Assembly (NCBI GenBank): GCA_951406725.2
Contig: OX597823.1
Location: forward strand, 50,654,001 to 50,718,000
Length of the DNA stretch: 64,000 nucleotides
Source of the DNA: Octopus vulgaris
Lineage: Eukaryota
Direction of reading: 5' to 3'
Positions 1-64,000 of the stretch are shown piece by piece. The translations under genes and the position numbers were made by a program. Under the pieces are notes generated by a model. It did no database searches and was not told the DNA's origin. It was given only the letters and a program-made list of their open reading frames with translations. Within the stretch, counting starts at the first letter, position 1, and every line of letters starts with the position of its first letter.

Positions 1-484
1 TGTGTGTGGTGCGCGTGGGTGTAATCAATACATAAGAAAAATTGAAACTGACCTGAATTGTGATCATAAAAACAATGATTTTACTGACCAGTCTGTAATG
101 AGCAGACCATGTTTTCTGACATCTGGCTTGAAAGTACTTATTCAAAGTCATGGTGTGGGTGTAATGGAAAAGATTAACTGTTTACAAAGCTGCAAATCAT
201 TGTCATTCCATCAGGTTATCGAAAAGTGAATAAGACGAAAACCAATGAATGCTAGATTCATTAGTTGGTCGTTTCTTCCATTTACATTGTAAAATTAAGC
301 CAAAGCAAATAAGTATCGATCTACAGGAATTTCTTGAAGGTAAGAGATATCACCTATCGTGAGTTAACGTTTCTGTTATTTTTCAGATCTGTTTATCTAA
401 ACGAACAATATTCGATAAACGTTTAACGAATTATTAGGTCACTGTTGGAAAAATATCAGCCTGGCCGATTCCATTTCTGTAAAT

Positions 485-736
485 CTGTGGTTCTCAACTG
501 GGGCCCATATGGCCCTTGGGGGTTCATATAAAATTTTGTTCTTAAAGTTTACATGCAATAAACTGGTTATATTTCTACAATGTACAAAACAGTTAAACAG
601 TTTTAATACAATGTCTAATAAAATGTAATCATAAAAATATAATAGGAGTTTTTAGACAGCGAATGTCTCTGAGGGTCCTCTACGTGTAAAATGTGAACCA
701 AAGGGGTCAATAAGGAAAAATGGTTGAGAACCACTG
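485..736. mobile_element. hAT (Charlie/MER5-like) MITE
   Basis: TIRs CTGTGGTTCTCAAC / GTTGAGAACCACTG; flanking 8-mers ctgtaaat / ctctaaag match 6/8 (decayed TSD). Confidence 0.8.
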
Positions 737-1625
737 CTCTAAAGACTATTGAGCAATTGACTGCAGTCAGATATATCAGGTACCAAACAATGAAGGAAAT
801 TGATTGAACAAAGACACGAAACTATATCACAGACTATGATCCCTGGAAAAGTTACTTCAAATCTCAAACAACACTAGCTGTATCATCGCTCTATTTTTCT
901 TTCATTAATTTACACAATCAATGGACTATAATTTACCAATTTTCTTATTACATTTTGCAACTGCCATTACATTACTCTTTGGTGGAGATAGCGAAACTAT
1001 TTAGTCCGGTATACCGAATCTTCTTTAATAATCCCGTTATTGGATAGTCACATGTATATACATATTTTAGCTTCTATATCATTTTTTATAACATGATATC
1101 AAGTATTTTTAAAAATCGGATTCCATCGCGTCTTACCTAAAAACTATGGTGATTATCATTGTTAATGTATATGTAACGTTTCACTATCACCGCTCTTTAG
1201 TTTTGTATTATCATTGTATCACTGTATCCACTAGATTATCCGCTGATGTTATACACCACTTGTCACATTGTGCTTCCAAATTCTGTCCTGATTGCATTAT
1301 TCTTTTCTATCTTGACCCAAATTGCTTAACTAAATCGTATTCCCATCGTTGTAGAAGCCTTCTTTCCAAGTGGCCTTTTTCGATTTCTTGGATACCACTC
1401 GGCAAATTCATGAGTCCATCCGTTGTCTGTGAACCCTATGACATGTTCGGCCCAGCGGAACTTGAGCTTACAGTATTCTGCGATCACATAGTTCATTCTA
1501 CTCCGTTCTCGGATTATCTCACAGCGAATATATTCCTAGCATGGATCTTTCCACGGTCCTTTGCGTCGTATCTAATCGATGTTCTATGCTCTTCATATCA
1601 TAGTTATCATTCTTTACCTCATCTA

Positions 1626-1845
1626 AGACGGCGAGCTGGAGAATCATTGGCGCGCAGGCGGAAAATGCTTAACGGCATTCCATCCGTACTTACGTTCAGG
1701 TTTCAAATTCCGCCGAAGTCGACTTTACCTTTCATCCGTTCGTGGTTGATAAAATAAATACTAGTTGAATACTAGGATTGATGTAATCGACGTATACCCT
1801 TTCCCAATACTGCTGGCCTTGTGCCGATATTTGAAGCCATTATTT
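1626..1845 (+). mobile_element. tRNA-derived SINE family A (GGCGAGCTGGCAGAA head, CCTTTCATCC...GATAAAATAAGTAC core), diverged
   Basis: Collinear with the intact copy at 44478-44709; A/B-box-like head. Confidence 0.8.
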
Positions 1846-3622
1846 ATCTCATCTAGTTACCCTTTTCTTCTCCCTTAACCATGGCATACTAGAGATTAAT
1901 TCACTTGTTTATCCCATTATATATTACAATAACTTGTTCATTACTTACATTCCGCTGAGTTCTTGGGTTCATTATCATTACACATTAATTGTATCAATTG
2001 CCTACCGTCGAGAATTACGATGCAGTCATTCGATTTGCTTGACGCAGCAGTTAAACTTCCTTAAAATCATACCTTATAGTTTCAGAAAGGAAGGATACGT
2101 TTTATAATGTAGTTATAGAGCCGCTCATTATACGTAAATGAAAGGAGTCGGTGATCAAAGCATGAACGTCAATGAGGCTTCGTCTGGAGCTAAACAACAT
2201 CGTCAGTACACTTAATGTCTCTTTCAGTGAAGGCTTCTTGCCATCACACTAGTGGGTCTCAAATGTTTTGAGTTCGTGGCATATTGGAAACACACAAACA
2301 CACATCGAAACAGGAGACAGGAAAAAATCTTAAACGTGATTCATTTCTTAATAGGAGTTACAAGACTGTACATGTACTATTAACATGCAGCTTCCATTAC
2401 CTAATGAAACGTGTAAAGGTGAATAAATAATACCTGTTTTGTTATATATAATTGCGCTGCAAACGATATTTCCAGAATTTTCAACCCTTGTGAGTACCTT
2501 AAATAAATATGATATCTACATACGGAATTGAAATACTAGGATAAGCAGATCTACTTCAGGAGGACACAGCTTGGATGTTTAGCTATACCTACATTATATA
2601 TATACGTATATATATTTAATATTTTGGACTAATGGCTATATGTCGATTAGTGTGTTGAAGTATTTAGTAGAGCGCTGTCACAGTTTGGGCTTCCTGGTGT
2701 CATCTGTAGTTAGGGTGTCATTCCGTTGGATGTACTTCAGGAACTCTGCAGTGTTAGTTGAGATAGTTGCTCAGATTGCTTTCAATTTTGGTGTATCGAT
2801 GCAACTCTGAATTTTGAATACGATCAATCCAATTACTTTATCTCATAAATTAAAGAATCTGCTGTTATTTGGAATTAAAGTAGGAAAATTTGGGTAATTT
2901 TAGCAAATCAACAGACAGTAAGGCACTAACAGCTTGTTACCATGACAACAGCACGTTGTGCTGTGTTTCAATTCACCTGCATGTTGTGTTGTGTTGATTC
3001 TTCCTACCATGATATCTACTTTACCCGCGTGTTTTGTCTTGATACAAATTTATATTTATCAATTAAAATTTTATTATCGATATTTTTCGTCAATTGTCTC
3101 AATATTTTGCATATTTTTCATATATTGCAAAAGTTGTTTGCAATGTTTATAGTTTCTTCACATTATGAAGGTGAATGGAATATGTGAACTTAATACACAA
3201 CCGCACACCTACACTTTAAGCACAGCACTGACAAAGCATCGGTGACTCATTGACTCAGTATTGCCAAGCTTCAGCGACTCATTGACTCAGATAGCTGAAT
3301 TTATGATTTCACAAGGTTAATTCTATTCATAAACATTTAAATTAGGAGTATTTCTTAAACCGCTAACTTCATATTTCATCAGCTTCACTGAAATTTAGCC
3401 CACGTAACAGGAACTAAGAGGGATACCGTGGAACAGAGAAACTGTGGATGATACAGGTAATTTAACAATATTTTTGAATTCCACATGCAAAAACATATAA
3501 GATAGAGGCATTCTTATTCTTGGGACAAATTCTTTGTTGACCAATGTTATTTTTATCGTAGTTTACAAATTCAAGAATAAAAACGTTACTCAACTTTGTA
3601 GTTTTGGAGACAGACGCCTCCT

Positions 3623-3625
<3 letters not shown>

Positions 3626-3698
<73 letters not shown>

Positions 3699-3708
3699 GC
3701 ACACACAC
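3626..3708. repeat. (CA)n microsatellite
   Basis: Direct observation. Confidence 0.97.
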
Positions 3709-4413
3709 ATGTATGGATGCATAAATATACATATAAACTTATATATGAATACATACATCCACATACACTTATATATTAATGATGTACACAAAGACATGAC
3801 AGATATGCCTTATACAGAAATACGCATAGAGTAAACACATGCAGACAAACATATCAATACAACAAATTAGAAAAAATAATTAAAAATGCAAAACACTAGA
3901 GAAATCAAGGAAGAGACAAAAGAAACATGTTGATTTTATTAGGCATTATTTAGAAACCTACAATGAACAGGTCATTTCACAGACGCTAAACTATAAATTT
4001 CACAGGGTACAACCCTAAAGTTGACACCGATAAACGCAGAAAATTTCTGTTTCACTATTGGCTAAAAATACGCAGGTTTTTTTTTAAGCTTCTGTAACCT
4101 TTCCCTCCAATGTTGATGAAGACTTCGCCTAGCAAATTATTTATTTGCTAAAATATGTCAGAAACCATGGTCCAGGAGATAGATGGAAAACCTTTTTTAT
4201 TTTTCATTCCCTTCGAAGTTTTACCCCTAATAGCGGTTTGGACTTTGGCTGTTCCTTCTAGCGTGCCAGGAATCCTATGACGGATACCTCTTATGTGTTT
4301 AAATGTACACTGTGTTTATAGGAATAATATATAGTGTATTGACTAATTTTTCTACACGCTAGGCCACTAGTAATAAAAATTTCTAAAATCTTTATTACCC
4401 TGATATTATTTAT

Positions 4414-4444
<31 letters not shown>

Positions 4445-5229
4445 GCATATATCCAAACACACACACACACACACATACACACACATATATATACTCACAC
4501 ATACATGCGCGACCCACATACATGCACATACCTGCGCGTACGCATACACGCACTAACCCCCCTACACACAGACACACATGTGTACGTATATCTACACAGG
4601 CACACATGCACACATATACATACAAATTCCAGCATCCCGTTTACATCTATACATCTCTGCTGCCTCGTTAGTTTTTCGAGTAGTAACTATTTGTTGACAT
4701 ATTTTATTAGTATACAGCTGCATTGTATGGTTACATATCTGAACATATATAAACATCAATATCTGTACACAAGTGTAAAGATATAGAAAGGCGTATTTTT
4801 GCCTCTTTAGATAATTCATCCATTACGTTAATTCAGAGGCTATGCTCCAGTATCTTTTAGTTTTTGCATATTTTAGTGAGTCACAGTTGCGCTCCAAATG
4901 TATCATGTAGGAACATTTATAAATATAACTGTGTCTGAGCATAATCAACGCAGTAAAGCAATTTTTTTGTCTCTTCAGTTAACCAGTCTATTACGTATTT
5001 TGAAAAAGGCTATACTCTAGTTACTTACTGTTGCATTCTGCAAGTGTCCTATACGAACATACCTAAATACATGTAGCGTTCACATCTGATCCTTCCTTAG
5101 TATAAGCTCCATGGTTGCAGTTCATGATGTTTTCACTCAGTGGTGGTAGGATGGAGGTGGTAATCCGAGTTGTCTGGATTATAGTTTATATCGGTTAGGT
5201 GCAGTTTGCATTGTTCTGGGTGAACATGT

Positions 5230-5945
5230 GTCTAGTCGTATGCATGCGTCTGGGCAGTCGTTCAGGAAATCAGTCTACTTATAATCCGCTCTTTAAGTCA
5301 ACAATATTGAAAGCGATTCCTCGGAACATGGCTGGAATTTCCGGGATAGTGTGTTATAAGGACTCACGTGTCAATTTATCGATCAGGTCAGGTCATTCTT
5401 TACCTTCTCTTCCTTGAGTCGCCAAACGAAATTGGTCAATGATGTTGCGTGCCGTTTAAGGATTTTTCGGAAACTAGCGATGTCGTTTCTATATCTGATT
5501 TTGAAAATATCATCCAATGCACCGATATATACGTACGGATCTCTTCTAGTATTTACGGTGCACTTGTACACCACATTTCGGGTCTTTCATTGGTTACTCA
5601 GAGGACATTTTGAACGGTCCCTGCATGAGCATTGTCAGTCCTTTTGTTTGCTTGTGTACAGCCGGTACCCGTCCGTTCGTCTATTTACATCCGTGCTCGT
5701 GGCTACCCTATTATTATTTTTTATTATTTCTGAGTGTCTTTGTGTTGTTTTTAGTTGTTGTGGCTACGATGTGTTGGTTAGCTAGCAAAGTTGTTGCAGT
5801 TGTTTTTTTCTCTGTTGGTTAGTGTTATTCTTCGGGTCATTGTTCCTGTGATGCGTTATGTGGTTGATATTTGCACTCGATGTACCTCATGAGACCCAAA
5901 CTGTAAAATGAATCCCACCTATAAGGGATGGATCAAAACGACCAT
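5230..5945 (-). pseudogene. Penelope-like element GIY-YIG endonuclease relic (Naiad-like C-terminus)
   Basis: Minus strand reads CSCRDRSKCPLSNQ*KTRNVVYKCTVNTRRDPYVYIGALDDIFKIRYRNDIASF...TSLTNFVWRLKE...SPYNTLSRKFQPCSEE...FLNDCP, with several stops. Confidence 0.8.
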
Positions 5946-5993
5946 TGTACAAAATAAAGATTAATACCAAATCCACCTTCTCGTTACATAAGA

Positions 5994-6118
<125 letters not shown>

Positions 6119-6420
6119 GTGTGTTCGTGTGTGTGTGTGAAATGACTGTCAGACTTGGTATAGAAATTTAAAAAGAATTTTCTTCTTTTTGAAATGTAGA
6201 AATTAGTAAAGGATTGCTTTGTTAGATAAATCATATTTTTATATAACAAAATTACCAATACCACGATCTTCCTTTTCAAGTTGACCAAACCTTAGTTTGA
6301 ATTTTCTAACACGTTAGATTATTATACGTTTCAAGATCGGCAACGCCTCTCGATACCACTTGTAGCGATACCACTTTTGAGAACCTTTAACAGATGCTAA
6401 CTAATTGAAAGTTACCCATT

Positions 6421-6944
6421 ACTGATTAAAAAAATATCGGGACTGGTGCTATAAAAAGAAAACTACAACACATACCTTATTCGGCATTTAATCTCCTTCG
6501 ATGTAGTCCTCTTCTGAAGCTACACCATGTATCTAGTGTCGTTTCCACTGATGGAAGCATTCCTGGAACTCCTTTTTTGGGGAGAGCGAGCAGCTGCCTC
6601 GTTGCATTCTCTTGGATTTTATCGATGTCTCGAAATCTTGTTCCGTTCAATTTGGATTTGATTTTAGCCATAGACCCATGGTTCGTCACCTGTTATGACA
6701 GGTTTCGTCCTTCTCAACACAATCAAGGAGATACTGCGCAGCTGAAAACCGATCATCTTTCTGAGATGCCCACCTCTACACACTTTACTTTCAAGCACTG
6801 TTATAAACAACGGAAGCGAGCAAAGACGCTTTTAGTGTGTATATGCGACAGAGCTCAAGGTCAGTCTATGCCAAACAACTTCACTCTACGTACTTTAGCC
6901 CTATTGCCATAACAACTGTCTCGATACTTTTTGATCAGACCTCG
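6421..6944 (-). mobile_element. Internally deleted mariner derivative, related to 57978-59143
   Basis: Ends CTGATTAAAAAAATATCGGGACTGGTGCTATA / ...GATACTTTTTGATCAGACCTCG|TA; minus ORF SKLNGTRFRDIDKIQENATRQL is mariner C-terminal. Confidence 0.8.
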
Positions 6945-7094
6945 TATATTTAAAACAAGTATATATGTCATAGTAAAATATATGGCGTTTGGAATATGTT
7001 TTCTCAGATAAAAATACATTGGATATTTGTCAAAGATTGTACAATAGAATTTGTTTGCTTTTGTCTATTATTTATATTTATTTCAATTATGATC

Positions 7095-7250
7095 CTACAA
7101 CCATACTGGGGCGCCGCCTTGAAGAATATTCAGCGAAGGAGTCGAACCGAGTATTTATATTTAAAAAAATCTGGTGCTTGTTCAAGCGTTCTCTTTTGCT
7201 GAACCGCTAGTATCGGAGACAAACGCACCAAGTGGTTGCGGGGGACAAAT

Positions 7251-7314
<64 letters not shown>

Positions 7315-7405
7315 TTATAGAAGGCACTTGCCGAAGGTGTGATGCAGTGGGACTGAACCCGTATAAATGTGACTGAGACGCAAATTTCTTACCACACAGC
7401 CCCAC
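7095..7405 (-). mobile_element. SINE family B (CORE-like, internal microsatellite), decayed
   Basis: Matches 43201-43600 around its (CA)n tract. Confidence 0.75.
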
Positions 7406-7581
7406 TTTGCTGAAAGAATCTGTTAATAGAATCTGTTTACTAGTAGAAGTTCTTAACAATCTTTGTTATATAAGACTGAAATTAATGCATTCCTTATTCC
7501 ATTTCTAGTCGTAGAAGCCTTATATAACTATTCAACACGAGACAGTCTAAGTATATCAAAGTGCTATAAACATTTCTTATC

Positions 7582-7878
7582 ATTGATCATGTGATCGGGA
7601 AGACTATCGGATTTGTTATACATCTCCGGTCACAATGCACTTTGCATCGTTTTAGCTTTCGAAAGATGCCACCCCGCTGGCAAGGCGATAAGGCCAACAT
7701 GCCCCTTGATCGGAAGGGTATTCCGTTGCAGCGCTACCCGTTTACAGCTGACTGAACTGGAGTAACGTAAAATCTAGTATTTTTTGCTTGAGAACACAAT
7801 GCACCGCTTGTTCCGTGAATCGAACCATCGATCGGTTGAGCGTGAGTGCAACACCTTAACCAATAAGCCACGCACCTT
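7582..7878 (-). mobile_element. tRNA-derived SINE family C
   Basis: Minus head GGTGCGTGGCTTATTGGTTAAGG...GGTTCGATT; same family as 14811-14940. Confidence 0.7.
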
Positions 7879-8830
7879 TGCATAAACATTACATATACTT
7901 TCACAAATTGAAAATCTGTTCAGGAGAAATCATTTTGAAAATAAGCAATTGTGAGTCTTGCCAGTAATGTTTTCTAATAATTATGACAGGGAAATCTTTA
8001 TTTCTTCGCGGATTTCTTTGACAAAAGTAATTGCTTTGATGTTTGTTCTGCACACGGAAATTGCTTTGATTCCTCTGTCAGTCAGCTACTTTGCGCTGAT
8101 GTAGTGTTAGCTGCTTCTTACTGGTTGATGTGGTTGTTAACACCTCCTTACTTGTCACTACGAGGGGTAAACTGATGCAGGCGACCATGTGGAAACAGTT
8201 CTGTGCAGCTAAGAACATGCTGCTTAATACATATAGAACACCAACAATGTCAGATGCAGCACTCTCGTCACATACATAATCTTGTATCTTTCTGCCTTTT
8301 GTGAAATTCACCGGTTGGCATATCAAGCACGTAGCATTTATGGTTGAATACTCAGGCTGAAAGCAAGCTACCAGTGAACGGTTTATAGAGTACATATGAA
8401 GTAAAATAAAAATGACTTAGTGGGAACTAATTCGATGCGTTTCATCTTGCTTAAGTTGACCATTGCAATCAATTTAACTCATGAGTTACTGCCAACTCTT
8501 CTGCTTCTGTTCTTCTCCCACCCCCCGTGACTATAATCGTTAGTTCAGACTCAAAACAACTGACTATAGCACCGCGTCTTGTCAGCTTTAATAACCATGA
8601 CTTGATTAGTAAATTTTAATGTATCTGTTTCCTGATCATGCAACCTTCCAGTAGTGATATTAAACGAAAGATAGCAAAATATATAATGATAAATGCAAAT
8701 GAAGTGTATACAGTACATTAGGTAGCAAAGTTAGACAAACACAAATCAGACTTACTCAGAACATGCATAAAAAGAGCATTAATTTATATGAAATAGATAA
8801 TAGTATTACGCAAATTGGATACAAAGATGC

Positions 8831-9200
8831 TGTTGGCACTCCGTCGGTTACGACGATGACGGTTCCAGTTGATTCGATCAACGGAACAGCTCGTGACATT
8901 AACATGCAAGTGGCTGAGCACTCCACAGACACGTGTACCCTTAACGTAGTTCTAAGGGAGATTCAGCGTGACACAGAGGGCGGTCCTTTGAAATACAGGT
9001 ACAACAGAAACAGCAAGAAAGAGCGAAAGAAAGCTGTGGTGAAAGAGTACAGCAAGGCTCGCCACCATCCCCTGCCGGAACCTCGTGGAACTTTAGGTGT
9101 TTTCGCTCAATAAACACTCACAACGCCCGGTCTGGGAATAGAAACCACGATCCTACGACCGCGAGCCCGCTGCCCTAACCACTGGGCTATTGCGTCTCCT
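8831..9200 (-). mobile_element. tRNA-derived SINE family D
   Basis: Minus head GGAGACGCAATAGCCCAGTGGTTAGGGCAGCG...GGTTTCTATTCCC (A/B boxes), body ends CGTAACCGACGGAGTGCCAACA. Confidence 0.75.
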
Positions 9201-9429
9201 CAAAGATATCGATTTTTTATTTATGGATAAAGGAATTAAAACTGAATGACGTTGCTAAAAGCCCTTAAAAATTCAAAGTGAGCTATTTTTAAGAGAGTTA
9301 AACTAACTCATTGACGTGGGTCAATCGCTACGCCACAGCATTACCAATACTGCTTGATCTCTTTAGGACCATCTGGGAGAATCACATCATTCCATATAAC
9401 TAATAGAAGAGCATCTCTAGAAAAATAAC

Positions 9430-9990
9430 AGACAGAATCTTTGACAATTAGCGTGGTATCGTATTCCTTCCTGTCTCTAGCAAAGTTTTCCGGAAAGTTC
9501 TTCTCGAACGGATTGAATTAACAATAGGGGCTGAAGAATGGTAGAATATATATCATGCTTTGAGTGGATTATCTTATTGTACGTAAATCCCACAGACGTT
9601 AGAAAGGCTTTTAACAACAGTACGTAGCTTAGCTAGGGATGAGGGCGGTCCTCTTCGAGTGACACTCATATGGAAGAGACACTTTTGGGTCGGCTGTATA
9701 AGCTTTGACCCAGGGATGATAAACTCAAGGCTGCACTAGGTAGCACACAGCTACGCCACACAGTGCAGAGGGAGACCCTCTGGAAAATTTTGAAATCCTC
9801 TGAAATTCTTTAGAGTTACGGGATTCTTATAGCCATATCCAATTCGAATGTTCTATGATCATTGGTACTGTGTGTTTGGCTTACATTGAAATCTGCTTTA
9901 TGAGAGGGTCATATCAACTGAAATGCCCTCTTCCTAGTTATCAACTCGATCGTGTGTAAGACAACATTAAGACATCCGAAATATCTTCCT
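9430..9990 (+). pseudogene. Degenerate RTE-like LINE reverse-transcriptase fragment
   Basis: 9443 onward reads DN*RGIVFLPVSSKVFRKVLLERI (NWRGI-type RT N-terminal motif); the rest is heavily decayed, so boundaries are approximate. Confidence 0.55.
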
Positions 9991-10040
9991 TCCAACTGTC
10001 TTACACCATTCGTAACTCTTACTTAGAATGAATTTTCAAA

Positions 10041-10240
10041 GGCATAGGCGTGGCTGCGCGGAAAGAAGTTTGCTTCCGAACCATATAATTCTAGGTTCAG
10101 TCCGACTGCGACTCGGTGAAGGAGACCGGTAGAATAAGTACCAGATTTAATAATAAGTACTGGGATCATTCGTTCGAGTAAATTTTCTTCAAAGTAGTGC
10201 TCTAACATGGCCGCAGTCTAATGACTGTAACCAGTAAAGA
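10041..10240 (+). mobile_element. SINE family B, internally deleted
   Basis: Head GGCGTGGCTGCGCGG joined to tail CATGGCCGCAGTCTAATGACTG. Confidence 0.7.
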
Positions 10241-11899
10241 GGAAATATAGAACTTAAAAAGCAATGCTTTTTGACCCTTCTAAGGCAAATGTAGAAAAGT
10301 TAAAAAAGAACTTTGCAAATATAGCTCTGTTAGTTATTCGCAATTGCAGTATATGTAAAATTTTCTGTATTGGTCACCGAAGTTGTGAAGAATTGTTTGA
10401 TTATAATTCATTTGAGCTGTGAAACATACGGTTTTGTTTAAAGATCCAAACTCAATAACCATTTTGGAACCATCTAACCATGAAGCTTTGAGCGTAGAGA
10501 TAGGATTCTTGCGTTAAACAAAAAGGAAGAGTTATTACCAAACTATTGTCGTTGACGATATTTGGGGATTTTTAACATTCCAAGCGAGAATTGTCTTCTG
10601 TAATAAATCTTTAATTTATAGAAGATATTGTATTTTATTGAGACCAAAGTCCTTCTATATTTTATTGTGATAAAGCTCAACTCAGTCTAATGAGTGAAAT
10701 AAAGAAGTGTCAAGTTCAAAATAAATTTTCATTAATCTATTCGCCAGTTGGTGCTTGCCTATTTTCTTTGAGTTACGTTACAGTGCCATCCCAATTCTAA
10801 ATTTATGCCTCCAAATTCCCTTTAGTTGCTAGGATACTCTAAAACTAGGCTATCCATCGATGGGATAAATGACAATCTCCTCAACCGGATTAAAGGAAAT
10901 ATTCATTACATGAAAACAACTTGTCGGTAATAAGGGCCTTATGTTAATGTGGATATAAATATGTTGGATTCTGGTCTATATTTAGTCTTTTCCATGTGTT
11001 ATCGTATACATCTAACAACTAGAATCTGAAGTAGAGATGAATATTTCTGCTATTCTCTGGATTTTTGTTATCGGTCTCCTTATCTCTCTGTTGTAGTTTC
11101 TGACACTATTATCTGATACTGTATTTTTAGCAATTTCTTCTGACTGTTATTAAATAAAGGAAGCAAACCTTCGGTTAGAAGAACTCAGTGAAAATCTGCA
11201 AGTGTAATTATATCTGATTGTATATCTAATACTTTCCAGCTTTGCTTCTAATTTTGGTTAATAAATTAATTCTGATTTTTCATCTGTTTGAATCTATTCT
11301 GGTAGTTCATTGATTATTTCCGATTTTCATGCATTTTATTTCACTAAATCTATTCTTCCAGCATGTTTGTAACAAATGTTTATAACAATATAACTCTCTT
11401 TGTTGAAGGATGTCCGAACGATTTGAATCTGAGCTCAAACTAACCTGGTCTATTTCTAAGATTTGCACCAAACATAACTGTAGAATAGATAAAAGAAATG
11501 GATTATTGCAGATCATCTTCTTTCAACGTCTTTCTATCGAGTATCAAACAATTATTACACTTGTAATAGAGTCTAGCTTTTGTTGAATACTGTACTCTTT
11601 CAGAGTTGTTAATGTCGACTAATTAACAACTATGCTATCTTGCTGATGCAAACCTTCAACGGTGATATATTTGACATTGCCAACCTTTCGCCGAATCTTC
11701 AAGTCTTTAGGTTAGTATTTAGTAGTTGATCTGCTTCTTCATTCAGTCACATTGCTACATATCTAGTTGGTTTATTGCTTTTCTGAAGCTATTTATTGCA
11801 TATGGCAAGATAGTTTGTGTCACTAAATTCTTGTAATCTCGCTTTCTCATTCTTCATCATTCTTTGACATTAACTACCATACGTAGCTGGAGTAACTTA

Positions 11900-12330
11900 T
11901 CCACTGCTTTCCTTCGTAGCCGTTTCCAACCCAACACATAGTGCTAAGTTATTTCTATGGCGATGAAGTCTTAAACAACGTGTCATACAACTGACCACAC
12001 AAACTAGGCATTCTGCCAGAAAAATAATAGATAATTTTTTTTCCACTTCAGTTGGAGCTTGACCATTTATTTATATCGAATTTTCCTTAATATTATTTAT
12101 TTTCTCCTGGAATTTGATCGAAATTTATTAAAAAGGCAGAAGAAAAGCAACTATATTCGAAGATAAGGCTTGTTATTTATCCCCCGCCACGTGAATTTCT
12201 TATATTGTGTTATTCTTTGGGAAATAAATATTGAATATATTAGGTCTATTTTGGACGCCTTCGGTGAACAAAATTGTATAAAACTTCATCAGTGGCACCA
12301 TATTTCCTGAAGCTTTGCCAGAAGTCATTG
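11900..12330 (-). pseudogene. Possible highly decayed LINE RT fragment
   Basis: Minus strand gives GKASG, then FPK, then TWRGI in the expected order; the extent is uncertain. Confidence 0.35.
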
Positions 12331-13185
12331 GTTCTTCTTTAGAATATTCAATTCTCGTCTTCAAATTGGTTATTTATGATTTGAATTTTTCCAGGCGAAG
12401 CCTAGAAATCTACAAGTTCATACTACGCTCATAATTCGTTGCTTTTCAAAATATTCTCTCCGATTCGCGCTTTGTACATAGCTCTATAGTGTACGTGTGT
12501 GTGTGTTTGTGTCTATATGGGTATATATATATGTGTGTGTGTGTGTGTATTTGGAATTAAGAGGCAATCAAATATATTAAGTTTCGTTTAAATCTTCTGT
12601 TTATCTGTTTCTTTAATTTTCTCTCTTTTTGATCTTATTTTTACATTTCCATAGTCCTCTTTTCTTCTTCTTCTTCCATACAAACATACACACATAATTT
12701 TTTTTCTTTCTCACTTACATATACACACTCTCTGAAATACAAACACAAACAATCACAATCATACATAGATGCAAAGCAATGCATTTCTTTCCCTTTCTTT
12801 CTCTCGCACACTTTCTCTTATCTCACCTTCTCTCTTTCGCTCTTTCGTTCATATTATTTTCTTTCTCTTTAATGTTTTACAGTCAGATTGTCTTTAAAAC
12901 TTCTTTTGCTTTTTCTGTCATCATAATCTTTCTCATATTCTTTCTCTGTTCTTTCTTCCACAGACACACTTTAACTCTCTCTCTCTCTCTCTCTCTGTTT
13001 CTCTATCTCTTTTGTCTTTTTTCTCTCCCACTGATTCTTTCCATCCTCCTTCTTTTCAGTTCATCTCTTTCAATCTGCTGCCTCTCTCTGTGCACCTCTC
13101 CCACTTTCTTCCCTTCTCTTAAACCTTCTTTCTGTCTTACTCTACTCTGCTTTTCTCTTTTTTATATAAATTCCTACCCATCTCA

Positions 13186-13225
<40 letters not shown>

Positions 13226-13964
13226 ATCTCTCTCTCTCAACCCTACTTTCACTTTCACTCTTCACTTCTTTTTATTCTTACTGTTATCACTAGTCCTAAA
13301 CATTTTTGCAAAGCTCGGCTTCTGTGATGTGTGATAAATTCTGTTTTGTATGAAGGCAAAATTCCTCAATGAAATCCATCCCACTCACAGTTTCGACGTC
13401 TTTTGAGAACGCTGCTCTTGTTTTAAGTCTTTAAGCCGTTAATGCGACAAAAGCGGATAAAAATATTCCATAATTTACTGCAACATACACATACACATAC
13501 AAATACACACACATACACATACACACACATACATATACATACACATATATGTACACACACAAACGTATGTATGCACAAATGTAAAAGAACAAAAAATAAA
13601 CTAAAAGATAAAGACAAATATAAACAATATGACTAATCCAAAATTTGCTGAATGAAAGAAATTGTAAGTTGATTATTACTTTAATACTATCAAGTATTGT
13701 CTGAAAAGAAATGGTTATTCTGTATTAGAAGATGTTATAAAACATTAAAGTTGTAACCTGGATTACTATTTTTCTTCTCCGATTTGGGCTTCTCTGAAGA
13801 TCACATCGGTGTTTTTGTAAAGAGGTTTTTATCACTTTTATCTCGATCTCAATCAATTTTCTTCTGTTCAGAAAAATCGATAAATTATTGATGGTAGAAT
13901 AAGTTAGAAATCCGGAAGAAGGAAAAAACAAAAAAAAATATATATAAAAGAAAAAAAACACAAT

Positions 13965-14432
13965 CCAAAATGCCTTGTTATGTTTAGTTACCTGCTTTTA
14001 CGTTCTGGGTTCAAATCTCCTTGCTGTTCATGTATTTCATCCTTCGTTACCGCGCCGAGCAAAATGCTTAACGGCATTTCGTCTGTCCTTACGGTCTGAG
14101 TTCAAATTCCGCTGGAATCGACTTTGCCTTTCATCCATTAGGGTCGATAAAATAGGCACCACTTGAGCACTGGGGGTCGATGCTATTGACTATTCCCCTC
14201 CCAAAATTTCAGGCCTTGTACCTATTGTAGAAAGGATCGTGCCTATGCAGGGCGAAATACTTAGCCGCCATTTCGTCTGTTTACAAGTTCTGAGTTCAAA
14301 TTCCGCCGAGGTCAACTTTGCCTTTCATCCTTTCGGGATTGATAAATTAAGTACCAGTGAAACACTGGGGTCGATGTAATCGACTAGTCCCCTCCCACCA
14401 AATTTCAGGCATTGTGCCTGTAGTAGAAAGGT
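13965..14432 (+). mobile_element. Head-to-tail cluster of three SINE A copies/fragments
   Basis: TTCAAAT...TTTCATCC block recurs at ~14010, 14101 and 14295. Confidence 0.8.
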
Positions 14433-14455
14433 TTATTATTATTATTATTATTATT

Positions 14456-14491
<36 letters not shown>

Positions 14492-14809
14492 ATATGTTTG
14501 ACTTTTGCTTTGCATTTGTACAAGTTGACACCAAGTTTCACCCAGAGACCTCAAGAGACAACAACTTAGAAGTTCAAGTTGGTATTATGCCTAAGGTGTC
14601 ATATATTTGGTTTTGCATATAGTGTTGTTGTAGAGAATGTTTGTTTGTTTTAAAATTTGCGATTACATAGACAGTATTTTATGTAGAATATGGGCAGTTC
14701 CCCTGAGCACTATCTTTTGAATTTCTGCCCTTTTGGAGTTTCCTGGTATCTGAGCTGTGTAGTAATCAGCCCCATTATGCTATCTTTCTTAGGGCACCTA
14801 TGACAACAG
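14433..14809 (-). mobile_element. 3' end of R4/Dong-clade (RLE) non-LTR retrotransposon with (CAA)n(TAA)n tail
   Basis: Minus strand VVIGAL...IPGN...AEIQKIVLRGTAHILHKILSM*, then 3' UTR and triplet tail. Confidence 0.8.
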
Positions 14810-14810
14810 T

Positions 14811-14940
14811 GAAGGCGCATGACTCAGTGGTTAGAGCATCGAGCTTACGATCGTGATGATGAGAGTTCGAATCCCGGACCGGGCTGAGTATTGTGTTCTT
14901 GAGCAAGATACTTTATTTCACGTTGGTCCAGTTCAGCTGT
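14811..14940 (+). mobile_element. SINE family C, 5' part
   Basis: GGCGCATGACTCAGTGGTTAGAGC (A box) ... GAGTTCGAATCCC (B box). Confidence 0.8.
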
Positions 14941-15300
14941 CGTCAGCTGGCTTATTTGAACCAAAAAATCGAAGAATTGAGGCCGGAGATTGCTAACGGA
15001 GATTGGTTGGAATCTCTTAACCATCTACCATATTCTCCTGATATTGTGGCATCCAACTACCACCTGTTTTTGTCTCTAAAGAACTCATTGAAAGGAAAAA
15101 CATTTAACGATTTAACATTTAACGATGGAGTCAAAACGTATCTAAACTATTTTTCTTCAAAACCAGTCAAATTTTACGTTGATGGAATATTTAAACCACC
15201 TGATAGATGGGCAAAGGTCATTAATAATAATGTAAAATATTTCATTGAATAAAATTTATTGAAAGGTCAATTATTTACATCTTTTTGTATATTAAAAACT
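14941..15300 (+). pseudogene. Mariner transposase C-terminal fragment
   Basis: HLPYSPDIVASNYHLF...FYVDGIFKPPDRWAKVINNNVKYF (YSPDLAP-D motif variant). Confidence 0.9.
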
Positions 15301-15475
15301 TACCGGAAGTGTTATGTATGAGGGTATGTAAACAGAAAAATGATTAAGCTTGCTAACGTTTTAAAGCTATATAATAATCTGCTTGTTCGTTCAACCGTTA
15401 TACTTTAGTTAGTTAGAGGATTGGAGGTGGCGTGAGTGAGAGGTGGAGTACAATTGAGAGAGAGAGAGAAAGAGA

Positions 15476-15996
15476 GTATAGTTCTCCTTTCCCTTTCACC
15501 GTTCTCTCTCTCTCTCACTCTTCCTCCTTGACTCACTCGTTGATCACACGTGACTAACGGCCATTCTCTCTTTCTTCCACTTCCTTCCTAAAGACGAGAC
15601 GTGCTTTTATCTATCTCTTCTCAAAGCTCGTTTTTCCGGCGTTAAACACTTCACATCATCTTGACTTAACAACCCTCACCGTTTGTTTTTACTGTTTTGT
15701 TCTCACTGTCCTGTTTTTGTTACCACTTTCACCCTCCGCAAAAAATCCCAAATTTTACTTAATTTGCTTTGCGGGAAGGACTGTTTTAACGAAGTTGCGT
15801 CTTCTCCTTATCTTCGAAACACGGAGTAGGTAAAATAGGGGACAACTGATTAAGGGAATGTTCTTTATGTTGCATGTCTCGCTTCTCTGTTTTTTTTTTT
15901 TCGTTGTTAAAAAAGTTCATCTTCTATGTTTTTGTTTTTTATGTTCTCGGTTCACATTTTGTCCACATATTTTTATGTCCTGTACCCATATATGCA
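15476..15996 (+). mobile_element. ~520-bp retrozyme-like element (subfamily 2), single unit
   Basis: CT-rich tract, CACGTGAC motif and permuted hammerhead-like motif; ends in TA-rich microsatellite; homologous to 38465-38955. Confidence 0.7.
15731..15856 (+). ncRNA. Permuted hammerhead-like motif (decayed copy)
   Basis: CCCT [CCGCAAA..TTTGCGG] GAAGG a CTGTTTTA..GCGT C TTCTCC tta TCTTC GAA ACAC..TAAAATAG g GGACAA CTGATTA AGGG. Confidence 0.6.
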
Positions 15997-16111
15997 TGTA
16001 TATATACATATATATATATATGCAGGTATGTACATATATGTATGTATATATGCATATAATTATATATTATTTATATTATTATATGATCGAACGCTACGCA
16101 TCCTTTTCCAA

Positions 16112-16153
<42 letters not shown>

Positions 16154-16765
16154 GGTTAAGTAATTGAGATTCTAGTGAATTCTAAAGAATTCACATGAAT
16201 ATGGTCCTTAACTAGGATGCACCGGATATCTATATGGTGTTAACCATACGACAAGTGGGGTGATTACAAATAGGAAAAAAGCAACAAGAATGGATTAAAA
16301 TCTCGGTACGATCGTTTCGTACGAGGACATCTTTAATAAGCTACAAAAAATGCAGTGAATACAGATGGCTCGTACTCGTCAGCCGAAAAAATATCAGAGA
16401 ATTCCCAAACATCAAAAGGGGTAGATACAAAAGAGGTTGTAAGATTAACTGCATTGAAGAAAGTTCGATTCATGGAGATCCGATGAAAGGTTTTAAACCT
16501 ATAGAATTTATGCATGTCTACATATAGCTCATATTGAATATTTGATCAAGTTGTATGAAGAAGTTTTCGGATACAGTCATGCAAAATTTCTGAAAATCCG
16601 AGTAAGAGGCAAAGTGACTGCCATATCATGTAGAGGAAAGTCTGAGTAAAAACATAGTGACTGTCATATCGTGTAGAGGAACAGATTGTTATTGAAATTT
16701 ACAAGAATCGCAGATAAGTTCGATTTTTTGGAGATCCGATGAAAAAGTCTTGAACTTACAAAATT

Positions 16766-16812
<47 letters not shown>

Positions 16813-17171
16813 CTACACATAAACCCACACACTCATATATATGTCATTAGATATATGGAGAGAGTAAAGAATATTAGAACAAAAGCCATTTACCTGAAAG
16901 GGTTTTGCGTTGAGTAGTACTTGCTAACGTTGCTTCTATGAGAAACAGGCAATCATACTACACCAGCCAACAGTATCAGTCAAGGAGATTGACCTATTTA
17001 ATTGATGTTCGTAGGCACGTCTTATTAATGAACTTCAAATGATCGACCGCCATACAGTAGGCCTGAATGGCACACTTAGAATGTCGGAATATAATTCCTG
17101 CTACTCATTGAGATTACAGACTACGTACTATCTCCCATGGTGGTCACGAAGACCGATATATATATATAACC

Positions 17172-17362
17172 TGTTTTGTTGTTTGTTCCTTCTCAAGCCA
17201 CGCCTGGCTCATTGGGGCCAGTTTCCCGGTTTCCGTGGCGTATAGGTTCCCCACCTGGACGGGATGCCGGTCCATCGCAGGTGAGCTGCAAGTTGCACGA
17301 GGAAAGAGTGAGTGAAAGTTGTGGCGAAAGAGTCAGCAGAAGTTCGCCATTAACTTCTGCCC
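17172..17362 (-). mobile_element. SINE family E, 3' part
   Basis: Minus GCGATGGACCGGCATCCCGTCCAGG...GGAAACCGGGAAACTGG...(AAC) tail, a typical SINE 3' module. Confidence 0.6.
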
Positions 17363-17652
17363 TTGGATTTTAGGGAGATCTTCGACGGCGGGATGTCAGG
17401 AAAACCACATCCCTATTACAATTCCATTTTATCTTATTTACTTTTCATTTTAGTTATTTTTACTATTGTATAATATGTATACTTCTCTTCTCTGTCTTAT
17501 TGTATACTGTGTATACTTTCTGTATATTTATATATATTTTTTCCTCTTATTTCGTTATATGTGAAACATCAGATATATATATATATAATAATAATATATT
17601 TATAATATGTATAATATATATATATATAATATATTATATATATATATAAATA

Positions 17653-18011
17653 CTAGCTGAAGGTGACCTGCTCTACGCGCGGGTAAGAGTGTAGTTGTTA
17701 CTCTCTGTTACTTCCTTTCAGCACGTAAAAAGCACCATCCGAACGTGGCGGAATGCAGCGCCGCCTTGACTGGCTTCTGTGCTGGTGGCACGTAAAAAGC
17801 ACCGACCGATCGTGGCCGCTGCCAGCCCCCTTGGCACCTGTGCCGGCGGCACGAAAAAGCGCCCACTACGCTCACAGAGTGGTTGGCGTTAGGAAGAGCA
17901 TCCACCCGTAGAAACACTGCCAGATCAGACTGGAGCGTGGTGCGGCCTCCTGGCTTCCCAGACCCCTGTCAAACTGTCCAACCCGTGCTAGCACAGAAAC
18001 GGACGTTAAAC

Positions 18012-18048
<37 letters not shown>

Positions 18049-19314
18049 CTCCCTCTTTGTTTCTCTCTCCTTTCTCTCTCACTTTGCCACTCTCTTACTC
18101 TTCCTTTCTGTCGGACTCTCCCTCGCTTTCTCTTACTCTCTATCTTTATCTATCTCTCTCCCATTTATAAACAACAAAAGATCTTGAGTAAGTTGAGAAA
18201 TAAAATATTTAGAAAGGTCAATCATAAATATCAGGCAGTAACAACGGAAAGGTCTGCTTCAAGGCAGACAGCAAAACACTATCTCTGTCACATTCATACG
18301 CTACATATGCCTTTCTCGCTTGTTTTCCATGCTCAGTGTGCCCTTGTAAACACAACTCATCTCTGTAAGACCCTAGGTCGGTCACGCATACATAGAGAAA
18401 GTTGTTTGTCCCTTACAACGCGCCAGCATGCCACACTTTTGTTCCTGCACGACCGAGGCATATAATAGCTCAAGCACTGGCTGGCAGCCTCAGCCTTACC
18501 GCATTAATCACTGGGATATTCAATAATGTACACTGTATTTCAGCCTAGCAAGCCCTATTGCACTCATGCACCTCTGTTCTGCACGTGTACTCCCTTGTTT
18601 TGCAACACGTCTGCGTCAGCTCAATTCTTCTCCCGACTCAAAGCACTTCGGATGTTCACATGCGCTGCGCTCATGTTTAGGCATAATTTCCCCCTGTTAG
18701 ACCCCTGTTGGTCACGTAATTAACAGAGAAAATTATCTGTCTCGCACCCAAGTTGCACCCAAAAAGTGTAAAGAAGCAACCAGTTCCCTTTACGTAACTA
18801 TCAAAAAGTATTAAAAAGTTTAATATACATAAATACAGATATATACACTTTGTATATATACATTATATATACATATTTATATATAGAACACACACACACA
18901 CATGTATATAAACGCTCGTTGGTGTGTTCTGTTTGTATTTGGTCGATGGGCGCGTTGACAGGTAGACAATAGAATGCGGTGGCGATGGCGATGGAATATT
19001 TGTTTCTCTGTATAGAGATACATGAGTAAAAATTATGGGAAGCTAAGAGATAGAGTGAGTGAAAATGTTCTTACATTAAATAACGGGAGTGGACCATCTA
19101 AAGGGGAGTGAGAGGGTAATATAGGAAATAGCGTGAGTGAGGAAGATGGCCCCTAGCAACCACACCTTTTAAGATAGGGATTTCTAAGGTAGCCCACTGG
19201 CATCGTCACCTCATTCTACATGTCCCTGTAAATTTTGGAGCGAATCGGACGGGTCGTAGTGGCATTGAAAACGATCCAAGCGGTAAAAACGCATTTCAGT
19301 TTTATATATAGAGA
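17653..19314 (-). mobile_element. Non-autonomous Helitron with nested insertion
   Basis: Minus 5' TCTCTATATATAAAA at ~19314; GC-rich subterminal hairpin then CTAG|T at 17653; embedded in (TA)n. Confidence 0.6.
17705..18046 (+). mobile_element. RTE-mobilised SINE-like 3' module with (GAT)n tail
   Basis: Three GGCACGTAAAAAGCACC-like subrepeats, GGTTGGCGTTAGGAAGAGCATCC, ends GGACGTTAAAC(GAT)n. Confidence 0.75.
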
Positions 19315-19315
19315 T

Positions 19316-19536
<221 letters not shown>

Positions 19537-19746
19537 ATTTTAATACAAGCAACTAATCTAAACAAATTGACTGAAAAAAGATGGGCCGATCCTCTAGGAA
19601 TTGGTGTCGTGTTCAATTCCCAATGGTTCGGCCCATCATTTTTTAAATTCATTATTATTATTATTAGAAATAATAATATATAATTAGAGTTATTATATTT
19701 CAGAAATTGATAAATATGTGTGTATGTGTGTGTGTTTGTGTGTGTT

Positions 19747-19779
<33 letters not shown>

Positions 19780-22182
19780 GTGTATGCGTGGGTAAGCGCC
19801 TGCGTATGTGTTTTTCTATTTTTGGGACTTTTGTATGTCTCAGTATCTGTATTTCTGTGCACCTGTATAAATTCTTTTAGGAATTTCCTTCTTAAGGGAC
19901 GAAATACAGGAGTCGATATAATATAATACAAATTAACTAAAATCGCTAGAAGTGATGCCGCACTATGGCCATAGCGAAACGACTGAAAATGGTGTAAAGA
20001 ATAAAAGAATGCATTCAAAAAAATGTTGTACGATAGCTGAACCTAAGCGAAATATAGAATTTTAATGGAACAGCAACAGTTATTAAAAGATTTCAGCGCA
20101 TCAGTTCTAAAAGATTTTTAATTAAAAAATGAATAGTAACTCGACAAAAAGGTTGAAAGGTCAGTCATCACTGGCGGCAGCGAATCTGACAGCATGGCAC
20201 TTGCTATTTCCTGCTATCAACAGACTAAAACGCTTTGTGAGAAATTGTTTTTGTATCTTATCTTTCTCTTTATCTCCTGCACTTATGCATGCATGCATAC
20301 ATACATACATACATACATACATGCATACATACATACATACATACATGCAAACTTACATGCGTACTTACCTACATATACATATAAATACAAACATATATAT
20401 ATATATATTGATGCACATACACACCACACACACATACACACCACACACACATACACACACATATACATGCACATATATATCTACGCACACACCTTTGTGC
20501 ACATTACATTTATTACCTTCAGTTCAGTGCGTCCCTTTCTTACGTACACATCTATATTCATGCATATCTATACACGTGCATACAAACTCATATACATAAA
20601 TGCTTACATACTACATTCATACTTACTTACTTACCTACACACACACATACACACACACGCAAACACACATATATAAATACGATCATACCATGCATATACA
20701 TGCTATCATACATATACGACTGCTTTTATTCAGTTTTCACGGGTGTGTTATTTGTCATGTAAAAGAAATGAATGACAACTAAATAACATTATTATACACG
20801 CATAGATGGTTATTGGAACACTTAGAAATGTTGATGCTTGTGTATACACTTCCACACATATATAAACAAGCGCAAACGCATTCCATAATCATGTTGTACT
20901 ACAAAAAGCATGCATCAGCAAATGCATACACTCACAGTAATACATATATCTAAAAGCTCTCTAAACTTTAATAGCTGGACACATCCGTAAAGACCAAGAA
21001 TTCATAGTTTGAGTGATAAGTGTATGTTTGTGTGTGCTAAATAGGTTGTAGAAGTTTATCAAGTTCGTTTCCGGTTAGTTTCATTTCCAACGAGTGTTTA
21101 CGAAAATGGAATTTAGAAAGAGTCTGAATCCTATTGAGTTTATGCCCACAATTCTGGCTTTGTGACAGTGATTTGTCAAATACCATATGCTCTAAACCAG
21201 GAAAAAAAAGAACTTGGTTCCGTTCTCTTATTAACTCTTATGTTATGTAGTGGGGTGAGGCTAGCTCATGGCACAGCTGTGAGTGATACAATATTATTTA
21301 TGCAAGAATGCGATTTATGGTTGGATAATTAGCTGCCTGGGACTCAAACGGACGTAGTGGACTTGACTGTAATAAATGGCTGACTAAGTGTGTGCCAACG
21401 AACTCACTTGTCAAGTCATTATACACTGTGATACCCAATGCTGTGATTTAGTAGACAGTCATGTTAACCTTTGAACCTTGACATCCTTAAATCCTTATAC
21501 TCAGTGTAAACTAGTCTGATGGCCCATTTGAAAGGTCTTAAGTTGAACCAAGATTGAAACTTCGTTGAACAATGTTGCTTTTGCTTAGCCACTATAACCA
21601 ACATTTCACCTTTACCAATATATTTTATTGACTTTTATTAAAAGCTTTCTTTCCATTTTTTAGCCTTCAAAACATTTGCTCGAATAGAATTCGTATTTAC
21701 ATTACTAAATTCCATTCCTCATGTTTACTAATGTTTTTTTTTTTGTTTCGATTTATTGTTTGTATTCTGATTATCATTTGTCTGTTCTATCTTGTATTTA
21801 TATGATATATATATTTTAGCAAGATAAATATTTCAGTTCAATAGTAAGTACTACAGAAACAGCAAATAACTGCAAAAGCGATGATTAAAAAAAAATGAAA
21901 CAGAAATTTGTAAAGGAACCAGGAAACCTTTTTCTTTTCTTTTCTTTTTTTTTTTTGACATGTCAACGAAAAATAAATATTCAACAATTCACCAACACAG
22001 TCATAGTGCAACAGAAAGTCTGATTCTGAAACAGGGAAATTAGCTTATTGTTATTGGAATTAATGGCAATGTTTGTATTGTTTATGAATTATTGCTGTAA
22101 AACGTTATTGCATTATGAATGCTATCGACATTGTGTACAATAATGACAACATACGTATGTATGTATATACGTGTGCGTGTGT

Positions 22183-22219
<37 letters not shown>

Positions 22220-22879
22220 TATATATACATACACATATACATACATACATTGTCGTAAAAGTTCACGTTCTTAAAAGATTCAGTCTCTGTGAAAACTAGT
22301 TATATACAGTATAAAATTCATTGTGTTGGTGTGTGTACCTTTATAAAATGATACAGCTCGGGGAAAAGAAAGCAAAAAAAAAAAAAAGTAAAACCTTGTT
22401 TGAGGGTGATAAGCAGCTGAGAGGAAGCGAGTTGTCGAAAAAGGGAGTTATGAAGAATGGCAGTTGATGATGGCGGTGAGTAAAGGGGAACGGAGGCAAG
22501 TGTGCGCGTGTGTATGTGTGTGTGTGTATGGGGTTGAATGTACAAAAGAATTGGTAAATCGCTCTTTTGTAGTTTAGTTTTCCCGATTGTAACCATCTTT
22601 CTAACCCAGTAAGTTGTATTTGTCAAAGCTGACAGCAAAATATTATCTACCAAGTGATGCTCATAAATTCTCTTAGAATTGAAAAAAGCTCCTTTATCTC
22701 CGTTTTTTTGTTGCGTTAAGTGGATAAGAGACATATCACCCATTCATGGATAGAACGCGGATCTATAGAATCTCATTTCCCCCTGAAACCCTGATGGTTA
22801 AAATCACATCGGAAATGATTCCGATTGCGAGACTTTTACAGCGGAAAATCATATATATCCACCCAAGACTTACGTTACT

Positions 22880-23299
22880 TATTTCTTTACTACCCACAAG
22901 GGGCTAAACTCAGAGAGGACAATCACGGACAGACAAACGGATTAAGTCGATTATATCGACCCCCAGTGCGTAACTGGTACTTATTTAATCGACCCCGAAA
23001 GGATGAAAGGTAAAGTCGACCTCGGCGGAATTTGAACTCAGAGCGTAACGGCAGACGAAATACCTATTTCTTTTTACTACCCACAAGAGGCTAAACACAG
23101 AGAGGACAATCACGGACAGACAAACGGATTAAGTCGATTATATCGACCCCCAGTGCATAACTGGTACTTATTTAATCGATCCCCGAAAGGATGAAAGGCA
23201 AAGTCGACCTCGGCGAAATTTGAACTCAGAACGTAACGGCAGACGAAATACCGCAAAACATTTCGCCCGGCGTGCTAACGATTCTGCCAGCTCGTTCCC
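22880..23299 (-). mobile_element. SINE A dimer
   Basis: Two near-identical bodies joined at GACGAAATACC|TATTTC (~23064). Confidence 0.9.
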
Positions 23300-23848
23300 T
23301 CAACTGCAGAAAGTTTTATATACCAGTCTGTCTTTTGTTGAGGAATGTCATGCTTGAAACTATTTTATGGTCGAGATATATCAAGTTTATTGAAGCTACG
23401 TGACTTGCAGAAAATACCATTTCTATTTTCTGGTAGTTATTTAACATCATTACTGGATTGAGCACGAAATTTAATTTCGCACTTAAAGGGTTACGCTGGA
23501 GGAAGGATACAATATCATATCAACACTTTCATTCCATGCTTGTCAAGCAGTGATTTTTAGCTAAAATAACCGACTAGGAAGCATTAGCAAAAGTCGGTTT
23601 GTTCATGAACTGGCGACAAGTTCTGACTGGTCTATAATTTAACTCACTGACATCAGCGCTTATAAAGTGACTCTACATATGTTATCTCATTTTAGATGGT
23701 CAATACGTCAATCATTACGAAATGTTGATTTACTTCGGCCAGATACGAAGCAAAAATGTTTTTGTCCGTGTTGTTGTTGTTGTCGTTACTGTTTAACTCC
23801 AGGTAAACATTAGCATAATATCAATATCCGCATGTGTGCGTGAGCACG

Positions 23849-23879
<31 letters not shown>

Positions 23880-23993
23880 CTGTGTGTGTGCGAGGGAGAA
23901 AGAGAGAGAGCGTGGTAAATGTGTGTATGTGAGTGTGCCTGTACAACTGAAAATCTCAAAAGCTTCTTGATATAGAAAAGGCATACATACATT

Positions 23994-24160
23994 GGGGCAG
24001 TTGTGGTTGTGTGGTACGAAGTTTGTTTCCCCCGTCCCACATGATTCCGGATTTAGTCCCACTGCGTGGTTCCTTGGGCAAGTGTCTTCTACTATAATCT
24101 CGGGTCGGCACTGGCTTCGTAAGTGGATTTGGCTGACAGAAACTGAAAGAAGCCCGTAGT
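23994..24160 (+). mobile_element. SINE family B, 5' half
   Basis: CCCACTGCGTGGTTCCTTGGGCAAGTGTCTTCTACTATA...GAAACTGAAAGAAGCCCGT. Confidence 0.8.
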
Positions 24161-25654
24161 TTTCAGACATTAGCGTCTCCTAGCAAGCAGTTGCACACGT
24201 ATACGTACGAGTTCGCCCCTAATATATATTTTTATATATCAGTTTATAGATTGATTAATTTTACCTTAACCGGTTGATTGCAAGCTAGCTACCTGATAAA
24301 GTCTAACGTAGATTTTTATCTTCAGTTTTTTTAAAAATAAAAATATATATTTTTAATATATCATTTCACCCAAACCAAAATTATTCAATGCTGAATTATA
24401 CGGTTATTAACACGTGGTCGAAATAGACGATACCAGATTTTTGAATTTTTATTCTGTATATAAGTACGAACAACGCATTTACGGTGCGGAGCTTTTTCTG
24501 TTCCACAGGTATGTATTTTGTTCGTGTTTATGTGCATTGACCTGGTTATATTACACTGATGATAGAAAGAGGGATTACTCCTTAATCTAATGACTGAAAC
24601 AAGTAAATGGTGTAGATAAAGTCATACCTTATATTATATATTAAAAAAAAAACTGTGGCTTATCTAGTTTCTCCTTGCGGTGCATTAGTGTACCACTGTG
24701 AACTATTTAGAACTGTCGAATTAAGCAGACGAGATGTATTTTGTCCTGGATGTGACGCCAGACTACCGTATGTATCTGCTCCAACAGGAAATACTAAAAC
24801 AAGGAATAAATTCCAAATAAATCCTCGGTAACTTTAGAGTGCTGCTGCTGGTTACACCGCTAAATTCTACGACACATGTGACATCCAAGGATCTAAGATG
24901 AATTAGTCATTGAAAGTCTATTATTTTGGCCTTGAAAGCAACCCTGTGTCAGGTCAGGAACTAATGAGATACAAACAGCTCACTCAAACTGCGGTGCCTT
25001 AGATACATAGTATCCGAAAGAAGATGGAAATTATTTTTGCTAATAGTCCTTTATGCAAATGTCTTCAGTCAGAATTGAGCGCAGTCTGGCAGAACATAAA
25101 CAACGAATCAATACTCTGTATATCGTTTAGTTAGCTACTGTATGGTTACTGAATATCTCATTCCTCTTATCTATCTTATTTTGTCTAAGCGTCATGCACT
25201 ACCTTCCTACCTTACCCACAATGTCAACATTAATGCAAATTTGTGAAGGACTGGAGAGAAGGCGTATTATCCAGGGATGCTTGAAAAACAAACTGTTAAG
25301 AGGAAACTAAGATATTTAAAGTAGTGAAAATAAATAAATAAAAATTTAAATTACATCAATAAGGAGAAAATGAAAACACCCATTAGCTAATGATAAATTT
25401 TGTTCTAGAAAAGCAAAGGTGACAGTTCCGAAATTTAAATTCATTAAAAATTAAATACAACATAATGTTCACCTCAAATTTTTGCTGTGCCAGTCTATAT
25501 GTTGAATCTAGTCTTTCTCAGCCAAGATATCGTTTTGAAGTCGACACCAAAACCACAAGGCTTCTGTACGCTCGCCACCTTATAAGTGTATTTAATTATT
25601 GCTACAAGTTGTTGCTAAATAAACGCATCAATATGTTATTATTAAGAATATACA

Positions 25655-25875
25655 AGACGGTGAGCTGGAAAAATCGTTAACACGCCGGGCAGAATATTTA
25701 GCGGCATTTCGTCCGTCTTTACGTTCTGAGTTCATATTCCACCGAGGTCAACCTCACCTTTTGTTTTTTTCAGGGTCGATAAAATAAGTACAAGTTGAAC
25801 TCTGGGGGACAATGTAATCGACTTAAGCCCTACCCCCGGATTTCAGGCTTTGCGCCTTTATTAAAAAGAAATATT
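25655..25875 (+). mobile_element. SINE family A
   Basis: Collinear with 44478-44709. Confidence 0.85.
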
Positions 25876-26327
25876 TAAGAACATACTTACTAATTTACAC
25901 ACACTAAGTTCATACTTATTGTATATTTTCTCAGATACTGTAAATAAGGTAGTAATCTACATCAAAATAAATTAAAGATGGAAGTAATCCACATGGTTCC
26001 AAGAATTGAATACGTTTTGTGCTGTGAAGGTGAAGTAAAGCCTAACGTTTTGAACATAAATCTATTTGTAGCAATTCGTAGTTTTACTGCTAAATGTTAA
26101 CACCTCTATATATTTTTTTCTTTTCGATAAATGTCACTTCTCCGAAACGTTGAACTTCTGTCTTTTTTTTTGCACGGCATAAAATATATTTCACTGTTTG
26201 AATCATTTGTATTACATGTTTGCTGATGCACAGCATCGTTAGCGTTTTCTAATTCTACTATTTTACTAAATGCACATGTCAATTCTTACATACCGCTCAA
26301 TATATAAACACAAAAACCGAAAGAACT

Positions 26328-26610
26328 ATGAACTGCAGAAGCGGAAATTCAATATGCTGCGTCAAATGCCCGAATTCTGAAGAGATATACGTTGGTCAGA
26401 CTGGGAATAGATTATCTGAACATTCACATGTGCACCGACAACAAATTAAGTACCGTGATATCCGTCAGATCCTTTTAAGTGACCATCTGGCAACATGTGG
26501 TCAGAAAAAGTTTATAATATTCTCATTCTACAATCTTTACAACTGAAAGGAAGTCGAAAGAACAAATTCAAGAAAATAATTTTCTTGATAGATTCACACC
26601 TATTTTAAAT
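26328..26610 (+). pseudogene. Penelope-like element GIY-YIG endonuclease 3' fragment
   Basis: NCRSGNSICCVKCPNSEEIYVGQTGNRLSEHSHVHRQQI...LSDHLATC, continuing to ...RFTPILN; followed by (TAA)n. Confidence 0.8.
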
Positions 26611-26659
26611 GGACAATAATAATAATAGTTATAGCACGGTGATAATTGTAATGATGATG

Positions 26660-26692
<33 letters not shown>

Positions 26693-26706
26693 TTAATAAT
26701 AATAAC

Positions 26707-26771
<65 letters not shown>
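26660..26771. repeat. (TAA)n microsatellite
   Basis: Direct observation. Confidence 0.95.
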
Positions 26772-26889
26772 GTACTACTGCTACAGCCACCACCACCACC
26801 GCCGCCGGTAAGAAAAGATAATGGAGAATAAATATTAAAAAAAAAAAATTTAAGCAAAATCACAATGTTTAAATAATTCATCGAATGAT

Positions 26890-26947
<58 letters not shown>

Positions 26948-27204
26948 GTAAATGAATTTGTTGCAATTAAAAAAATTCTAAAAAATTTATTCTCAGCCGG
27001 ATATAGTACGTGTGGAAATTAATTCGGTGCCCCAATAAATAACAAGTGAAAATAAATAAAACAAGTGCAACACCAACGTCCTCTCAACTATTAGCCAGAG
27101 ATGATTTTTAAAATGAGAATGTCTGAAATAAACTCGACTGCTCTCACAACCGAGAATGCTAAAAATTAAACCGACCGCTCTCAAAAATTAAGTAAAAAAA
27201 AAAA

Positions 27205-27407
27205 AAAACAAGAAAAATATTCCAGAATCCTTGTCCGGTACTGGATCGATCCCAGAATCTAATCGCTTTGTGCTAGCTAATAGGACAAACATCCCTGATA
27301 GTTTCATCCGAATCCATCCAGCGGTTCTTGAGATCTCTTGTCCACAGACACAAACAAACAAACACGACTGAAAACAATACCTCCGCCTTCGCTAGGGCGG
27401 GGGTAAT
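27205..27407. mobile_element. Helentron/DINE-like non-autonomous element end
   Basis: (ACAA)n then terminal hairpin ACCTCCGCCTTCGCTAGGGCGGGGGT-AAT. Confidence 0.45.
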
Positions 27408-29194
27408 AAATGAATATAAGATAATAACTCATTTTTTTTTTTTGAAATACTTGTTAATTCTTATAGTAAACTTATTTAAAAAATAAATTGCTCATTTTCC
27501 AGAGATTCATAGTAGTTACTGGGTCGAATTAAAAACTTGATGGGAGTGGGGGTATTTCAGGTTTAGTGGGCCCCTCCGAGTTCTCTAGGAAACTCCAAGT
27601 TTCCTTCCCCCTTCCTCTTTTCTTCTTTGCGGAAAAAAGTGGCTTGCGGCAGGTTTGGAGGTCATACGATGAATGCGCTGTAAAAAAAATCTGTAGAAAA
27701 ATTATTTCACACCGCGGTACAAGCGGTTGTTTTACGAAATATTTACCGATCATTTTTCCACATATTATGTTTCACTCTGAAGGAAGCGAAAAACGCTACA
27801 AATGCTTCAGAAAAAATATAATTACAGGAGAAATTATGTAAAATTTGTCTCAACACACGATTTCACATAAAGAATCTTGTAAACCTAATACAAACACGTA
27901 GTATTACGGAACAGAAAAAAATGTTTACTCCCCTCCATCATCACGATTAAAATTAATATTTTTGATTTTGTTCAGCTCTATAAATTTAATTTAAAAAAAA
28001 AATTCTTCCCTCCATTGCTTGATACAAGAAAAGAAACTTTGGAAAATCCTGACCAAAACAGAGAAGTGCTAACTTAAGAAAAATATCGAAAGAGAAAGAA
28101 AAGGTTTTGCTTTCTAAAGCCCACCCCCGCCTCTACCAAATTGTTTTTTGCTGAGATGTATTAAATTTCGGAACATACGACTTATCACGTTATCTGGTGT
28201 ATGGTCGCAGTTCAAATGGGCACAGCACCAAAAACAAATGTGTGTGCGTGTGTGTGCGTGCGCATGTGTGGCTGGGCCTTTAATCGCCAGAGGTCAATTT
28301 AAATTCAATAGCAGAAGGAATTCACAACAACACACTCAAATACACGCAATCATATACATACAAATATACCCACACATACTCACACATACTCACACATACA
28401 CAAACACATATATTAGCTACTCCCAAAAGCCATTTTCATCCAAAGTTTTGACCACCATTCTTTATATATATTTGCACATAAACGCACACATACACACACA
28501 TTCAGCTTTACGCTTTTATTCATTGATTTTGTTTTTCCATTTAGTCGTCTGTCACTATTCATCTGCTTTTTGCTTTAGCGACACCAGTTACACAATTTGG
28601 TGTCGCCAAAGTGGAAAAGGTGTTTTTAAATTTTTTGAAAATTTGAAAGAAAAAGATTTGAAAGAAAAAAAATTGGATGAAATGCCCACAACTCAACTGA
28701 GGATATTCACTCCACCCCCAAATGAAATATAAACTCTCAGCGCCCCCTTTCAACAAACACAACAGCACCCAATTTGGGAAACACTGATATAGAATATACC
28801 TATATGTATTAAGCGCACTGACACACACTTGGTTATTTGATTCTGCATCCTGCAATCCACATACACAATCATCTTTACAAAATAAGAGAAAAAGATAACA
28901 ATAATTCATTTGAAGTGATGATAAAATATGTGATGGAAGAGAAGCTGTTCCAAGAAAATGGCAGTTTCGAATATGAAGAATATGGTGGATAGCGCTGGAA
29001 ATGAAGATAGGTTATCATCCATAGTATTTTATGCAGATGGCATGGTAAAACTATTTGTAGTATTACATATGCGATTACAGTGCAAGGCTATATATTTAGT
29101 CTGAAAATATTACAACGCCGTATTGCATTCCAATAACCTATTTCTGTGTGTCTATTGTAGCGTTTGTGTTTTAAGTGTATGCGTGGGTATTTAA

Positions 29195-29808
<614 letters not shown>

Positions 29809-29908
29809 TGTATGTATGTATGTATTCATGTAGATATTTATACGCATGTATGTGGGTATATATATATATATACGTGTGTGTGTAGGTGTGTATGTATGTA
29901 TATATATG

Positions 29909-29978
<70 letters not shown>

Positions 29979-30050
29979 GGTATGTAGAAAAATACAACAT
30001 GGACAAGAACGTATAACTCTTAGAAGACGACACAATAAACACGGACAGGA

Positions 30051-30215
30051 CATTCGAAACCCTCAGTCTTCAGTCAAGAACCGGATCATCGTAGTAATTT
30101 CGGCTGATTAATCTTGAGATTACTAGATCACGGCCAGCCCTCCAAGAAAAACCAAGCAACAAGCATTAGAAAAACTAAGCTGGAAGCGTAGATTTCCTGG
30201 AAGAAGGATCGAATG
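30051..30215 (-). ncRNA. Permuted hammerhead-like motif, copy 1 (core 30067-30139; predicted cut 30118/30117)
   Basis: Minus: GGCTGG CCGTGATC TAGTAAT C TCAAGA TTAA TCAGCC GAA ATTACTA CGAT GATCCGG T TCTTGA CTGAAGA. Confidence 0.7.
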
Positions 30216-30909
30216 CATACGAACACCAGGACAGCAAAAGGGACAGATATAAAAAAACAAAAAACAATAATGGAATACAGAAACATGAAATACAGAAGCA
30301 TTAACGGTGAAAACAACAGTGTCTTACGACTGATAACAAGCAAACAAATTTTTTCTCTGGCGCAATGGAAAAAGCCTTTATAGTGGCGGACGAAAACAGC
30401 GATGTTAACAAGACAAGGGTCAGAAGCTGAAAGGCAGATTTCGGCCAACAGTCACGTGACAGAGAAGAGGGAAAAGAAAAGAAAGGGAAGCAAAGGAAGA
30501 GAGAGAGAGAGGAGAGAGAGAGAGGAGGGACAAACGCAACAAAGAGAGAGAAGAGAGAGAAAGAAGGAATCAGAGAGGAGAAGGGATGGGTGTCGAAGAA
30601 TGACCTGTGAGTGCAGAGCGAGACAAAGAAATAGGAGGGTAGTGGAAGACTAGACCAAAGAATCAGAGGAAAGAGAAGAGAAAAAGAGGATGAGTAGAGA
30701 GAAAAGAGAGAGAGAGGGGGACAGATCAAGTAAAAATGAGAGAGAGAGAGAGACAAACAGAGAGTCGTACCAATTATTAAGAATATGTGCTCACATAAAT
30801 GTTAAGGGGGGTACGGGGCGCCTGGAATATATGTTAAGGTATGTAGAAAAATACAACATGGACAAGAACGTATAACTCTTAGAAGACGACACAATAAACA
30901 CGGACAGGA

Positions 30910-31074
30910 CATTCGAAACCCTCAGTCTTCAGTCAAGAACCGGATCATCGTAGTAATTTCGGCTGATTAATCTTGAGATTACTAGATCACGGCCAGCCCT
31001 CCAAGAAAAACCAAGCAACAAGCATTAGAAAAACTAAGCTGGAAGCGTAGATTTCCTGGAAGAAGGATCGAATG
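30910..31074 (-). ncRNA. Permuted hammerhead-like motif, copy 2 (core 30926-30998)
   Basis: Identical to copy 1. Confidence 0.7.
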
Positions 31075-31353
31075 CATACGAACACCAGGACAGCAAAAGG
31101 GACAGATATAAAAAAACAAAAAACAATAATGGAATACAGAAACATGAAATACAGAAGCATTAACGGTGAAAACAACAGTGTCTTACGACTGATAACAAGC
31201 AAACAAATTTTTTCTCTGGCGCAATGGAAAAAGCCTTTATAGTGGCGGACGAAAACAGCGATGTTAACAAGACAAGGGTCAGAAGCTGAAAGGCAGATTT
31301 CGGCCAACAGTCACGTGACAGAGAAGAGGGAAAAGAAAAGAAAGGGAAGCAAA

Positions 31354-31387
<34 letters not shown>

Positions 31388-31768
31388 GGACAAACGCAAC
31401 AAAGAGAGAGAAGAGAGAGAAAGAAGGAATCAGAGAGGAGAAGGGATGGGTGTCGAAGAATGACCTGTGAGTGCAGAGCGAGACAAAGAAATAGGAGGGT
31501 AGTGGAAGACTAGACCAAAGAATCAGAGGAAAGAGAAGAGAAAAAGAGGATGAGTAGAGAGAAAAGAGAGAGAGGGGGGACAGATCAAGTAAAAATGAGA
31601 GAGAGAGAGAGACAAACAGAGAGTCGTACCAATTATTAAGAATATGTGCTCACATAAATGTTAAGGGGGGTACGGGGCGCCTGGAATATATGTTAAGGTA
31701 TGTAGAAAAATACAACATGGACAAGAACGTATAACTCTTAGAAGACGACACAATAAACACGGACAGGA

Positions 31769-31933
31769 CATTCGAAACCCTCAGTCTTCAGTCAAGAACC
31801 GGATCATCGTAGTAATTTCGGCTGATTAATCTTGAGATTACTAGATCACGGCCAGCCCTCCAAGAAAAACCAAGCAACAAGCATTAGAAAAACTAAGCTG
31901 GAAGCGTAGATTTCCTGGAAGAAGGATCGAATG
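31769..31933 (-). ncRNA. Permuted hammerhead-like motif, copy 3 (core 31785-31857)
   Basis: Identical to copy 1. Confidence 0.7.
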
Positions 31934-32629
31934 CATACGAACACCAGGACAGCAAAAGGGACAGATATAAAAAAACAAAAAACAATAATGGAATACAGAA
32001 ACATGAAATACAGAAGCATTAACGGTGAAAACAACAGTGTCTTACGACTGATAACAAGCAAACAAATTTTTTCTCTGGCGCAATGGAAAAAGCCTTTATA
32101 GTGGCGGACGAAAACAGCGATGTTAACAAGACAAGGGTCAGAAGCTGAAAGGCAGATTTCGGCCAACAGTCACGTGACAGAGAAGAGGGAAAAGAAAAGA
32201 AAGGGAAGCAAAGGAAGAGAGAGAGAGAGGGAGAGAGAGAGAGGAGGGACAAACGCAACAAAGAGAGAGAAGAGAGAGAAAGAAGGAATCAGAGAGGAGA
32301 AGGGATGGGTGTCGAAGAATGACCTGTGAGTGCAGAGCGAGACAAAGAAATAGGAGGGTAGTGGAAGACTAGACCAAAGAATCAGAGGAAAGAGAAGAGA
32401 AAAAGAGGATGAGTAGAGAGAAAAGAGAGAGAGAGGGGGGACAGATCAAGTAAAAATGAGAGAGAGAGAGAGACAAACAGAGAGTCGTACCAATTATTAA
32501 GAATATGTGCTCACATAAATGTTAAGGGGGGTACGGGGCGCCTGGAATATATGTTAAGGTATGTAGAAAAATACAACATGGACAAGAACGTATAACTCTT
32601 AGAAGACGACACAATAAACACGGACAGGA

Positions 32630-32794
32630 CATTCGAAACCCTCAGTCTTCAGTCAAGAACCGGATCATCGTAGTAATTTCGGCTGATTAATCTTGAGATT
32701 ACTAGATCACGGCCAGCCCTCCAAGAAAAACCAAGCAACAAGCATTAGAAAAACTAAGCTGGAAGCGTAGATTTCCTGGAAGAAGGATCGAATG
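32630..32794 (-). ncRNA. Permuted hammerhead-like motif, copy 4 (core 32646-32718)
   Basis: Identical to copy 1. Confidence 0.7.
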
Positions 32795-33640
32795 CATACG
32801 AACACCAGGACAGCAAAAGGGACAGATATAAAAAAACAAAAAACAATAATGGAATACAGAAACATGAAATACAGAAGCATTAACGGTGAAAACAACAGTG
32901 TCTTACGACTGATAACAAGCAAACAAATTTTTTCTCTGGCGCAATGGAAAAAGCCTTTATAGTGGCGGACGAAAACAGCGATGTTAACAAGACAAGGGTC
33001 AGAAGCTGAAAGGCAGATTTCGGCCAACAGTCACGTGACAGAGAAGAGGGAAAAGAAAAGAAAGAGAAGCAAAGGAAGAGAGAGAGAGAGGAGAGAGAGA
33101 GAGAGGGACAAACGCAACAAAGAGAGAGAAGAGAGAGAAAGAAGGAATCAGAGAGGAGAAGGGATGGGTGTCGAAGAATGACCTGTGAGTGCAGAGCGAG
33201 ACAAAGAAATAGGAGGGTAGTGGAAGACTAGACCAAAGAATCAGAGGAAAGAGAAGAGAAAAAGAGGATGAGTAGAGAGAAAAGAGAGAGAGAGGGGGAC
33301 AGATCAAGTAAAAATGAGAGAGAGAGAGAGACAAACAGAGAGTCGTACCAATTATTAAGAATATGTGCTCACATATATATATATATATATATGTGTGTGT
33401 GTTTGTATATTTGAGGATTTTGTGTATATACATCACATCCATCCATCCATCCATCCATCCATCCATACCATACATACATACATACATACATACATACATG
33501 CGTACATCTAAATATGAAGAGAAGTGCAATTTGCGATATTTTGAGTTTATGTACTTTCCATATATTTATACCAACGCGGATATTCAGGAAGCATTTGAGA
33601 CATTCGCACACACACATACGCATACACGCACGCACACACA

Positions 33641-33688
<48 letters not shown>

Positions 33689-33889
33689 CGCACACACACA
33701 CACACACATGCACGCACACACACACACACACATATACACAAACAATTTTTGTGTGAATATGCAATGCGTAAGCGTTTTTGTATATGCGTGTGTGCGTAAT
33801 TTATGAAGGGACACACAAGCGAATGCATACGCTCTTGTATATAGCTTATATATATATATATACATATATATACATATACACACACATAT

Positions 33890-33970
<81 letters not shown>

Positions 33971-34880
33971 AATATATATATAATATGCATAATTGTGTCA
34001 GTATATGTGTGTGTTGTATATGTGTATATGTATGTGTGAGTGTGTTGGGGGCGGGTGTTGGTGGCGAGCGTGTGTATTCCGATATATTCAGTCAAGGGGC
34101 GCTCGTTAAGACAAGTTATGTTGTTAACATGACTGCACATTTTCTATATCAATTTCTGTTTTTCAAGCTATCTAATTACTTTCTTGATAGTTGGCTGTAA
34201 AATAAATCTACAACGAGACGGGACTGGACGGGATTATTAGTATTATAGTTTCCATGCTTCATGTAAAGCTCATTCATTTTTAAGGGTTTATTATCCAATC
34301 TCTTATGCAGCTCTAACGCCTTATAAAGCGATCAGAGGCACGCTTTATTTATTAGATGCTCATAGTCATACGACTGGTGACTATCAGAGAAGAAAAACAT
34401 CTTGCAAGTCACACAGCATCGGCGAGAAAATTTAGGTATATTTTCATGAAGATATAACCCATCTACACACAAACACACACACACGGATTTCTAAAAACAC
34501 ATACATATACACACACGGTTCAGTCGTACATACAGGCATGCAGGCAGTCATAAACGGCATTTCTATATATAGACACGCAAACAAAACACACACACACACA
34601 CATGCATTCTCCAATATTATGCCTTGCCATACATTCTCAGATTAGTAACAGGGAAACGTTACTGGGTAGAAAAGCAGCAGGAGTGGTGAGATGTGCTGTG
34701 GTGGGTGTGACCGAAGAAGGACTGGTTAACTGGCTGGCGGCCCGGCTACCTGGCGGACTAGCTGGCTGAATGAATGAATGTAGGGATGGAAGGATGGATC
34801 GATGTGTATGTATGCATGTATGTATGTATGTATGTATGTATGTATGTATGTAGTCATGTAAATATACATGTATGCGTGTG

Positions 34881-34935
<55 letters not shown>

Positions 34936-35250
34936 TATATGTATGTATGTATATATATATATAAGTATATATATGTATATATATATACATATGTATATAT
35001 ATATATATATACACACACGTGTACATATATACTATATATACATATAAATATGTATTCATGCACACATACACACATATATATATATGTATGCAGAGGCATC
35101 TATACATATATGTATAAATAAAATACTATATGTGCACATACACACACACACACACACACACAAACACGCAACAGACATATGCATGAGGTTGTGTCTTTTG
35201 ATGCTTCTTTGCGTGCAAGCACGTAAGAGTGTGTCTATGTGCATGTGTGT

Positions 35251-35311
<61 letters not shown>

Positions 35312-36170
35312 CGTGCTCGTGTCTCTGTGTGAATGTGTATCTTTTTGGGGAGGAGAGAAAGAGGTGAGAGCAGGGTCTGCACTCTGCTTGAAATTCATAA
35401 GCAACAGAAATGGAATAGAATAATGCATGAGAATAACTGATTAATGGTTGCTGAGCGTCGAAATGCCTCTTTTATGTGCATTATATCCCAAACCTGATGT
35501 CTCTTTAACACTGCAGCTAGACTGAGAACTACGAACCTGATGTCTTTAAAGCTGTAAGTAAAGACAACAGGCCTTCAAAAACCGGACCTATTTTGCCTAT
35601 ATCCGTAAGCAACCCTAAGCGACACTTCCATTTATCTGATTTATTTAGATTTGTTTTTCTCTTCCATCAACCTGACTCATTCAATAGATTTGTCTTCGAT
35701 ATATTCTCGTTCTAACTTGACATAATTTGTTTAGTTTGACTGCAAATTTGGCGCAAAAATATTACCTAGAAATATCTTTTAAGATGGCTAACCTCACATG
35801 CTCTCTCTTTGCCGTTATAAAATATAAAAATACTTATTATAGACATCATTAATGCGCAGTTCAGCATGGCAATGGAAAACCATATCTTGCACAGTCAAAA
35901 TAGTCATCTTATTACTTTATAACTTACTTCCTCCTTTTCTTCTTTAGGTTTCTTTTCCTTTTCCTTCTTTCTTTTTCTGCTTTATTCCATCTCTCCTTCG
36001 CTTAGCTATTACAGCCTTTGTAGATTTTCACTCCAGTCTAGCGAAACTTGTTCAGAATTTTCTGCATTCATCATCAACTGGAACTAATTTGCTTTAATAG
36101 AACAAACGCAATTACTTTACATGTTTTATTTGTATATTATACTAAAATATGCTCTGTTGCTGCATTGAAA

Positions 36171-36445
<275 letters not shown>

Positions 36446-37256
36446 ATATATATATATATCTGTATATACATACATATATATATATACATACATATATATA
36501 TGTATATATATAAATATGTATATACATAAATATAAGAAAAGAAGGAAGAGGATAGAATTTGGTCAGTGTGGCATTTATACGGAACTAGGTCGTCTGTTTA
36601 TAACCATCTGCCTTAAGCTATTGTTCTCGCTTACCATGGTTGAATAATAATATTTTCATCCAGTATAGAAATTTGATACCCAGCAACTTCGTTAGATCAC
36701 CGAAATAATCGCTTTTGGCTAATCCTTCCATTTCATTCCTTTCTATTTTTCTCTTTTCTTTTCTTATTTTCCTTTCTTTTGGCAGTTGATTTGTTGAACT
36801 CTGACGAAGGTAGCATTGTGACGGTCGTTCACTATGATTTTAATCTATCAATCGATCAGTTGATTAAATTGAGCCATGGACGCACCCAAAATGATTATCT
36901 GAAACGGCCGTACGTCTACAATGCACACGTAAATTTATAAAATCCATAATTTAAGACTATTCTATATATCACTCTGTAATAAACATAGCTTACTAACTCG
37001 GTAATAGAATCATGGATTTACTAATATGAATGGTGATGGACTTCGAATTCGGATTATCCGGAACCCAATACCAGTCGCAAACACCTTCGTTAGCCTGTGT
37101 ATTTGTATTTGCAGAGAGCTTAAGAAATATTTTACCCAGATTACTAATTTTTTATTAATAACTCTCTCTATATCTATATGTATGTATGAATGTATGTATG
37201 TATGTATGTATGTATGTATGTATGTATGTATGCATGTATGTATGTATGTATGCATA

Positions 37257-37632
37257 GGTCACTTTCGAGTGCTACTGGTAACGTGTAACCCAGTACAACC
37301 TGTTGAATGGTCGGGTCGTCAGCGACTAAACCGGCAACCCTACCAAGCTTGCTTGGTGAGAAGGGTGTTTATTGGACACCCTGCGGGATGAAAAACAAAA
37401 CCCGTCAAAGGGCGGAGGAACTCTTAAAAGTCAACGGCCATCCAATAAATGTCTTAAGGCTGTATCATGCGCGGGGATATAGAAATAATCGGACTGAATA
37501 ACCGATCGCGCAGTTAAACCATTGGGAGTGAAGGACTCCTAGCCTTTGTTAGGGCATCCTTCTAGGAGAAGGTAACTCAGGTGACTGGGATAGCTCCGAC
37601 ATAAAACCTGCGGCTCAGTGGTTACCGATGAT
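37257..37632 (+). mobile_element. RTE-related non-autonomous element / LINE 5' UTR
   Basis: GC-richer island after (TATG)n; TAGGGCATCCTTCTAGGAGAAGGTAACTC resembles the RTE 5' UTR GGGCAACC..CTAGGAGAAGG motif; begins with an HDV-like fold. Confidence 0.55.
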
Positions 37633-37931
37633 ATTGACTTGTTCTTCTTTTCGGATTATGGCTGCTGTTGCTTAGTGAGTGAGATTGACTCAGTGCGCAG
37701 CCTTTCCTCACTTTAAAAAAATCTTCTTGCACAGGCATTGCACGATACCAACATTGATTAAGCTTCGTGCAATGGCCATACTCGATAACGAGGGGGCAGC
37801 CACCATATATGTATGTATGTATATATATTGTGTACTGTTCCGTGATGGTAAGATCAACAACAAAAATACACAATCTGGTGAGAGATGAATATTATTTAAT
37901 AAACACAATGTTTTTATTAAATAATTCAAAA

Positions 37932-38051
37932 TATGAGATTCAGGTGTATTTTGAAACCTCGGAACAAATTCTCCTGTATATGTATATATATATATATATA
38001 GAGAGAGAGGAGAATTTGTTCCGGGGTTTCAAAATACACCTGAATCTCATA
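37932..38051. repeat. 44-bp inverted repeat around (TA)n(GA)n spacer
   Basis: TATGAGATTCAGGTGTATTTTGAAACCTCGGAACAAATTCTCCT and its reverse complement, 1 mismatch. Confidence 0.9.
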
Positions 38052-38464
38052 ACGTGTAGTTGTTTTTACATTTTGTAATTAGTTCATTTAAATACCAAAC
38101 CGGTTTCCATAATTTTCTGCTTATCAATGGTAAAAAATAAAATAAAATATAGGTTTTTGGAGAGTTTAAATTTCGAAAAAAACATGTTTAATTGATCAAA
38201 TGTTCACAGAAATTTCAATGACTTTCACAGAGATAGGCAATAATATTGTATAAGTTTAAAAGTTCAATGAAGATCATAACCAATACACACGATTGAACGT
38301 TCAGTCATTCAATTTTTATTTTAAAAAAGCGGTGGGAGCGATAGAAAAAGTACTGTGTAAAGGAGTTTTTTCTCAATTTCAGTTGTAATACATGAGGTTC
38401 TTTACGTTGGTCGCTTGTTTGAGTTCGAAATGTTATAAGTGAAAATCGTTTAGTACATATATAT

Positions 38465-38955
38465 ACTAAACAGGACAGTGGAGACATACAGGGAAACCGA
38501 ACGAAAACAAACTTGGAGGGTCGTTAGACCTGTACGAGGGGAAAATAATAAACGCTGAAAGAAATATTTTCTTTGAAAAGAGAAAAGATAGAAGAGAGAG
38601 GTGAGAGACGACCAGTCCTTAGAAGGACAGTGCAGGAAAGAAAGATGGACGATGGTCACGTATGAGCAAAGATAGAAAAAAAGAGAAAGACAGGAAGAGG
38701 GAGATAGAGATAGAAAATAGTGAAAGCGAGAAAAAGCGAATTAGAGAGGATAGTGGAGAAAACAGTATAGAGCGCATCAAAATGCATATATTGGTACAAG
38801 ACATCACTAACATTAAACAGCATGAAATCCGAAAACAAATTAGTTAAATACGCAAATAACGAGAAAAAAAGGACAAGTAATACAAAAAAATGACCCTTCA
38901 TCAGTTGTCGGGTGTCTATTCCCTATTTCGAGCAATCAGCGACAATATGAATCTT
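38465..38955 (-). mobile_element. ~490-bp retrozyme-like element (subfamily 2-related), circularly permuted relative to 15476-15996
   Basis: Shared blocks CTGATGAAGGG, TGTC(C/T)TGTACC(C/A)ATATATGCAT, CT tract, ACGTGAC, TAAC(A/G)ACCCTC..GTTTGTTTT, CACTGTCCTGTTT in rotated order. Confidence 0.7.
38898..38953 (-). ncRNA. Permuted hammerhead-like motif, 5'-truncated
   Basis: Minus: TTCAT A TTGTCG ctgatt GCTC GAA ATAGG...CACC CGACAA CTGATGA AGGG. Confidence 0.6.
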
Positions 38956-39169
38956 CATTATTTATGTATGTGTGCGAGTGAGTGTGTGCGTGAAGATTTT
39001 CACGCACGAAGCTGTGACATCAAATAATCAATTATGTTGAGGTATATTTGGCCAGAAAAACAACATTTTCATTGCGGTTGCTATGGAAAAAAACTCCTCT
39101 CGCTTTAGGTAGCATATGTATGTATGCATGTATGTATGCATATATGTATGTATGTGTATGTCTGTATGC

Positions 39170-39350
39170 TTTTGTTTGTCTCCACACTACCGCTTGACAA
39201 CTCATGTTGGTGTGTTTATGTCTAAATAACTTAGCGTCTCGGCAAAAGAGGCTTTAAAAAGTACTGGGGTCGATTCATTCTACTACTATTCCTCAAGGAG
39301 GTGCCCCAGCATCGCCGTAGTCGAATGACTGAAACAAGTGGAAAATAAAA
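39170..39350 (+). mobile_element. SINE family B, 3' half
   Basis: CCGCTTGACAAC...GGTGCCCCAGCATCGCCGTAGTCGAATGACTGAAACAAG. Confidence 0.75.
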
Positions 39351-39978
39351 GATAGAAGATATATTTTAACCGGACTGCCGGCCGAAGCTAGCTATTGTTT
39401 GGTTCTTTCTATTGATTTCTTTTAAGAAAACTAAGTCTTCCAGTTTGTTTAGAGTTGTCTCTCTTGGTATTTGGTACTAAAAAGCGTACAAAAGTTTGAA
39501 ATGCATCTACCAGTCCACAGGGGACACTATGTACTAATTATGATGTGTTTACACCTTTCGCCTCAGGCGAGAATTTTTCTCCATGGCAAACCGCAGTGAA
39601 GATGCCTTTTTACAGGTCAAACATATATTAGCAGTGATTTAAATTTTGTTTTACACCACTGCTACATATAATATTAGAAAAACTAAGGCGTTAAGGCTGT
39701 CTAACTTACCCAGAGGTAATGAAAGGAATATGTTGACAATTGTTTAAGTAAACCAAATCTATAATGGAAACCATTTCCAGTCTTTACTACACATACTCTA
39801 TTTCCGACCCAGGAGTGTATTATCAATTTTGGGCTTTCCAAGCGATAGTTGCTATGTAGCTGTAGACTGGCCATTACAGAGTCTTAGTTAATAAGATAAT
39901 TTACAGAGTTAACCTGTTGCTAAAAATATTACAGACGTCATTAGCTCATCTTCTGACTTAAATTTTGTGTTGGTTATA

Positions 39979-39979
<1 letters not shown>

Positions 39980-40070
<91 letters not shown>
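39980..40070. repeat. (TA)n microsatellite
   Basis: Direct observation. Confidence 0.97.
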
Positions 40071-40074
<4 letters not shown>

Positions 40075-40086
40075 ATATACATACAT

Positions 40087-40507
40087 TCTTTCTTTTATTT
40101 GTTTCAGTCGTTTGACTGCGAGCATGCTGGAGCACCGCCTTAAAAGGTTTTTAGTCCAAGAACTCGACCCCTGGGTTTATTCTTCGTAAGCCTAGCACTT
40201 ATTTTACTGGTCTGTTTTGCCGAACTGTTAGTTACGGGGACATAAACACACCAGCATCGGTTGTCAACTGATGGCTGGAGGACAAACACAAACAGACACA
40301 GAAACACACACACATAAATACATACATATATAAATATATATACGACGGGATTCCTTCAGTTTCCGTCTACCAAATCCACTTACAATGATTTTTTGTCGGC
40401 CCGTGGCAATAGTAGAAGACACTTGCCCAAGGTGCTATGTAGTGGGGATGAACCCAAAACCATGCAGTTGGGAAGTAAGCTTCTTACCGCACAGCCACGA
40501 CCGCACC
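40087..40507 (-). mobile_element. SINE family B, full length
   Basis: Collinear with 43201-43600. Confidence 0.9.
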
Positions 40508-40546
<39 letters not shown>

Positions 40547-40551
40547 GTTTG

Positions 40552-40588
<37 letters not shown>

Positions 40589-41629
40589 CGTGTTTGTGTG
40601 TGTGTGTGTGTGTATGTATGTATATATGTTTGTATGTATGTATGTATATATGTATATATGTATGTATGTAAGTATGTCTGTGTGTGCGCGCGCATGCTTG
40701 TCTTTTTGCGTATAAGCAAGTTATTTCTGATACAAATCTACCATACCAGATTATTCGCAACCAGGAACAGTCTTTCGTGGGATATTTTGAGTTCTTGCTT
40801 CAGGAGGGGGCATACTCTTGAATCAGGAATAGGTATCTTGTGATTTGCTTTCTGAACGGCCGTAGTAACCTCTAATAAAATAAATGAACTGCAATAAAGA
40901 ATCGAAACTGTGTCGCAAACTTGCTTCACCAGCAGCTTGCCTCCGGACGCGAATGATTTATGTTTATAATATTTGTATGTGCACTGACGAATATTCATAA
41001 TGTATGATCGTAATTTCACGACATTCCAGAGATATAATAAACAGCACGAAGTTAATTACAAGGCACAGTAAACCTATAGTTGCATGTTTTTCCATTATCC
41101 TTAAAGTTGCCAAGTGTGGGAGAATCTAAATATGAATTACTGCTTTAAATCTGTACTTTATGATATTTCAGTTGACATACTGATCAAGAAAACCAAAGTT
41201 CAGCGGCTGATCAACATTTTTTCTCAAGAAGCAAACTAAGATTGTCACCAGTTGGTCTAAATTAGATACTCCGAAATTAAACATTCATAAATCAGTCCCT
41301 TATGCTCAAGAATTTTATCTTTCATATAGACATTTTATCTAAATATATGGAAATATATGATTTGCACATACGTTTTCAATATATTCTTTGATTTCTCTTA
41401 TGTTATTTCAATTACTCCACTCTCAGATTTTGCGAAGAAGATGTCAAGAGCTGCAAACTAGGTAGGAAAAATCAAAGTGTCTTTAAATTTTCCAAGCGTT
41501 CATTAGAATGAACGTCGTTCTGGTTACAAGGCGTTAGATATGAATCATCGCCAAGATAGACCAATCTATCATAAGAAACATTTAGAAAATATCTTGTATC
41601 AGATTCTGAGAACAAGATAAAGTGAATTA

Positions 41630-42139
41630 CTGTAAATCCTCGAGTATAATTCGCATTTCCCCCACAAAATTTAAAGGTCAAAATCCTTAGTGCTTACTAT
41701 ATACGAGGTTTAAAATGAAAATTATTTACTAAGCAATGTCCAAGTCTCTATTTGCTGTCCGGCAATGTTTATTCAGACGCATTTTGTGATGTCGGGCGCG
41801 AAAACACCTTAAGCTAAGCCTGAAAGCAATGAAGTCATAAAAGAATCATCCATTACTTGCAGTAAGCAACTTTATTAAATGTTATTACTGTTATTTCTTT
41901 ATTTTCTGCAAACAAAATGCACAAAAAGCTACACGTTTGCACTATGTTATATATACAATAATAATGAAGGACGTTACTGTATACAGTTTTACAAACCAAG
42001 GCCGTTATATAGACCTCCTTGACTCAAGATAGAAAAGGGGTGCGTATTATACACACGGCTTAGGTTTTTCAGAGGTACAGTCTCCTAAAAATCCTCTGCG
42101 TATTATACTCAAGGGCGGACTATACTCGAAGATTTACGG
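41630..42139. mobile_element. Tc1/mariner-superfamily (pogo/Tigger-like) MITE
   Basis: TIRs CTGTAAATCCTCGAGTATA / TATACTCGAAGATTTACGG, left end at TA. Confidence 0.75.
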
Positions 42140-43200
42140 AACTCCACTCAGATTTTGCGAAGATGTCAAGAGCTGAAAACTAGGTAGGAAAAATCAAAAT
42201 GTCTTCAAAGTTTCCAAGAGTTCATAAGAATGAATGTCGTTCTGGTTACATGGCGTTAGATATGAATCATCCCCCAAGATAGACCAATCTTGTATCAGAT
42301 TCTGAGGACAAGATAAAGTGAATTAAGTGTTTTTCCAGAGATTTAATGAAACGCCTTTAATAAATTCCACACCAATTAGCGTCTCGATTTGCTTACCCAC
42401 TCAGCTATTTTTCCTCTGAGAAATAGTTTCAATTTTGGTGAAATTCCGCGATCGCCTCTTCATTAGGAGAATATTATATCTTCTTCAACTAAGCTAGAAA
42501 GTGTTTTTATCATAGTTTTCATTTGTCGTTGGAATTTTAAATTGTAAGATGTATGTAGCTGCATTATAAGAAGTTCTTCAGAAAACTGTAGCTTATTTAG
42601 TTCTAAATGTACTTTAGTTAGTTGACAATTACAGCAGCTACATCAGAGGAAATATTATCTTGTTTAATCTTACCTCACTTAAGAAGACACATGATTTCTT
42701 CTGCTAATTTGATTATTAAATTCTTTCTCATGCATTAATATGATTTTCAAGGAGTTTCAAATGAAGTCATGCTATTTGAAGCACCATTAAGAGGTCCTCA
42801 ATGAAATTCCATATCTTTATACAAAGCAGTAGCAAATTAGTTCTGATTTAGTTCATTTCTAAGCAATTACCACTGCTAGAAACTTGGTTGTAAATTAACG
42901 TCATACAAAATCGTATACTTACCAGACCTGCATGGATTTTGTAAGAGGTTAGTTACGAAATACTTGGTGACCTAAGTAAAAATATAAGTTGAATTAAAAA
43001 GTTTTAATACATTTTTTAAAATATGGAAATCACTGAGTGAAGCCAGAGCAGTTAATTTACACTTCCAGTATATTCTAAATCTCTGTGAAGAGGAAACATG
43101 GCCAGAAATAATGTACCAGAGAGATTCACATCTAAGTGAAAATGAATGCGCAAAAGTTTGAAAAGAGGGTGGTAATGTGATAGGTGTGCACTTAATTTTT

Positions 43201-43600
43201 TTTATTACTTGTTTCATTCATTTGACTGCGGCCATGCTGGAGCACCGCCTTTAGTCGAGCAAATCGACCCCAAGACTTATTCTTTGTAAACCCAGTACTT
43301 ATTCTATCGGTCTCTTTTGCCGAACCTCTAAGTTACAGGGACGTAAATACACCAGCATCGGTTGTCAAGCGATGCTAGGGGGACAAACACAGACACACTC
43401 ACACATACACTCACACATATATATATATACATATATACGACAGGCTTCTTTCAGTTTCCGTCTACCAAATCCACTCACAAGGCATTGGTCGGCCCGGGGC
43501 TATAGTAGAAGACACTTGCCCAAGGTGCCACGCAGTGGGACTGGACCCGGAACCATGTGGTTGGTTAGCAAGCTACTTACCACACAGCCACTCCTGCGCC
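43201..43600 (-). mobile_element. SINE family B (tRNA head + CORE-like CCTTGGGCAAG), full length
   Basis: Minus GGCGCAGGAGTGGCTGTGTGGTAAG...CCGGGTCCAGTCCC...GGCACCTTGGGCAAGTGTCTT...CATGGCCGCAGTCAAATGA. Confidence 0.92.
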
Positions 43601-43708
43601 TTAATGGAGCATAAAACCGAAAAAGTTTTGTAGATGCTTTAAGCAGAAATTTCAGAGAAGCAGAGACTAACGTAATGGCGGTAATTGATATATATGTATA
43701 TATATATA

Positions 43709-43739
<31 letters not shown>

Positions 43740-43936
43740 ATGTATGTATGTATGTATGTACGTATGTGTGTGTGTATGTGTATATACAGATAGATAGAAA
43801 GACACAAATACTACTCGGTGAGTGCATGTGTGTGTGTGTATACATACATACATGCATACATACATACATACATACATACATACATACATACATACATACA
43901 TACATACATACATACATACATACATACATACTTACA

Positions 43937-44340
43937 TACCTCAGAGAAGACCTGGATGGAAAGCACTCAGCATGCAAAAAAAAAGAAGACTATGCCCGGA
44001 AGGTTGAAAAAGACAGTAGAATTGACACGAAGCGCAGGCCCTCTTGGACACTTTGAAGGCTATGCGTTTGCAATCCAAGAACAGGAGATTACCACAAAGT
44101 ACCTGGTGAACAAGAGAGACAGTGACGCTCTTGTAATCCGAAGGTGCAACTGCATGTGTAGGCAATGTCATGTTTCTGTAGAAGATGTAATGCATGTGAT
44201 TAGTAGCTGCCCTAAAATGTCGCCACGGTACTATCTCCCTATGCGGCACGATGTTGTCGCTAAAACAATTTACAATGCAATCCGCAAGAAAGACTGAAAT
44301 AAACTTAGAAAATCCTTCTTTAGAATCAAAATGTCTCACG
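43937..44340 (+). pseudogene. R4-clade (RLE) LINE fragment, CCHC finger region
   Basis: FAIQEQEITTKYL...CRQCHVSVEDVMHVISSCPKMSPRYYLPMRHDVVAKTIY; paralogous to 46540-46920. Confidence 0.85.
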
Positions 44341-44477
44341 TGAATTGAAAAAGAAAACAACAAAAACAAAAACTACACATCGTACTCTCTTACTGCCAAT
44401 GTACTTTTATTCTATAACTGGAACTTAAATGGCAGTGCTGTACTAGTTGATGTAAAATTCTAATTGTCACCAATACC

Positions 44478-44709
44478 TATTTCTTTATTACCCACAAGGG
44501 GCTAAACATAGAGGGGACAAACAAAGACAGACATAGGTATTAAGTCGATTACATCGACCCCAGTGCGTAACTGGTACTTAATTTATCGACTCCAAAAGGA
44601 TGAAAGGCAAAGTCGACCTCGGCGGAATTTGAACTCACAACGTAACGGCAGACGAAATACCGCTAAGCATTTCGCCCGACGTGCTAACGTTTCTGCCAGC
44701 TCGCCGCCT
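44478..44709 (-). mobile_element. SINE family A, intact, with 14-bp TSD
   Basis: TSD TTGTCACCAATACC at 44464-44477 and 44710-44723. Confidence 0.95.
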
Positions 44710-44788
44710 TTGTCACCAATACCATTTACTTCTTTTTAGGATTCCAGAGTAATCCTAATTACTGCCGAATTTCAACAAATCAAAAATA

Positions 44789-44999
44789 CGAAAGGGTGTT
44801 GAAAAGTTCCTGGCTTTAAGGGTATGGCAAAAGGTCTGGTTGGAGGCCCAACCTTTCGTGCTCTTTTACAGGCCTTAGAAAAACTGAAGGACCGCAGCAA
44901 TAAGTGTGTGAATTTGAGAGGGGAATATGCTGAATAAAATTATAACTGATCCTCCTGTATTTTTTTTACCTAAAGAGAGGAACTTTTCAGCACCAACCG
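44789..44999. mobile_element. Mariner-type MITE
   Basis: TA|CGAAAGGGTGTTGAAAAGTTCCT ... AGGAACTTTTCAGCACCAACCG|TA. Confidence 0.75.
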
Positions 45000-45679
45000 T
45001 ACGTACGTACACATACATGCATGCATACAAACACACACACACACATATATACATACATACATACATTCATACATACATACATACATACATACATACATAC
45101 ATACATACATACATACATACATACATACATACATAAATACATACATACACACAACACAGCCATACATCATAGCACCGTCAATATCAGACGTGCAGGTGTA
45201 GAGGACCGTTTAAAATTCTTTTTTAAACCTTTTCTTCTACATTAATACCGACTCCTCCAGTCTTAATCAGTAACTGGTTTATTTCTCCCATTACAACTGA
45301 GAGAAACACCTTTTACTTAGCAACGTAGCGTTATTCAAACTTAATCTACCTCGGTGCTACGAGAAAAGCCGTGATGATCGTTCTATCAGATATATGAAAC
45401 AGTTAAAAAATACTAGGTCGGAGCTCACCCCAACTTTAATATCTTTACGGTGAAACAGTTTCGGCAACAAGAATCTTTCTTTGACAAGAAAAAAAAACAA
45501 AAAACATATTGACTGATGGGCAGGTAGTCGGAAAGAAGCGTGTGTAGGGAATGGGTGCCGAACAACTTTTGGTAAACAAAGCTGTACTGTCTAAAATAAA
45601 ACGCCTTGCGACAATATGACCTGATCGCAGGAAAGCGTTTGACTTTATTCCCCACTAATGACTGTTGACGTGTCAATAT

Positions 45680-47440
45680 TTGACAAAGGTATGTGCTACT
45701 TTAGTTTGCTGTCATTGAGAAGCTCACAAATACCTTGCCAACACTTCTCACACTTACAACTGGGAGCTGAAAGATCATTTCCAACATTATAAATATTTCA
45801 ATGGTAATATTCAAAGGAGATAGACTTCCTGTAATTCTGTTCACTTTGGCATTAGATCCATTACTATTCCTGCTGCAAAAATCAAGTGGCTACATGCTAG
45901 GGTCTGCAACGGCTAGAGACATTAATGTAACCCATAATTTCTTTGTGGATGATCTGATGATTATGCTAAAAATGTTAATAATCTCCCCCACCAAAAAAGA
46001 AAAAAAAAGCTGAAGATATTTAGTTGTTGGACGCGGAAAATCACCCCGCTACCCAAAATCTGTGCATCAATGGTCACCCTATATCTCCTGTTCCACATAA
46101 AGAACCTTACAATCATATAGGCATTAGTGAAAACATACGAAGATAGAGTGACCCGAAAATATTATGCCAGAATAAGAAAAGTATGGCAGTCGAAATCTCC
46201 TGTTGTAACTAAACAATATCCCACAATGCAGTTGTAGCACCAGTGCTGATTCCGTGCCTTGGGATACTTGATTGGTCTATAAAGGAAACTGTGATGTCGA
46301 CAGTAGCTACGTAAGAAGGATCAAAAGAGGTAGAGGTATGAGATCAGTGTAGACAGCTATCGAATGTCGGATAGTCCCTCTTAAAGAACACCTGTTAAAC
46401 AACCGCAAAAAAATAAATACGCAAACATAGGGCAGGAAAGCTAAGAGAAATAACATCCGACGAGTTGGCAGTGAATCACACAAGACGTACTCTCTTCCTG
46501 ATTATCTTACATGCAACCTCTAAAACAGCCGAACTAACGTACCTCAGAGAAGACGTGGATGTGAAATGTTCAGCAAACAAAACTTTTTTTTTTTAAATGG
46601 CTATTCATGGATATATTTACCGAAGACTCGAAGTCAATAACATCGACATGAAGTGCAACCTCACTTGGACTCGTGATTGCTACATCACATCACAATTCAA
46701 GAACAGGGGATTGCTACGAAATACCTGATAAGCTAAAGATTCAGTGAAGGGCTTGGAACACCAAGATGCAACCGAAAATACAGATTATATCATATTTCTG
46801 CGGAAGCCATCTTACATGATTAGCAGCTGCGCAAAAATGTCATCAAGGTATTACCTCCCTATGCGACGACTCGACGCTTTCGCAAAAACGATATATAATC
46901 CCATCCGGAAAGAAGAGTGTTCTGGAATAAATATACAGAAACCCCTTGCTATTGAATATGTACACAAACAACAACAACACATAGAATATTGGTCGAACAT
47001 TCCTATCAAAACATCTATCAAGTGTAAGCATAATAGGCCGGATAATGTTTGGGACTGATTAGAAGAAGTAGAGGTCAGCTGCCTTACTAATGCGGACATC
47101 TCATCGAAAATCAAAGAAAGTGGATAACCAAAGACATCTGCTTCGAAACAACCAGTTCGTATTTCCAGATTATAAATTGACATTTACACTTATAAAAATT
47201 GGTGTAATAGGTTTTCTGAGTAAATGCTTAAGTGACAATCTGGATAAGCCAAGATTTCCAGAAGACAATAACCAGCTAATTCGCATATTGCATACAAAAT
47301 CTGTAAGTGGAAAAGTAAGACTATGCAAGACTTTTAAGTGTAAAACGTGAATTTGTTTTTTGTTATTTACATTACAGCGACGGAGCTTTGTAGCTTTGTT
47401 AGAAACTAGCTCATTCTTTAGAGGAAGGTATGAATTAATT
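45680..47440 (+). pseudogene. Decayed R4-clade LINE (RT plus RLE)
   Basis: IFKGDRLPVILFTLALDPL...VTHNFFVDDL (RT core), then ISSCAKMSSRYYLPMR, CKHNRPD, EVSC, IKIGVIG. Confidence 0.85.
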
Positions 47441-47544
47441 AAAAAAAGAAGGGGATGTGTGTGTGTGAATGCTTGTGTATGCGTGTGTGAGTATGTGTGT
47501 GTATGTAAGTATATATGTAGATAAATAGATACATACACATAGTA

Positions 47545-47553
47545 ATGATGATG

Positions 47554-47645
<92 letters not shown>

Positions 47646-47758
47646 AAGAGGAGGAGGAGGAGGAGGAGGAGGAGGAGAAGAAGAAGAAGAAGAAGAAGAA
47701 GAAGAAGAAGAAGAAGAAGAAGAAGAAGAAGAAGAAGAAGAAGAAGAAGAAGAAGAAG
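47545..47758. repeat. Compound (TAA)n(GAA)n(GGA)n(GAA)n triplet repeat
   Basis: Direct observation. Confidence 0.97.
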
Positions 47759-48445
47759 ACCAGGTTCTCGCTGCCAAGTCAGTGAAATATAACATATATA
47801 AAACTTCTGACACCCAGAAATGCAGACTCTGGAAAGAGTGTGAAAAGTGTGACCCACTTGGTAAGTAGATGTGAGAGCCTTGCACAAAAAGAATACAAGC
47901 GCCACCACGATAAAGTGTGTGTGTATCTTCATTGGCTCTTATGCCGTAAATACCAACATGAAATAACAGAGAACTGGTATGAGCATGTACCAAGCAAAGT
48001 TATGGAGGAGGATGGAAAAGTAACGATACTCTGGGACAATGATTTTCGAAGTAATCGAAGAACATCGGCCGGATATTGTCATATTGAATAAGAGAGACAA
48101 ATACTGTCAGATCATTGATATAGCCATACCAAATGACATGAATGTTGTGAGTAAAGAGGTTTAAAGAATCATCAAGCACTCCGAATTGAGAGTGGAAATG
48201 GCAAGACTGTATGGAATGCGAGAGGGAAATGTAAAAGTGATGCCAATAGCGATCGGAGCATTGGGTTTAACCGCATTGAAACTTCAAAGCTTCTTAAGGA
48301 ATCTGGAAATCCCATGCAAGATTGAAGTCTTGCTAAAAGCAGCCTTACAGAGCACAGCGCATATCTTAAGGAAAGTATTATCTGTCTGAGGTCCTTGTTG
48401 TGACTTGACATATGATTAAAGACTCTGGTGCATTTTTACGAAGGA
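47759..48445 (+). mobile_element. 5'-truncated Dong/R4 retrotransposon in a TAA-rich tract
   Basis: DQVL..KCRL..SVTHLVSRCESLAQKEYKRHHDKV..WYEHVP..ILWD..RPDIV..IIDIAIP..PIAIGALG..STAHILRKVL*, followed by (TAA)n at 48446-48547. Confidence 0.9.
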
Positions 48446-48478
48446 ATAATGATAATAATAATAATAATAATAATAATG

Positions 48479-48547
<69 letters not shown>

Positions 48548-48721
48548 TAGCAATGTAAACTGCTAGTGCAACCCCACCAAAACTGCTATTACCATTTGGT
48601 AGCCGGCCTAATAAAATATGCATATTGAAAGACGTTTCCCGTAAACGAACTTAAGGATATATATATATATATATATATGTGTGTATACAGAGAGAAAGAG
48701 AGATAAACACGTCCAACTATG

Positions 48722-48753
<32 letters not shown>

Positions 48754-49611
48754 TGGATCCGTTTCTCTATGCTAATTTTTATTCAATCGGATGGAATAGA
48801 TTTTTCTTACCTTGCATTCACCTGCCATATTCTATTTAGAAAATGAAGATATATGAATATTTTAGCATTCAATCAAGCTCAAGGAAGACCAATTCTTTCT
48901 AATAGTAATAAATCATATGGCTAGTGTCTTCTTAATGTCGAAGGAAATTGCAATACTCATCAGGATAATTTAATCAAAGTTCAACACAGAATTAATGGAT
49001 TAATCCTTCTTTACTTAGAAATTATAAGCAACTCTTAGATTTAGATTTACTTGTTGTTATTTTGTTTGGAAGAGGAGTGTTCAAATATTGCAACTTAATT
49101 AGTGACAGGAAATGATGTTTCCTATTTAGTAACAGAATCTACTCTTGTTTCCCTTCAGTTATAAAGCGGATGTCAATCTATTGGTTCAGCACCGCATTTA
49201 TGTCTTCCAGAGAAATATTTCATGCTGCCAACTTTTAATTGTTATATGAAAATTGGAGTTTAATTCGCAAGCATGGCTAACTAGATAAAATATTCTAGGA
49301 ACGTAAATATATTGATAGGTTAACATTTTATGAACATCATTATTTTCATTGAGGAAAGAGTATCTGTTTATATATTTGGTAAATAATTTCGAGTAGGCAT
49401 AATTTTAATCAGATTTAATGTTTCATAAATATTTATGAAAGTTAAGGATGCCAACTACACAAGAGCTTATAAAGTTTATCATAAAGTATATTATTTTAAA
49501 TAAAAAAAATTAAAAAAACAAGACTCAAACAGCTAGTATGTTCTGTGGCAAAATGGTGAATTCGGTCAACTCTCTTTATTTCACTCCGATGATGTAAACT
49601 TGGCAATTAAT

Positions 49612-49830
49612 GACGAGTAGGCAGAACCGTTAGCACGTTGGACAAAATGCTTAATGGCATTTCGTCCGTCTTTACGTTCTAAGTTCATATTCCGCAGAAG
49701 TCGATTTTTTCTTTCATCCTCTCGGGATCGATAAAATAAGTACCAGTTGAGCACTGGGGTCGATGTAAGTGACTTATCCACTTCCCCGATGTTGCTGGTT
49801 ATGTCCCAAATATTTGAAACCAAATAATGA
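49612..49830 (+). mobile_element. SINE family A
   Basis: Collinear with the other copies. Confidence 0.85.
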
Positions 49831-51589
49831 CAAGCAGACTTTTGTGTATTCGAATCGAATTCCTGATACTTTATGTCCCCGAGAAAGTTACTAGATTCTT
49901 CCATTCCATTCGCTGTGTAAATACTATCAAAGGGAATTAGACGTATCAAACATTCCTTAAAAGTTTCGAAATATTTTTTGTTTGTTTCTGTTCTTTTTTT
50001 CTCTCCTGGTGATCTGATTGTTAAGGTCATCTTGTTTGGCTCACACCAGACAAACCATGGAACTAAACCAGCCAATTGATTATATGTTGGTGAGACACAA
50101 CTAAACACGCACTAAACATGACTAGGATGCTGAATATTAAAGGCTTGACTAATATATCAATTTGGAATGTCAATGAAGAATAATAAACTGTTACTATGAC
50201 GAAATACAGTAAACATCCTGACCGATGATGTTTCAGGTCTAATACTGTATATTCAATTAAGCGAAAACATGAGCTATTCTGACGCTTTAGAACATTTCAA
50301 TATAAATGCATATTTTATATACGTAACACTAAAATATAAAATAAATTTAATAAAAATATGAACATTCTGCTGAAATTATGAACAAATATTAAAGTAAATG
50401 GATAGATTTAACTTAAAAGATTGAGTATTCTGGAAGTTATGAATTTTAGTAAGTTTATTCTGATAAGATTATCATAATATATTTCATGTTTGTGAGCAAA
50501 CGATTTGTTTCTCTTTATGGCAGAAAACGACATCAAAAACATATTTGCGATATAATTGACGAAGATATTTTTATGGAGAAATCTTTAAATCGAAAAGTTT
50601 AAATAATGTCAGAGCTCTGACGAATGCTCAAAATAATAAACTTTTGATATTTCTTCTTTAATTTCTTTCTATCTGTATATAAAATTGCTATTAAAATACA
50701 TTTATTTTTCTTCTTTGTATAGCTTCTCATGATTTCGATTCCATTTCCCAGACATCAGTCACACACACAAACACACACACACGTAACTTTGATGGTAATT
50801 CCAACAGAGTTTTCTCTTCACATCCAATGTTTCTACTTTCGTTTGCCATGTAACGCCGATAAAATCCTGCATGCCATTAGTTTTATTTTTCCCTATTTTT
50901 ATTTTGCAATCGATCATCTCTTAACGAGAATATCAATCCTTATGAGCAGTGGTTTGTTGGTTCTGTTTTGTGAAGCGGCTACCGGGTTTTATTTACTAAA
51001 CATCGAATAACAAATGAGGAAATATGTAACATTCATGCTCTCAGCACACGCTGGAATATACTTTCCTGATACAGTTTGCCTTTGATCGTAGGATCTTTAT
51101 TGATAATCAATCATAACTGCGTGTCAGGTCATTTGTTTCTGACGCGGGTTCTAGTTTGAAACTTCATGAGGCTTTTATGAATGCCATCATCACAACTTAA
51201 TGGTAGTTGGATAGATAGCTCAGTATTAGCCGTTTACAAGCAGCTCAATCTTTCAATCTTACGGTGTTCTGATCAACTCATTCCAACTACTCGCTTGTTT
51301 TAAACTGTTTATGAATGTCACCCTTTTGAATAGATATAAAATTCTTCATTATATTTGTGATGGTTATGCTTCAGCAAGTATCATCTAGCCTGAAATATTT
51401 AGCATTCAACCGTGCTATTAGTAAGATAAATATGTCAAAATCAACGAATTGTTTCACATTAAAAAATTCTTAGTAATTGTCAATTTGTTATAGTATTTTG
51501 TTAGTAATGTTGCCTCCCTTTGGGCATTATTCATGCATCTTTAAATACTGCTGAGAAACATTGGTTTCATTTCATTATATAGAGAATAA

Positions 51590-52377
51590 TTTCCTTTCTA
51601 AATTTGGCTCAATGCTTGTAACTTGAGGGAAGGGGCAAGTGCTCAACTGGTACACATTTCATCGATCTCCGAAAGGACGAAAAGCAAGGTCGACCTCGGT
51701 GGCATTTGAACTCAGAACGTAAAGACAGAAGAAATGCTTCTGAACATTTTGCCCGGCGTTCTTGCGATTGGACAAATATTCATGTGTCTGTCTCTCTCTG
51801 TCTGTCCATACGTGCGTGCCTGCTTGCGTGCGTGCACGTGCGTGTGTGTGCGTGTCTGTAGTTTACTGTCCCTTAAGGCAAAGTGGACCGCGGTTGGATT
51901 TGAACTCAGAACGTAAAGTCGGGCGAAATGTCGCTAAGCATTTTGTCCGGCGTGCTAACGATTCTGCCAGCTCACTGCCTTGATTGATGGCTAAATAACT
52001 CTTTCTTCTAGAGGCACAAGGCGTGAAACATTGTGCGAAGGGCTAGTCGATTACATCGTCCTCAGTGCGTACTTATTTTCATCGACTCCGAAAGAATAAA
52101 AGGTAAAGTCGACCTCAGCAGAATTTGAACTCAGAACGTAAGGACAGACGAAATACCTATTTCTTTACTACCCACAAGGGGCTAAACACCGAGGGGACAA
52201 ACAAGGACAGACAAACGGATTAAGTCGATTACATCGACCCCAGTGCGTAACTGGTACTTATTTAATCGACCCCGAAAGGATGAAAGGCAAAGTCGACCTC
52301 GGCGGAATTTGAACTCAGAACGTAAGGACAGAGGAAATACCGCTAAGCATTTTGCCCAGCGTGTAGAGGATTCTGCC
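51590..52377 (-). mobile_element. Cluster of four same-orientation SINE A copies/fragments
   Basis: TTTGAACTCAGAACGTAA at ~51705, 51899, 52124 and 52308. Confidence 0.85.
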
Positions 52378-52535
52378 TCAACATAAATTTCACTGAAACC
52401 AGACGAAAATATTTCAATTTGGTTGATAACTTTCTATAAATGGTCAATTATTGCCTAATTTAGAAGTCATTTCTCCGTATATTCTGTGCTTTTGTAGTTA
52501 TTTATTACTATAGAAGAGCGGTGGGTTGGCAGAAT

Positions 52536-53063
52536 CAACCAACCAACTAACCAACTAATCCACCAGCCAACCAGCCAACCAACCAATCAACTAATCAACT
52601 AACCTACTAATCCACCAACCAACCAACCAACCAACCAACCAACCAACCAACCAACCAACCAACCAACCAATCAACTAACAAACTAATCCACCACCCAACC
52701 AACCAAACAACCAACCAAATCAACTAACCAATTAATGCATCAACCAATAAATCAACTAAGCAATTAAATAACCAACTAATCCACCAAACGACTAGCCAAC
52801 CAGCCAAACAACCAACTAAACAACCAACAAACCAACCAAGCAAGCAAGCAACTAATCCACCAACCAACCAATCAACCAACAAACTAATCAACCAACCAAC
52901 GGATCAGTAAACTAACCAACTAATCCCCCAACCAATCAACCAACAAACTAATCAACCAACCAACGGATCAGTAAACTAACCAACTCATCCCCCAACCAAT
53001 CAACCAATCAAAAATCTGACCAAGTAACCAATCAACCAATCAACAAATCAACCAACCAATCAA
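52536..53063. repeat. Degenerate (ACCA)n / AACT minisatellite
   Basis: Direct observation; contains a ~60-bp internal duplication. Confidence 0.9.
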
Positions 53064-53222
53064 GAAGTCAATTATCGTATAAATATATATATATATATAT
53101 ATAAAATAAGAAAATGGAGAAATACATCCAAATCAAATATCAATTACCAGATAATACCCAATCACATACTTTATTAAACCAATATATGTGTGTATATATA
53201 TATACATGTATATATATATATA

Positions 53223-54130
53223 CTAGCAGTATCGCCCGGTGTTGCTCGGGTTTGTAAGGGAAATAACTATATAAGCATTTTTAGTGAGTTATAGCAAAAA
53301 AATAGCAAAAAAATGCATTAAAAATGGAATAAAAAATGATGGTAAATTTTTTTTTTAAATCGTTAACTCATCGTAGACATTTTTAGAGAGTTACTTCCCT
53401 TATATAATAGCGAAAAAATGCATTAAAATGGAAAAAATGATGGTAATTTTTTTTTAAATCGTAGACTCATCGTAGACGCGCGCTAATACCCAGAAGGGCT
53501 CGATATGAATCGCGACTATAAGATACCCGGTTTTGGTTAAACTGCACCGCAAAATGTGGGAGTAGTTAGGAATCTAAATCGTAGGAGACAGACACACAAC
53601 TTCACTTTTATATATAAAGATTTGTGTAACAACGAAAACATTCGGTAGTGCAAATTGTTTGCACAGGAAACCTGCCCTGTGTGGCGGTTTTTGCCGTTTT
53701 TGTGGATATGTTTCAGCATTTTTAGCGATTTCTGTTTTGGCGACTTCAAGCCATGAAGTCGTTGTTCTAAAGGAACGCTGGTCTCCTTGACAACGCTTTA
53801 CGACGTTGATTTCCTTACACTCCCTTCCCCACAGCTTCACGAGGGAGGGAAGAAGGGGGAGAAGCAAAACAGGTGCAGGTGTGAGCATGGACGCCAACTC
53901 CGCCGCCAATTAAAAAAAAATATGCGTTAAAATGGAAAAAAATGATGTTAAATTATTTTTAAAATCGTAGACTCATCGTAGACGCGCGCTAATACCCAGA
54001 TGGGCTCGATATGAATCACGACTATAAGATACCCGAATTTGGTTAAACTGCACCGCAAAATGTGGGAGTAGTTAGGAATCTAAATCGAAGAGGACAGACA
54101 CTCACACAACTACAGTTTTATATATATAGA
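53223..54130 (-). mobile_element. Non-autonomous Helitron with internal duplications
   Basis: Minus A|TCTATATATATAAAA ... CCCGAGCAACACCGGG hairpin, CTAG|T; ~200-bp block repeated at ~53415-53620 and ~53920-54130. Confidence 0.8.
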
Positions 54131-54221
54131 TATGTATATATATCTATATACCGGAGTAAACACATAAATGTGAAACAAGGTGGAAAAAAGAGTACTCAAA
54201 TACCAGTGGTAGAGTAATATG

Positions 54222-54379
54222 CTTTATTTTAAGCAGCAGAAAATTCAACAAAATCTGTTACTCTGAGTTTCTCGTTGCCGTTCATCAGACACTTTTTGCT
54301 TGCAAAAACTGTCTGATGAACGGCAACGAGAAACTCAGAGTAACAGATTTTGTTGAATTTTCTGCTGCTTAAAATAAAG
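54222..54379. repeat. Near-perfect 158-bp palindrome
   Basis: Arms CTTTATTTTAAGCAGCAG...CATCAGACAC and reverse complement; 1 mismatch near the centre. Confidence 0.95.
54305..54351 (+). ncRNA. Type I minimal hammerhead ribozyme (mirror copy on minus strand at ~54250-54296)
   Basis: CTGT CTGATGA a-CG-GCAA-CG-a GAA ACTC a GAGT A^ACAG: stem I CTGT/ACAG, GNRA-capped stem II, stem III ACTC/GAGT, GUA triplet. Confidence 0.8.
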
Positions 54380-54433
54380 TATATATCTATATATATATGT
54401 ATAAGTATGTATGGATATGTATATATGTAAATA

Positions 54434-54491
<58 letters not shown>

Positions 54492-54635
54492 TGCATATAT
54501 ATGTATATATGTATATATATGCTTGTATATATATATGTATATGTATATGTATGTGTATGTGTATGTATATATATATATATGTATATATGTAAATATATAT
54601 GTATATATATATATATGTATATGTATGTGTATGTG

Positions 54636-54671
<36 letters not shown>

Positions 54672-54679
54672 TATATAAA

Positions 54680-54833
54680 GATAAGAGAAGAAATGGAGCA
54701 ACAGTTAACAATTAGAAGTTGATCATTGGTATTAAAAGGTCATAGTTTAATTGTAGTTCAATTGAACTATGATCTTTCAAAATTCAATGATCAATTTCTA
54801 ATTGTTAATTGTTGCTACATTTCTTTTCTTATC
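54680..54833. repeat. Imperfect ~150-bp palindrome
   Basis: GATAAGAGAAGAAATGGAGCAACAGTTAACAATTAGAAGTTGATCATTG / CAATGATCAATTTCTAATTGTTAATTGTTGCTACATTTCTTTTCTTATC. Confidence 0.85.
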
Positions 54834-54992
54834 CGAATATATTAAACCGCGGTTTTACCATTTAAATTACAAACTACTGTTAACCTTATAGCAAGGCCTA
54901 CCCACAGCGAGGTAATACAACAGTGCTGCCTACGGCTAGATTTAGCACTTAGACGGTTACATAACCTCTAACTCATAATTTATACATACATA

Positions 54993-55445
54993 CGGAATAT
55001 AGATGTTGGTTTGACCGCCGTCCGTGCAACATCTATATTCCTCCCTGTGCCTGTCAAACCTTGTATCCCTGCCGTAAGGCCTTATTTCCATGCACACCAG
55101 CTTAATTTAATTCGTCCTTAGTCGAAAGACACCTGTTTTTATGTCCTGTTATTTGTATTTGTGAAACATACTCCGTTATTTTTCAGTCCTTGTTTTCGTA
55201 TACATTCGCTGCTTTCTTCCAAGGAATCTAATGCTCTTAGATTAGTTTTTCATTGGGGCTGGCCAGATTGGAGCAATCTCGAGTATAACCAGCCGAAGTT
55301 GCAAAGATAATCTGGAACTCGACTGAAGAAAGAAAACTCCGAATGACCCGTCCTTGTTTTCTTTGTATCGTCTATCTGGATTTTTTGCTGTCCCTTTTTT
55401 GTTTCACCTAACTCTCTGGATGTTTTACGTTCTTGTCCCATTTTG
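54993..55445 (+). mobile_element. Retrozyme-like element (subfamily 1-related), single diverged copy
   Basis: Homologous to the array unit: GTCGAAAGACAC, CATTCG, motif core, CGAATG, ACGTTCTTGTCC; ends in (TA)/(TG)n. Confidence 0.75.
55203..55345 (+). ncRNA. Permuted hammerhead-like motif (core 55257-55329; predicted cut after 55278)
   Basis: GGCTGG CCAGATTG GAGCAAT C TCGAGT ATAA CCAGCC GAA GTTGCAA AGAT AATCTGG A ACTCGA CTGAAGA; 73 nt, collinear with the array motif. Confidence 0.7.
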
Positions 55446-55637
55446 TATAATATATATGTGTGGGTGTGTGTGTACGCGTGTGTGTATATATACAGGTATA
55501 TACATACTTGTATATATATACATATGTATATATATATATATATGTATATACATATATTTATATGTATATATATATACATATATACATGTATGTATGTATA
55601 TGCACACACACACGCACGAACATACATTTATATATAT

Positions 55638-55683
<46 letters not shown>

Positions 55684-55822
55684 GTACATATATATATATA
55701 TGTGTATCTACATATATATATATGTATATATATATGAATATATATATGTATGTGTGTCTATCTATCTATATATGTATATTTATATATCTACACAGATATA
55801 TATACATATGTATATTTATTTG

Positions 55823-55857
<35 letters not shown>

Positions 55858-56724
55858 ACACACACACACATATGTACGTGAATCTGTGTATGTATATATC
55901 TATGCTTCTTTGTTATTTGCGTGTGTGTACTGATATGCGTGCGCAGAACATCATCGAATGCGAGAATAATCTGTGTTCTGTGTTTTTGCTAACATCACCA
56001 ACCAAAGCAGTCCAAATGTTATCGCAACTATTAAACAATGTTTTCATATTGATTTCTTCGAGTCGCTTTACAAAGTACATCGTTGTTATTACACAAAGGA
56101 CCACGAAATAGCGTTTTATATAATTATTGGTTCATCCTACCAACCTCATACACGAAAAGCCTCGAGCTTCTTCTGTATCTAAATTTGTTATTTGTTCTTT
56201 GCAAACTCTAGTTAATATCTGGACTGTTTTGGGTCTCCAGAGATGATCGAAATATTCCACGTAGATCTGCGATTGCTGAGATTCTGTAAAACTGGAGGAG
56301 AATATATGAGTGGTAAGTTCTGTTTATGTAGCTGTACAGGACTATATATTACGGATTGAATACACGAATTCTTCCTCTCGACTAAAACTTATTTTTAGAA
56401 TTGCCTAAACATTCTTTGGTTATTTGTTTGAAGTGACATATAGTTTTGTTGAATATATAGCCTTGAAAGTATTTGTGGTATTTTTAAAAAAAAGGTCTGG
56501 GAACAATAATGAAAATTCTCAACGAAGCAGTATTTCTTGAGATCAAACAAGGTGACTTTGAAGTGATTTTGCAAAGTTATTTCAACAGTTTAAATAGCAA
56601 AATACACAATGTACATCTCTTCGATGATATTTAAAATGATCACTTGTTGATTCGTTAAGCAGGTGTATTGTTTAATAGGTTTTCTTTTAAAGAACAATTG
56701 AAGTAAATTTATTATTAATACATA

Positions 56725-57100
56725 GGCGCTGGTGTGGCTGTGTGGTAATTAGTTTGCTTCCCAACCACATGGTTCCGGGTTGAGTCTCACTGCGTGGCAC
56801 CTTGGGCAATTGTCTTCTGCTATAGCTTCGGGTCAATCAAAGCCTTATGAGTGGATTTGGTAGACGGAAACTGAAAGAAGCCCGTCGTATATATATATAT
56901 GTTTGTGTGTCTGTGTTTGTCCCCTATCATCACTTGACAACCGATGTCGGTGTGTTTACGTAACCGTAGTTCGGCAAAAGAGACCGATAGGACAAGTACT
57001 AGGCTTACGAGGAATAAATTCTGGGGTCGATTTCTTCGATTAAATGTGGTGCTCCAACATGACTGCAGTCAAATGACTAAAACAACAATAAAAGAATATA
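56725..57100 (+). mobile_element. SINE family B, full length
   Basis: Collinear with 43201-43600. Confidence 0.9.
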
Positions 57101-57637
57101 AATCTATGCATGAGACTTTGTGTGTGTGTGTGTGTGTGTGTGTTTGTCCCTCACCACATATTTGCAAAGGTGTTACCACTGAGAATGGCCTGCAACGTTC
57201 GCTGCAACAGATGTCACCCTCACCCCGCCCCCACTGCATGGGGTACATTTCTCAAGCGAGTCGCAGGTATCTCGATTTTGTGCAGAAAATCAACTGTGCA
57301 GGGTCCGAAGATCACCTGATTTCTCAACGTGTGATTGAAGCTAAAGGGCTTCACACTAAATATTAAATAATTCCAGTATTCTCTGTCATTTTTGATTATT
57401 TTGTTATTTTTTCGACCGTTCTGATCATTTTGGCCGCCATGGGTTTTGCAGTAAATCACTAAATCATCCATAACTTTTGTATTATCCTATCAAATTACAC
57501 CAAAATCTCAGACAATAACAATTAATATTGTATTTATTGTCTGTGAAAATTATAGAATATAAAACAACTTTGATAAAAACTTATACCTACTTTTCTGGCG
57601 AAAACAATGCCGTTCTGAACATTTTAGCCGCAACTGT

Positions 57638-57805
57638 ATATACGACGGGCTTCTTTCAGTCTCCGTCTACCAAATCGACTCACAAGGCTTTGGTCGGCCC
57701 GAGGCAATAGTAGAAGAAACTTGGCCAAGGTGTCACGTAGTGGGACTGAACCCGGGATCATGTGGTTGGTAAGCAAGCTACTTACCACACACCCACTCCT
57801 GCGCT
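57638..57805 (-). mobile_element. SINE family B, 5' half
   Basis: Head and CORE-like part only. Confidence 0.85.
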
Positions 57806-57888
<83 letters not shown>

Positions 57889-57912
57889 ATGTATGTATAT
57901 ATATATATATAT

Positions 57913-57977
<65 letters not shown>

Positions 57978-57978
<1 letters not shown>

Positions 57979-59143
57979 TAGGTCTGATCAATAAGCAATC
58001 GGACTGGTGCTATAAAAGCAATACTACAACACGTACCAATTCGGCATTTAATCTCCTACAAAGTAGCCCCCCTCAGAAGCCACACACTTAATCCAGTGCT
58101 GTTTCCATTGATGGAAGAATTCCTGGAACTCGCTTTCTGGGATACTCAGCAGCTATTTCGTCGCATTCGCATTCATTTCCTTGTCGTCCTGAAATCTTCT
58201 TCCTTTCAAGCGGGATTTTGGTTTTTGGAAAGAGGAAAAAGTCGCAAGGGACGAGATCTGGGGAATGCGGTGGCTGTCAGACCTGGGTTATGCCGTGCCT
58301 AACCAAAAACTGCTGCACAAGCTGCACTGAATGGGCAGGTGCTTTGTCAGCTGAAAGTAGTTTTGGCACAAACTTGGCAGACACACGTATCATACTCAAA
58401 TCTTCGGTGATAATGGACTGAACTGAACCGTATCTAATCTGCACATCTTCTGATAGCTCCTGGATGGTGATTCGACGATTTCCCCTCACAGCTGCACGCA
58501 CATGTGCGATGTTTTTCTCAGTTCTGCTGGATGCAATTCTCGTAGAACGCTCGTCACTGTCGACAATTTCCCGGCTCGTACACACCTCTCCATACACTTC
58601 CATATTTCTTTATTGCCCCCCAAGGGGCTAAACATAGAGGGGACAAACAAGGACAGACAAAGGGATTAAGTCGATTACATCGACCCCAGTGCGTAACTGG
58701 TATTAATTTATCTATACCGAGAGGATGAAAGGCAAAGTCGACCTCGGCGGAATTTGAACTCAGAACGTAGCGGCAGACGAAATACCACTAAGCATTTCAC
58801 CCGGCGTGCTAACGTTTCTGCCAGCTCTCTGCCTTATACTTACACTTACTCTCTTTACATTTTCTGCAACTTTGCACAGGCCTCTGAACAGGTATCGCCA
58901 AGCTTTTGGTAAAATTTGATGCAGATTCCCTGCACAACTTCTCTGCCATGGTCAATGTGAAGATCACATGTTACACACGTTCTATCCAAGCAGCGCTGTA
59001 AACAACGGAAGTGAGCTAGAACGTTAAAACTTAATGCGCGTGCACAGCAGAGTTCAAGGTCAATTTGTGCCAAGCAGCTTCACTCTGCGTGCTTTAGCTT
59101 CGTTACTATAGCAACAGTCCTGATACTTATTGATCAGACCACT
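57978..59143 (-). mobile_element. Defective mariner element with both TIRs, interrupted by a SINE
   Basis: TIRs GGTCTGATCAATAAG / CTTATTGATCAGACC; minus ORFs CIKFYQKLGDTCSEA, RRITIQELSE..GSVQSIITEDLSMIRVSAKFVPKLLS, PHSPDLVPCD. Confidence 0.9.
58603..58834 (-). mobile_element. SINE family A nested in mariner
   Basis: Near-consensus copy. Confidence 0.92.
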
Positions 59144-59289
59144 TATACATATATACATTCTTTACATTTGAACAAGGTTTCAGACCTTTAGAAAAAGCGT
59201 AAACGAAACTGAATTGACGATAGTGTATAACTGGTAGTTATTAATCTACTCCGGTGGATTTAACCGAAGAACATGAGAGAAAGGACTAA

Positions 59290-59460
59290 ATAATTATTTC
59301 TACTATAAGCAGAAGGTCTGACATTCTGAGGGAGTGGAGTTAATCGATGACATTAACCCCAATACTTAACTGGTGCTTAACTTTTCGATCCTGCAGGGAT
59401 GAAGGGCAAAGTGGACTGCGGTGGGATTTGAACAAGGAACGTAAAGGCAAACGAAAGGAA
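59290..59460 (-). mobile_element. SINE family A, decayed
   Basis: GATGAAGGGCAAAGTGGACTGCGGTGGGATTTGAAC. Confidence 0.65.
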
Positions 59461-59560
59461 TAAATAATGATAGTCATTTTGTCATGAACTTTTAAAGTTT
59501 TCTTCAATCTGCAGTCGAGTGATGATGTTATAATGTTATACATTGAAACGAGAGAGAGAG

Positions 59561-59612
<52 letters not shown>

Positions 59613-59903
59613 GAAAGAGTGAGAGAGAAAGAAAGATCTTTGAAAGGTTACTTATGAATTAGAAGCCACTTCCCAATAAAAGAGTCAAATTGGGGCTTGA
59701 TTTGTTAATAAAATTATGTATTACATTCAATAAAAACAATTCACAGCAAATTGGTAAATACTTCGCTTTAGCTATCTGTAAATGCCTTTTATATAACGTA
59801 TATATATATATGTATGTGTGTGTATGTATGTGTGTGTATGTATGTGTGAGTGTATGTGTGAGTGTGTGTACGTGCGCGCGTGCGTGCGTGTGTGTGCTTG
59901 TAG

Positions 59904-59935
<32 letters not shown>

Positions 59936-61170
59936 GCATATAGATAATCGTGGTGCTATATAGGTGCTTATTTATAAAAGATCATATACATATACACCTA
60001 CAAATGGCGCAATCCCTGATGATATACACACTAAAAGAATTTCCGTTGGTCCTTGTGATTAAGTTAGTATTTCTTCAGGTGCAACCAAAAATTTCGAGAC
60101 TATCCTGCTGCTAAAGACCATATAAACTGCAGGAAGGTAGTAAGGTAAAAACTGAAATCCCTTTATGGCTAAGTTGCTTCGAATACAAGACATTTTTCTT
60201 TATCCAAAAATAGTTATCCAGCTTGACTATAATTTCAAGTTGCGTAGTACCTAACAATTCGATGTTAAAAGGAATGGACAAAACCAGAAAAGGAAGGGAT
60301 ACAATTGACAGCAAACGGCTGACACAATCAGCCTCATCACTATCATCACTATCATCACCAAAACCCTCACCACCAACACCATGACAACGACCACGACCGC
60401 AATCCTCATTCCCACCACCACATTATCACCAAACCATGGAAATGACAGAAGAAGCATAGGAACATATCTAAATGATAGGAGCGAAGAAATAGCGATTGGA
60501 GGAATGTATTTCATTTAAGTGAATGCTGGGGTTTTGTTAGGAATATTTGTCCGAGGAGTAGAAAAATCCTTTGTAGTAACAATAGAATAGACACATTTAG
60601 TTAAATGAAGTGTGTTTAGCATTCAAGTGACTGGCAGGTTTTGTTCTGAGCATATTTGAACTTTGTTAAATGTTATGCTTTTATATCACGGTGACACTCA
60701 GAGATAATGCTTAACCCGGGCTTCTATGACATGAAGTGAAAGAGCTACAAATCCACTCCTCTTTATGGCGCAAATTCTATCATTGAAATTACAATAGTTG
60801 CGTGCAATATTTTATTACGTCTATAAAATATGAAATGGTGTCATAATTTCTAAGGTAAATTTGATTGATTTATTCCTGAAAATTCTTTTAGGTTTGTTCT
60901 ATCGTTAGGAAAGGAATCATCAATTTAAGCAGAAATGATACATTTACATATTTATAAAAGAGGTTTTTCTATTGGCTGAGTGTGTTTTTGAAAGAGACAC
61001 AATATGAAACTCAACAGGTGAAGGCATATTGCATTTTATGGGTATCTTACATCGTCAAATACATTAGAAATAGATCTCGCGATATACCATCGATAGTGAC
61101 TTAGGGAGCCTAATCTACAGAAATCAAAATCCTGGTACCAGATAATCAGACATACTGTCAGCATCGCTAG

Positions 61171-61282
<112 letters not shown>

Positions 61283-61662
61283 GCGTATATATATATATAT
61301 ATATAAATTGTGAAATTTGATTCAGTATTTCTAAATTGAATTTTTCCCTGTAAGTTAGGAATAATATTCCCTCAAATAATAATTATATATATATATATAT
61401 CTGTATATATATATATGTATATATATGTATGTATGTATATGGTGGGGGATGCTTATTTAGTAAGCTGTATGTATTTTCAAAGAACTAGAAGGGAAATCGT
61501 GAGGAGGACTAGTTTTATAGTCCGCATATTTTGGAGTTAGAATCTACAACTGTGTATATAAAAGAGTACTTATTGAACACAAAATCAAAGAAAGTATCTA
61601 TAAAACATTTTGTTACATCATCTTAGGGTGTATTTTATTAACAAAGTGTGGCTATTAGTTAA

Positions 61663-62099
61663 ATAGTGTCAATATGATCAAATTCCAGTTTAATTATGTA
61701 ATTTAAATTGTATAACTAATAAGCGTTCTTTGATAATAAAAACGTGCATAAGATGTTTCAAGCAATCTCACATCTTTTATTATATATACATATGTATATT
61801 TATATATGTACATATATATGTGTGTCTGTGTATGTATGCATATATATTTATACACACACACATATATGTATATATATATGTGTGTATGAGTGTATATGTG
61901 TGCGTGTGTATATATATATATATATATATATATGTACATACTTAACATATATGTACGTATATATAATAAAAGATATGAGATTGCTTGAAGCATATTTAGC
62001 TATGCCATCTTATGCACGTTTTTATTATCAAAGAACAATTGTTAGTTATACAATTTAAATTACATAATTAAATTGGAATTTGATCATATTTGACACTAT
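61663..62099. repeat. ~125-bp inverted repeat arms around a TA/TG microsatellite (foldback/MITE-like)
   Basis: ATAGTGTCAATATGATCAAATTCC...TCTTTTATTATATATAC and reverse complement, with a ~15-bp indel. Confidence 0.9.
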
Positions 62100-63566
62100 G
62101 GACTCAGATGGAGAGATTTTAGCAAATGCAGATATGAACTGCATTGGCAGAAATTTGATCTACTGAATTAAATGACCGAATTGCGAGGAACTATTTATTG
62201 GCGAGACAGGGAATGCATTATGAGAATGCTCACGAGTCCACAGACAACAAATCTGGAACACCAATGTTCGCCAAATTTCATTGAGCGAACATATAGAAAC
62301 CTGTGGTCAGAAAATGTTCCTAATTTTTCGCTTCCACAAACTACGTTGACACAAGTGAGGTTGGAAGAAAACGTTTTATTAAAATGTTCAAACCTGTTCT
62401 GAACGGAAATAACAACAATAATATAATAACCAGTTAATGATGTTGATTAAAAAATATCTTTAACATATGGATATAAGCAAATTACAGAATATCGGTACGC
62501 CTGGCAAACCGTGACGTTTGAGCTTCATGCGGATTGGTCAAAACCGTATTCCAAAATTTCAGCTTATTGGAGCGTTCTAAGAGGTACTACAGTTGTCAAG
62601 AACCCAAATGTCAGTTAAATACATTTTGGAATCTGATGATTAATACGAACGTATGAAAGTGCTAATTGAACGTTATGAACATTACAAAATATTGTTTAAA
62701 TGTTAAAATACCATAATAAAAAATTTGAAAACCAGGCCATGTTTTAATTCATTCAACTGATACACACACATACACACACACATAATATATATACATAGAC
62801 ACACACACACATAATATATATACATAGACACACACACACAATTCAAAAAAATTATCGGACGACGATTATTTGTGGCCGGGTTTTAACCCGGGCCGTTTTT
62901 TGACCTTTCAATAGCTTAAAACTGACAGGGATAGCATACTCATCCTGTAGATTGTATTTCCTCATTAGTAGAGACAGGATCTTCTTTGGTGAGGCAGAAA
63001 TTGCGTGGATCCAATGAATCAGCTTGTTGAAGCTTGCATTCACCTCATACCAACCTCCCGCATTACAATGCTGGGAATTTTTTTATTGAAGCTTACTCCT
63101 CTAGGTATGCGTGCCCCAGGACTGTTTATTTTTGTATTCACAGCTAACCTTCACATCTGTAGGCTCGGTGAATGGAAATTTTGTCTCCAAAAAGATAGTT
63201 TGGCTCAATGATCCCCAACTATCTTAAAAGCCCTCCCTCCAGATTTTCTCATAGCCGTTCACACTGCCGTGTGTTATAACTTAAGAAAAAAGAAAAAAAT
63301 ACAACAGAATATAAAAATATCTTAAAATATATTCTTTTATTTTCTTCCTATTTTTTTCGATATTTCCTAATAATTGATTGAATAGTTAGCAGCTTGACAT
63401 AAAATAATTAAGAAATCCTCCTCTATCCGTCGCCAGATATGTGAGAATCCACAATATTTTTCTTAGGTCTTTTTGCTTTTGCATTTTTTCCATTATAATT
63501 GAAATGGTAAGAAAAAAATGTCGATAGTTTCGACACATGAACAAATCTTGAGTACACTAACAATTA

Positions 63567-63624
<58 letters not shown>

Positions 63625-63909
63625 TATACTTAATAGTTTACTTACCATTTTGAATTAATTTTTAAACCAAAAAGTTATTAAATAAAATATGAATAATTTT
63701 GCACACGCTTCGTCCTATAATTTTTTGAATTTTGCTAAATTTGATTGCTAACCTTTGTAAAAATAAATTAATGGTTAAATAAAATTGTTTATATTAATAA
63801 AGTACAAAAGATATTACAAACCTATTAGTGATAAGAAGAATATTTTAAAAATCAATTTTATTCTGACTATATAAAAACTTATGAACAGCACTGTATTTCT
63901 GTGTATGTG

Positions 63910-63941
<32 letters not shown>

Positions 63942-64000
63942 TGTATGTATGTATGTATGTATGTGTGTGTATATGTGTGTTTATCCCTTAGCACTATTAG

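Follow-up and report, generated by a model that had tools for sequence, protein, structure and literature searches.

The window, a 64,000-nucleotide stretch of Octopus vulgaris DNA, contains a tandem array that is probably an insertion of a young, non-coding and non-autonomous retroelement. The element has a unit of about 860 nt with a predicted permuted hammerhead ribozyme, and it likely passes through an RNA circle moved by a Penelope-like reverse transcriptase (RT). As read in the assembled sequence, the array is a genuine insertion of a dispersed family. It consists of 3.96 head-to-tail units of 859, 859, 861 and 822 bp on the minus strand (Table 1), in agreement with the first-pass annotation, which had given about 3.95 units with periods of 859, 859 and 861 inserted in (TA)n; (TA)n flanks the array at both ends. 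The unit has a low GC content and, as also described there, no credible ORF: 21 stop-to-stop frames of at least 40 aa overlap unit 1, and the longest, a low-complexity frame of 166 aa, had no Pfam match. Differences between units are limited to 1-3 changes within (GA)n/G tracts and a single substitution, carried by unit 4 at unit position 511. A specific loss of about 40 bp had been described for the last unit. The 37 bp absent from unit 4 are instead its variable truncation end, which differs in place in every family copy. The fixed and variable ends together indicate that the RNA sense of the array is most likely the minus strand.

Table 1. Coordinates of the array, its predicted ribozyme domains and a related copy in the window
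Feature	Position	Strand	Remark
Whole insertion, 3.96 units	29975..33375	-	Sense taken from the fixed and variable ends
Unit 1, 859 bp	29975..30833	-	29975 is the fixed 3' end of the family and inferred RT start
Unit 2, 859 bp	30834..31692	-	
Unit 3, 861 bp	31693..32553	-	
Unit 4, 822 bp	32554..33375	-	Ends at variable 5' truncation
(TA)n target, fixed end	29942..29974	.	
(TA)n, variable end	33373..33392	.	Short microhomology overlap with unit
Predicted ribozyme domain, unit 1	30050..30216	-	About 170 nt, seven helices; P5/P6 closes
P5/P6 helix, 5' strand	30203..30216	-	Partner 30050-30064, after core A9
Hairpin P0	30141..30202	-	Runs into G10.1
Stem II 5' strand (from G10.1)	30134..30139	-	Displaced upstream of cleavage block
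P4 helix, 5' strand	30126..30133	-	Joins distal ends of stems I and II; partner 30081-30087
Block S	30112..30125	-	Stem III strand, AUC triplet, stem I strand; predicted cut 30118/30117
Block G	30092..30107	-	Stem II 3' strand, GAAA, stem III strand
Stem I strand and CUGAAGA core	30067..30079	-	Block C minus its stem II strand
Predicted ribozyme domain, unit 2	30909..31075	-	Predicted cut 30977/30976
Predicted ribozyme domain, unit 3	31768..31934	-	Predicted cut 31836/31835
Predicted ribozyme domain, unit 4	32629..32795	-	Predicted cut 32697/32696
Older sister-subfamily copy	55195..55449	+	Same ribozyme layout, ends at (TA)n; 5' limit provisional

The family is dispersed through the genome as monomers and multimers, each insertion being fixed at one end and variable at the other. 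Exact fixed-end junctions mark at least 825 dispersed insertions and exact internal junctions number 335, against 0 for the controls. Among 21 loci, 19 begin at unit position 1 beside (TA)n, one begins at position 7 and one is rearranged, and the opposite end is variable. For a closer comparison of ends and variants 88 loci were sampled in genome order, two duplicates with the same flanks (L076 and L090) having been removed first, and simple-repeat tracts were masked. L093 and L095, which occupy the same places as L056 and L055, were removed before the arrays were compared. The insertion ends crowd just short of the predicted ribozyme cut and then stop. First-unit ends fall in positions 124-143 in 25 of the 73 copies at risk versus 2 of 48 in positions 144-163 (Fisher p=4.8e-5), and four lie exactly at position 143. 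Copies of 143 bp or less account for 40 of the 88 loci. In the sister subfamilies, 79 copies start at the predicted cut versus 9 that start 1-3 nt past it.

The ribozyme in each unit is a predicted hammerhead with a non-circular S-G-C block order, which is not that of type I, II or III. One hammerhead-like motif per unit had been noted at first pass; its parts are present in each unit, but the order is not a standard one and Rfam returned no hammerhead or other ribozyme, its 40 matches (39 microRNA and one snoRNA, on simple repeats) all being below gathering scores. In the predicted domain the 5' strand of stem II comes first, followed by block S, block G and CUGAnGA. The P5/P6 helix and hairpin P0 are placed between A9 and G10.1, and P4 forms a clamp across stems I and II. 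The core elements CUGANGA, GAAA, NUH, A15.1-U16.1 and G10.1-C11.1 are all present. The minus-strand cut coordinates predicted earlier (30118, 30977, 31836 and 32697) are correct and correspond to the C17 positions, and the fixed end and the truncation edge support both the cut site and the minus strand as the RNA sense.

The block-order pattern had 7,862 matches in the genome versus 0 for the reversed control and is thus not a product of chance. Across 31 natural copies the seven helices covary, with 86.7% of cells paired over 54 pairs, compared to 30-49% for slid controls. Double changes occur at 23 pairs, a number matched by 3 of 500 shuffles of the 31-copy alignment, these counts not being probabilities because the aligned rows are related. 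The paired cells amount to 95.7% in stem I, 88.2% in stem II, 94.8% in stem III and 88.2% in P4, with double changes at 4, 3, 3 and 3 pairs, respectively. The invariance of the core is partly set by the search pattern in most of the aligned rows (L156-L197); two subfamilies that were found without the core pattern, and are only 72% identical to each other, also agree in every core residue and in the G10.1-C11.1 pair. The older copy at 55195..55449, 72% identical over 148 bp, shows compensatory changes in the ribozyme, and the fold signal of this decayed copy is weak (z=-1.7, 12 of 200 shuffles). Folding of 30020-30170 alone gave no signal (z=+0.52). When the P0 and P5/P6 partners were included, z was -3.0 without any constraint, only 1 of 200 shuffles being as low, and P5/P6, P0 and stem II formed locally in a single unit and closed the domain.

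A standard stem II placed directly after CUGAnGA was considered and rejected, with 31 of 186 cells paired; the four standard registers gave 31, 67, 53 and 12 of 186. In the window subfamily a 4-bp pairing after CUGAAGA does exist, at a two-nucleotide offset.

The predicted ribozyme resembles the type-SGC hammerheads (HRIMA-1; Eckert et al. 2023, PMC10085705) in its S-G-C order and in the helix that joins the distal ends of stems I and II. The linker from stem I to stem II is 4 nt in octopus and typically 3 nt in type SGC. In the latter CUGAnGA leads straight into stem II and the two were assumed to be contiguous, whereas in octopus the 5' strand of stem II appears to lie upstream, with two extra helices between A9 and G10.1 and block C broken. 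Such a split, as modeled, would contradict the contiguity assumption, and no natural precedent for it was found in the literature. No description of this motif in octopus, and none of a helix placed at A9/G10.1, was found in the literature covered; the repeat itself may already have an entry in a catalogue such as Repbase or Dfam. The terms "octopus" and "mollus" had 0 matches in the Eckert supplement, and a metagenome pattern scan also gave 0 matches. Type-SGC hammerheads have not been found in the genomes of known organisms (PMC10085705), in contrast to the thousands of matches that the octopus motif has in an animal genome.

The variants carried by successive units record how arrays may have been copied. 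L106 is a 5.6-unit array with eight sense positions that show an A-to-G change in each of its six units; in unit 5 one of these sites reads as a 1-nt gap within a run of G. The eight-change haplotype is confined to this locus (6 of 6 genome matches). It disrupts both GAAA and stem I. Their shared and private character is editing-like and suggests, at the level of sequence, that one RNA was read repeatedly. Among rare variants covered by at least two units, 15 are common to all units (at least eight of these in L106) and 21 are unshared, and units 1 and 3 of L106 have two variants in common that are missing from its other units. In the window array, position 511 reads G, G, G and A in units 1 to 4, unit 4 having the common allele and units 1-3 the rare one. 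Elsewhere L050 reads A, G, and 46 of 50 loci have A only. With two alleles among its units, the window array is not a clean single-circle copy. The retrozyme-like rolling-circle interpretation of the first-pass annotation is supported, with qualifications: the fixed 3' end at (TA)n, the truncation edge at the cut and the L106 barcode are in its favor, but the ribozyme is not type I and the window alleles are mixed.

The genome contains Penelope-like elements with a 781-aa RT plus GIY-YIG frames that end at (TA)n. The unit itself has no RT or GIY-YIG open reading frame, and a profile search found no autonomous carrier of the ribozyme among 25 of the 148 GIY-YIG matches and five full elements. 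The one intact Penelope-like family examined has no similarity to the unit, and its terminal repeat includes a short hammerhead-like motif of canonical order, read by eye. Penelope fragments near family copies are scattered and unjoined to them. No RNA-type records holding the unit sequence were found. Assembled contigs of four presumed RNA runs contain parts of the unit and the junction; these carry no strand, end or circle information, and the loose end of one is presumably cDNA adaptor sequence. The family is also present in runs labelled as four other organisms.

In the mechanism proposed here, the minus strand would be transcribed through an array. The ~170-nt domain of each unit, its fold backed by covariation, would then cut after AUC at 30118 and the equivalent positions, as the fold and the truncation edge imply. 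The monomers would remain linear or be ligated into circles, probably by the host RtcB as in Cervera 2020. An endonuclease, likely Penelope-like, would nick (TA)n and its RT would start internally, at a single site that lies 143 nt away from the cut. On a linear template the RT would run off the cut end, leaving copies of 143 bp or less, and on a circular template it would pass the cut and go on, generating up to 5.6 units. Later duplication or homogenisation of some units at the DNA level is likely. Somewhat more likely than not is a broader picture, in which an animal genome carries thousands of copies of an active hammerhead of undescribed topology, cut linear RNAs are fixed as short copies, single ADAR-edited circles are copied repeatedly, and edits that disable the ribozyme favor the longest arrays.

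It is unlikely, though not extremely so, that the ribozyme cuts but older arrays gave rise to the multi-unit ones through uncleaved linear or dimer-circle transcripts, together with DNA duplication or conversion, and that no monomer circle is reread. Such an origin would fit the mixed alleles of the window and L050 arrays, the private variants common to L106 units 1 and 3, and the 21 unshared rare variants. Ends in later units point the same way, 3 of 22 lying at 119-143 versus 0.64 expected, as from partly cut linear multimers. However, the first and last units of L106 show the same eight editing-like changes, which are absent from the rest of the genome, and their sharing counts against linear templates because editing would strike different parts of a linear RNA independently. 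An array copied linearly, from internal starts and with truncation, would, moreover, only become shorter. An assembly artefact or an ordinary satellite has next to no probability: the array was read from the assembly alone and the (GA)n differences between units could be polishing errors, but 24 of the 88 loci sampled are multi-unit, their flanks are distinct and their haplotypes specific to the locus, and sister families have other periods, e.g., 713 bp.

The motif could also be structured but non-catalytic, the edge at 143 marking a transcription start, a host nuclease site or an RT stop. Catalysis is a prediction and the core connectivity is unprecedented; in the available text of PMC11167929 the hammerhead of Anolis Penelope is dispensable in vitro and no reads end at its cut, and cleavage was observed in only 1 of 9 predicted retrozymes (Li et al. 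2026, bioRxiv 10.64898/2026.07.22.740005). This explanation is nonetheless improbable, as the edge sits on the exact bond predicted by the fold, the core and G10.1-C11.1 are the same in the two subfamilies found without the core pattern, and N7 of the core is free to vary among copies. An RT stop would be expected at the 3' foot of the structure, at positions ~75-100, where there is no edge. Still less probable is an active hammerhead assembled in dimer mode, its strands coming from adjacent units or from two molecules, rather than by a pseudoknotted fold of one unit. Dimeric action has been reported for axolotl retrozymes (PMC7229834), and P4 is separated from stem III by a linker of just 0-3 nt, which makes for a tight geometry and poses a puzzle likewise noted for some SGC ribozymes (Eckert et al. 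2023, PMC10085705). Against it stands the local folding of P5/P6, P0 and stem II, which closes the domain within one unit.

As a retroelement with a predicted ribozyme, the octopus family is like the metazoan non-LTR retrozymes in having low-GC, non-coding tandem units with one hammerhead each (here predicted), dispersed monomers and multimers, and co-occurring Penelope-like elements. At 859 bp the unit exceeds the 170-400 nt given by Cervera and de la Pena (2020, PMC7229834) and is inside the range of 51-972 bp of a preprint (Li, Clavereau and Pollet 2026, bioRxiv 10.64898/2026.07.22.740005), so that the earlier statement that described units are all shorter does not hold. Unlike those retrozymes, the octopus unit has a predicted ribozyme that is not type I, and type I descriptors would therefore miss it. 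The element also differs in inserting into (TA)n from a fixed internal start, and in a genomic record that appears to mark both the cut and repeated copying. Endonuclease-bearing Penelope-like elements (Craig et al. 2021; Frangieh et al. 2024) share the (TA)n targeting, variable 5' truncation, internal RT start and tandem insertions; the Penelope RT, according to the available text of PMC11167929, starts within its template at a site non-homologous to the cut DNA. In contrast to the Penelope-like pseudo-LTR hammerheads, the octopus unit has no ORF and does not resemble the terminal repeat of the examined intact family. On C7 and C18, sister copies lying close together in pairs were considered as pseudo-LTRs around an ORF but rejected as local duplications with no such ORF.

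The octopus element, judged from its sequence, appears to extend both the known retrozymes and the known hammerheads by a variant. Non-circularly permuted hammerheads have hitherto come almost only from metatranscriptomes, and their discoverers took the CUGAnGA block as unsplittable (Eckert 2023, PMC10085705). If the prediction is true, a covarying, high-copy genomic family breaks both limits and widens the structure space of ribozymes. Censuses of ribozymes in animal genomes may then be incomplete, including the claims of Penelope-like clades without hammerheads. The idea that retrozyme circles undergo rolling-circle reverse transcription is a standing one that has little direct evidence behind it. 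It would now be testable by sequence, a truncation edge corresponding to the cut and common A-to-G barcodes to a single template that was reread.

The repeat array in the window consists of 3.96 head-to-tail units, and the first-pass description of a non-coding array with periods of 859, 859 and 861 bp lying in (TA)n was confirmed. The units differ from one another by 1-3 purine-tract changes plus one substitution. The array has a GC content of 41-42%, a strong strand skew and no credible ORF, and it is flanked on both sides by (TA)n runs in a 2.8 Gb genome that is rich in simple repeats.

The array is a member of a dispersed retroelement family. With a 505-bp query, the best 40 of 1,345 candidates in the genome were full-length matches of 99-100% identity, spread over many contigs. 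Among 21 loci, one is rearranged; 19 start at unit position 1 adjoining (TA)n and one at position 7. The far end lies at varying places, giving about 0.7-4.2 units. Exact fixed-end junctions occur 825 times in the genome and exact internal junctions 335 times, with none for reversed controls. Such a pair of ends is what target-primed reverse transcription is known to leave behind. Since one end is fixed and the other varies, the minus strand is the RNA sense. The roughly 40 bp noted earlier as missing from the last unit are indeed absent, but this is the variable end seen in other copies and not a specific loss. None of the sequence datasets that contain the unit is registered as RNA. Assembled contigs of four presumed RNA runs, from which strand, ends and circles are not readable, include the junction and portions of the unit. 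The family was also found in runs labelled as four other organisms.

Sister subfamilies are present as well, one copy being in the window (72% identity over 148 bp). The block pattern that they share occurs 7,862 times in the genome, overlaps and array units counted; the control gave 0. The spacing of adjacent matches points to periods of about 699, 713, 769, 779 and 859 bp, and the sequence of the 713-bp unit was read through. A GC-rich short motif just beyond the fixed end is kept in sister families (L026, L037, L157, L189), although the sequence around it has diverged between subfamilies; it is a candidate promoter or reverse transcriptase (RT) recognition site. At two loci, L017 and L185, newer insertions sit in (TA)n beside older copies. 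L185 also has two sister-family copies in facing orientation, separated by about 400 bp, which could give rise to dsRNA.

Coordinates of the array and associated features (L-numbers are other genomic loci)
Feature	Location	Remarks
Array units 1-4	window, starts 29975, 30834, 31693, 32554; array end 33375	859, 859, 861, 822 bp
GC-rich motif	window 30806-30825	
Sister subfamily copy	window 55195-55449	
Sister family, 713-bp unit	L157:1500-2230	AUA cleavage triplet; stem III one pair longer; permuted layout as in window
Newer insertion beside older copy	L017:1338-1500	
Young autonomous Penelope-like family	L223-L227, e.g. L224:1744-5006	781-aa RT + GIY-YIG ORF
Decayed Penelope-like endonuclease fragments	window 26334-26540, 62128-62307	tblastn E 7e-5 and 2e-6
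Head-to-head inverted pair of short element	window 54218-54379	adjoins (TA)n
Zinc-knuckle-like open stretch	window 43950-44297	CxxC...H...C

An Rfam search of the window found no hammerhead, and GAAA is absent within 53 nt downstream of CUGAAGA. All parts of the hammerhead-like motif that had been proposed are present on the minus strand, but their order differs. Block S comprises a stem III strand, AUC and a stem I strand. A 4-nt linker separates it from block G (stem II strand, GAAA, stem III strand), which is followed by the second stem I strand and then CUGAAGA. This order of predicted ribozyme parts is type SGC as defined in PMC10085705. The stem II 3' strand has its partner upstream of block S, with 164 of 186 cells paired, and this partner provides G10.1-C11.1. 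A9 leads to helix P5/P6, whose partner strand lies about 130 nt upstream, and hairpin P0 comes next, leading into G10.1. Placement of stem II directly after CUGAnGA was rejected, as the following bases pair with the stem II 3' strand in just 31/186 cells.

The predicted seven-helix fold (54 pairs) covaries across natural copies. In alignment A2, 31 copies from several subfamilies whose rows are related, yielded the structure and were mostly fetched by a pattern containing the core, 86.7% of cells in the seven helices are paired versus 82.9% in shuffles (0/500 reach it). Double changes occur in 23 of the 54 pairs (3/500) and in 82 cells (0/500), the pairs including four in stem I and three each in stem II, stem III and P4. 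Slid-helix controls gave 30-49% pairing; the count of further pair types in A2 was no higher than in shuffles (452/500). Folding without constraints (z=-3.0) finds P5/P6, P0, stem II and some of stem III. The model used there has no means of showing stem I, which is pseudoknotted. The predicted ribozyme would cleave itself.

According to the accessible text of Eckert et al. (2023, PMC10085705), SGC ribozymes are validated in vitro, have a linker of typically 3 nt and a helix that connects stems I and II, and are not found in the genomes of known organisms, and CUGAnGA is assumed to be always contiguous with stem II. The octopus motif has the same block order but differs in that CUGAnGA and stem II are separated, which breaks block C. 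The core insertions in the accessible part of Perreault et al. (2011) are short, and PMC8370743 yielded nothing pertinent. In a search short on subscription papers and repeat databases, no published description of the octopus motif was found. The predicted ribozyme is different from, and more unusual than, the one first proposed. The earlier retrozyme-like rolling-circle reading is supported by the fixed and variable ends, the truncation edge and the L106 barcode; the element works like the non-LTR retrozymes of Cervera and de la Pena (2020) and Li et al. (2026), as far as their accessible text goes, but its hammerhead is not type I.

The truncation edge was seen by sampling the first 90 fixed ends in genome order, removing 2 duplicates and mapping the far ends of the remaining 88. 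Forty lie at position 143 or lower, 23 later in the first unit and 24 beyond one full unit; one is rearranged. Of 73 copies at risk in positions 124-143, 25 end there; of 48 at risk in 144-163, 2 do (p=4.8e-5). TA/AT microhomologies are available in both intervals alike. Four ends are exactly at 143 (window 30117), the first base past the predicted scissile bond. In a separate count of sister subfamilies, 79 copies start at the predicted cut versus 9 starting 1-3 nt beyond. This is most simply explained if many templates carried their 5' end at the predicted bond.

The longest sampled array, L106 (5.6 units), differs from a sister lineage by eight A-to-G changes (RNA sense, positions 89-141) in all six units; in unit 5, one of them appears as a gap of 1 nt. 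No allele turns up in more than one of the other sampled loci, and a genome search for the haplotype gave 6 matches, every one inside the L106 array. A cluster of A-to-G changes is typical of ADAR editing, a process that is strong in cephalopods, and ADAR is the probable source of those in L106. A single edited molecule read several times accounts for this barcode. Separate linear-RNA stretches would not get identical edits. The unit RNA probably circularises. The changes disrupt GAAA and stem I, and with these broken the edited circle, in this one case, would be unable to reopen. Other observations cloud this picture. Two further variants common to units 1 and 3 of L106 suggest later DNA duplication. 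Position 511 reads G,G,G,A in the window units and A,G in the copy at L050, with A alone in 46/50 loci; rare variants are common to all units in 15 cases and not in 21. These patterns may stem from dimer templates, conversion or polishing errors. A second copy, L136, has three private A-to-G changes (RNA sense, positions 96, 131 and 146), possibly also editing.

Established are the array and its family, the polarity of the ends, the covarying fold, the truncation edge and the edit-like barcode. For the enzyme, Penelope-like elements are abundant (148 GIY-YIG matches, 150 scored); many have a 781-aa RT plus GIY-YIG frame, and 5/5 examined end at (TA)n. Neither the ribozyme profile nor the unit had a match among 25 endonuclease loci and 5 full elements. 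The young autonomous family has an upstream overlapping ORF, 333-479 aa long where it is open, and a ~1-kb 3' region carrying short internal repeats. Its terminus, read by eye, shows a hammerhead-like motif with U3/A8 replacing C3/G8 and a palindromic stem III. The inverted pair in the window bears a minimal hammerhead-like motif in canonical order (CUGAUGA cores on the minus strand at 54288 and the plus strand at 54313) and resembles the inverted terminus of a further Penelope-like family. The zinc-knuckle-like motif in the window is of a type with which non-LTR retrotransposon ORFs end. The accessible text of Craig et al. (2021) describes Naiads as targeting (TA)n and occurring in Octopus, with no detectable hammerhead. 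That of Frangieh et al. (2024, PMC11167929) reports the Anolis hammerhead as dispensable and places the Penelope RT start inside its RNA, at a site without homology to the cut DNA. Such an internal start fits a fixed start on a circle. A Penelope-like enzyme probably mobilises the unit RNA.

What the first reader, a model, noticed from the sequence alone, without database searches (positions are those of the whole stretch)
30067..30998. Geometry suggests an obligate dimer: ribozyme assembled from two units
Inference from the fold. The II-5' and I-3' strands are tethered by 0-1 nt to the base of helix b. Their partners lie in the terminal loop beyond about 14 bp of b plus III, too far to reach in cis. 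The terminal loop of one unit (C-TCAAGA-TTAA-TCAGCC-GAA) could instead dock into the internal loop of another. The short linker would then hold stems I and II side by side in place of the usual loop I-loop II contact. Cleavage would be favoured in tandem transcripts while monomer circles stay protected. Precedents for trans or dimer action are double hammerheads and the VS ribozyme.
Basis: inference. Interest (0 to 1): 0.8.

Follow-up and report, generated by a model that had tools for sequence, protein, structure and literature searches.

The report
Split hammerhead ribozyme, possibly two-unit
Each copy of this 859-base animal repeat carries the parts of a predicted self-cutting RNA (a hammerhead ribozyme) with its catalytic strand opened in the middle, a layout also present at the tails of several Naiad jumping genes reported to lack such an RNA, and its helix lengths suggest it likely cuts when two neighbouring copies dock on each other, though a bent single-copy fold remains possible and cutting is untested.

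Summary
Four near-identical tandem units (about 859 nt, in (TA)n) each carry all hammerhead parts on the minus strand, with the chain opened between A9 and G10.1.

A 70%-identical copy at 55.3 kb shows compensatory changes in stems I, III, b and a'. Two outer helices (a, a') bridge the break. Helix b is the 'interaction' helix of type-SGC/CSG hammerheads (Eckert 2023). By eye, the same layout ends 7 of 52 Naiad consensus tails.

The dimer idea is partly supported. In a coarse rigid-helix model no split-type family closes in cis with all pairs formed, while two-unit rings close in all four cases tried.

'Obligate' is not shown. Cis closure works once 1-4 pairs or the junction loop open. Controls modelled on active or active-type permuted hammerheads also score as strained. 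A kink-turn motif sits where a cis fold must bend.

My odds: mainly two-unit 0.5 (loop docking 0.42, strand swap 0.08), bent monomer 0.35, no autonomous cleavage 0.15. It is a new variant of a known ribozyme class, and cleavage is untested.

The parts
29974..33378 (-). Tandem array: three full 859-861-nt units plus one 5'-truncated unit of about 820 nt, between two (TA)n runs; non-coding
   Evidence: self-BLAST 99.6-100% identity, 6 variable columns; flanks; the two frames of unit 1 scanned have no Pfam hit
30203..30215 (-). Unit 1, 5' strand of helix a (30207-30203) and its outer extension (30215-30209)
   Evidence: pair table and MFE; helix a mean pair probability 0.73; kept in the 55.3-kb copy with one compensatory change
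30140..30202 (-). Unit 1, hairpin a' (10 bp: 30202-30193 with 30149-30140), ending 0 nt before G10.1
   Evidence: pair probability 0.92; 7 of 8 pairs in the 55.3-kb copy, where 86% of X3 depth has the pairing letter at 55252
30134..30139 (-). Unit 1, stem II 5' strand (G10.1 onward), detached from A9
   Evidence: pairs 6 of 6 with 30107-30102; conserved upstream in other copies
30124..30133 (-). Unit 1, helix b 5' strand (SGC-type interaction helix) and short strand of the III/b junction (UA; GGA in the 55.3-kb copy)
   Evidence: two compensatory changes against the 55.3-kb copy
30112..30123 (-). Unit 1, block S: stem III 5' strand, AUC triplet, predicted cut between 30118 and 30117, stem I strand
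   Evidence: cut site by analogy with hammerhead numbering (inferred)
30094..30111 (-). Unit 1, UUAA linker and block G (stem II 3' strand, GAA, stem III 3' strand)
   Evidence: A15.1 is A in over 99% of X3 depth at the matching place 55298
30080..30093 (-). Unit 1, long strand of the junction (3-nt bulge + GAU, kink-turn-like), helix b 3' strand and 1-nt link
   Evidence: third bulge base variable (30091: 40% and 29% other letters in X3)
30067..30079 (-). Unit 1, stem I partner strand and CUGAAGA core (C3-A9)
   Evidence: position 7 is A or G in the family (55327)
30050..30066 (-). Unit 1, two free bases, 3' strand of helix a (30064-30060) and its extension
30909..31074 (-). Unit 2 copy of the whole motif (offset +859), the proposed docking partner of unit 1; II-5' starts at 30998, core at 30932
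   Evidence: identical over the 145 nt aligned; unit alignment
31768..31933 (-). Unit 3 copy of the motif (core at 31791)
32629..32794 (-). Unit 4 copy of the motif (core at 32652)
55205..55356 (+). Diverged single copy of the same motif (about 70% identical) with a standard kink-turn sequence at the III/b junction; private G at position 15.1

Best explanation
Each 859-nt unit holds all parts of a hammerhead ribozyme in the SGC ring order with the chain opened between A9 and G10.1, and it likely cleaves mainly when the terminal loop of one unit docks on the open internal loop of a neighbouring unit in a tandem transcript, which would release unit-length RNA. Shown by sequence: the parts, their register, compensatory changes, and the same layout in Naiad tails. 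Inferred: helices a and a' stack so that A9 sits next to G10.1; helix b braces stems I and II as in SGC/CSG ribozymes; the III/b junction (kink-turn, bulge or inserted hairpin, depending on family) lets two units close into a ring so that both sites are cut. Also inferred: the 859-nt product circularises and is copied back into (TA)n by a Penelope-type (probably Naiad-like) enzyme, giving near-identical tandem arrays.
For: Covariation between the array and the 55.3-kb copy: stem I two pairs, III one, b two, a' one, a one; II G-U to G-C. Other copies add an A-U version of that stem II pair on the 5' side and C-G/U-A at the inner end of b (unphased). The same layout with unrelated stem sequences ends 7 of 52 Naiad consensi seen (4 lineages: Acropora x3, Clytia-3, Morbakka-2, Octopus x2), with helix a directly after A9 and hairpin a' 0-1 nt before G10.1 (read by eye; helix a weak in the Octopus pair). 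In these forms III runs 5-12 bp and b 5-10 bp, with a 0-nt link on one strand in the three cnidarian lineages; rigid cis closure fails (E 192-679; array 242), while C2 dimers close (E 7-15). Nematode CSG relatives, with one link only, have enough reach for cis in 5 of 6 (slack +2.5 to +99 A; Ascaris -3 A); fully paired split forms have -18, -17, -7 and +3.6 A on the same path. Penelope-type hammerheads were silent as single motifs and weakly active as dimers/trimers (PMC4209133).
Against: The model is coarse: ideal A-form cylinders with constants from memory, and no hammerhead or k-turn crystal coordinates. It scores a tested-active CSG geometry at E 60 and an SGC-type geometry at E 167, and the nematode CSG forms Hpol, Hcon and Asuum at 266, 82 and 41 despite adequate reach. 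Penalties below about 170 therefore do not mean inactive. Opening the junction loop plus one terminal pair closes the window copies in cis (E 0.6 and 12.9); Naiad_Obim closes with its loop open (E 1.8). A k-turn-type motif sits where cis solutions need an acute bend (26-46 degrees; k-turn about 50 degrees, PMC5061560). The rod is not the dominant predicted fold: a local stem II hairpin competes (II 0.56-0.78 against b 0.13-0.21). Eckert et al. state that known alignments show no insertion over 1-2 nt between CUGAnGA and its stems, so activity of a split core is unproven. No molecule ends were seen at the site (contigs cannot show them).
Confidence: 0.42

Rival explanations
1. Bent monomer: the same split-core hammerhead folds within one unit. 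The kink-turn or bulge at III/b folds helix b back beside stems II/III, a few end pairs fray, and a host k-turn-binding protein (15.5K/Snu13 family) or the element's own protein may stabilise it. The full rod would be a resting state.
For: Standard k-turn sequence in the 55.3-kb copy (C-G at -1, 3-nt bulge, G.A, A.G, U.G) and a box C/D-like one in Naiad_Obim/Ovul; third bulge base variable as expected. Cis solutions need 26-46 degrees. Spacing is fixed at 26 and 25 nt in both window subfamilies. SGC/CSG ribozymes with 0-2-nt links at this same place cleave co-transcriptionally (PMC10085705). One Penelope hammerhead cleaved only with protein (PMC11167929).
Against: With k-turn geometry imposed, cis closure stayed strained at all seven core twists tried (E 174-299) and was best at b = 10 bp, not the natural 7 (E 87); it needed 2-3 frayed pairs (E 33). 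Cnidarian forms lack the standard k-turn and need 2-4 bp opened (Clytia still E 43 with 2 opened). The array's own junction is non-standard (U at 2n, no partner for 3b). In the parts I read, Eckert et al. report no concentration series.
Confidence: 0.35
2. Strand-swapped double hammerhead: two units are needed, but in another pairing. Stem I and the core come from unit n, stem II and GAAA from unit n+1; III, b and a are formed between units, giving plain type-III junctions without pseudoknots in the core.
For: The local stem II hairpin stacked on a' is the predicted MFE fold of the array motif and would form first during transcription. All base pairs are the same as in the docking model.
Against: It needs the UUAA linker (1 nt in Naiad_Obim) to span between the tops of two cores, and helix a to close a loop of about 700 nt. 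I did not model it.
Confidence: 0.08
3. Hammerhead-shaped but not autonomously self-cleaving: the fold is a protein-binding or packaging signal, or needs the element's RT-endonuclease protein before it cuts.
For: The opened core has no tested precedent that I found. The Anolis Penelope hammerhead shows no cleavage without protein, and no reads ended at its site. Rfam has no match.
Against: The catalytic letters are kept (CUGAnGA, GAAA, UH, A15.1-U16.1) while stems covary across cnidarians and cephalopods; the free position 7 varies.
Confidence: 0.15

Closest known systems
Type-SGC and type-CSG non-circularly permuted hammerheads (Eckert et al. 2023, PMC10085705; seen: main text parts 1-6 of 8, supplement passages and part 6 of 42)
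   Same: Same cyclic order S-G-C; short linker from stem I to stem II (about 3 nt there, UUAA here); a helix joining the other strands of I and II (helix b); that helix tied by a very short link to the far end of stem III, a puzzle the authors flag.
   Different: Block C is opened between A9 and G10.1 and bridged by helices a/a'. Both strands between b and III are continuous (SGC and CSG have only one). It sits in an animal genome repeat; they found SGC only in metatranscriptomes and CSG in metagenomes.
Minimal type-I hammerheads of Penelope-like elements acting as dimers (Cervera and de la Pena 2014, PMC4209133; seen: parts 1-2 of 4)
   Same: Tandem retroelement context; two units proposed for activity; an extra base between A9 and G10.1 is conserved there, so this step tolerates insertion.
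   Different: Their dimer arises from a short palindromic stem III. Here III is a stable 5-7-bp non-palindromic helix, and the dimer would come from loop-to-internal-loop docking through stems I and II.
Naiad Penelope-like elements (Craig et al. 2021, bioRxiv 10.1101/2021.04.23.441226 / PMC8557442; seen: passages, section 6, supplement Files S1, S2 and ends of File S5)
   Same: (TA)n targets, tandem units with a 5'-truncated copy, motif near the 3' end; the same split layout ends 7 of 52 consensus tails seen. The authors marked many Naiads 'HHR_core' or 'HHR_half_core' while reporting no hammerhead.
   Different: This unit has no ORF, and its stem sequences match no Naiad consensus in the motif searches. 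The link to Naiads rests on layout and insertion pattern, not on sequence homology.
Metazoan non-LTR retrozymes (PMC7229834, passages; bioRxiv 10.64898/2026.07.22.740005, part 1 of 5 and passages)
   Same: Non-coding tandem units with one hammerhead each, low GC, probably mobilised by Penelope-type enzymes through RNA circles.
   Different: Those carry type-I hammerheads in 150-450-nt units; here a split permuted form in an 859-nt unit.
Kink-turn (PMC5061560, parts 1-3 of 6 and passages; Kt-23 paper PMC2790904, search listing only)
   Same: 3-nt bulge followed by G.A and A.G pairs, G at -1n, variable L3 (55.3-kb copy; Naiad_Obim/Ovul has the bulge and both G.A pairs but A at -1n).
   Different: The array's own junction has U at 2n (known from Kt-23) and a shifted NC helix; the cnidarian forms use other junctions.
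Varkud satellite (VS) ribozyme (recalled, not checked in any call)
   Same: A substrate stem-loop of one unit docks on the catalytic part of another unit.
   Different: Unrelated fold and catalytic core; only a functional analogy.

Membership tests
Hammerhead ribozyme | CUGAnGA, GAAA and UH site with A15.1-U16.1 in register with stems I, II, III | tested here: met
   shuffles 11 and 5 of 2,000,000
Hammerhead ribozyme | Covariation in the stems | tested here: met
   stems I and III compensatory between the two window subfamilies, II G-U/G-C; unrelated stems in Naiad tails. One stem I swap lies in CpG sites and may be decay.
Hammerhead ribozyme | A9 joined to G10.1 directly or by 1-2 nt | tested here: not met
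   G10.1 lies 72 nt upstream of A9; gap bridged by helices a/a'
Hammerhead ribozyme | Match to an Rfam hammerhead model | tested here: not met
   0 matches at gathering score in the whole window
Hammerhead ribozyme | Site-specific self-cleavage | not testable with these tools
   only contigs were available
Type SGC/CSG hammerhead | Short S-to-G linker and a helix joining the outer strands of I and II | tested here: met
   4-nt linker; helix b 7 bp with two compensatory changes
Type SGC/CSG hammerhead | Block C uninterrupted | tested here: not met
   sequence after CUGAnGA is no stem II partner in three subfamilies
Double hammerhead / Penelope minimal hammerhead | Short palindromic stem III | tested here: not met
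   III is 5-7 bp and not palindromic
Double hammerhead / Penelope minimal hammerhead | Two units needed for cleavage | tested here: inconclusive
   coarse model favours dimers but controls show it is too strict
Kink-turn | 3-nt bulge followed by G.A and A.G pairs | tested here: inconclusive
   met in the 55.3-kb copy; array has G.A then A.U and a shifted helix
Kink-turn | 50-degree kink, L7Ae-family binding | not testable with these tools
   needs FRET, gel shift or a structure
Naiad Penelope-like element | Insertion in (TA)n as tandem with a 5'-truncated copy | tested here: met
Naiad Penelope-like element | ORF with N-terminal GIY-YIG and RT | tested here: not met
   longest stop-free frames about 107-188 aa, low complexity; the two frames of unit 1 scanned gave no Pfam hit
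Naiad Penelope-like element | Sequence homology to a Naiad consensus | tested here: inconclusive
   only short motif searches of the supplement were possible; the hits displayed lay outside the Naiad file
Non-LTR retrozyme | Tandem non-coding units each with a hammerhead | tested here: met
   4 of 4 units; head-to-tail junction also within one contig of run X4 (record 17)
Non-LTR retrozyme | Type-I hammerhead in a 150-450-nt unit | tested here: not met
   split permuted form, 859 nt
Non-LTR retrozyme | Expressed as linear and circular unit-length RNA | not testable with these tools
   RNA status of most holder runs is a guess, and contigs show no ends

The most novel reading that the evidence does not exclude
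A fourth way to open the hammerhead ring: the catalytic strand is split at A9/G10.1 and both halves are locked on a rod too stiff to reach its own loop, so the ribozyme exists only as a two-unit ring (loop of one copy in the internal loop of the next). This would make it a built-in copy counter that cuts tandem transcripts and spares monomers. It would be the missing ribozyme of many Naiad retrotransposons, whose other lineages use SGC (spiders) and CSG (nematodes) forms, and would suggest that short-linker SGC ribozymes also act as dimers.
Probability: 0.3. Interest if true: 0.88.

Novelty: new variant of a known kind. Interest (0 to 1): 0.72.

Why it matters
The layout breaks a stated rule of hammerhead permutation (block C cannot be interrupted). 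It places non-circular permutations in animal genomes, where the 2023 survey reported none. It offers an explanation for why Naiads were reported to lack hammerheads: standard descriptors cannot see these wirings.

If two units are required, it is a new route to dimer-gated cleavage that does not rely on a weak stem III. It would bear on how Penelope-type elements and retrozymes cut tandem precursors while keeping monomer circles intact. It would also address the open short-linker question in SGC/CSG ribozymes.

The monomer-versus-dimer question can be settled with a few short in vitro transcripts. Other notes in this scan already describe the split layout. What this finding adds is the molecularity question and a comparative test of it.

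Tried and rejected
- A canonical SGC ribozyme that lost two G after CUGAAGA: rejected, because other copies also lack a stem II partner there and keep GGCUGR upstream.
- A degenerate minimal Penelope hammerhead using the downstream GAAUGUC: rejected; no stem I partner follows, and that stretch pairs with an upstream strand as the extension of helix a.
- A local helix between the U-rich strand just before GGCUGG and the bases after A9 (my first choice): replaced by a/a', which is conserved across families.
- The k-turn alone solves cis folding: not borne out by the model.
- Splicing that joins A9 to G10.1: no GT follows A9.
- Homolog searches: 0 of 119 metagenome loci (the scan covered 42 of 64 parts) and 0 of 120 viral loci (19 of 64 parts) had the fold. 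No whole genome is held. Look-ups of earlier findings by sequence and by relatives were empty, as were two word look-ups.
- Contigs gave no sign of molecule ends at the site, and the one run on record as RNA (X20) had no contig over the motif. Neither is evidence.
- Folding z-scores of the 73-126-nt pieces were near zero.
- The bacterial promoter/terminator scan was empty and is not apt for an animal sequence.
- A scan of stem III length under k-turn geometry gave no answer and was not repeated.
- 32 of 52 Naiad tails showed no recognisable hammerhead layout in the visible 330-600 nt; 3 more could not be parsed.

Full report
Setting. The finding lies in an array of three full 859-861-nt units and one 5'-truncated unit of about 820 nt, 29974-33378, 99.6-100% identical, set between two (TA)n runs. 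The window is a microsatellite-rich animal sequence; that it is a cephalopod is my inference from its repeats, not a tool result. No whole genome is held. Rfam finds nothing. The two frames of unit 1 that I scanned have no Pfam match. Nineteen of 24 listed runs hold half or more of the words of the first 484 nt, and one contig of run X4 spans the head-to-tail junction (record 17).

Observation. On the minus strand each unit reads: GGCUGG (II-5'), helix b 5' strand, III 5' strand, AUC, stem I, UUAA, II-3', GAA, III 3' strand, bulge, b 3' strand, one base, stem I partner, CUGAAGA. UH plus 5-bp III plus 6-bp I in fixed register arose in 11 of 2,000,000 shuffles (5 for the second copy). None of 119 metagenome loci that match the bare pattern had stems I and III of 4 bp or more, and none of 120 viral loci had III of 4 and I of 5.

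Second copy and family variation. A copy about 70% identical lies at 55.2-55.4 kb on the plus strand, with the same 26- and 25-nt spacings. Against the array it changes both sides of two pairs in stem I, one in III, two in b, one in a' and one in a, and turns the G-U end of II into G-C. One stem I swap lies in two CpG sites and may be decay; one X18 contig seems to carry only one side of it. In run X3, position 7 of the core is G in 79% of depth, and position 15.1 is A in over 99% where this copy has G (40 of 304 rows shown, so missing rows prove nothing). The bases after CUGAnGA differ among subfamilies and never pair with II-3', while GGCUGR upstream is kept. The summed depth of related contigs is several times higher over the motif than over the rest of the unit (not a copy number).

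What it is. Eckert et al. (PMC10085705; main text parts 1-6 of 8; supplement passages and one part) define blocks S, G and C and validate types SGC and CSG. These have a short I-to-II linker and a helix joining the outer strands of I and II. Helix b is that helix. The motif is the same ring, opened between A9 and G10.1, which they assumed could not be interrupted. Two outer helices bridge the break: a starts 0-2 nt after A9 and pairs far upstream; hairpin a' ends 0 nt before G10.1 (pair probabilities 0.73 and 0.92 in the array, 0.42 and 0.39 in the second copy). Stacking of a on a' would hold A9 next to G10.1 (inference). An extra base at this step is conserved in Penelope hammerheads (PMC4209133, parts 1-2 of 4).

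Relatives. Craig et al. report that Naiad elements insert in (TA)n, form partial tandems and lack hammerheads (passages and section 6), yet their File S1 marks many as HHR_core or HHR_half_core. I read the last 330-600 nt of 52 of 54 consensi by eye (Bfor and Cmel not seen). Seven show this split layout with unrelated stems: Amil, Aacu (with mismatches in I and II), Anas, 3_Chem, 2_Movir, Obim and Ovul, four lineages in all. Esco shows a worn version. Six nematode tails are type CSG. Sdum, Smim and 1_Dst are type SGC. Three could not be parsed, and 32 showed nothing in the visible stretch. The window's unit is non-coding and matched no Naiad by short motif search, so its tie to Naiads rests on layout and insertion pattern. 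Searches for a printed description found none; the library lacks most subscription papers, and Lunse et al. 2017 was seen only as a reference title.

Between III and b the second copy has a standard kink-turn sequence: C-G at -1, a 3-nt bulge, G.A, A.G, U.G (definition in PMC5061560, parts 1-3 of 6). Naiad_Obim/Ovul has a box C/D-like one. The array has G.A, then A.U, and a shifted helix; U at 2n is known from Kt-23. Cnidarian forms instead have a 7-nt bulge on the 3' strand, a 5-nt bulge on the 5' strand, or an inserted hairpin, each with 0 nt on the other strand.

Geometry test. I built a rigid-helix model (A-form constants, the short distance between the A9 and scissile phosphates and the allowed I/II angle all recalled; groove widths checked). 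Its penalty E is zero when all links are met. Core, k-turn and trans docking each reach E 0 alone. A straight rod leaves 65-68 A. Cis closure with all pairs formed: array 242; k-turn form 174-299 over seven core twists, best at b = 10 bp rather than 7 (87); coral 192, jellyfish 679, hydrozoan 226, Obim with k-turn 85. Reciprocal two-unit rings: 7-15 for the window lengths with straight, bulged or kinked junctions and 7-9 for the three cnidarian forms, the residue being mainly clash.

Results against. The same model gives E 60 for the lengths of tested-active CSG-1 and 167 for an SGC-type sequence, and 266, 82 and 41 for three nematode CSG forms, so it is too strict. With the junction loop open and one end pair of II frayed, the window copies close in cis (0.6 and 12.9). 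Obim closes with its loop open (1.8); coral and jellyfish close with four pairs opened (7.2, 3.9); the hydrozoan form still scores 43 with two opened. The cis solutions for the window lengths bend by 26-46 degrees included angle, near a k-turn's 50. The rod is also not the dominant predicted fold, since a local stem II hairpin competes. In the parts I read, Eckert et al. measured cleavage during transcription and report no concentration series, so their ribozymes do not settle molecularity either way. One Penelope hammerhead needs protein (PMC11167929, passages).

Mechanism and odds. Shown: parts, register, covariation, distribution. Inferred: catalysis, a/a' stacking, molecularity, circles, mobilisation. 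I put loop-to-internal-loop docking between two units at 0.42, a strand-swapped double hammerhead at 0.08, a bent monomer at 0.35 and no autonomous cleavage at 0.15. A strictly obligate dimer is about 0.3. Cutting at successive sites would give an 859-nt RNA; copying a circle of it would explain the near-identical units, as proposed for retrozymes (PMC7229834, passages; bioRxiv 10.64898/2026.07.22.740005, part 1 of 5 and passages). [quoted passage not shown]

Earlier notes of this scan, read after my analysis, describe the same split layout in this and other genomes. They are unchecked AI notes and add no independent support. One look-up for the dimer question returned nothing.

Verdict. The feature is real and unusual: a new wiring of a known ribozyme class.

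Noticed in passing
window 54244-54357: Inverted pair of canonical hammerheads (cores at 54288 minus and 54313 plus) whose layout resembles the Hydra-clade Penelope hammerheads of File S2 in PMC8557442; typical inverted terminal repeat.
   Followed up: partly
window 26253-26610: Broken reading frame that looks like a GIY-YIG endonuclease end of a Penelope-type element (motif recalled; no Pfam hit at E 0.1).
   Followed up: partly
window 30374-30455 (minus), each unit: TATA-like TATAAAGG with a CACGTG box about 65 nt upstream; possible internal polymerase II promoter. The TATA-like word is not in the matching stretch of the 55.3-kb copy.
   Followed up: no
window 30150-30192 (minus): The loop of hairpin a' in the array is about 23 nt longer than in the 55.3-kb copy and holds a partial duplication of the a' 3' strand region.
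   Followed up: no
PMC8557442 File S5, nematode Naiad 3' ends: Six type-CSG hammerheads in animal retroelements; where the link to stem III is 0-2 nt the bracing helix is 11-18 bp, where it is 7-16 nt the helix is 9-13 bp.
   Followed up: partly
PMC8557442 File S5, Naiad_Sdum, Smim, 1_Dst: Type-SGC hammerheads with long structured inserts between S and G; Sdum has a U3-A8 core; both spiders have a palindromic stem III.
   Followed up: partly
PMC8557442 File S5, bivalve, hemichordate and some cnidarian Naiad 3' ends: A different conserved motif (around GCTYAC...CACCTG) stands where the hammerhead would be; an earlier scan note (e1-6818684) calls a Naiad motif twister-like, which I did not test.
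   Followed up: no
window 14863-15249 (+), 58092-58609: Reading frames resembling mariner transposase fragments (recalled resemblance).
   Followed up: no
run X5 laid on window 55299-55350: About half the depth carries a set of subfamily letters that are rare in DNA run X3; could reflect preferential expression, but the run's RNA status is a guess.
   Followed up: no

What the first reader, a model, noticed from the sequence alone, without database searches (positions are those of the whole stretch)
38465..38955. Circularly permuted copy: genomic evidence for a circular or multimeric intermediate
The copy at 15476-15996 runs CT tract, ACGTGAC, CACTGTCCTGTTT, ribozyme motif, TGTACCCATATATGCAT. 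This minus-strand copy starts a few nt before the predicted AUA cut (38946). It runs ribozyme 3' part, TGTACCAATATATGCAT, CT tract, ACGTGAC and ends at CACTGTCCTGTTT. The blocks are the same but rotated. It also provides a fourth stem I variant (TTGTCG/CGACAA) with intact CGAAA and CTGATGA.
Basis: partly seen in the sequence, partly recalled or inferred. Interest (0 to 1): 0.8.

Follow-up and report, generated by a model that had tools for sequence, protein, structure and literature searches.

The report
Rotated copy of rewired-ribozyme retroelement
This is one decayed, rotated copy of a very abundant non-coding jumping repeat; rotation is a known trait of such elements and likely reflects copying from an RNA whose end was joined to its start, while the repeat's predicted self-cutting RNA is wired in an order I did not find in print and has not been tested.

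Summary
The rotation is real. Copy B (38468-38960, minus) holds the two blocks of copy A (15476-15997) in swapped order (z 14 and 10 against shuffles), and contigs from two public runs bridge its internal junction. B is not a full monomer opened at the cut. It lacks 70 nt, starts 10-14 nt upstream of the predicted cut, and ends where most family contigs carry on. Both copies belong to a very abundant non-coding repeat. Head-to-tail partial tandems are a known trait of Penelope-like elements, and a circular template was proposed in 2014. One copy cannot separate a circle from an uncut multimer or a trimmed tandem. The less expected part is the hammerhead. Its blocks run cut site, GAAA, CUGAnGA, and stems I and III covary across four loci. 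In two loci, and in A's family majority, stem II is closed by a strand upstream of the cut, so the chain is open between A9 and G10.1. B lacks that strand, so its own ribozyme is incomplete. I found this wiring in no paper searched. Earlier scan notes report it too. Cleavage and circular RNA are untested.

The parts
38468..38960 (-). Copy B: rotated, less-than-unit copy of a high-copy non-coding repeat
   Evidence: summed contig depth 731-47,147 in the bins 38448-38726 against 7-20 in unique flank in run X1
38782..38960 (-). B block 1: last 10-14 nt before the predicted cut, ribozyme 3' part, T-rich stretch, TGTACC..TGCAT motif (matches A 15787-15997)
38733..38781 (-). B junction from the 3' motif into the CT tract; not present in forward A
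   Evidence: bridged by contigs X1-7 (38640-38859) and X4-31 (38573-38859); two other-copy contigs stop matching at 38773
38468..38732 (-). B block 2: CT tract, ACGTGAC, to CACTGTCCTGTTT (matches A 15482-15716)
38898..38951 (-). B hammerhead remnant in order cut site (AUA, H17 = 38946), GAAA (38929-38926), CUGAUGA (38904-38898); stem I 38945-38940 / 38910-38905; upstream stem II and P4 strands missing
38448..38471 (+). 8-bp perfect inverted repeat around a short TA run at B's 3' junction, overlapping the element's last 4 nt
15476..15997 (+). Copy A: same family, order CT tract, ACGTGAC, ribozyme, 3' motif; followed by a 117-nt TA-rich stretch and (TA)19 at 16115-16152
15717..15786 (+). 70 nt of the unit that B lacks; holds the predicted upstream stem II strand (15775-15779) and most of the P4 5' strand (15781-15788)
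15775..15852 (+). A hammerhead (decayed copy); family majority letters restore the core and stems I, II and III
29975..33374 (-). Array T: four near-identical 859-861-bp units less 37 nt, inside a TA tract, each with the same ribozyme wiring; a different sequence family from A/B
55147..55447 (+). Copy D: dispersed relative of T with the same wiring (55257-55329) and compensatory changes

Best explanation
B is a rotated, less-than-unit copy of a very abundant non-coding repeat, likely written in one reverse-transcription run by a borrowed Penelope-type enzyme on an RNA monomer that its own rewired hammerhead is predicted to have cut and whose ends were likely rejoined. Shown: rotation, abundance, end positions, ribozyme block order, pairing of stems I and III. 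Inferred steps: (1) Head-to-tail copies are transcribed and the hammerhead cuts once per unit. (2) In this wiring the strands just 5' of the cut (stem II, P4, stem III) all pair with strands 3' of it. Three helices would therefore hold the cut monomer's ends together, favouring ligation or an end-to-end jump by the enzyme. (3) For B, a nick in a short TA run primed inside the RNA about 85 nt before the cut, perhaps through the snap-back hairpin and 4-nt overlap at 38448-38471. (4) Copying ran about 490 nt, crossed the cut junction and stopped 10-14 nt later, 70 nt short of a full turn. That left B without the strands its own ribozyme needs.
For: Rotation z 14 and 10. The junction is bridged in two runs, and one contig in each of three runs joins 38956 back to 38468, so B-like sequence also exists in A's order. 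B crosses the cut: that contig matches up to 38956, and B's UUCAUA pairs with the majority GAAAUG(A/G)G (38924 T>C in 921 of 1184 depth). 77-121 contigs per run continue past 38468 with family sequence, so B's 3' end is internal. Descriptor hits: 5 in the window against a mean of 0.075 in 40 shuffles. For stems I and III, 31 of 32 cells pair, 6 of 8 pairs change on both sides, and 0 of 500 shuffles reach the covariation score. A's majority letters restore the core and stems. Array T has four units with 0-1 substitutions between any pair, set in a TA tract with ends 37 nt apart on the unit. Precedent: circles shown for animal retrozymes (PMC7229834), a circular template proposed for Penelope-like elements (PMC4209133), internal priming shown (PMC11167929).
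Against: No RNA circle, cut end or cleavage was observed. 0 of 8 ends in the window lie at the cut, and B's nearness to it is weak (9-17% by chance). In vitro an uncut RNA was the dominant template for the Anolis element (PMC11167929). Two contigs of other copies stop matching B at 38773, 9 nt before TGCAT, and A has a 117-nt tail there that B lacks, so B's junction may be its own. T shows the analogous junction but is not significantly similar to A/B (z 0.9-1.7). A snap-back insertion with microhomology is also a mark of DNA break repair (recalled), and I noticed it after the fact. No autonomous partner was linked to A/B. The covariation rests on 4 sequences from 2 families, with a structure read from those same sequences. 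Upstream stem II in the decayed A copy is not above background (10%).
Confidence: 0.4

Rival explanations
1. One reverse-transcription run on an uncut head-to-tail transcript, started internally and 5'-truncated by chance near the ribozyme. No cutting or circle is needed.
For: PMC11167929 (parts read): internal initiation, uncut RNA the dominant substrate, and ribozyme mutants insert normally. B spans the cut intact. Tandem arrays exist in the window.
Against: The majority ribozyme has long stems that should cut during transcription (inferred). B's start close to the cut would be coincidence (9-17%). No tandem of the A/B family was seen in the window.
Confidence: 0.25
2. B was an ordinary partial tandem (a 5'-truncated 3' piece followed by a complete unit) whose last 280 or more nt were later deleted and repaired at the DNA level.
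For: A, T and D all end 143 nt or more past the cut against a TA tract, and B alone ends before it. The 8-bp inverted repeat with 4-nt overlap at the 3' junction fits microhomology-mediated repair (mechanism recalled). Partial tandems are the usual layout (PMC8557442).
Against: The deletion must end at the short TA run. The same 3' junction contig (38201-38497, 0-1 other letters) is in all 4 runs laid, under three organism labels, and no longer form was listed (only 30 letters lie inside the element and 43 joints were not shown). Even so, the tandem would itself need an end-to-start template earlier.
Confidence: 0.22
3. B is a composite of two pieces of the family: an enzyme jump between two RNA molecules, or two insertions side by side. 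The junction says nothing about a native unit.
For: Other copies match the CT-tract side only up to 38771-38773. A's TA-rich tail is absent at B's junction (z -0.1). The family is abundant and favours simple repeats.
Against: No TA tract or duplication lies between the two blocks. The pieces meet 3' motif to CT tract, the same order seen three times in array T. Summed depth in the junction bin is still about ten times the flank (not a copy number). One other contig carries both B-like blocks.
Confidence: 0.13

Closest known systems
Metazoan non-LTR retrozymes (Cervera and de la Pena 2020, PMC7229834, passages and Discussion read; Li, Clavereau, Pollet, bioRxiv 10.64898/2026.07.22.740005, part 1 of 5 and passages read)
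   Same: Non-coding, under 45% GC (38-42%), one hammerhead per unit, monomers and tandem arrays, thought to be copied from circles by a Penelope-type enzyme.
   Different: Their ribozyme is type I and units are 150-450 bp. Here the ribozyme is non-circularly permuted, and units are about 560 bp or more (A/B) and 859 bp (T). Circles are shown there and untested here.
Penelope-like element pseudo-LTRs and partial tandems, including Naiads (Craig et al. 2021, PMC8557442, passages and supplement; Cervera and de la Pena 2014, PMC4209133, passages; Frangieh et al. 2024, PMC11167929, parts 1-2 of 4)
   Same: 5' truncation, head-to-tail partial tandems, TA-microsatellite targets, a 30-40-nt end offset (37 nt in T), a ribozyme near the 3' end, and internal priming. 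By eye, 3 of 10 Naiad 3' ends shown have the same wiring.
   Different: A and B have no RT or GIY-YIG frame, and three family motifs were not found in the Naiad consensus file. B ends before the ribozyme rather than after it. Naiads were reported to lack canonical hammerheads.
Type-SGC hammerheads (HRIMA-1 and variants; Eckert et al. 2023, PMC10085705, parts 3-5 of 8 and passages read, supplements not read)
   Same: Block order cut site, GAAA, CUGAnGA; covarying stems I and III; a short linker between the stem I and stem II strands.
   Different: There stem II is closed by the strand directly after CUGAnGA, and the authors assume that link cannot be opened. Here T, D and A's majority use an upstream strand plus an extra helix P4. 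Theirs came from metatranscriptomes, none from genomes of known organisms; this is a repeat in an animal-like genome.

Membership tests
Penelope-like element (autonomous) | RT plus GIY-YIG reading frame between pseudo-LTRs | tested here: not met
   No such frame in or next to A, B, T or D. A GIY-YIG-like fragment at 26253 is unlinked and had no Pfam or homologue hit.
Penelope-like element (insertion footprint) | Tandem or partial-tandem copies with 5' truncation | tested here: met
   B crosses the unit junction, T has about four units, D is 5'-truncated.
Penelope-like element (insertion footprint) | Insertion in (TA)n microsatellites without a clear target duplication | tested here: met
   A, T and D abut TA runs, B abuts a short one, and no convincing duplication was found.
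Penelope-like element (insertion footprint) | 30-40-nt tail or inverted 5' arm | tested here: inconclusive
   T's ends are 37 nt apart on the unit. The inverted CT-rich stretch upstream of A is not significant against B's junction (z 1.5).
Metazoan non-LTR retrozyme | Type I hammerhead in each unit | tested here: not met
   On the cores of B, T and D only the SGC order was found. Rfam gave no hit.
Metazoan non-LTR retrozyme | Short non-coding low-GC unit (150-450 bp) in tandem | tested here: inconclusive
   Non-coding and 38-42% GC, but units are about 560 bp or more and 859 bp. A tandem was seen for T only.
Metazoan non-LTR retrozyme | Expressed as linear monomers and circular RNA | not testable with these tools
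   Only contigs were available, and no run on record as RNA holds the stretch.
Type-SGC hammerhead | Order cut site, GAAA, CUGAnGA with stems I and III | tested here: met
Type-SGC hammerhead | All conserved core nucleotides | tested here: met
   Met in B and the four T units. D has GAAG. A has CUGAUUA, with G in 41,230 of 41,597 depth of its family.
Type-SGC hammerhead | Stem II closed by the strand directly after CUGAnGA (unbroken block C) | tested here: not met
   T: upstream -8.3 (0.7% of random stretches) against downstream -3.2 kcal/mol (11%). D: -10.5 (0.1%) against +0.8 (77%). B's 4-bp downstream option is at background (26%).
Type-SGC hammerhead | Helix joining the far sides of stems I and II | not tested
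   Not searched for directly. A different extra helix (P4) was found.
Type-SGC hammerhead | Site-specific self-cleavage | not testable with these tools
   Needs in vitro transcription.

The most novel reading that the evidence does not exclude
The family carries a working hammerhead outside the six published block orders, with the chain open between A9 and G10.1. Its wiring clamps the ends of the cut monomer with three helices, so these elements are copied from circles. B is a single enzyme run that crossed the rejoined cut. The same fold would be the ribozyme that Naiad elements were reported to lack.
Probability: 0.33. Interest if true: 0.85.

Novelty: new variant of a known kind. Interest (0 to 1): 0.55.

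Why it matters
The rotation alone adds little, because head-to-tail copies of Penelope-like elements and retrozymes are known. Two things would matter if confirmed. First, a hammerhead that works with its backbone open between A9 and G10.1 breaks an assumption of the current classification and would explain the 'half-core' motifs in Naiad elements. Second, a family this abundant makes the 2014 circular-template proposal testable: copy ends can be mapped on a circular unit, and a junction-spanning RNA can be sought with two primers.

Tried and rejected
Rfam at gathering thresholds on the window and by E-value on B: no hit. No whole genome is held, so no genome-wide end map. Pattern scans for more copies: viral 0, genome contigs 0, metagenomes 2 identical GC-rich loci unlike the family, viral 59. 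None of the 61 loci matched A, B or T at E 1e-3, so I treated them as chance. No RNA holder was listed. Run X23 is only guessed to be RNA and holds contigs, so it was not used as evidence of expression. Depth dips across the ribozyme were not read as copy ends: subfamily differences would give them, and contigs cannot show ends. The region after 15988 was skipped as repeat, so the family's 3' end was not seen. Canonical type I, II and III folds for B were rejected. An inverted 5' arm for A matching B's junction: z 1.5, rejected. A's tail against B's junction: z -0.1. Sequence kinship of T with A/B: z 0.9-1.7, not shown; D against A's 3' part gave z 3.0 in T-rich sequence, not relied on. A second outer helix joining the strand after CUGAnGA to the strand before the upstream stem II strand was not above background in T, D or A (12-54%). 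One search used a mis-indexed structure string and gave 41% pairing; it was redone. The P4 register entered for T was wrong; one search found the helix with one bulge. The protein search with the GIY-YIG-like fragment found nothing. The promoter scan is for bacteria and was uninformative. A scan-notes look-up by sequence found nothing.

Full report
Setting. The window is AT-rich, microsatellite-rich, animal-like DNA. No genome is held. Earlier scan notes call it octopus-like, which fits my recall of its SINE-like repeats; I did not test this.

The observation. Copy A (15476-15997, plus) and copy B (38960-38468, minus) share two blocks in swapped order. A 15482-15716 matches B 38732-38468 (65%, E 1e-16), and A 15787-15997 matches B 38960-38782 (60%, E 1e-4). 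Against 300 shuffles they score z 14.1 and 9.9, and the first scores 15.4 without its CT tract. The same-order controls score -1.4 and 1.0. Rotating A lifts the score from 146 to 195 at offsets 15726-15786. Contigs from two public runs bridge B's inner junction with 1-2 differences, so it is not an assembly error.

What B is. It is one copy of a very abundant family. Summed contig depth in run X1 is 731-47,147 over 38448-38726, against 7-20 in unique flank (the tool warns this is not a copy number). B is shorter than one unit. It lacks A 15717-15786 and ends 85 nt before the next predicted cut. In each of four runs, 77-121 contigs continue past that end with A-like sequence, so the end is internal. 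B starts 10-14 nt upstream of the predicted cut. One contig in each of three runs matches B up to 38956 and joins back to 38468, so B-like blocks also occur in A's order. Whether B's junction is native is open. Two other-copy contigs stop matching at 38773, 9 nt before TGCAT, and A carries a 117-nt TA-rich tail there that B lacks. At B's 3' end an 8-bp perfect inverted repeat surrounds a short TA run and overlaps the element by 4 nt. Only 1.5% of window positions lie this near such a hairpin (39 in all), but I noticed it after the fact. It fits internal priming and DNA repair equally well.

Other copies in the window. Array T (33374-29975, minus) has four units with 0-1 substitutions and 1-3 gap columns between any pair. 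It sits in a TA tract, and its ends are 37 nt apart on the unit. D (55147-55447) is a dispersed relative of T (z 27). T is not significantly similar to A/B. A, T and D end 143 nt or more past the cut. Of 8 ends, 0 lie at the cut. One 5' end of four within 15 nt is expected 9-17% of the time.

The ribozyme. A descriptor for the order cut site, GAAA, CUGAnGA found B and the four T units: 5 hits against a mean of 0.075 in 40 shuffles. A relaxed version found T and D. No canonical order fits the cores of B, T or D, and Rfam is blank. Across A, B, T and D, 31 of 32 cells of stems I and III pair, 6 of 8 pairs change on both sides, and 0 of 500 shuffles reach the covariation score. These are four sequences from two families, and the structure was read from them. 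A is decayed, but majority letters among contigs at least 80% alike restore it. In run X1 these are the core G (41,230 of 41,597 depth), stem I (7,492 of 7,748) and stem III (13,267 of 16,110; 1,381 of 3,081, 72% in X2). B's stem III mismatch is likewise copy-specific (921 of 1,184).

Stem II is the unusual part. In T and D the strand before GAAA pairs with a strand upstream of the cut (0.7% and 0.1% of random stretches do as well), not with the strand after CUGAnGA (11% and 77%). An extra helix P4 is supported in T, D and A (0.6%, under 0.05%, 0.5%). In decayed A the upstream pairing is at 10%; the majority letter at 15811 makes it GAAGG/CCUUC. Loose ends of B-like contigs show GAGCA at the same place and UGCUC before GAAA, three compensatory changes, but in separate consensus lines whose linkage is not shown. 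In A's family CCUUC could also pair with GAAGG overlapping the core, which would be an inactive fold. B lacks both upstream strands, because they fall in the missing 70 nt. Its 4-bp downstream option is at background (26%). B's own ribozyme is therefore probably dead.

Mechanism. I favour (0.4) one reverse-transcription run on a cut and rejoined monomer. After cleavage, stems II, III and P4 would all join the monomer's 3' end to its 5' end, which should favour ligation or an end-to-end jump. Priming began inside the RNA, crossed the junction and stopped 10-14 nt later. Cutting, joining, the enzyme and the priming are all inferred. The rivals are an uncut tandem transcript (0.25), a partial tandem trimmed later in DNA (0.22), and a composite of two pieces (0.13).

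What is known. Partial tandems, TA targets and a 30-40-nt tail are standard for Penelope-like elements (PMC8557442, passages). A circular template was proposed for them in 2014 (PMC4209133, passages). Circles were shown for animal retrozymes with type I ribozymes (PMC7229834, passages and Discussion). Internal priming on uncut RNA was shown in vitro (PMC11167929, parts 1-2 of 4). A 2026 preprint ties retrozymes to these elements (part 1 of 5 and passages; its supplements were not seen). So the rotation is a known kind of feature. Type-SGC hammerheads are described and cleave, but with an unbroken CUGAnGA-stem II strand and not in genomes of known organisms (PMC10085705, parts 3-5 of 8 and passages; supplements not read and could bear on this). 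Craig et al. list 8 Naiads as 'HHR_half_core'. I read by eye the 10 Naiad 3' ends shown, naming them by file order. Three (two Octopus, one Pomphorhynchus) have the wiring seen here, 1 (Euprymna) has stems I and III only, 4 read as type CSG, and 2 I could not resolve. This was not computed. Three family motifs were absent from that file (line breaks could hide matches), so A/B's parent element is unknown. Searches listed no paper on this wiring or on permuted hammerheads in animal retroelements. The library lacks most subscription papers.

Earlier scan notes. I recorded the upstream-strand and Naiad reading before seeing them. Many describe the same fold in this genome. They are unchecked and are not independent support. 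Some report copies starting exactly at the cut; B does not.

Verdict. Rotation is ordinary for this class and does not prove a circle. The rewired ribozyme is a well-supported prediction and a new variant of a known kind. Interest 0.55.

Noticed in passing
window 16382-16301 (minus): A canonical-order type I hammerhead with 6-bp stem I, 7-bp stem II around a long loop, and a short palindromic stem III, about 200 nt past copy A's TA tract.
   Followed up: partly
window 26253-26620 (plus): Decayed frame resembling a GIY-YIG endonuclease at the end of an ORF (motif recalled; like the YVGQT motif of Naiad proteins), followed by (TAA)n. No Pfam or homologue hit.
   Followed up: partly
window 29975-33374 (minus): Array T is better evidence than B for a multimeric product: four near-identical units in one TA tract, ends 37 nt apart. 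The spacer region translates to something like the end of a Penelope-type ORF (recalled).
   Followed up: partly
window 32634-32622 (minus) and 55340-55352 (plus): T and D both keep CGAAUG about 10 nt after CUGAAGA, followed by GUCC; role unexplained.
   Followed up: no
window 38986-39007: B's 5' flank holds a 9-bp hairpin before a CA-rich run, with high contig depth up to 39005. It is probably the end of another abundant repeat into which B inserted.
   Followed up: no
window 43794-44297, 46732-47058, 47786-48091: Broken frames resembling the C-terminal part of restriction-like-endonuclease (Hero-type) retrotransposons (recalled). Pfam gave no hit for the one tested.
   Followed up: no
window 14863-15252 (plus) and 58277-58609 (minus): Fragments resembling mariner transposase (recalled); one weak HTH hit, E 0.025.
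   Followed up: no
window 54230-54370 and 61663-62099: Long palindromes: one centred near 54300 with CTGATGA on both arms, and one of about 440 bp at 79% identity.
   Followed up: no
PMC8557442 supplement, Naiad consensus file: Four 3' ends marked 'HHR_half_core' (three nematodes, one spider) read by eye as type-CSG permuted hammerheads with three full stems.
   Followed up: partly

Follow-up and report, generated by a model that had tools for sequence, protein, structure and literature searches.

Hammerhead ribozymes have been divided into three blocks of sequence, named C, G and S, and six topologies of these blocks were counted as possible (Eckert 2023, PMC10085705). In that scheme, block C is treated as uninterruptible beyond 1-2 nt, and the link between A9 and G10.1 is assumed never to be broken. 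Ribozymes of types SGC (HRIMA-1) and CSG, which carry a helix at the position that we call helix b, cleave at the predicted site, with rates of 0.004 per min for CSG-1 and 0.026 per min for CSG-2 within a CSG/SGC range of 0.004-0.2 per min. Type CSG comprises 2 unique sequences from soil, and we found it described in Eckert 2023 only.

Minimal type I hammerheads, by comparison, occur in the pseudo-LTRs of Penelope-like elements (PLEs) and in animal non-LTR retrozymes, within noncoding tandem units of less than 1 kb (PMC6765202; bioRxiv 10.64898/2026.07.22.740005). These hammerheads are canonical, have a palindromic mini stem III and cleave as dimers. In the Clec2 discontinuous hammerhead (PMC6765202), several hundred inserted nucleotides separate the parts. 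One PLE hammerhead, that of PAc, required protein in order to cleave, and insertion in vitro did not depend on its cleavage (Frangieh 2024, PMC11167929).

The Naiads are a clade of PLEs that lack canonical hammerheads according to Craig 2021 (PMC8557442). Some Naiad consensi were flagged there as 'HHR_core' or 'HHR_half_core'; the flagged strings did not fit the authors' descriptors, and the relevant passages propose no fold. The same study describes (TA)n insertion, tandem units, a 30-40 bp tail and 5' inversion for PLEs/Naiads. Our literature search, which covered few subscription papers and screened most listings by title and the opening of the abstract, turned up no paper that describes a hammerhead with a split core or assigns permuted hammerheads to Naiads, and in the portion available to us of the 2026 retrozyme/PLE preprint (bioRxiv 10.64898/2026.07.22.740005), the string 'permut' occurs just in one reference title.

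We analyzed a 64,000-nt stretch of the Octopus vulgaris genome, hereafter the window, that carries two related subfamilies of a noncoding repeat, one present as a solo copy (the sister copy) and the other as a tandem array. In both, the strand order is stem II 5' strand, block S, block G, and stem I 3' strand with CUGANGA. Four helices are paired, and the full core is present in the sister copy's family and in the array. This is a real, covarying hammerhead-type structure with a topology outside the six known, and it is apparently common to Naiads of several phyla. We consider it likely that the repeat family specifies a cis-acting self-cleaving hammerhead, whose three blocks stand in a pseudoknotted, non-circular order and whose catalytic strand, split between A9 and G10.1, would probably be rejoined by a four-way junction.

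Strand order of the octopus motif

Read 5' to 3', the sister copy presents the distal clamp, the proximal closing helix P0, hairpin H, the stem II 5' strand, helix b, block S, a linker, block G, the second strand of helix b (helix b'), the stem I 3' strand with CUGANGA, and the clamp partners. Features are as follows, in window coordinates.

54994..55008, minus strand: 15-nt exact inverted copy of 55027-55041, at the 5' end of the element
55008..55449, plus strand: solo 5'-truncated copy of a high-copy noncoding repeat, followed by (TG/TA)n; placed by read depth and by homology to the array unit, which reaches 55449; ends approximate
55203..55208, plus strand: distal clamp, 5' strand, partner 55340-55345; p 0.97-0.99 with the core held open; same helix in the array
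55213..55218, plus strand: P0, 5' strand, partner 55330-55335; weak, with five A-U pairs and one C-G pair
55219..55256, plus strand: hairpin H, flush with P0 and stem II; private mismatch at 55252
55257..55262, plus strand: stem II, 5' strand, upstream of the predicted cut site, partner 55289-55294; G10.1 is 55257
55263..55269, plus strand: helix b, 5' strand, partner 55309-55315, in the place of the stem I-II interaction helix of CSG/SGC
55273..55284, plus strand: block S, with stem III 5' strand, U16.1 (55277) and C17 (55278)
55279-55284, plus strand: stem I, 5' strand, within block S
3' of 55278, plus strand: predicted cut, placed by analogy only
Between 55284 and 55289, plus strand: 4-nt linker separating the end of block S from the start of block G
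55289..55302, plus strand: block G, with stem II 3' strand, G12-A14 (55295-55297), position 15.1 (55298) and stem III 3' strand
55309..55315, plus strand: helix b, 3' strand
55317..55329, plus strand: half of block C, with stem I 3' strand and CUGANGA (55323-55329); N7 is 55327
55330..55345, plus strand: clamp 3' strands, P0 (55330-55335) and distal (55340-55345)
55485-55855: (TA)n
29972..33378, minus strand: head-to-tail array of the related subfamily, units of 859, 859, 861 and 828 nt
30067..30139, minus strand: array core with full consensus; predicted cut after 30118
30926-30998, 31785-31857 and 32646-32718, minus strand: further array cores

An earlier note on this DNA had proposed a permuted hammerhead between 55203 and 55345, and every element that it named is present there. 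CUGANGA (C3-A9) lies directly 3' of stem I, and N7 is its sole position listed as varying among the best-supported 40 of 262 rows of differences between the sister copy and its family. N7 is the one free position of this core. U16.1 and H17, at 55277-55278, separate stem III from stem I. Between stems II and III, G12, A13, A14 and A15.1 are found in the array and in the family majority, and the sister copy has a private G at 15.1. Stems I, II and III each pair, with covariation. What departs from a hammerhead of standard order is the continuation of A9, which is not followed covalently (within 0-2 nt) by the stem II 5' strand; that strand is instead upstream, at 55257-55262. A canonical stem II after CUGANGA, whether in cis or in trans, was rejected on finding 0-1 consecutive pairs with 0-3 inserted nucleotides.

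The motif shares with types SGC and CSG (PMC10085705) a full core in the same cyclic, non-circular order S, G, C, a short linker from the stem I 5' strand to the stem II 3' strand, and a helix that joins the far ends of stems I and II at the position of helix b. In contrast to those types, in which the three blocks are uninterrupted, the octopus motif opens the cycle inside block C, with the stem II 5' strand upstream of the predicted cut and A9 entering the closing helix. The known SGC and CSG ribozymes also differ in origin, having come from metatranscriptomes and soil metagenomes, and none that is reported in the sections available to us is from an animal genome or retrotransposon. The octopus motif would work like the SGC and CSG types and is a member of neither.

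The type I hammerheads of PLEs and retrozymes are a more distant comparison: the octopus motif combines a pseudoknot and a stem I-II helix with a split core, and does not show the type I order with a short palindromic stem III loop. With the Clec2 hammerhead, it shares parts that are non-contiguous in sequence. In Clec2, the order of blocks is canonical and the gap falls within a stem loop rather than in the core.

The block order of the octopus motif is that of the pseudoknotted SGC/CSG cycle, but opened between A9 and G10.1. The P0 5' strand runs into H and then into G10.1 without a gap, and A9 leads into the P0 3' strand. We propose that H stacks on P0 to form a nicked helix, whose nick would put G10.1 (55257) beside A9 (55329). 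Stem II would then be stacked against the A9-G12 segment of the core, an arrangement like that of a stacked four-helix junction in which two strands cross; helix b would take the role of the stem I-II contact, and the RNA would be cut 3' of C55278. In a viroid hammerhead, an extra base at 9/10.1 is tolerated.

Covariation and family reads

The 73-nt sister core (55257-55329) aligns without gaps over 73 columns with the four array cores, which are mutually identical, so that the common 73-nt spacing claimed in the earlier note holds. In blastn comparisons, the sister copy matches 4 of 4 array units with 71.6% identity over 134-148 nt. The note's further claim of covarying stems withstood pairwise structural comparison. 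When one gap is placed in helix b to accommodate a bulged base, 24 of 24 pairs in stems I to III and helix b are standard in both the sister and array versions: 17 are unchanged, 5 have two-sided changes, 2 have one-sided changes and none is broken. Stem II retains 6 of 6 pairs in both versions (p 0.74-0.78), and helix b retains 7 of 7, with 2 of them changed on both sides. Random placement of the same 12 substitutions (10 of them transitions) on the 48 paired positions left all 24 pairs intact in 295 of 2,000,000 trials.

The window holds only 2 distinct versions of the motif, the four copies in the array not being independent. In an ungapped alignment, which accommodates 20 of the 24 pairs, 100% of cells pair, and sliding of the partner strand lowers this to 7.5-45%. 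A shuffle control of pairing on this alignment gave 48/500, and is weak because there are just 2 distinct rows. A descriptor composed after the motif had been seen matches the window exactly 5 times, at the sister copy and the four array cores, and has 0 matches in 300 dinucleotide shuffles. Likewise, a profile built from the sister copy and one array unit recovers just these 5 known copies in a search of the window.

Searches with existing models gave no ribozyme. Rfam has 0 matches in the window at gathering threshold, and none of the 57 matches by E-value in 54000-55500 is to a ribozyme family. Pattern scans for the window family found 0 loci in viral contigs and 0 in prokaryote genome contigs. 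Six loci were found in metagenome contigs, and were rejected as chance matches because stems I and III are both paired in 0 of 6. Nested folding, which is unable to represent the pseudoknotted fold, gives stem I a p of 0.0 and helix b one of 0.12-0.22, and under it the sister sequence folds no better than shuffles (z -0.97).

To view the sister copy within its family, we used one raw RNA run and three contig sets over 54840-55440. At position 55298, 413 of 423 RNA reads have A, as does at least 99.7% of contig depth in each of the three contig runs, and the G at 15.1 is therefore private to the sister copy, in agreement with the earlier reading of it as decay. N7 (55327) is G in 201 of 443 RNA reads and in 79-86% of contig depth. 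Restoration of A15.1 and variation at N7 are the only core differences among the best-supported 40 of the 262 rows. The expectation that compensations recur in subfamily consensus sequences was borne out in part, for the sister family only, in which no compensating position is among the best-supported 40 of 262 difference rows.

The multiway junction at 9/10.1 proposed in the earlier note is supported as a feature of the design; in the sister copy itself the hairpin has deteriorated. Positions 55241 and 55252 of this copy differ from the family majority, and they leave hairpin H with a competing register (from 55241) in addition to its private mismatch. In a nested model, the p of H is 0.0-0.29 in the sister copy and 0.84-1.0 with majority letters. 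P0 has a p of 0.4-0.7 in the sister copy and 0.0 with family-majority letters in this model, which has no coaxial stacking; the distal clamp remains at about 0.98 even with majority letters, and in the array a 5-bp equivalent of P0 forms. G at 15.1 impairs hammerhead cleavage. Because of this G and the damaged hairpin, the solo sister copy is likely inactive.

In 4 of 4 runs, read depth increases at 55008 and once more near 55092, and it declines past about 55400. By depth, which is not the same as copy number, the sequence from about 55008 to about 55400 is a very abundant repeat. Both mate directions are equal in the single RNA run (1144 reads, from about 6% of its data), and no place was found there at which many RNA molecules start or end. 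A validated PLE hammerhead likewise left no ends in RNA-seq (Frangieh 2024, PMC11167929).

Host elements and Naiad 3' ends

Both subfamilies end in (TA)n or (TG/TA)n. The array units are 99.4-99.7% identical, (TA)n is found at both ends of the array, and a 38-nt junction piece within the array is missing from both of its ends. The window thus shows (TA)n flanks, head-to-tail units, the 38-nt junction piece and 5' inversion, all PLE hallmarks, and these correspond to the (TA)n insertion, tandem units, 30-40 bp tail and 5' inversion of Naiads (PMC8557442), with which the window copies also share the lack of a canonical hammerhead. Of the traits of non-LTR retrozymes, tandem arrangement and lack of coding sequence are found, and a type I hammerhead in each unit is not. 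We infer that the window copies are pseudo-LTRs or non-autonomous derivatives of Naiad-type PLEs, the repeat at 55008..55449 presumably being such a pseudo-LTR. Neither this element family nor the kinship with types CSG and SGC is identified in the earlier note. Within the window, Pfam gave 0 matches for 90 selected ORFs, and no Naiad ORF (GIY-YIG at the N terminus, reverse transcriptase at the C terminus) was found linked to the copies.

Of the 54 published Naiad consensi (PMC8557442 supplement), we read the 3' ends of 32 by eye, mostly over the last ~600 nt. Record names are taken from the order of the metadata sheet, except for Ovul and Omin, which are named in headers. In 7 of the 32 we recognize the split design, in which a closing helix and a hairpin immediately precede the stem II 5' strand, formed by different letters: Bfor (ctenophore), 3_Chem (hydrozoan), Amil (coral), 2_Movir (box jelly), Plae (acanthocephalan), and Ovul and Obim (octopus). 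P0 has 5-10 bp in the five non-octopus examples. Ovul and Obim are near-identical to one another and have a weak P0, and stem I of Bfor is just 2 bp.

The unsplit type CSG, fully paired, is seen in 6 of the 32: Parc, 2_Nbra, 3_Nbra, Hcon and Hpol (nematodes) and Smim (spider), of which Smim has one extra base at 9/10.1. One of the 32, Esco, shows part of the motif. For the other 18, no motif could be parsed by eye in the stretch displayed: Omin, 3_Dst, CGi, Mgal, Adux, Tama, 1_Chem, 4_Chem, 1_Movir, Sdum, 2_Dst, 1_Skow, 1_Pfla, 2_Pfla, Ppac, 2_Chem, Ppla and Scon. Four of these (Naiad_CGi, 1_Skow, 1_Pfla and 2_Pfla; oyster, hemichordate) have in common a different, conserved 3' motif that is not a hammerhead and might be a structured RNA or ribozyme. 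In the crustacean Naiad-2_Dst, 3_Dst and Ppla, CUGANGA is flanked on either side by a strand of a helix-b-like stem, and the order may be a true SGC. Separately, identity of Eckert's CSG-1 with the Pristionchus Naiad motif was rejected, as an alignment shows the same architecture in different letters.

The occurrence of the same architecture in these consensi supports, at the level of sequence and for the 3' ends displayed, the permuted hammerhead claimed in the earlier note, and it does so independently of the window. By eye, the letters of the window are closest to Naiad-2_Movir and unlike the 3' end of Naiad_Ovul, which was rejected as direct parent for this reason; the parent element is therefore probably another Naiad lineage, to which the window copies would be linked by architecture, with no ORF link in the window. 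The 99.4-99.7% identity among array units suggests a recent insertion, which contrasts with the description of cephalopod Naiads as long inactivated (Craig 2021, PMC8557442).

It is fairly probable that Naiads carry an unrecognized, active, non-circularly permuted hammerhead, as type CSG in nematodes and spiders and, in ctenophores, cnidarians and spiralians, as a second form that is split at 9/10.1 and has a four-way junction. If true, this would be the first natural hammerhead whose core strand is discontinuous, and non-circular permutations would have their first home in a genome; duplicating the pseudo-LTR in tandem would turn one form into the other. It would break the working rule that the CUGANGA block is uninterruptible and add a topology beyond the six of Eckert 2023. 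Moreover, it would answer the puzzle of the Naiads as a PLE clade without canonical hammerheads and with unexplained half-core strings, and would give the rare type CSG a likely biologic home in high-copy repeats that are missed by standard descriptors. The 9/10.1 junction would also offer a new attachment site for hammerhead switches.

Cleavage of tandem transcripts by such a ribozyme would yield units of about 860 nt, whose ends could rebuild the ribozyme and be ligated into circles. Copying of the circles by a Naiad reverse transcriptase might then produce arrays such as that at 29972-33378. Neither end of the array falls at the predicted cut, which is 146 nt from the array 3' end. This fits copying, with internal initiation, of a circle or of an uncut multimer rather than of a linear cut monomer. 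Internal initiation has been tied to the PLE tail (Frangieh 2024, PMC11167929).

Alternative readings and neighboring sequences

The fold could be real and yet be a hammerhead-shaped binding site for reverse transcriptase, which cuts only when folded by protein or never. The behavior of PAc, which does not cleave without protein and whose hammerhead is unneeded for insertion in vitro (PMC11167929), makes this conceivable, as do the lack of an RNA end pile-up in the one RNA run (1144 reads, about 6% of it), the weak P0, and an array that neither starts nor ends at the predicted cut site. We nevertheless regard it as unlikely, because both subfamilies, and 13 of 32 Naiad 3' ends from several phyla, retain every catalytic position, while N7 and H17 vary, and because unsplit relatives cleave free of protein (PMC10085705). 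We consider it very unlikely that the ribozyme is a dimer between neighboring units in which subfamily-specific stems limit pairing to like partners, the restriction suggested in the earlier note. Dimeric cleavage in tandem layouts has been reported for minimal PLE hammerheads (PMC6765202), one subfamily is present as a tandem array, and the stems do differ between subfamilies. However, a span of about 145 nt supplies all strands in cis, and the sister stands alone rather than in tandem. Nor does any canonical stem II form in trans, and the motif lacks the palindromic mini stem III by which PLE dimers are driven (PMC6765202). Differences between stems are in any case expected from covariation.

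Pairings that arose by chance in an ordinary repeat, of which two copies have diverged, would agree with the presence of only 2 distinct sequences in the window and the shuffle result of 48/500, with the absence of Rfam matches at gathering threshold and of any ribozyme among the 57 E-value matches in 54000-55500, and with the sister fold's z of -0.97. Such a reading is largely refuted, and we would now be greatly surprised by it: it is opposed by the family reads, by the retention of 24 of 24 pairs with the 295/2,000,000 randomization result, and by 7 Naiad consensi in which, as read by eye, other letters form the same architecture. Rfam models, for their part, are unable to represent the strand order of the motif. 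The cis-acting, split-core hammerhead thus remains the explanation that we prefer.

Several other features of the window were observed. ORF fragments at 43794-44297, 46732-47058 and 47786-48091, which have no Pfam match, resemble the C-terminal end of a non-LTR retrotransposon, with its zinc knuckle and restriction-like endonuclease. Those at 14863-15252 and 58092-58609, also with no Pfam match, resemble decayed Tc1/mariner transposase. At 54217-54384 lies an inverted repeat with 83-nt arms that are 98% complementary, each arm with a minimal type I PLE-style hammerhead (54313-54342 on the plus strand, 54259-54288 on the minus strand). This canonical PLE remnant, which Rfam missed, is about 900 nt from the permuted motif. 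Just upstream of the sister element, 54680-54833 forms a long imperfect hairpin with 49-nt and 22-nt arms that is MITE-like. A separate repeat of lower depth, at 54840-55007, abuts the 5' end of the sister element; other copies of the element run upstream into different sequence, with loose ends at 55006-55023.
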